24,925 nt of DNA from a virus. Taxonomy: Duplodnaviria; Caudoviricetes. A model generated the notes under the pieces. That model had not been told where the DNA came from and did no database searches. It saw only the letters and a program-made list of their open reading frames with translations. The position numbers and the translations under genes were made by a program. Of the stretch, positions 1 through 24,925 are shown in pieces. Positions within the stretch are counted from its first letter, which is position 1, and the number at the start of each line of letters is the position of its first letter. The stretch spans positions 1 through 24,925 of IMG/VR virus record IMGVR_UViG_3300027813_000082. One strand, written 5' to 3'.

Positions 1-903
1 TACCTTCTTAAAGTCAAGTATTTCTCTGTTTGTAGAATCGCCAAGCTCACCACCATCGTGGAAGATGTCTAAGTTTCCTGTTGTAGCATTAATGCTTGAA
101 CTTACACCTGGAATGTTTGCCGCATTAATTGCCGAGTTAACATTTGATAATGCAGTTCCACCTGTCGCAACTGTTATGCCATTAATAGACATGTTCTGAC
201 TGTTTGTTACTGCTGTTCCAGACGCTACTGAAACTACAGGTAGTGATAAGTGCCATGCACTTGATCCAACTTGTACCCAAGTATTTGATTCAGTTTTTTT
301 GTAAATCTTGTTAGTAACGTGTGTTGTATTAATTACATAATCACCTGTGATACCAATTGAAGTTTTAGGTGCTCCAGTTGAAACTCCTCCAACTAAATCA
401 GTAACTGTTGTAATAAGTGTTGGTGTTATTGTTGTGAATGCTTGATCTGTTTTTGACCACTCGAATAATCCAAAGCTAGTTGATGCAAGGTCAAACCAGT
501 ATGTACCATCTGTTGGTTTAGCAGTTGGAGCCGATGCACTTCCTAGTAATTCACTAGTGTCAACATTTGCTCTTAAAACGTATGCTCTGTTGGCAACTCC
601 TAAGAAAGAGTATGCCGCTTGTAGACCCCATTCATTTAATTCATAACCTTGTAATGAATTGCCTGATGCGTCTTGATAAAATTTTGGATCGCCAAAAGTT
701 TCTGTTAATTCTCTTTGAGAAGAAATCAAATAAGCAGTATTGGCATTTGTAGTTTGTGTTCCTGATGCCGTGCTATCGCCTGCTCCGTTCTTCTTGTCTT
801 GTGATGATGCTACTATAAAAAGTGGTGTAGTACCTGCATCTGAAGGTACATAAAAACTCTCGTTTATTACACTTACTTCTACTCCTGGTGCTGTTAATGC
901 CAT
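1..903 (-). CDS. Contractile tail sheath protein (T4 gp18-like), 5' part; runs off the window edge
   Basis: Not in the ORF track (no stop in window). Manual translation from ATG 903: MALTAPGVEVSVINESFYVP...SQRELTETFGDPKF...NEWGLQAAYSFLGVANRAYVLRA, the typical sheath N-terminus. SD AAGGAG and TATAAATA lie upstream. Confidence 0.92.
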   Translation of the reverse strand, partial: MALTAPGVEVSVINESFYVPSDAGTTPLFIVASSQDKKNGAGDSTASGTQTTNANTAYLISSQRELTETFGDPKFYQDASGNSLQGYELNEWGLQAAYSFLGVANRAYVLRANVDTSELLGSASAPTAKPTDGTYWFDLASTSFGLFEWSKTDQAFTTITPTLITTVTDLVGGVSTGAPKTSIGITGDYVINTTHVTNKIYKKTESNTWVQVGSSAWHLSLPVVSVASGTAVTNSQNMSINGITVATGGTALSNVNSAINAANIPGVSSSINATTGNLDIFHDGGELGDSTNREILDFKKV

Positions 904-944
904 GTTATGTGTTCTCCTTGCAAGTTTGTACGTATATACTGAAG

Positions 945-952
945 TATTTATA
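945..952 (-). promoter_or_regulatory. T4-type late promoter TATAAATA for the sheath gene
   Basis: Perfect T4 gp55 consensus about 40 nt upstream of the ATG. Confidence 0.8.
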
Positions 953-1010
953 AGAAACTAGGTAATTCGATACGTAATTTGCTAAAACTGTGGTGCCTAT
1001 ATAGGCAACG

Positions 1011-1016
1011 TAAATA
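1011..1016 (+). promoter_or_regulatory. Late promoter core TAAATA (leaderless)
   Basis: 7 nt upstream of ATG 1024; no SD. Confidence 0.6.
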
Positions 1017-1023
1017 CTTGTAT

Positions 1024-1383
1024 ATGAACAATACAGTTAGACCCTTATGTGTAGAATGTAGATCCAAACCTAGAGCATATGCCTATAAGAAAGGTGACAA
1101 GATCTATTGGCGTAGACTGTGTGATACCTGTAATAGAAAGAAGCGTAATAAGAAAGTAGGCGGAATCACAGCACTGCAACGTTCAGGATATAAAAAGAAA
1201 AACAAGTGTGAATTGTGCGGGTTCAAAGCACAGAATCAAAGTCAATTAGATGTGTTCTTTGTGGACGGAAATTTGAGGAATACTATTGTTACTAATTTAA
1301 AAACTGTTTGCGCCAATTGCCAAAGGTTGCAAGGGGTCAAGCGTCTCGGCTGGCGTTTGGGTGATCTTGTTGCTGATGACTAG
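1024..1383 (+). CDS. Zinc-finger protein with a degenerate HNH motif (119 aa)
   Basis: Four CxxC pairs (CVEC, CDTC, CELC, CANC). LDVFFVDGNLRN...NLKTVCANCQR follows HNH spacing but lacks both histidines. Start moved from TTG 979 to ATG 1024, downstream of TAAATA. Confidence 0.75.
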   Translation: MNNTVRPLCVECRSKPRAYAYKKGDKIYWRRLCDTCNRKKRNKKVGGITALQRSGYKKKNKCELCGFKAQNQSQLDVFFVDGNLRNTIVTNLKTVCANCQRLQGVKRLGWRLGDLVADD

Positions 1384-1932
1384 GTCGTCAATTTTTGCAT
1401 ATAATTCTTCTTTTGTACCATCATTGTCAATAGTAAAATCAAAGTCCCAACCCATCCAATCCCATTCTGATTGATGTGCACCTTTTTGTTGCATTTCTTC
1501 TCGTGTGGGTAATTCACCTCTTTTGACTAATATTAATTTTCCGCCGGATTTACGTATCATTTTAAGTTCATTTTGAAATCTAGTATCAGCAATCACAGTT
1601 GGCTTACCGTTGTATCTCATCAAGCAACTGTCGATCCATATAGCGTCATGCATGTTTTGACGCATGACTTCTGTGCCAAAGTATTGTAGTACCCAACGAG
1701 GGGTTACTTCTTTGCCAAATCGTTCACTCCAAAACTTATCAGGAGTTTCTCTCCAGTGTCTGCTTGATTCAGTTTTGCCTTCCAGCATTTCTCTGTCCCA
1801 ATTAAACATGGAACTTACAGCATCTTTTAAACTTTTTGCAAATGAATCTTTACGGAAGTTGTGTTTTTGCTCCAGTCTATCTGCGACTGTGCCTTTACCA
1901 GAACTTATTAAACCTACTACACCTATTAACAT
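1297..1932 (-). CDS. Deoxynucleoside monophosphate kinase (T4 gp1-like)
   Basis: N-terminal P-loop GLISSGKGT plus SFAKSLK, TPRWVLQYFGTE, DTRFQNE and HQSE motifs. Confidence 0.9.
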   Translation of the reverse strand: MLIGVVGLISSGKGTVADRLEQKHNFRKDSFAKSLKDAVSSMFNWDREMLEGKTESSRHWRETPDKFWSERFGKEVTPRWVLQYFGTEVMRQNMHDAIWIDSCLMRYNGKPTVIADTRFQNELKMIRKSGGKLILVKRGELPTREEMQQKGAHQSEWDWMGWDFDFTIDNDGTKEELYAKIDDLVISNKITQTPAETLDPLQPLAIGANSF

Positions 1933-1938
1933 AGATTT

Positions 1939-1967
1939 ATTATACTATTTTTTTAAACGTTTTTCAA
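1939..1967 (-). promoter_or_regulatory. Sigma70-type promoter for the dNMP kinase
   Basis: TTGAAA (1967-1962), 17-nt spacer, TATAAT (1944-1939); ATG 6 nt downstream. Confidence 0.65.
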
Positions 1968-2127
1968 TCTCTTTTTTGACATCATGAATCTGTGTCAATA
2001 CCAGTCTACGCATACTCAGTTTCTTTTCTTTTAGGCAATGAATAGAGATGTTTTCTAAATCGTCCACCATATCGGCTAATTCATCTATCGTGCATTTGGT
2101 AAGTTTTTTATATTTGGAATCTATCAT
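1945..2127 (-). CDS. Hypothetical small charged helical protein (60 aa)
   Basis: Fills the gap between gp13 and the kinase; TAAATA (2141-2136) lies 8 nt upstream of the ATG. Confidence 0.65.
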   Translation of the reverse strand: MIDSKYKKLTKCTIDELADMVDDLENISIHCLKEKKLSMRRLVLTQIHDVKKEIEKRLKK

Positions 2128-2176
2128 GATACTACTATTTAAAACACTTTGTGGTAGAGCAATCTAGTACTAGAAG

Positions 2177-2938
2177 TTAACCAATAACAAAACTGTGTGG
2201 AGTGCCGCCTTCTTGGAAGTTACCTATGTCGCCTTCAAGTCTTTCAATTTCTGCTTGGCCTTCTTGTTTTAACGCATCACCGTTAAGCGTTGTTCCGCCT
2301 TGCGGGCCAGCAATGGTATTAAATTTTCCCCTTGCTTCACCTAACATAAGTTTAGATACTGCAAGTGTATAATCTCTAATCCATGGCTTAGAATATATGT
2401 CTTTGAACAGTGTTATGTCTGGTCTATAGTTGTCAGTGTGCATAAGAACTGTTTCGTTGTCAGCTCTAGGTCTTTGTGTCATTGTTAATTTCTTTGTTGC
2501 TACATCAAAATGGAATTGAATAAAACTTCCAAACATTTTCCCCACCATTTCTTGGTATGATGCAAAAGCATAGTAAGTTGCTAGTCCACCTGTTGCACCT
2601 GCTCTCAACAAGTATGTGTTTGTGTAGGCCAAGTTGAAAGGTTCAAACAATGTACCACCTTCTCCACCTTCAGTTCTTGATCCAACAGTTCTTCTGTTTA
2701 AATTTCTTACGTTGATAACCTCATCTGGTAGAATATATTCGTTTTGATTTTTCTTAAGTTTAAGAAAAGCATAAGATTCTTCCACAGCATTTGATGATCT
2801 CTGTCTATATTTGTTAAGTGCTCTAGTTAGAGCAGTTTCGTAGTGTTTAGGGTCTAATTCAACGTCAATCATGCCATCACCTAGGCTGTTCTTAACGTAA
2901 TCATATATCTCTTGTTGACCTGTTTGAAGTTCTGACAT
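2177..2938 (-). CDS. Neck protein (T4 gp13-like), 253 aa
   Basis: LGDGMIDVELD at the N-terminus; WIRDYTLAVSKLMLGEARGKF...GPQGGTTLNGDALKQEG and terminal FVIG are gp13-like. Start reassigned to ATG 2938 (MSELQ), downstream of TAAATA. Confidence 0.85.
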   Translation of the reverse strand: MSELQTGQQEIYDYVKNSLGDGMIDVELDPKHYETALTRALNKYRQRSSNAVEESYAFLKLKKNQNEYILPDEVINVRNLNRRTVGSRTEGGEGGTLFEPFNLAYTNTYLLRAGATGGLATYYAFASYQEMVGKMFGSFIQFHFDVATKKLTMTQRPRADNETVLMHTDNYRPDITLFKDIYSKPWIRDYTLAVSKLMLGEARGKFNTIAGPQGGTTLNGDALKQEGQAEIERLEGDIGNFQEGGTPHSFVIG

Positions 2939-2940
2939 AC

Positions 2941-2976
2941 ACATATTTATTACCTTTGCCTGTGCAATAAATATGT
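2941..2976. promoter_or_regulatory. Divergent late promoter pair forming an 11-bp inverted repeat
   Basis: ACATATTTATT (2941-2951) and AATAAATATGT (2966-2976); each contains TAAATA pointing at a nearby ATG. Confidence 0.75.
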
Positions 2977-2981
2977 ATGAT

Positions 2982-4151
2982 ATGCCAAGATTGTCCATTT
3001 TTAAGCCCGAGAAAGGTAATGACTATAAGTTCTTCGATCGTAACATCAAAGAGATGTTTATCGTGGGTGGAACTGACCTTCATTTTCACAAATACCTAGG
3101 GCCATACGATCAAGGTGACGAGAACAAAGACGGAGCGGCATCTCCAACAAATCCGCAATATTCAGGTGATAGTCTGAATGAAAGAACCATACAAGATTTA
3201 CTATTCTTAGAAAATAGAGACAGAAAATATGCAGACGATGTGTATGTTATTAGAGGCATATACAATGTACAGGATCAAGATTTTAATCTATCACAATTTG
3301 GAATGTTTTTATCCAACGACACACTTTTTTTAACTGTACATCTAAATGACATAGTTGAAAGAATAGGAAGAAAACCCATGAGTGGTGATGTAATAGAGTT
3401 ACCGCACATGAAAGAAGATTATTCATTGGACGAAAGTATACCAATTGCACTGAAAAGATACTACGTGGTAGAAGATGTAAACAGAGCCGCAGAAGGATTT
3501 TCACAAACTTGGTGGCCACACTTGTTAAGATTAAAAATGAAATCACTAGTTGATTCACAAGAATACAAAGACATACTAGGTGATGCAACAACAACTGGAT
3601 CACTTGCAAGTTATATGTCAACTTATAACAGAGAAAAAACAATTAACGAGCAAATAGTTGCTCAAGCAGAATCAGATGCACCCAAGGCAGGATTTAACTA
3701 CAAGCAATACTATGTTGCACCTATAGACGAAAGAGGAAATATTAGAACTGACAATGTAAACTCTGCACAAAGTAGAGCAAGTTCGTCAAGGAAAGTTAAC
3801 GCAGTAATAGACACACCAGCAAGTTCACACTATGGATTTTATTTGGACGGAGATGGCGTTGCACCAAACGGAGCACCTGCAGGATTTGGTATAAATTTTC
3901 CTACTTCGAATGTGGACAAAGGCGACTACTTCTTGAGAACAGATTACTTGCCAAACAGATTGTTCCGTTATGATGGTGCCAGATGGATTAAAATTGAAGA
4001 TAGTGTTAGAATAACTACAACAAACAATGATTCTAGAGGCAACTTTAAAACTAATTTTGTTAACAATGCAACAGAATCAACAATAAACGGATTAACAACA
4101 AAACAAAGACAGTCTTTAACTAATGCATTAAAACCAAAGGCTGACAATTAA
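2982..4151 (+). CDS. Neck/head-completion protein (T4 gp14-like) with a C-terminal extension
   Basis: DLLFLENRDRKY, LSQFGMFL and GRKPMSGDVIELPH motifs; lies between the gp13- and gp15-like genes. Start probably MPRLS at 2982 (2973 is the alternative). Confidence 0.75.
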   Translation: MPRLSIFKPEKGNDYKFFDRNIKEMFIVGGTDLHFHKYLGPYDQGDENKDGAASPTNPQYSGDSLNERTIQDLLFLENRDRKYADDVYVIRGIYNVQDQDFNLSQFGMFLSNDTLFLTVHLNDIVERIGRKPMSGDVIELPHMKEDYSLDESIPIALKRYYVVEDVNRAAEGFSQTWWPHLLRLKMKSLVDSQEYKDILGDATTTGSLASYMSTYNREKTINEQIVAQAESDAPKAGFNYKQYYVAPIDERGNIRTDNVNSAQSRASSSRKVNAVIDTPASSHYGFYLDGDGVAPNGAPAGFGINFPTSNVDKGDYFLRTDYLPNRLFRYDGARWIKIEDSVRITTTNNDSRGNFKTNFVNNATESTINGLTTKQRQSLTNALKPKADN

Positions 4152-4153
4152 GA

Positions 4154-5596
4154 ATGTTACACTTTTACGAAGGACAGGTTAGAAAATTTTTAACTCAATT
4201 CATTAGAATTTTGAGTAACTTTTCTGTGGAGACAGGCAGAGGTAAAGATGGCGAAGTAAATTTAAGAGCAGTGCCTGTTGTATACGGAGATCCCACAAGA
4301 CAGGTTGCAAGTATTATTAGAAACAACAGTGAGAACGCTTTACAGTATGCCCCAAGAATTGCCGCATATGTTAGAGAATTAAATTATGATAGAGAAAGAA
4401 TGCAAAATCCTTATCATATTGAAAAACAACATTTAAAAGAACGTGATGTATTAGCAGACGGAAGTTACAGTGATAGATTAGGTGCTGGATATACTGTTGA
4501 AAAAGTTATGCCATCTCCTTTTAGATTGGAAGTGTCAGCTGATATATGGACAACAAACACAGATCAAAAACTACAAATTATGGAACAGATATTATATCTG
4601 TTTAATCCAGACTTTGAAATACAAAAATCAGACAACTATATTGACTGGACCAGTTTAAGTTATGTTGAATTACAGAACATCACCTTTAGTAGTAGAACGA
4701 TACCAGTGGGTGCAGACTCAGAAATAGATGTTGCAACATTAACTTTCTCAATGCCTATTTGGCTATCACCTCCAGTTAAGGTTAAGAAGCTAGGTGTTGT
4801 ACAAAAAATTATAATGAGCATATATGATGACGACGGCGGAATAGCAAAAGGTTTAATAGATGGAGAATTAACATCAAGAAGTTTCATAACACCAAACAAT
4901 TTTGGATTGTTAGTAACAGGTAATCAGTTAAGATTGTTAGGTAGCACAGGCGTTAATGTTAAGTCAGGTGGTCCTGGATTTCAATCTGGAGCAAATGAGC
5001 CAAGTAATTTTGATCCGTTTGAAACATTTGGACCAGCAGTTAACTGGAAAACACTGTTAGAACAGTACGGAAAAGTTGTAAGTGGCACATCGGAAATTAG
5101 ATTAACACAGCCAAATGGCAACGAAATTATAGGAACTATTGCAACAACCACACTAGACGATACAATATTATTATACAATCCAGATTCGGATACCATACCA
5201 AGCAACACGCTGACAGCAGTTAAGAAAATTATTAATCCTGCAACATTTAGTCCAGGCACACCAGCAAACGGTGACAGATATTTGGTTATAAATGATGTGG
5301 GAGATTCAACAGCATCCATGCAAAGTGCAACTTGGGGTACACTTGTAGCAACTGTTGGCGATATTATAGAGTACAACAGTGCAACAGGCAAATGGAACAT
5401 AGCCTTTGATGCTTCAGATCCAGACTCAACACAACATTATGTTACTAACTTGAACACAGGTATACAGTATAGATGGGACGGAACCGAATGGAAGAAGTCC
5501 TATGAAGGAATATATGCCGCTGGTAAATGGAGCATAGTACTAGACGGTGGAGCAGATCCAGGATACAATTCAAGCCTTGACGCAACTACTCCATAA
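4154..5596 (+). CDS. Tail sheath stabiliser/tail terminator (T4 gp15-like) with extra C-terminal domains
   Basis: HFYEGQVRKFLTQF, VPVVYG, DQKLQIMEQILYLFNP and LTFSMPIWLSPP motifs. At 480 aa it is much longer than T4 gp15. Confidence 0.85.
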   Translation: MLHFYEGQVRKFLTQFIRILSNFSVETGRGKDGEVNLRAVPVVYGDPTRQVASIIRNNSENALQYAPRIAAYVRELNYDRERMQNPYHIEKQHLKERDVLADGSYSDRLGAGYTVEKVMPSPFRLEVSADIWTTNTDQKLQIMEQILYLFNPDFEIQKSDNYIDWTSLSYVELQNITFSSRTIPVGADSEIDVATLTFSMPIWLSPPVKVKKLGVVQKIIMSIYDDDGGIAKGLIDGELTSRSFITPNNFGLLVTGNQLRLLGSTGVNVKSGGPGFQSGANEPSNFDPFETFGPAVNWKTLLEQYGKVVSGTSEIRLTQPNGNEIIGTIATTTLDDTILLYNPDSDTIPSNTLTAVKKIINPATFSPGTPANGDRYLVINDVGDSTASMQSATWGTLVATVGDIIEYNSATGKWNIAFDASDPDSTQHYVTNLNTGIQYRWDGTEWKKSYEGIYAAGKWSIVLDGGADPGYNSSLDATTP

Positions 5597-5606
5597 TTGT
5601 TATAAT
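5577..5606 (+). promoter_or_regulatory. Sigma70-type promoter with extended -10 for the Nudix gene
   Basis: TTGACG (5577-5582), 18-nt spacer ending in TGn, TATAAT (5601-5606); ATG 5 nt downstream. Confidence 0.7.
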
Positions 5607-5611
5607 AATAC

Positions 5612-6040
5612 ATGGAAAAAAATATAGTATGTTCTGGTGCATTGTTTTATTCGACCAGCACCAAACGTTTCTTATTCTTACAAAGAACTGATAAAAAAAC
5701 ACAGGGCATGTGGGGATTGGTCGGTGGACAGGCCAAGTACACAGAATCAGCATTTGAAGGATTGAAAAGAGAGATCACAGAAGAAGTAGGTGGCTTGCCC
5801 AAGTTTAAAAAAATAATTCCTCTAGAAATGTTTACATCAAATGATCAGAAGTTTTTCTTCCACACATATCTCATAGCCATCGACGGGGAATTTATTCCTA
5901 AACTAAATGACGAACATTCAGGATACTGTTGGACTGCGTTTGAATGTTGGCCCAAGAATTTGCACATGGGTCTTAAAAATACACTGAATAATAAAAGTAT
6001 AAAAGGTAAGTTACAAACTATACTAGACTTGATTGTCTAG
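5612..6040 (+). CDS. Nudix hydrolase
   Basis: Complete Nudix box G-QAKYT-E-SAFEGLK-REITEEVG; LNDEHSGYCW C-terminal motif. Confidence 0.93.
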   Translation: MEKNIVCSGALFYSTSTKRFLFLQRTDKKTQGMWGLVGGQAKYTESAFEGLKREITEEVGGLPKFKKIIPLEMFTSNDQKFFFHTYLIAIDGEFIPKLNDEHSGYCWTAFECWPKNLHMGLKNTLNNKSIKGKLQTILDLIV

Positions 6041-7590
6041 CCAGCACTGATTTTCAAAGTACCACTATCGTTCCACAGTTGTCCTGCGTTGCTTGGGTCA
6101 CTTGTTGGCAAGTTTGTCATCATCACAACAGCATTCGAGAATGTTTTCGCACCTGATATAGTTTGTGTTGTGCTTGTTAACACCTGCAAGTCAGTTGCCG
6201 CTCCACCTGACGTTCTCAACATCTGTACCCTGTAACCATTAACAGTTGTAGAACCTCCACTGGTGCTTGACGCTGACAATGTCACAGTCGTGCCTGATAA
6301 TGATGCTGTGAATGTTAATTGATCTGTACCTTTAGAACTAATTCCTGTGCTGGCAACGTAAGCATCTGTACCATCTGACACTACAAAAACTTCTGCTATA
6401 GAATCATCACTTGCACCTGCATTGTGTCCAGTGATAACATAGTGACAACCTGTTGCACCGTCTGTTGTAAATGTGTCTATCTGTGTGGCACTGCTTGATA
6501 CTGTGGTTGCACCCACTGTCCTTGTGTTGGTACTTGTTGCCGTACTTTGTGCATCTGACAGTAGAACCCTGTACATTTTTACTGCTGTGTTTGGCTCGTT
6601 TCCTGTTGCACGTAGTCTTACAGTGCTTCCGCTGATGTCTGCGGTCAAACTTATTAAAGGATCATTACCAGTGTGTACGTCGTTGTATGTTGTAATAAAG
6701 GCGTCAGTTCCGTTGTGGACGACCATACACTCAATGTTTTGTAGTTCTGTTTTGCCAGTGTTGTTTGCACTGATATAATATTTTGCACCTCTGTAACTTG
6801 CATGAGCCCATGTGTCTATGTTTTCAACAGCACTGTCGACATCTGTGTTGATTAATGTTGCTGTGTTTCCTGAACTACTTTCTGATGTGGCATCTCCTAA
6901 TCCTATTTTGTAAAACTTAACTGAGTTCACCGTGCTTGACCCAGTTCCTCTTAATCTTACTGTGCCTGAGTTAATGTCTGCTGTGTATGATATGTGTGAA
7001 TTACTTCCTGTTCTAACTCCACCACCTGCTGACACAAATGCACTAGTATTGTTGTGCACCAATGAAACTTGTTGTGCCGCTATTTCTTCGTTGATTTCAT
7101 CTTTTGCTATTGCTAGATAAAATGCAGAATCAAACACACTTGTTCCAAATGTATCAATATTTTTTACGCTAGTCCCTACTGACAGTGTTTCACCGATTGA
7201 GACGTCATCGGACTCTGCCGCGGCCGCCGCCTGTGTGGCAATGTCAACGAAGGCTCCTGCACTTACATCATATCTTTCATACCTGGCGAGTGTTGTGTTG
7301 TAACGCAACATACCTGCCGCACCAGTCGGTGCTTGTGCCGTTGTACCTTTGGGTACTACAATGGCTCCAGTACTAGAAACTGTTACGTTACCTGTACCTT
7401 TTGCCGTTAGTGTTAAATCAATGTTTGAGTCATTACCTTGTGCAGTAAGTGCCACTCCTGTACCTGTTGCAGAACCAACGTTCTTAAGTGTGTTAACCAA
7501 GTTGGATGCCGAGTTATCAACAACCTCTTGACCTTTACTGAATAATTTTTTTGTTTTGTTGTTCCATTGGAACCCTCTGGTTCTAGCCAT
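6037..7590 (-). CDS. Virion fibre/structural protein with three tandem repeats of about 110 aa
   Basis: Thr/Ser/Gly/Ala-rich. Three IDT(F/W)...Y...(H/S)(N/D)(G/N)T repeats and a PKGTTAQAP..GMLRYNT module. Start overlaps the upstream stop (TAATG). Confidence 0.75.
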   Translation of the reverse strand: MARTRGFQWNNKTKKLFSKGQEVVDNSASNLVNTLKNVGSATGTGVALTAQGNDSNIDLTLTAKGTGNVTVSSTGAIVVPKGTTAQAPTGAAGMLRYNTTLARYERYDVSAGAFVDIATQAAAAAESDDVSIGETLSVGTSVKNIDTFGTSVFDSAFYLAIAKDEINEEIAAQQVSLVHNNTSAFVSAGGGVRTGSNSHISYTADINSGTVRLRGTGSSTVNSVKFYKIGLGDATSESSSGNTATLINTDVDSAVENIDTWAHASYRGAKYYISANNTGKTELQNIECMVVHNGTDAFITTYNDVHTGNDPLISLTADISGSTVRLRATGNEPNTAVKMYRVLLSDAQSTATSTNTRTVGATTVSSSATQIDTFTTDGATGCHYVITGHNAGASDDSIAEVFVVSDGTDAYVASTGISSKGTDQLTFTASLSGTTVTLSASSTSGGSTTVNGYRVQMLRTSGGAATDLQVLTSTTQTISGAKTFSNAVVMMTNLPTSDPSNAGQLWNDSGTLKISAG

Positions 7591-9872
7591 TATTCTATAA
7601 CCTCATATGTTTTGACCGCACACATCCATTTGTATGTGTGTCCTGACTGTCCAGTTACTGTAACTTTTAATGATTTATTTGTGTTGTCTGCTGTTGCATC
7701 TATGGTCAAATCTGAGTCATCTTCTGCAATAATAATTTCGTACACATCACCCACGTCAGCAACTGTGCCTGAATTGTTGTCAACAACTCCTTTAAGTTGG
7801 TAACCTGCGGAGTAACCATCTGCATCTGTACGTCTTGCCGTGATATCTAGTGTGTAGTTCATGGTACTGTTGGTAGTAACTGGTATACGTGAATCACTTA
7901 CGCCACCAACAAATATTTCTGTTTCTGTGTTGTTGGTAGTAGTACCAAATAATACATATTGTCTACTTACAAAGTCACTATGTGAAGATTGTGTAATTTT
8001 ATCTACTTTAAATTCTGTTGCTGTGTCATCAACCACAAGGTTGTTTGCTTTAATGAACACATCATTGCTAGTATGATCAGAGGCATAATGTATTAGTTCT
8101 TTTTCCACTGCCGTTCTTGCAACGTACACCACATTGTTTGCTGATGTTCCTGCTATTCTCAGTCTTGCCTTGCCTGATGATACGTCTGCTGTGAATGTTG
8201 CCAGTGTGGTTGTGCCTGTTCTCACAATACTTTCACTTATGGTTGCACCTGTTTTAGCACTGTTGGTTGTTAGCACTATCTCAGAGTTTTGATATTCTGT
8301 ATCTCCTGCGTTGGCAATTGAAATAAAATACCTTGCTGTGTCATATTTGAATACATCAAACTCGTCAATTGTTGCAACCGTTGAGTCTTGATCATGTATT
8401 TTCTTAAATTCTGTATCGTCAAAGTTTCCAAACTTTGTTTTAGTACCTAGATCTAATCTATACAGTATTGCTGTGGCAGTTGTTCCACCTGTGCTGATAG
8501 CAGAAACAGTTACAGTTGCTCCAGAAATGGCCGCTGATAGCGTAAATGGAAAGTCTGCTCTTGATGATACTCCACCATAGAAGTTAAAGAACACATTAGT
8601 ACCGTCATGTACCATGCTAACTTCGTTCATTTGATATTCGTTTTGTGTTGAGTCTTTAAACAACACAACATATTTTGCACTTTGTATATCTGTTTTTGTA
8701 AATTGATCTAATGTTGTTGTAGACGAACCAATTGCTGTTGATGTTGCTATTATTTTTGAGTTTGTGTTTGCAACAGTTTCGTGGTGATCACCTAGTGCAA
8801 CTCTTCTTAATCTTAGATCTGTGTTGGTTGATCCGTTTGTGTTTGCTTTTAATTGTAGTTTGGTTCCTGATATTGCCGTTGTAAAAATACAAATATTTGT
8901 GCTGTCTTCGTTGACATCGTAAGTTGAAATATACGGAGTTGATCCATCATGCAACAGAGTTACTTTTACATGTCCCACCAACGAATTAACATGATCGTCC
9001 ATAGAGATATCATACACTGCACCTCTGTATTCTGTTAAATCAAACTCGTCAATGACTTTTGTTGTTGTACCTAGTTTGTAATAATTTGTCTGCTGAACTG
9101 CTGTGTTATTTCCACCACCTCCTCCGCCTGATTCTGCAAAAGTAATTGTACCATTTCCATCAGTTTGTAATACCTGTCCATTGTTTCCATCCGCTGTTGG
9201 CAGTGATAGTCCAGAGAATGTTAATGATCCTGTAAGTGTTGTGTCGCCTGCTACTGTAAGTGAAGTTCCGTTTAAAAGTTGTAGTGAGTCAGATCTAAAT
9301 CTTGCTGAAATGTTTTGTGATCCTGCTTTGATGTGTGCAAATTCTAGTATACCGTCTTCTGTTCCATCTGAAGCATCTAGTATTTTTCCTGTGATCTTTG
9401 CATAGTTTACTTCTTGGTCAGCGTCGTTTTCACCTTTGAATTTGATCTGTCCAAGGTAGTCTGCATCTGCCGGACTAGAACTATTCCTTTTCAATGATAG
9501 AACAGGGCCTGCTGTGCTTGAGTCTTCAGTTGTTGTAATCAGCACACTGTCTGATGTTGTTGCATTTGTAATTGTGGCTGTTGTGCCTGCAATAGTTGTA
9601 CCTGTGATGGCCGTCGCTGTGTTGGCACCGATGATGACGTTGTCCATATTGGACGTGCCTGTGCCGTCGATGTTGACTGCACCGTTGGTAGTCAAGCCAG
9701 CGGTTGTTGTTGTTCCGTTTACTTGTAATGCTGTTGTGGGTTCTGAAGTACCAATACCTACACGACTGTTTGTAACATCGAGATACAGTAGGTTTGTTTC
9801 AAATGCCAAGTCCGTACCGTTTCTAGTCAAATTTGACTTCAGTACTGACCCAGTTATACGACCTATGGCCAT
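7590..9872 (-). CDS. Virion fibre/structural protein (760 aa)
   Basis: MAIGRITG...DLAFETNLL...RVGIGT N-terminus, LPTADGNNGQVLQTDGNG motif, poly-Gly hinge and three (I/L)D(E/Q)F repeats; SD AAGGAG. Confidence 0.8.
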   Translation of the reverse strand: MAIGRITGSVLKSNLTRNGTDLAFETNLLYLDVTNSRVGIGTSEPTTALQVNGTTTTAGLTTNGAVNIDGTGTSNMDNVIIGANTATAITGTTIAGTTATITNATTSDSVLITTTEDSSTAGPVLSLKRNSSSPADADYLGQIKFKGENDADQEVNYAKITGKILDASDGTEDGILEFAHIKAGSQNISARFRSDSLQLLNGTSLTVAGDTTLTGSLTFSGLSLPTADGNNGQVLQTDGNGTITFAESGGGGGGNNTAVQQTNYYKLGTTTKVIDEFDLTEYRGAVYDISMDDHVNSLVGHVKVTLLHDGSTPYISTYDVNEDSTNICIFTTAISGTKLQLKANTNGSTNTDLRLRRVALGDHHETVANTNSKIIATSTAIGSSTTTLDQFTKTDIQSAKYVVLFKDSTQNEYQMNEVSMVHDGTNVFFNFYGGVSSRADFPFTLSAAISGATVTVSAISTGGTTATAILYRLDLGTKTKFGNFDDTEFKKIHDQDSTVATIDEFDVFKYDTARYFISIANAGDTEYQNSEIVLTTNSAKTGATISESIVRTGTTTLATFTADVSSGKARLRIAGTSANNVVYVARTAVEKELIHYASDHTSNDVFIKANNLVVDDTATEFKVDKITQSSHSDFVSRQYVLFGTTTNNTETEIFVGGVSDSRIPVTTNSTMNYTLDITARRTDADGYSAGYQLKGVVDNNSGTVADVGDVYEIIIAEDDSDLTIDATADNTNKSLKVTVTGQSGHTYKWMCAVKTYEVIE

Positions 9873-9962
9873 ACTAGGTACTCCTTATAATAATGTTAGT
9901 GTAGCATATGCCACACACAGCCTCGATATCATTGCCGGCTGACAGCAGTAACAGTATTTATA
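9873..9962 (-). promoter_or_regulatory. Late promoter TATAAATA (9962-9955) and structured 5' leader
   Basis: Perfect consensus followed by hairpins CAGCC/GGCTG and GTGTGGC/GCTACAC, then the SD. Confidence 0.65.
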
Positions 9963-9969
9963 CCGCCAC

Positions 9970-10000
9970 AAAAAAAGGGCAACTTAAAAAGCCGCCCTTT
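9970..10000 (-). terminator. Intrinsic terminator
   Basis: AAAGGGCGGC-TTTTTAA-GTTGCCCTTT plus T tract, just after the stop at 10028. Confidence 0.85.
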
Positions 10001-10027
10001 AATTCTATTAAAAAGTAATTTTATTTA

Positions 10028-11338
10028 TTAGTGACTAACTCTTACTGCCGCTAATACTGAACCTTGTCCCGCTTCTGTTTTACCAGTTAAAGCTCTACCA
10101 ATAACATTGAATGCTGTGCATTCTGCTTTTGTAGCCGCTTTAGCGTAACCTGGAACTGATGCAGATATAAGTCTATCACCTTTGTTCACTGTGCCGATAA
10201 CTTTAACATCTACTCTACCTGTCATTGCAATGTATGGGTGAGTGTCGTCATTACCTGCTCCGCCGTTCATTTTGAATGCCGCTTGATCCAAGCTAGAAAT
10301 AACACCAAACACTTCGTCTGATCCTTCTTCGTTAACTTGTGTGATCTCTTCTGCGCCACCTAATGCAACAACTGTTCCTGGTGTGTATGCTGAGTCAGAT
10401 GCGAATCTTTCCGCAACGTCAGAATACTGTGCCGCTGTTGCTGTACCTGTTAAGTTACCTACAAACGTTGTAGTTGTTAGTGTACCTGCACTACTGTTGA
10501 AAGTTAAGTTAGTACCTGTTTTAGGACCCAAATCTCCAGTTGCCGCTGTAACAAAAAGTAAGTTACAAGAAGTATCTGAACTTTCATCTGCGGCTGTTAC
10601 TGCTGTTGCTACTGCCGCCGTTCCTGATGTGTTTTGGTTACCTGCTGTGTTAACACCTGGCAAGTTGATTGCCGCTGTACCGTTAAAGTTAACGCCACCA
10701 ATAGCTCTTGTAGTTGCTAAAGCAGTTGCCGTGTCAGCATTACCTGTTACTGCACCTGTTACGTTACCTTCAATGTTTGCTACCAACGTACCTGCTGATA
10801 CTGACATGTTACCTGTGCTTGAACCTGTTGCAGTTGTTGTTCCCATTGTGAACTTGTCTGCTGATTCATCCCAGATGATTGCCGCATTGTTACCAGTTGA
10901 TCCTCTTTCAAATACAAAACCAAGGTCGTTAGCGTTAGAGCCTGCACCTGTGTTTAATTCGATTAGTGGATCAGCATGAGTAGTAGTAGTTGACGCAATA
11001 GTAGTCGTCGTACCATTCACTGTCATGTTTCCTGTAACAACAACGTTTCCTGAGAATGTTGCCGCTGTGTCATTGATTACAAGTTCCGTGTTACCGTCTG
11101 CCGCAACCGTGATTGTTCCGTTTGATCCTGAGTCAGTTACTGTAATACTTGTGTTTAATTGTGAAATTGCGTTTTGTGATAGACCTGCTAGTCCGTCATC
11201 AACGTATTTCTTGTTGGCAAAGTCACCGTCAGCACTTGGTGCCGCTGTTGATCCGCCTGTTATTTTATTTGTTGATGCACTGATTACAATGTCACCAACT
11301 GAGATACCATTATGTACTCTAAAGTTTCTTGTTGTCAT
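10028..11338 (-). CDS. Fibre protein with a C-terminal intramolecular chaperone/autocleavage (Peptidase_G2-like) domain
   Basis: AQYSDVAERF...YTPGTVV..GG...VFGVIS...IAMTGRVDVKVIGTVNKGDRLISASVPGYA...VIGRAL matches the family pattern. Confidence 0.8.
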   Translation of the reverse strand: MTTRNFRVHNGISVGDIVISASTNKITGGSTAAPSADGDFANKKYVDDGLAGLSQNAISQLNTSITVTDSGSNGTITVAADGNTELVINDTAATFSGNVVVTGNMTVNGTTTTIASTTTTHADPLIELNTGAGSNANDLGFVFERGSTGNNAAIIWDESADKFTMGTTTATGSSTGNMSVSAGTLVANIEGNVTGAVTGNADTATALATTRAIGGVNFNGTAAINLPGVNTAGNQNTSGTAAVATAVTAADESSDTSCNLLFVTAATGDLGPKTGTNLTFNSSAGTLTTTTFVGNLTGTATAAQYSDVAERFASDSAYTPGTVVALGGAEEITQVNEEGSDEVFGVISSLDQAAFKMNGGAGNDDTHPYIAMTGRVDVKVIGTVNKGDRLISASVPGYAKAATKAECTAFNVIGRALTGKTEAGQGSVLAAVRVSH

Positions 11339-11393
11339 AGTTCCATTTTTCCCGTATGATTGTTATTATATATGTTAAAGGAATTTTTGCCGT

Positions 11394-11436
11394 AAAAAAA
11401 ACGCCCCAACAGTAGTATTTACCATTAGAGCGTTTT
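11394..11436 (-). terminator. Intrinsic terminator hairpin containing late promoter core TAAATA (11421-11416)
   Basis: 17-bp stem AAAACGCTCTAATGGTA/TACTGTTGGGGCGTTTT (4 G-U pairs), loop AATAC, ending in a T8 run. Confidence 0.7.
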
Positions 11437-11470
11437 AAATTATCTATAAGGTATATTCTATACCGGACTA

Positions 11471-13453
11471 TTAAAGTGCCGCTAATGAATATTGTACTTT
11501 CGCCGCTGTTACACCGCCAGTACTAGTTGCTTTAATTTCAACTGTACCACTGTTGTAGTTTGCTGTAATTGCCGCTAAGTCTCCTGAACCACTGTTAGTA
11601 ATACCGTAAACTGTAATGAATGCAGTTGTACCATCATGTACCACTGTACCTTTCATTGCCGCATATTCTGTGTTTGCTGTATCTGTTAACTGAATGAATA
11701 CTTCAGCACTTCTGTAAGTAGCACCGTTGTATGTCATTATGTTAGTTGCAGTTGACGTAAAGTTAACTGAACTTGTCTCAGATCTAGCAATACCACCTGT
11801 TGCTAATGCAGTGTTATCAGCACCTGTGATTGCAAATATTCTTGCCGCACTGTGTGGAGCAGAAGTAAATGTAATGTTAGTGCCTGATATGCCGTAGTTT
11901 TCAGTTGGCTCTTGGTATACGTTGTCGATGTAAACAAAAACGTTGTTCACGTTTTCTGGAGCTGATCCAAAGAAACCTGTGAACGTTGTAGATGATCCAT
12001 CACCAGTTGCTGAAACTTTAGAGAAAGTCGGTGCATCACCGGCAATCGCAAAGCTAACATATGTTGATCCATCTTGACAACCTTCGTATTGACCTGTTTG
12101 CGTGTTAAATCTAATGATACCTGTACCTGCAGTTGGTCTAGCCGCTGTGTTACCTTGCGGTAATCTAACTGCGTCTGTTGATCCACTGATGTCTAAGTCA
12201 AAAGTTGGTGTTGCCGTCTTGATTCCAACATGGTTTTCTGAACCATCTATGAATAAAGCGTGTGCATGATCATTTGATTCAAATCTAGCATCTACTGACG
12301 CTGAACTCTCGTTAAAGATGAAACCTGCACCGTCAACTTCGAAAGCAGTTGTAATCTTAACTGCACCTGATGAGTCAGCAACTGTCATAGCCGCCGTTCC
12401 GTCATTTGCTTTGACCGTACCCGTGTGTATGTCTGAAGTGATGATGTCTGCAGTGGTTGTTATGTTACCGGTTGTGTTAGCAATCGTCATTGATAATGAA
12501 CCGTCTGCCGCCGAAACTGTTGGAGTCTGTAGGTCCGTAACTGTTGTAACGCCTGCGTGTAAAGCCGCGTAACTGTCGATTGTTACGTTGCCTGCTGTTG
12601 TTCCGTCTTCTCCTGATGTTACTGCAAAAGCAAACTCGTCTGTTGATTCGTCCCATATCATTGAAACGTTTGCTGATGAACCCCTGTTCATGAATAAACC
12701 TTGGTCAAATGTGTTAGCATCTCCACCTGAGTTGTTCTTCGCTAAAGTGATCATCGGATCTTCAATAGTCAATGTTGTTGAATCAATAGTTGTTGTTGAT
12801 CCGTTTACTGTCAAGTCACCTGTGATGGTTGCATTTCCTGAAGCAGTTAACGTTGTGAAAGCACCTGTTGAAGCCGAGTTGGCCCCAATTGCAGTTCCAT
12901 CAATTTCACCTGCCGCGATGTCAATTTTTGGTATAGCAACTGCACCTGATCCATTTGGAGTAAGTGTGATGTTACCGTTTGTAGCAGTTCCAGTTATAGT
13001 AGAAGCCGCATGGTTAACTTTCGTTACACCAATAACAGTTTCTGCCGCTGTCATCTTGAACAGTTCTGCTCCTGCGATGTCCATCCTAATCGTGTCATCG
13101 TCTGTGCCTTCTTCAACCTGTATTTTAGTATCTTCATCAGCATCTTTAACTGTATCACCTGAAGCCAAGTTAGCCCAAACACTGTTTGAGTAACCTTCAA
13201 TTGTTGATAGTGTGCTGTTGTATCTGACTTGACCGTTAGCCGCTGAGCCTGGTCTTTGACCTGTTGTTCCTGACGGTATTGTTATAGCGTCCGTTGCATT
13301 GACGTGTAATGTAGTTGCCGGTGAAGCCGTTCCAATACCTACTCTTGAGTTACTAACGTCTAATGCTAATAAATTTGTTTCAAATGCTAAATCCGTTCCT
13401 GATCTTGCCAGGTTGGCTGAAAGCATCTGCCCTGTTATTCGTCCTATTGCCAT
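11471..13453 (-). CDS. Modular virion fibre/structural protein (660 aa)
   Basis: MAIGRITG N-terminus paralogous to the 760-aa gene, two PxGxTxxRP..R(Y/F)N modules, a TIEDP..RG..WDES module, a GDGSSTTF domain and a C-terminal YRSA...HDGT domain. Confidence 0.8.
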   Translation of the reverse strand: MAIGRITGQMLSANLARSGTDLAFETNLLALDVSNSRVGIGTASPATTLHVNATDAITIPSGTTGQRPGSAANGQVRYNSTLSTIEGYSNSVWANLASGDTVKDADEDTKIQVEEGTDDDTIRMDIAGAELFKMTAAETVIGVTKVNHAASTITGTATNGNITLTPNGSGAVAIPKIDIAAGEIDGTAIGANSASTGAFTTLTASGNATITGDLTVNGSTTTIDSTTLTIEDPMITLAKNNSGGDANTFDQGLFMNRGSSANVSMIWDESTDEFAFAVTSGEDGTTAGNVTIDSYAALHAGVTTVTDLQTPTVSAADGSLSMTIANTTGNITTTADIITSDIHTGTVKANDGTAAMTVADSSGAVKITTAFEVDGAGFIFNESSASVDARFESNDHAHALFIDGSENHVGIKTATPTFDLDISGSTDAVRLPQGNTAARPTAGTGIIRFNTQTGQYEGCQDGSTYVSFAIAGDAPTFSKVSATGDGSSTTFTGFFGSAPENVNNVFVYIDNVYQEPTENYGISGTNITFTSAPHSAARIFAITGADNTALATGGIARSETSSVNFTSTATNIMTYNGATYRSAEVFIQLTDTANTEYAAMKGTVVHDGTTAFITVYGITNSGSGDLAAITANYNSGTVEIKATSTGGVTAAKVQYSLAAL

Positions 13454-13501
13454 TGTGTTTTCCCCTTATCGATAATAATTGTTTATTTGCAAAACTAATG
13501 A

Positions 13502-13538
13502 TATTTATTTGTTTCTTCGTTATTTGTGGAGTTAAATA
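13502..13538. promoter_or_regulatory. Divergent late promoter pair
   Basis: TAAATA on minus (13507-13502) and plus (13533-13538). Confidence 0.65.
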
Positions 13539-13548
13539 GCAAGAACAT

Positions 13549-14094
13549 ATGAAAAGTGCGTATATAACTGTGGTTGGAAACCTGCCCGTAAGGTTCGATT
13601 TAGAGCAGGCCCAAAAGATTGGGTCGGTTGTAGCATCATCCAATTCCAACAAAAGTATAAATTTTGAATATGCCACCGTAAACAGTGAGCTTAATCTTCA
13701 GGACATGTTGAACTCCGCCAACTTTAATGACACAAAATTATTGGTGCCTGAGCCATTATTCAAGAAGTATGTGTTCTTTGATGGTGTTACTTGCTTACCA
13801 GACTTTCCTGGATTGGTCAGTTACGACATCGATCCTACAAAATGCTCACCACAGACATTAAGTTTGATGTTGGCTGTTTATACCAAACCAAAAATTATTT
13901 TTCTATTAGGATATGACATTTCAAATCCAACAGAACTTACAAGATTAAAAAGTGTTGCACTGGCAAACCCAGACACAAAATTTATGTACATATGTAATCC
14001 ACCTAGAACTTTTCAACTGGATGATCTAGCAAACGGATTCTGTGATACATTTATAAAATTTCAGGAGTTAGTAGACAAATGGCAAATGCAATAG
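13549..14094 (+). CDS. Hypothetical protein; possibly a degenerate Maf/DUF115-like (glycosyltransferase-related) Rossmann-like fold
   Basis: ITVVGN...RFDL at the N-terminus and a later S..LSLMLAV...KIIFLLGYD segment resemble the IGNG.S...IYLLGFD pattern. The ORF is solid; the function is uncertain. Confidence 0.5.
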   Translation: MKSAYITVVGNLPVRFDLEQAQKIGSVVASSNSNKSINFEYATVNSELNLQDMLNSANFNDTKLLVPEPLFKKYVFFDGVTCLPDFPGLVSYDIDPTKCSPQTLSLMLAVYTKPKIIFLLGYDISNPTELTRLKSVALANPDTKFMYICNPPRTFQLDDLANGFCDTFIKFQELVDKWQMQ

Positions 14095-14441
14095 TATACA
14101 AGTACAGTCTTAAACTGATGTGGCCTGCCATGTGTCGTAATCGTAGTGTAGAAATACTCAAAGAAAGACCAGACCTAGTGGATCAAATGAATAAGTTCAG
14201 ACAAAAGACAGATAATGTTTTGAGATTAATTTGTAGGGAAAGTCATCAAGTGGATTCTAATCACATGATGTCGGGCATAAGGTTATGGTTTGAATCAGGA
14301 CAAGACTGTTACGAATTTATAATCAAACAACCTGAATTTGCTTGGGAGATAATGCCTGAATTATCTGTGATGAATGAAATCACAAGTCAGTTACAATCAT
14401 TTAATATAGTTTATACACCCACTGGTGTAACAATAGATTAG
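14079..14441 (+). CDS. Hypothetical protein (120 aa)
   Basis: Overlaps the previous gene by 16 nt and exactly fills the gap to the convergent gene; no motif recognised. Confidence 0.7.
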   Translation: MANAIVYKYSLKLMWPAMCRNRSVEILKERPDLVDQMNKFRQKTDNVLRLICRESHQVDSNHMMSGIRLWFESGQDCYEFIIKQPEFAWEIMPELSVMNEITSQLQSFNIVYTPTGVTID

Positions 14442-15448
14442 TCAGCAAAGCCGTGCATGATAACAATTCTTGCACCGACATGAGCGGCATCACCAAAGTC
14501 AATTGTTGTCCCTGAAAGAGAATAGTTTTGATCTGGTTCTTGCATAACACCATCCACGTAGACAACAATAGTATTTTCATCTGTGGGTGTTAAGCTCATT
14601 GTAAAAGTTGTAGTTGATCCATCACCTGTAAAAATATCTTTGGTTATTACTGTTGCTTCTTCGGTTCTTAAATTAGACCAAGTACTTCCGTCTTTGGAGA
14701 CTTCGTATTCTGATGTCTGTGTGTTAAATCTTAATACACCTTCTTGTGCTGTTGGTCGTTGTGCTGTGTTACCTGACGGTAGTACAACAGCCGTGTCTGC
14801 TTTGAACAAATATTTTCCTGTTCCTGCTGTGTCGAATTCCATGTCAGCATTAGATGAACCTGTGGACATTTTATTTCCTGAGAATCCAAAGTCACCTGTG
14901 TCTGCTACGTTGTTCTGTAATCCTAGTGTTCCCGAATATCTTGCACCCGAAACATAAACCGACTTGCCTCCAAAGTTTACACCATTGGGCAAATTTGTTC
15001 CTATAAAATGTAATACACCAGATTGATAATCAAAGAACCATTCGTCATTGTTTCCTGAACCACCTGCAAATACTCTTGTACCTGAAGAGGCATTGCCGGC
15101 ATCACTTGCGGTGTATATATAAACTTTTACTCCATATGTTGCACCAAACTCTGGCGGAATCCAATCAGTTAATCCTGTCTTCCATGATCTGTTTGTTGCC
15201 GCGGTTGCATCATTCGAAGCTTCGTCTGGAGCACTTGTAGGATAAACTGTAACAACACCTGAGCTTGACCCTGGGATGGTTGCAGGAATGCTACTTGCTT
15301 GGTTCCAAGTCTTGTCACCTCTTAATAATAATGGAGATGCAATGGCTTCATTGGGTGCCGCCTTGTTGGCATTGGTATCTGTTTTAGTCGCACCATATCC
15401 AATCTTCTTCCAAAGATAGTCTACTTTTTTTGCGTCAGTTATTGCCAT
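14438..15448 (-). CDS. Virion structural protein (336 aa)
   Basis: KVDYLWKK...DWIPPEFG...WFFDYQSGVLHF globular domain, then LPSGNTAQRPT..LRFNT and FTGDGSTTTF modules; TAATG coupling to the upstream gene. Confidence 0.75.
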   Translation of the reverse strand: MAITDAKKVDYLWKKIGYGATKTDTNANKAAPNEAIASPLLLRGDKTWNQASSIPATIPGSSSGVVTVYPTSAPDEASNDATAATNRSWKTGLTDWIPPEFGATYGVKVYIYTASDAGNASSGTRVFAGGSGNNDEWFFDYQSGVLHFIGTNLPNGVNFGGKSVYVSGARYSGTLGLQNNVADTGDFGFSGNKMSTGSSNADMEFDTAGTGKYLFKADTAVVLPSGNTAQRPTAQEGVLRFNTQTSEYEVSKDGSTWSNLRTEEATVITKDIFTGDGSTTTFTMSLTPTDENTIVVYVDGVMQEPDQNYSLSGTTIDFGDAAHVGARIVIMHGFAD

Positions 15449-18400
15449 TACCCTGCTACTCCTACTGATAATGCTGTTACACTATCACCTGAATTTAATT
15501 TTATTCTAACCAAACAAGTGTTACCTACCGAGTTCGCTAGACTTTCTGTACCCAGTGTGAACGTGAATGTTTTTCCTGAATATGTAGTGTTGTCAACTAC
15601 CCTGTCTCCACCTGTCTTGGCACAACCATCAGAACCATTTCCTCCGCCACCTGACCCTGGTTGTCCTGAACCATTGTACTGTGTTGAACAGTCTAACCAG
15701 CCATTTGACCCCGAAGAACTATCTACTCCTGTTCCTGGCATAGCAATAAACATGCCTGACACTTTGCCTGACATCGTTATTGAGAACTGTGATACAGGAG
15801 TTCTTCTAAATGCAAAGGTATAGTACTGTGCTTGACCACCATCTCTACCCGATGTTAAGTTAGGACCAGCTGGAAGATATCCACTGCTTAAATTAGTTGT
15901 AAAATGTTTGATTGTTCCGAATCTTGATATGGCTTCGGTAGTCCCCGCCACAGTAACAGCACCAGACCAAGCATTGCCTGTGTAGTAGTTAGTGGACGAA
16001 TTGAAAGACGGTGTGTCTGACGAGGATCCGAATCCTGTTATCCTTAGAGCATCGTCAATGTGAGTACTGCCGTTCCCTAATGAATCTGATACTGTGATAC
16101 CTCCTGCTTCATTATCTAATCCTGATACTGATGCAGTGTACACTTGAATTTTTGTTGAACTAGAATTGTAACTTCCGTCTCCGTTTGCGTTCTTGCTCAT
16201 TGCTTTAATTGTTTTTACAGACTTAACACTTGAACCTGTTATTGGAACTGTCACGGCTCCTATAGTGTAAGCACTGCCAACACCAATGTCTGACTTGGGA
16301 ATACTCGAACTTAACATGGTAGTTGACCCGTCCACGTTGGCATATGTAAAGTTAGAATTTGTTATTACATCACCTGATGTTGACTCTTGGTTGGTGTCAT
16401 TGTCAACTTTGTGTGGTGAAGTAGTTTCTTGGTATGCTTGACCTGTAAAGTTTGCAATAGTTGTTCCTGTAACTGTAACTGTTGGTGATCCTGCGTCATA
16501 GTATGGAATACCTGACACATATTGTTTAGTTCCTGCTGTGCCTTCTGCCACTGTGCCTATTGCAGTGGTTGGTACTGCTGTGATATCATCTTTAAGCACA
16601 TGAACAAAGTTTGTGTTACCAGTTGCTGAATGTTCTAGCCTCTGTGCAGTTAAACCCGTTGAATAGTTCGCCAATGTTTTTGTAATTTTTGCAGTGAACA
16701 CTTGGTAAAAGTCTTGCGGATAGGCAGAATCAACTTCATCATAGTCTCTTTGATTTGTTACAACCAACTGTGTATTGTTTTGATTGAACGTTCCGTTCTC
16801 TCCTGCTGACGCTGAAAATGTTACACTGCTACTTTGTCCTGATGTTGCGTTTAACTTCGCTGTTAAGGTGCCTGCGGCTCCGTTATATGCGTTTGATACA
16901 GTGTTTGTGTCAATAGTAGATGTGCTTGAATATCTTCTTGCAACAGTAGTAGTTAATGCAGTTCCTGGGTTCAGTGTGGTTGCTGAACTGGTGTTGTCAG
17001 TAAATCCGTGACACAGTTTAGGTGAAGTACCTTGGGCACTGTCATTCATTGTTAAACTTTTGGTTGATAGGTTTGCTGGTGCACTTGGCACTGCTTTCAT
17101 GGTCCAATTTATTGTTTCTTCATCATCTTGGAAGATGGTGTCTGGTGTACCGTATCCTCTAAATCTTGTTGTAAAGTTTCCTGCACTTGTTCCTGTGAAG
17201 TTTCTTGTCAGTGTCGCTCCAATACTTCCTGCATTGGATCCGTTTTCTGCAACAGTAACCAAAGCACTTGAATCACTGAAGAAATCGTAATCATAGTTGT
17301 CAGCATTTTTAGAGGTGTTTGTAAATGTTGCTGAAGCTCTGTTGGCTCCTGTTAGGTCTGTGTGATCATATAGTGTGTACTGGTTGTTGCCGCCACCTGT
17401 TGACACCTTGTCTGCTGTTGCGGCAATGTTTGCTCTTACATCAGGCTCAACAATTATGTTTATAGCCGCACTACTGTCGGCACCCGAGTGTCCAGTTGCT
17501 AGTGTTAGTGTTGTATTGTAGGTCACAGTTGTTCCAGCATTTTGTTGTGAGCTACTCAAATTAAATGTGTTGTTGATTGTGTTTCCTGTATCACCTGCTG
17601 AACCTGAACCAACTGCAACTGTTACTGTTGATCCTTCATCAAAGTTGTAAGTGTACTGCTGTGTGGCAGAAAAGGCAGAATCGGCACCTGGAAGTGTCGC
17701 TGTGTTGTTTGTGAATGTGACAGGAAATCCTGATGTGCTTTCTTCATTGATTCCTCTAACACTGTTTGCGGCATAGGCCGTAGTGTGTGTAGAGTAAACT
17801 TCAAAATTGTTTGTTCGTGTCTGTGGGAACGTTGATGCTTCCGCAGTAGGGTGTGTAAGCAGTCTTAATTTGATTGCGTACTTGGTATCACCTGCGCCTG
17901 AACCTGCAACTGTTGATCCGTCATCACCTCCTGCATTGGTGTAAGTGTGTGCCAATCTTGCTCCAGCCTGTCCACCTGCCGCCGAGTTACTTGCTATTGT
18001 GTTTTCTGTTCCGTCACCCCAATCAACATCGAATGTGTTTGTGTTTGCAGTGTTTGTAGTAACATTTTTTAGATACACTGTGGCACCTGTGTTGGCTATT
18101 GTAATTGGCGAACCTCCTGATGAGGCCGCATACATTTCAAATTGAACTACTGGTGCTTCTGTGGCAATGGCAAGGTAGTTTGTTCTAGTCAACGATGCTT
18201 CTGACCCTGATGATCCTGTCACTACCGCTGAATGATTGTATGCTCTCACTGTGATTGAAATCTGTCCTGTTGTATTGTATTGGTGAGTCTGAGTGGTAGT
18301 AGATGAACCCGAGTCATTTATAGTTTGTACACTTCCGCCATCTCCCCATGTTATGTCATATCTGGTTGCGTTGCCTGTTGGTGTTATTGTCAACGTAATT

Positions 18401-19113
18401 GTATCTCCGTTGGATATTGATGTCGAACTTGATACAAATGCAACACTTTTAACATAGGTGTTAAGACGTATGTTCTCCATTGTTTCGTTCAAGGCATCTA
18501 TCGCTTCTGTAACTTTTGTTGATGCAGTTAATGAAGTAACTGATCCATCTCCAAAAGATGAGTCACTTGGTGTTGATAATTCTTGGGTCATACCATTAAT
18601 AGGAGTACCAGGAGCTGACAGTGCCGCAACTGAGTTGTCTACATATAATTTTGTTGATGCATCTGAGTTTGCCGCTGGTTCGCCTACTTCTACTTTTGAT
18701 AGTGTAACAGAACCAAAATCTGTTGTGGTTGATCCGTCTTGTGTTGTTGTTCCAAATTTGAATTTTGTTGTGTCTTCATCCCACAGCATCATGGCATTAT
18801 TTCCTGCCGCACCTCTGTTGATCATTACACCAGAATCATTACCCACTGATCCTGAACTGTTTAAGACAATCATGTTGTCTTCTATGGATAAATTTTGTGA
18901 GTCTACTGTGGTTGTAGTACCAGTAACTGTAAGGTCACCAGCAATTCTTGTATTACCAACAACATCTAATTTAAAGTTTCCTGGTGTATCTGTACCTATA
19001 CCGATTCTACCGTTCTGTGCATCTACTACTAATACATTGGTATTGAATGCCAGATCCGTTGTACGAATCAGGTTAGATTCTAATAATTCACCTGCTATCT
19101 TTGTTATCGCCAT
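15448..19113 (-). CDS. Large fibre/adhesin-like virion protein with PKD-like Ig domains (1221 aa)
   Basis: MAITKIAG...DLAFNTN...RIGIGT N-terminus; YDITWGDG...THQY and FDVDWGDG...HTY PKD signatures; very Thr/Ser-rich. Confidence 0.8.
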   Translation of the reverse strand: MAITKIAGELLESNLIRTTDLAFNTNVLVVDAQNGRIGIGTDTPGNFKLDVVGNTRIAGDLTVTGTTTTVDSQNLSIEDNMIVLNSSGSVGNDSGVMINRGAAGNNAMMLWDEDTTKFKFGTTTQDGSTTTDFGSVTLSKVEVGEPAANSDASTKLYVDNSVAALSAPGTPINGMTQELSTPSDSSFGDGSVTSLTASTKVTEAIDALNETMENIRLNTYVKSVAFVSSSTSISNGDTITLTITPTGNATRYDITWGDGGSVQTINDSGSSTTTQTHQYNTTGQISITVRAYNHSAVVTGSSGSEASLTRTNYLAIATEAPVVQFEMYAASSGGSPITIANTGATVYLKNVTTNTANTNTFDVDWGDGTENTIASNSAAGGQAGARLAHTYTNAGGDDGSTVAGSGAGDTKYAIKLRLLTHPTAEASTFPQTRTNNFEVYSTHTTAYAANSVRGINEESTSGFPVTFTNNTATLPGADSAFSATQQYTYNFDEGSTVTVAVGSGSAGDTGNTINNTFNLSSSQQNAGTTVTYNTTLTLATGHSGADSSAAINIIVEPDVRANIAATADKVSTGGGNNQYTLYDHTDLTGANRASATFTNTSKNADNYDYDFFSDSSALVTVAENGSNAGSIGATLTRNFTGTSAGNFTTRFRGYGTPDTIFQDDEETINWTMKAVPSAPANLSTKSLTMNDSAQGTSPKLCHGFTDNTSSATTLNPGTALTTTVARRYSSTSTIDTNTVSNAYNGAAGTLTAKLNATSGQSSSVTFSASAGENGTFNQNNTQLVVTNQRDYDEVDSAYPQDFYQVFTAKITKTLANYSTGLTAQRLEHSATGNTNFVHVLKDDITAVPTTAIGTVAEGTAGTKQYVSGIPYYDAGSPTVTVTGTTIANFTGQAYQETTSPHKVDNDTNQESTSGDVITNSNFTYANVDGSTTMLSSSIPKSDIGVGSAYTIGAVTVPITGSSVKSVKTIKAMSKNANGDGSYNSSSTKIQVYTASVSGLDNEAGGITVSDSLGNGSTHIDDALRITGFGSSSDTPSFNSSTNYYTGNAWSGAVTVAGTTEAISRFGTIKHFTTNLSSGYLPAGPNLTSGRDGGQAQYYTFAFRRTPVSQFSITMSGKVSGMFIAMPGTGVDSSSGSNGWLDCSTQYNGSGQPGSGGGGNGSDGCAKTGGDRVVDNTTYSGKTFTFTLGTESLANSVGNTCLVRIKLNSGDSVTALSVGVAG

Positions 19114-19134
19114 AATACTACTCTACTACGTTCA

Positions 19135-19176
19135 TATTTACCAATAATGCCTGCGGGTATTTTCTAATACTAAATA
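19135..19176. promoter_or_regulatory. Divergent late promoter pair
   Basis: TAAATA on minus (19140-19135) and plus (19171-19176, 8 nt before ATG 19185). Confidence 0.7.
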
Positions 19177-19184
19177 TTCGTTAT

Positions 19185-20051
19185 ATGAGCTTATTACCCA
19201 TTAATAAACCTGAGAAAGTATCCGCATCTAAGATATCAGTACACCAAATAGATCTTCACAAAAACGCTTTAAGTGGTGACTTAATTGACGGCGGAACCAT
19301 AACAAATTTTAATTCAACAGGTATAATAGACACATCGGATTCGGTTAATTTAACAATAAAAAATGATACCGTAGAAGTTGCTAAAGATTTACATGTTAAA
19401 GGTACTATTAAGGTCGAGAATTTAGAATATGTGTCAGCACAGGTTCCAAAACTTAATGTACAAAAAGCTATAATGGTTGATCATAATGAAGTTATTTGGA
19501 AAGACAGACTAGGTAAAAGTGTTAAGAACAGTAATATAGAACAGTTGGGTGTACTAAAAAATCTACAAGTTAGGAATACTTTATATGTTGCAGATGGCAG
19601 AGTCGGAGTAAACACAACGGCACCGAGTGCAGACTTTTCAGTTAACTCTGGTGGTTATGAAATTATAACAAGAATGCATGAGTCAAATGCTTATGTTGGT
19701 ACACACACTCACGTTGCGTTTGCTATTGGAACAGATGACACAGCAAGACTTACCTGTAAAGCAAACGGTGATGTAGTTGTTGGATCTGAAACTGGCAAGC
19801 CTGTTAATTTGAATGTATATGGCAATGTTGGGATAGGAGTTAAGTATCCTCAAGAAACGTTGCACGTAGACGGAAATATTAAATTTGCTGAAAGAACTTT
19901 TGCCTCCGGAGAACAAGCACCCAAAGAAGGAAGATGGGACACTGGCTCTGTGATATGGAATGAAAAGCCTGCACTGAATCAACCTGTGGGTTGGGTTTGT
20001 ACAAATGGCGGCAAGCCTGGAAGTTGGCGAACATTTGGAATGATCTATTAG
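19185..20051 (+). CDS. Fibre-like structural protein (288 aa)
   Basis: GRVGVNTTAP and GNVGIGVKYPQETLHVDGNI beta-repeat motifs; C-terminal AP..G.W..GSVIWN..P....VGWVC..GG.PG.W..FG module of tailspike type. Confidence 0.7.
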   Translation: MSLLPINKPEKVSASKISVHQIDLHKNALSGDLIDGGTITNFNSTGIIDTSDSVNLTIKNDTVEVAKDLHVKGTIKVENLEYVSAQVPKLNVQKAIMVDHNEVIWKDRLGKSVKNSNIEQLGVLKNLQVRNTLYVADGRVGVNTTAPSADFSVNSGGYEIITRMHESNAYVGTHTHVAFAIGTDDTARLTCKANGDVVVGSETGKPVNLNVYGNVGIGVKYPQETLHVDGNIKFAERTFASGEQAPKEGRWDTGSVIWNEKPALNQPVGWVCTNGGKPGSWRTFGMIY

Positions 20052-20254
20052 CCTAGTTCAACACAACAACTAAATCTTACTTGGAAGAAATAATGATATA
20101 GTAATAGTCCTATGACTATGCCTTCTAGAAATGCGATGTAGGCAGATATGATTGGATACTTTCTAATGAAAGAAAGTTTGAAGTCCCAAAGTTTTTTAAA
20201 AGTTTTACTCGCCCAGTTTGTGCAAGTTGTGAATAATCGTAACAATGTGTCCAT
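20048..20254 (-). CDS. Small putative membrane protein (about 68 aa; start uncertain)
   Basis: Basic amphipathic segment followed by hydrophobic YPIISAYIAFLEGIVIGLLLYHYFF; fills an otherwise empty 150-nt gap. Confidence 0.55.
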   Translation of the reverse strand: MDTLLRLFTTCTNWASKTFKKLWDFKLSFIRKYPIISAYIAFLEGIVIGLLLYHYFFQVRFSCCVELG

Positions 20255-20669
20255 TACTAGTTCCGTCATTAGCAGGAATTGGAGAACCAAAAGTTATTTG
20301 CCCACCGGAGTATGTGTAGTTAGTAGTAGGTATTTGATATATACCTCCAACAAATATAACCATGTCAGTTGCGTCAGTTGGAACAACACTTAACGTTGCC
20401 ATTGTTGACCCATCTAGTGTATTACCTTCACCTGCACCAAACACAGTTGTTGATCCATCACCTTGGAATTTGTCAACAGTTAAAGATTTTTCTCTTGATG
20501 CTTCTGATACGTTGTACCATGCTGAACCGTTGTAAACTTGATAGGTTGAAGTTGTTGTGTTAAAAATTATTTTACCGTTAGCACCTGTGGGTCTGTTAGC
20601 TGTTGATACACCGGGAATTTCTACTGAACTACCTTGTGTTAGCACTGGGTTTTTTATAAATCTACCCAT
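20205..20669 (-). CDS. Small virion structural protein (154 aa)
   Basis: IPGVSTANRPT..GKIIFNT module plus FQGDGSTTVF...VGGIYQIP..NY domain shared with neighbouring genes. Confidence 0.75.
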   Translation of the reverse strand: MGRFIKNPVLTQGSSVEIPGVSTANRPTGANGKIIFNTTTSTYQVYNGSAWYNVSEASREKSLTVDKFQGDGSTTVFGAGEGNTLDGSTMATLSVVPTDATDMVIFVGGIYQIPTTNYTYSGGQITFGSPIPANDGTSNGHIVTIIHNLHKLGE

Positions 20670-20673
20670 GGGA

Positions 20674-21003
20674 TTATAATCCTATAGTTGATACAGTTGC
20701 TACTACTGAAGATGATGAGTCAGGAGTTTCAATAAACAATTTGTCTCCTGATGACATGATCATTTTTTCTGTGTCAATAACGTAAGTGTCAGTGCCTAGA
20801 ATAGTTAGTGTGTTGTAAATTTTGTTGTTCTCTGTTGGTCCTGCTGTTGAACCATCGTTTGGTAGCAAGTAAATATTTACTGTTGCATCATTGCTTGTGA
20901 TGTTGCATAAGTGTATTGATGTTACAGCAGTGTCAGCCGCCGCTTTGAACACAAATTCTTGTGCTTGTATGTCTGAATCTATTACTTTTTGTGTTATCGC
21001 CAT
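20674..21003 (-). CDS. Small beta-rich protein; probable partner of the upstream fibre
   Basis: TAVTSIHLCN...V.IYL...GDKLFI pattern; directly follows a fibre ending in ALAIALG. Confidence 0.7.
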   Translation of the reverse strand: MAITQKVIDSDIQAQEFVFKAAADTAVTSIHLCNITSNDATVNIYLLPNDGSTAGPTENNKIYNTLTILGTDTYVIDTEKMIMSSGDKLFIETPDSSSSVVATVSTIGL

Positions 21004-21006
21004 GTT

Positions 21007-21849
21007 TTATCCTAGTGCAATCGCTAATGCGGTAGCCTTCTTTTTACTTATCAGTTCTCCAACGGCTCCTGAACCTATTGCAGTATTTCTAAAGTACAAT
21101 CCTGTTCCTCCACCGCCTGCAGTTTTGTTATATAATACTGTTTGTGCTGTTGCTGTCGGATCTGTTGCCATCGCTGAAAATGTAAGTGTATCGTCAATAA
21201 CCACGTTACCAGTTCCGCTGGCTTTCAATACAAGATCATCATTGGATCTCGTAGTTGTAATTGTGTGATCGTCTATTTTGATAGCATCATTGGCTATTGA
21301 AGTTGTTGCTGTAATATTTCCAGTAACTGCTAATACTGTTCCATCGAATGTTAAATTTGCTTCACCAGTGATAGCATTCGCACCTGTCACAGTGGTAACT
21401 TGATTGTTTGTTGAACCTGTTAATACTGCTCCACCTACCGAGTCCACATAGTTTTTTGTTGCCGCGTCTGATGATGCCGCCGGCTCTGCCACTTGTATTT
21501 TTGCAAGTGCTGTGTCTGTTATCGCTGTACCTGTACCATCTGATGTTGTTGTAACTGCTTTGAATGTGTCATCACCTTCATTCCAATACAGTGCCGCATT
21601 GTTTGCCACACCTCTGTTTACTAAAATTCCTGAGTCAACATCACTTGGTGCTGAATTATTTCTGCTTAAAATTATAATCGGATCTTCGATTGTTAATGAT
21701 GCTGTGTCAATAACTGTGTTGGAACCATCAACTATTAAATCACCTTTTACTCTTGTTGTTTTTGAATCAAAGATTACTGAATTCGAGCCACCTGCACCTG
21801 TGCCCGTTTTAATTGTATAATCACCTGATGTACGTAAATGCTTTGCCAT
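21007..21849 (-). CDS. Short fibre protein (280 aa)
   Basis: TIEDPII..DSGILVNRG..WNE module, PAASSDAATKNYVD motif and C-terminal SKKKATALAIALG. TAAATA (21862-21857) is 7 nt upstream. Confidence 0.75.
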   Translation of the reverse strand: MAKHLRTSGDYTIKTGTGAGGSNSVIFDSKTTRVKGDLIVDGSNTVIDTASLTIEDPIIILSRNNSAPSDVDSGILVNRGVANNAALYWNEGDDTFKAVTTTSDGTGTAITDTALAKIQVAEPAASSDAATKNYVDSVGGAVLTGSTNNQVTTVTGANAITGEANLTFDGTVLAVTGNITATTSIANDAIKIDDHTITTTRSNDDLVLKASGTGNVVIDDTLTFSAMATDPTATAQTVLYNKTAGGGGTGLYFRNTAIGSGAVGELISKKKATALAIALG

Positions 21850-21867
21850 TTGCTATTATTTATGTTG

Positions 21868-21895
21868 AAAAGGGGAAGCGTGTAAACTCCCCCTT
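21868..21895 (-). terminator. Intrinsic terminator
   Basis: AAGGGGGAG...CTTCCCCTT stem with TTTT, after the stop at 21914. Confidence 0.75.
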
Positions 21896-21913
21896 AAAGC
21901 ACGTATAGTTCTA

Positions 21914-22336
21914 TTATCTAACGTCTATTGAACCAAGTCCTGCTACTTTACCTTCGTCAGTTCCTTCAGCACCTAGTGTAAATTTCACTGATCCTGTGGC
22001 ACCTGCCGCTGTAACATAGTGTACTGTGTTGTTAAAGAATTTCGCAACATATCCTACTGTTGAGTCATCTAAAATAACTTGCACACAAAATTGATTTGAT
22101 GTGTTAGCTAGTGAGCCCGGAGCAACTGCTTTTAATTCATAAACTGCTTCTGTTGAATCTTCTAAGTGAATCTTGAATAAACTTGATCCTCTTTGTGATA
22201 CAACATAAGCAACTGTTGAATCAACTTTAGCACCACCTAATGGTCTATAAGCCGTTACTGCTATGTTACCTGATAGGTTACCGCCAAATGCATTCGCATC
22301 GCCAGACATTTTACTTTTTTTTAAGGGTCTTCCCAT
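21914..22336 (-). CDS. Hypothetical late protein (140 aa, MGRPLKK...), possibly capsid-associated
   Basis: Strong SD AAGGAGG 7 nt before ATG 22336; monocistronic unit near the MCP. The upstream extension in the ORF track crosses a terminator and a promoter. Confidence 0.75.
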   Translation of the reverse strand: MGRPLKKSKMSGDANAFGGNLSGNIAVTAYRPLGGAKVDSTVAYVVSQRGSSLFKIHLEDSTEAVYELKAVAPGSLANTSNQFCVQVILDDSTVGYVAKFFNNTVHYVTAAGATGSVKFTLGAEGTDEGKVAGLGSIDVR

Positions 22337-22446
22337 TTTGTTTCCTCCTTTAAAGGAGTCCAATCCTAGTTCTCCTAGGTACGCAGTTGTTATCTGCATA
22401 AGTCTTTTACGAGATGTAAAAGCACGTGTTGAACTATGTGTATTTA
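22337..22446 (-). ncRNA. Candidate cis-regulatory structured 5' leader RNA (four-way junction) after TAAATA (22446-22441)
   Basis: P1 AGUUCAA/UUGGACU closes three hairpins (CUUUUAC/GUAAAAG, UAUGCAG/CUGCGUA, CCUAG/CUAGG), followed by a CUCCU/AGGAG hairpin over the SD. Confidence 0.6.
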
Positions 22447-22475
22447 TTATTTTATATTTTGTTTTATATGTGTAT

Positions 22476-22532
22476 AAAAAGAAAAAGAGTGATGTGCCAC
22501 AATCCAAAAAAAGTCAGACACACCACTCTTTC
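22476..22532 (-). terminator. Long-stem, large-loop terminator-like hairpin
   Basis: AAAGAGTGGTGTGTC/GGCACATCACTCTTT (15 bp, 2 G-U), 18-nt loop, then TTCTTTTT. Confidence 0.65.
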
Positions 22533-22557
22533 GAGGTTACGTTATGTAAGTTCTATA

Positions 22558-22791
22558 TTATTTTCTATTGTAGATATGATATAAAATCCATACTGCTACC
22601 AACCCTATCAGACCTTGATCTGAAAAGCCTTGCAATATGCCTTGTATGTTTCCTATTACAGAAACGTTTGGCCAGAACGGAACGTTCTGCCCTTTGAAAA
22701 GGATTTCTAAAACGATTCCTAACGCTATAAGTGAAACACCTACGTCAGCAAGAGCTTTTGCCCATCCTTTTATTTTCATTGCGATATCCAT
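22558..22791 (-). CDS. Small membrane protein (77 aa, two hydrophobic segments)
   Basis: SD GGGAGG; hydrophobic VGVSLIALGIVLEILF and GLIGLVAVWILYHIY; own promoter and terminator. Confidence 0.8.
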   Translation of the reverse strand: MDIAMKIKGWAKALADVGVSLIALGIVLEILFKGQNVPFWPNVSVIGNIQGILQGFSDQGLIGLVAVWILYHIYNRK

Positions 22792-22813
22792 TGTTGGACC
22801 TCCCTTTGATTAA

Positions 22814-22842
22814 AAGTTTCTTTCGAAACTTGCAATTATTTA
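22814..22842 (-). promoter_or_regulatory. Late promoter core TAAATA (22842-22837) and 5' GNRA hairpin
   Basis: TAAATA followed 5 nt later by AAGTTTC-GAAA-GAAACTT. Confidence 0.6.
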
Positions 22843-22941
22843 GAAGTCTAAAACACAAGTAAAACTACCACATTTGGTCTAAGGTCACTATGAACGCCAA
22901 AATAATTTTTAATAAGAGTGGTTAATAGAAAGTTCAGTCAC

Positions 22942-22968
22942 AAAAAAGGGCGACATAAAGCCGCCCTT
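22942..22968 (-). terminator. Intrinsic terminator of the MCP gene
   Basis: AAGGGCGGC-TTTAT-GTCGCCCTT plus T tract. Confidence 0.88.
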
Positions 22969-22992
22969 GATTGAAAATAAAATAAGCTGGGC

Positions 22993-24165
22993 TTATTTGA
23001 ATTTTAAGTTTGCACTTGTGATCGCAACTTTTCCAACGTAATCTGCCGCGTTACCAAGAGATGATGCAGTGTTTGTTAACTCTACATAACCGTATCTTGT
23101 TAAGAAGCCTACTACTGGTTCGAAAGTAGCTGGATCTAGTACAACACCTGAAGACATTAAAGGAATGTAAGGACAATAAAACGCTGGTGCGTCTGCCTCA
23201 CTTGCTCCTTTGTAACCTACAAGTACATCTGTACTGTCTGCCGCATATGCGTCAACGTATACTCTCATAGCACCGTTAAGTGTACCTACAAATTTAGTAT
23301 TTGTTGGTGACTCAAATGTACCTTCTGTTGATCTAGCAAATGCTGAAGTAGTTGCTGACTGAAGAATAGTTAAAGCTGTTGGTGATACTACTGCGTAGTT
23401 ACCAGCGCCTCTTCTTGTTCTTGTAGCTATTTGGTTAGCAACTCTGTTAACTAGAACAGCCAAAGCGGCATGTTCATCGCCAACGAAAGTAGCTGTACCA
23501 GATACAGCCGCTTGGTCAAAAGTCTCAGTAGCCGTTCCAGCTAATGTTCTTAATGAACCAATTACTTCTTGGTCGATTTCTGCAGTAATTTCTTGAGCTA
23601 ATGCCGCCATAATTTCTGCTTCTACATCGATTCCTTGTTGTGCTTGAGCATCTTGAGCCGCTTCAAACGTCCATCTAGCTGATAATTTTCTAGACTTGGC
23701 TTCAACCGGTTGTTTTAAGATCTGGATTGATAATCTTTTTCCAGGTTCACCTTCTAAAGAAGCTGTTGAAGCCGCTTTTGGAGCTGAGTTGTTCTGGTTT
23801 CCAGAGTATGCTTTCGCAATTTTGAATGGAGATAGTGCTTCTTCACCTGCTGTCGTGTTTGACGCAACTGAGTCTGCATATCTTATTCTAAGTGTGTGAA
23901 TTTGTCCTACTGGACCAGTCATAGGCTGTACACCAACGATTTCGTTAGCGATAACAGTCGGCATAACCCGTCTAATTACTGGTAGGATAACTCTGTTTAA
24001 CGTAGCAACGTTACCGGCACTTGTAGCACCAGCTGTAGATTGTTCTGAAAGGTATCTCTTAGTATTTTCTAAGATAACATCCATAGTCTTCTTTTTGTTA
24101 CCAGCTAAACCTTCTGTAAGAGCGGCTTTAGTTTCGCCCCATTTTGATTCAAATATATCTGACAT
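22993..24165 (-). CDS. Major capsid protein (T4 gp23-like), 390 aa
   Basis: VIRRVMP..IANEIVGVQPMTGPVGQI, VEAKSRKLSARWTFEAAQD, EITAEIDQE, TRRGAGN, FYCPYIPL and TRYG hallmarks. Confidence 0.97.
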   Translation of the reverse strand: MSDIFESKWGETKAALTEGLAGNKKKTMDVILENTKRYLSEQSTAGATSAGNVATLNRVILPVIRRVMPTVIANEIVGVQPMTGPVGQIHTLRIRYADSVASNTTAGEEALSPFKIAKAYSGNQNNSAPKAASTASLEGEPGKRLSIQILKQPVEAKSRKLSARWTFEAAQDAQAQQGIDVEAEIMAALAQEITAEIDQEVIGSLRTLAGTATETFDQAAVSGTATFVGDEHAALAVLVNRVANQIATRTRRGAGNYAVVSPTALTILQSATTSAFARSTEGTFESPTNTKFVGTLNGAMRVYVDAYAADSTDVLVGYKGASEADAPAFYCPYIPLMSSGVVLDPATFEPVVGFLTRYGYVELTNTASSLGNAADYVGKVAITSANLKFK

Positions 24166-24191
24166 TTGTAATCTTCCTTTTGTTTAGTTGT

Positions 24192-24925
24192 TTATATACC
24201 CGCTAATTTACGGATATTTGTTAAGTCAGCATCTTCCCTTTGTGCTCTGTTTCCGCCGCTTTCAGAAAGTACTTTCGTAGTTTCTTTAACTGCTTTATCA
24301 GCCATCACGTGTGGTAGATACTTGTTAAATGAAGCTTCAAGTTTAGCTGTTGAAACTGATTCCAACAATTGACTCATTACTTCACTCTTTTCGTTGCCCA
24401 ATGGTTTGAGCATCTCAGCCATCTTTTCCTTACGTTCCATCAAGTCTGCTTGTCTTTTGGACTCAGCATTTTTCGACTCAATCACCGCTTTCTTTTCTTC
24501 GATGACTTTCTCAGCATCTGCTAGTTTTAGAGTAGCTTCGTCAACTACTTTCATCAACTTGCTAGTCTCAGATTTCTCATTTAAGTAAGAATTCTGATAT
24601 TCACTTGCAAACGCTTCGAATATTTTCTTACCAAAGTTGATTTCTCTTGCCGCACTAATGTCTTCCTTAAGAGATTTTAACTCTTCAGCAAGTTTTGTGT
24701 TTACAGCATTTTCTACAACTTTAGCAGATCTTGTTATGAAAGCTTCTTTCATCTTAGCCATTTGTTTTTTGGCCTCGGCTACTAGTTTAACTTTCGTTTC
24801 CACAACGCCTTTTTTGTCTTCATGGAACTCTTTAATTTCTTTTGCAAGAGCACCAACAACGAATTCTTCCATCTTCTTGAAGTTTTCGTGAACACCTTTT
24901 CTGTCGCCGTGTAGTTCTTTTAACT
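24192..24925 (-). CDS. Prohead core scaffold protein (T4 gp22-like), 3' part; starts outside the window
   Basis: Glu/Lys-rich coiled coil immediately upstream of the MCP, with FGKKIFEAF..E motif and C-terminal IRKLAGI. The frame stays open to the window edge (LKELHGDRKGVHENFKKMEEF). Confidence 0.88.
   Translation of the reverse strand, partial: LKELHGDRKGVHENFKKMEEFVVGALAKEIKEFHEDKKGVVETKVKLVAEAKKQMAKMKEAFITRSAKVVENAVNTKLAEELKSLKEDISAAREINFGKKIFEAFASEYQNSYLNEKSETSKLMKVVDEATLKLADAEKVIEEKKAVIESKNAESKRQADLMERKEKMAEMLKPLGNEKSEVMSQLLESVSTAKLEASFNKYLPHVMADKAVKETTKVLSESGGNRAQREDADLTNIRKLAGI

What the first reader, a model, noticed from the sequence alone, without database searches (positions are those of the whole stretch)
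22337..22446. Cloverleaf 5' leader RNA with alternative pairings around the ribosome-binding site
Seen: after TAAATA the minus strand reads AGUUCAA-CACGUG-CUUUUAC(AUCUC)GUAAAAG-ACU-UAUGCAG(AUAACAA)CUGCGUA-CCUAG(GAGAA)CUAGG-A-UUGGACU-CCUUUAAAGGAGG-AAACAAA-AUG. A 7-bp closing stem starts about where a late transcript should start and encloses three hairpins. Competing pairings exist: CUCCU can pair with the SD AGGAG or with a second AGGAG inside the third hairpin, and the 5' UAGUUC can pair with GAACUA. Many other late genes here have almost no leader, so a 100-nt folded leader stands out. Inference: a cis-regulatory RNA (protein-bound translational operator, riboswitch-like switch or tRNA-like mimic) controlling an unknown late gene near the capsid gene. 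I do not recognise it as a named family.
Basis: partly seen in the sequence, partly recalled or inferred. Interest (0 to 1): 0.8.

Follow-up and report, generated by a model that had tools for sequence, protein, structure and literature searches.

The report
Known freshwater-2 phage leader RNA
The folded leader is real but is a copy of an already catalogued, unexplained RNA motif (Rfam freshwater-2); here it heads a likely virion-protein gene just after the capsid gene of an uncultured marine giant phage, and it is predicted to hide that gene's ribosome-binding site.

Summary
The structure is in the sequence as described (fold z -4.1). It is Rfam RF02980 freshwater-2 (71.6 bits against a cut-off of 49.9), so the novelty claim fails. 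This scan already found the same motif on three other genomes.

Among 210 distinct related leaders, 205 follow a TAAATA late-promoter motif and 205 precede one gene family (MGRP/MARG/MARP starts). That family has a mass-spectrometry-confirmed virion homologue, gp383 of phage PA5oct. The three hairpins are the conserved core.

The closing stem and the hairpin over the ribosome-binding site belong to a 'long' form (93 of 210, including this window). The 'short' form lacks them, and its middle loop can often pair with the start codon instead (74 of 117).

Best reading (0.45): a protein-bound translational operator that limits output of a virion surface-anchor protein. The binding partner and the direction of control are inferred only. 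What this adds to the Rfam model is modest: about 14 more conserved 5' bases, the identity of the gene, and two interchangeable ways of masking translation initiation.

The parts
22441..22446 (-). TAAATA late-promoter-like motif; transcription start inferred at about 22435
   Evidence: Sequence. Present upstream in 205 of 210 leaders. ATAAATA is proposed as the late promoter of the related jumbo phages CBB and GAP32 (PMC5259590, passages).
22429..22435 (-). P0 5' strand AGUUCAA (outside the Rfam model)
22402..22425 (-). P1 hairpin, including the conserved G-N-R-C/G-A-C base with a 2x1 internal loop; the Rfam model starts only at 22421
   Evidence: 179 of 205 leaders, by a script that favoured a G at that place; the window fold shows the same extension
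22380..22400 (-). P2 hairpin UAUGCRG/CYGCGUA, near-invariant, with one G-C/A-U covarying pair
   Evidence: G-C 150, A-U 60, no mismatch in 210. Pattern present in 55 of 55 loci fetched by protein alone.
22365..22379 (-). P3 hairpin: freely covarying stem, conserved loop (U/G)AGAAC
   Evidence: 5 of 5 pairs with two-sided changes, 97.3% of cells paired; loop counts
22357..22363 (-). P0 3' strand UUGGACU (long form only)
   Evidence: 93.9% of cells paired in 51 long leaders, mostly one-sided changes
22343..22357 (-). Anti-SD UCCUUU and SD GGAGGA, forming the predicted SD-masking hairpin
22334..22421 (-). Rfam RF02980 freshwater-2 match, model positions 1-84 of 84
   Evidence: 71.6 bits, E 2.4e-9
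21914..22336 (-). 140-aa MGRP-family gene; likely virion (capsid-surface anchor) protein
21870..21895 (-). Hairpin after the gene with a short T tail; possible terminator
   Evidence: Read from the sequence; not flagged by the scan
22485..22530 (-). Long hairpin plus T run after the 77-aa gene; possible terminator that insulates the leader's own promoter
   Evidence: Read from the sequence; not flagged by the scan
22993..24165 (-). Gp23-type major capsid gene (context)
   Evidence: Pfam PF07068, E 5.9e-99

Best explanation
This is a freshwater-2 RNA forming the 5' leader of a late gene for a likely virion surface-anchor protein, and it most likely works as a protein-bound translational operator that keeps the ribosome-binding site masked. 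Shown: family membership, position between a TAAATA motif and the gene, covarying hairpins, and the tie to this gene family. Predicted: the folded leader masks initiation, by an anti-SD hairpin in the long form (this window) or by pairing of the P2 loop with AUGG in the short form. Inferred: the invariant core (P1 internal loop, P2 stem, AGAAC loop) is the binding site of a late phage protein, most simply the unassembled gene product itself. That protein would stabilise the masked state and so match the supply of this protein to capsid assembly.
For: Rfam 71.6 bits. The leader is present in 55 of 55 loci fetched by the protein. It precedes MGRP/MGRS/MARG/MARP starts in 205 of 210 cases (MARG is homologous; MARP is grouped by its start motif). 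Loop and stem letters are invariant beyond what pairing needs, as expected of a recognition site. The anti-SD keeps 4 pairs with GGAG in 89 of 94 long leaders, including two positions outside P0. Median computed SD unpairing is 0.24 in long versus 0.78 in short leaders at 25 C. The short-form loop pairs 4 or more bp with the AUG region in 74 of 117, against a shuffled mean of 12.5 and maximum of 25, and a GCCA loop appears only with an AUGGC start (7 of 7, one clade). The forms swap in front of near-identical proteins (L003, L248). The gene family is virion-associated: PA5oct gp383 is annotated ESI-MS/MS structural (hhalign 97.2%), and longer homologues carry PA14/GLEYA, fn3 or Ig/LamG domains. 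The protein has a basic N-terminal arm and a predicted pair of small SH3-like barrels.
Against: No binding or regulation was measured. The proteins behind the leader are only about 17-25% identical between forms while the RNA core is invariant, which fits a conserved outside factor better than self-binding. Five of 210 leaders precede MATK/MATR/MANT genes, and the one tested (L117) is not homologous (hhalign 0.3%). PA5oct and Phosso have the gene with a short leader and no RNA. The fold matches are weak (Z 5.1 or less, rmsd 2.1 over 50 residues). Two short leaders with AUGGC starts (L191, L198) show no compensation. In this window the P2 loop cannot pair with the start codon. Removing the P0 5' strand lowers computed SD access (0.24 to 0.08), so a bound cloverleaf could activate rather than repress.
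Confidence: 0.45

Rival explanations
1. The leader is a positive element. A factor that binds the folded cloverleaf (P0 closed) frees the SD or recruits ribosomes, so the gene is switched on only late, or is translated strongly.
For: P0 and the anti-SD overlap by two bases, and computed SD access rises when the P0 5' strand is present (median 0.24 versus 0.08; 43 of 91 gain more than 0.1). A virion protein needed in many copies would favour activation (inference).
Against: In this window P0 and a slid SD hairpin coexist in the minimum-energy fold, and the SD stays masked. Short forms have no P0.
Confidence: 0.2
2. The RNA is a constitutive 5' stabiliser or folding module that protects an abundant late mRNA and sets a fixed translation rate, with no switch. 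The invariant bases make tertiary contacts (for example the P3 loop docking on P1 or P2).
For: It begins at the inferred start of transcription in 205 of 210 cases. RNA contigs from two marine studies cover leader plus gene. P2 and P3 abut with no linker.
Against: It does not explain why each form keeps its own pairing to the initiation region, nor the near-exclusive tie to one gene family.
Confidence: 0.2
3. It is a small-molecule or ion riboswitch with two translational expression platforms.
For: It has a compact invariant core with a multi-way junction and alternative SD or AUG masking.
Against: The downstream gene is a virion protein with no metabolic link. There is no match to any riboswitch family even at E 10 or less. 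It was found only in phage context.
Confidence: 0.08
4. The leader is processed into a stand-alone small RNA (tRNA-like or packaged) that acts in trans.
For: The long form has a cloverleaf outline, and the 7-nt P3 loop resembles a T-loop (recalled resemblance, not tested).
Against: ARAGORN finds no tRNA. The closing stem is absent from 117 of 210 leaders. The RNA always abuts an SD and AUG, and the RNA contig runs from the leader into the gene.
Confidence: 0.07

Closest known systems
freshwater-2 RNA, Rfam RF02980 (Cis-reg; attribution to the 224-motif survey PMC5737381 is recalled: the main text does not mention it and the supplement could not be read)
   Same: Full-length match above the gathering score: three hairpins, P2 sequence, AGAAC loop, UUGGA tail, SD and AUG.
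   Different: The Rfam model begins inside P1, leaves UUGGA unpaired, and so has no P0, no G-N-R-C/GAC base and no anti-SD pairing. It reaches its cut-off for only 10 of 20 short-form leaders tested.
T4 gene 32 autogenous translational operator and the candidate GP20/GP32 leader RNAs of T4-like phages (PMC10690425, passages)
   Same: Structured leader directly upstream of one phage gene family, with proposed or shown translational control by protein binding.
   Different: Unrelated sequence and fold; a different gene. Self-binding is shown for gp32 and untested here.
PA5oct gp383 (EST35_0383) and the Sinorhizobium phage Phosso homologue
   Same: Homologous N-terminal MGRP domain; TAAATA upstream; gp383 is detected in virions.
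   Different: They are longer (326 and 234 aa), lie away from the capsid gene, and have a short leader without the RNA.

Membership tests
freshwater-2 RNA (RF02980) | Covariance-model score at or above the gathering threshold (49.9 bits) over the whole model | tested here: met
   71.6 bits, positions 1-84 of 84
freshwater-2 RNA (RF02980) | Three consecutive hairpins with the P2 sequence UAUGCgG/CcGCGUA and an AGAAC loop in P3 | tested here: met
freshwater-2 RNA (RF02980) | SD and AUG directly 3' of the structure (cis position) | tested here: met
   AAGGAG..AAUG aligned to the model; the gene starts at 22336
tRNA / tRNA-like gene | Cloverleaf recognised as tRNA or tmRNA | tested here: not met
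   ARAGORN found 0 genes; no RF00005 match
Known riboswitch classes | Match to a curated aptamer model | tested here: not met
   No riboswitch family among 11 matches at E 10 or less
Riboswitch (any class) | Ligand-dependent structural change | not testable with these tools
   Needs in-line probing
Autogenous translational operator | Leader tied to one gene family and able to mask the initiation region | tested here: met
   205 of 210 leaders; 89 of 94 anti-SD; 74 of 117 loop-AUG; all computed
Autogenous translational operator | The gene product binds its own leader and represses translation | not testable with these tools
   No RNA-protein tool was available; needs a gel shift, toeprint or reporter
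Capsid decoration protein (downstream gene) | Present in the virion | tested here: inconclusive
   The homologue PA5oct gp383 is annotated ESI-MS/MS structural; the window's own protein is untested
Capsid decoration protein (downstream gene) | Fold match to a solved decoration protein | tested here: inconclusive
   Best structural matches are weak small-barrel domains (Z 5.1, rmsd 2.1, 50 aligned)

The most novel reading that the evidence does not exclude
freshwater-2 is a phage-encoded riboswitch: one conserved ligand-binding core wired to two interchangeable translational platforms (anti-SD hairpin or start-codon pseudoknot). It would let giant aquatic phages tune how heavily they coat their capsids with adhesion-bearing anchor proteins according to the state of the host.
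Probability: 0.08. Interest if true: 0.8.

Novelty: new member of a known kind. Interest (0 to 1): 0.3.

Why it matters
The motif is catalogued, so the finding itself is not new. It does make an orphan Rfam family testable: it names the regulated gene as a virion protein of GAP32/PA5oct-like jumbo phages, extends the 5' boundary, and gives two specific masking pairings to mutate. If protein binding is shown, it would be a case of translational feedback on a virion surface protein in a widespread group of aquatic phages.

Tried and rejected
(1) 5' AGUUC pairing with the P3 loop GAACU: 91.5% of cells paired against 90.6% in shuffles, with no true covariation; both strands are present in only 56 of 210 leaders.
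(2) CUCCU pairing with the AGGAG inside P3: the target is present in 47 of 210.
(3) An upstream ORF from the AUG inside P2 (in frame with the gene in this window): the frames are spread evenly across leaders, so it is not conserved.
(4) tRNA: none found.
(5) The RNA in cultured phages: two blastn searches of 50,697 records hit only the SD region; RF02980 passes its cut-off in 0 of 4 related jumbo genomes.
(6) Naming the 140-aa protein: no Pfam or PHROG family; no PDB sequence match; no Foldseek PDB match at E 0.001 or less; ESM Atlas gave only hypothetical or weak hits. The absence of a decoration-protein fold match excludes nothing.
(7) Homotrimer prediction: no verdict, score 0.00; not evidence either way.
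(8) The MAFFT alignment puts P1 out of register (63% paired), so P1 was read by anchors instead.
(9) Host: of 7 GTDB hits, 3 are true leaders in MAG contigs (labelled Pelagibacter, Rickettsiales and Crocinitomicaceae), probably binned phage DNA; this gives no host assignment.
(10) Expression: contigs only, so no start site, strand or level; runs X3 and X7 do not cover the leader.
(11) Literature: searches for 'freshwater-2', 'RF02980' and 'freshwater-2' with 'RNA motif' found no paper on the RNA.

Full report
Observation. It folds into three hairpins closed by a stem, followed by a hairpin over the SD; z is -4.08 and 0 of 200 shuffles fold as well. Rfam places it in RF02980 freshwater-2 at 71.6 bits (cut-off 49.9, E 2.4e-9, full model). 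This is the only match in the window and in the record, which is a virus fragment estimated 7% complete. No other family comes near its cut-off, and ARAGORN finds no tRNA.

Setting. The leader lies 550 nt downstream of a Gp23 major capsid gene (PF07068). Its closest cultured relatives are jumbo phages: Phosso 73%, Vibrio 2.275.O, PA5oct, CBB and GAP32 about 69%. ATAAATA is proposed as the late promoter of CBB and GAP32 (PMC5259590, passages read). Four of the 36 ORFs listed in the window have TAAATA 7-10 nt before the ATG and no SD, so a 100-nt leader does stand out. A gp23 match lies upstream within the fetched flank for 66 of 77 leaders that had at least 1200 nt of upstream DNA.

Distribution. 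All 55 viral loci fetched by the protein carry the P2 pattern in their leader, and Rfam passed 18 of the 20 tested. A DNA-pattern scan returned 120 viral hits; 100 have both the promoter motif and the loop, and 96 of those precede MGRP starts. Pooling all 336 loci gave 210 distinct leaders: 205 with TAAATA; 195 MGRP, 1 MGRS, 7 MARG, 2 MARP and 5 MATK/MATR/MANT. deliberately enriched the exceptions, and P2 invariance is partly built into the pattern-based sets. MARG is a homologue; the one MATK protein tested is not. In several phages the RNA heads the first of two tandem paralogues.

Structure. On 51 long-form leaders, P3 is paired in 97.3% of cells with two-sided changes at 5 of 5 pairs. P2 is paired in 100%, with one G-C/A-U swap. 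P0 is paired in 93.9%, mostly by one-sided changes. P1 varies in length and covaries when read by anchors (its pairing is by construction). A G-N-R-C/G-A-C element at the base of P1 occurs in 179 of 205 leaders (the script favoured that G) and lies upstream of the start of the Rfam model.

P0 is a long-form feature: 6 or more consecutive pairs in 69 of 90 long leaders against 6 of 115 short ones. It has modest comparative support: a matched shortening of both strands (5 leaders) and an A-U to G-C change (3 leaders), against 2 leaders that keep the 3' strand without the 5' strand. On a quick tree of 140 proteins the long/short label changes 8 times. One of these rows, L008, is a long leader that my pattern mislabelled. 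Two true short leaders sit inside the long clade. So P0 is not universal, but it is also not confined to one lineage.

Masking of initiation. In long leaders the four bases that start at the end of P0 pair with GGAG in 89 of 94 cases, and two of those positions lie outside P0. Computed SD unpairing has a median of 0.24 in long and 0.78 in short leaders at 25 C; in the window the GGAG core is under 0.1. It gives 4 or more Watson-Crick pairs in 74 of 117 short leaders (shuffled mean 12.5, maximum 25) and in 2 of 93 long leaders. A GCCA loop occurs only with AUGGC starts (7 of 7, a single clade), but two other short AUGGC leaders are uncompensated. The window's loop cannot make this pairing.

The gene. 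The 140-aa protein has no Pfam, PHROG or PDB sequence match but belongs to a large family (948 hits; 1252 representatives). The profile finds PA5oct gp383 (hhalign 97.2%, E 3.7e-11; hmmsearch 8e-14), which the record annotates as an ESI-MS/MS structural protein. The paper's main text does not name gp383 (PMC7318152, passages). Among 23 proteins scanned, most of them family members chosen for length, 5 add PA14/GLEYA, 1 fn3 and 1 Ig/LamG domains after the shared N-terminal domain, which suggests a virion surface anchor (inference). The model (pLDDT 78) matches uncharacterised proteins of uncultured phages and Atu_ph07, and only weakly matches small SH3/KOW/Tudor barrels. PA5oct and Phosso have the gene behind TAAATA with a short leader and no RNA.

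Expression. Contigs from two marine metatranscriptomes cover the 3' part of the leader and the whole gene (X1 21844-22412, a close relative; X2 21845-22383); X3 and X7 do not cover the leader. Contigs show neither start site nor strand, so this is only a weak hint.

Mechanism. Shown: membership, position, covariation and the gene tie. Predicted: masking of the initiation region in both forms. Inferred: a late phage protein, possibly the gene product, binds the invariant core and holds the masked state (0.45). Rivals are activation (0.2), a constitutive stabiliser (0.2), a riboswitch (0.08) and a trans-acting RNA (0.07). The low protein identity between forms and the 5 leaders in front of a different gene family weigh against strict self-binding.

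Novelty. The motif is catalogued. I recall that it comes from the 224-motif survey (PMC5737381). I saw the outline and passages of that paper; the main text has no 'freshwater', and the supplement, which may already hold some of these details, was unreadable. Three searches found no paper on the RNA. The scan noted the same motif on three other genomes. The additions here are the extended 5' boundary, the virion identity of the gene and the two masking platforms; Rfam's cut-off catches only 10 of 20 short forms tested. Verdict: a new member of a known kind, interest 0.3.

Noticed in passing
window 1024, 13549, 19185 (+) and 21849 (-): Genes whose ATG lies 7-10 nt after TAAATA with no SD: apparently leaderless late mRNAs.
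   Followed up: partly
window 22558-22791 (-): A 77-aa hydrophobic protein between the capsid gene and the leader, with no Pfam or PHROG match. It is common near long-form leaders and absent from the fetched flanks of most short-form loci.
   Followed up: partly
L117, L191, L193, L202, L332: The leader sits in front of a different protein family (MATK/MATR/MANT starts); L117 was tested and is not homologous to MGRP.
   Followed up: partly
L003:2911-3003, L004, L248: A short-form leader in front of a protein 83-84% identical to the window's (L003, L004); L003 and L248 nest in the long-form clade, suggesting a leader swap.
   Followed up: partly
L081:1479-1557 and six relatives: A minimal form in which P1 shrinks to a short palindromic hairpin at the inferred start site; a good small construct for probing.
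   Followed up: no
L072, L073, L225, L229, L231, L289: Tandem MGRP paralogues; only the first carries the RNA.
   Followed up: partly
L076:1335-1405: A tRNA gene between the capsid gene and the leader.
   Followed up: no
L213, L215, L217: Leader plus MGRP gene inside bacterial MAG contigs, probably binned phage DNA.
   Followed up: no
window 15448-19113 (-): A 1221-aa Ser/Thr/Gly-rich repeat protein, probably a virion fibre or surface protein.
   Followed up: no
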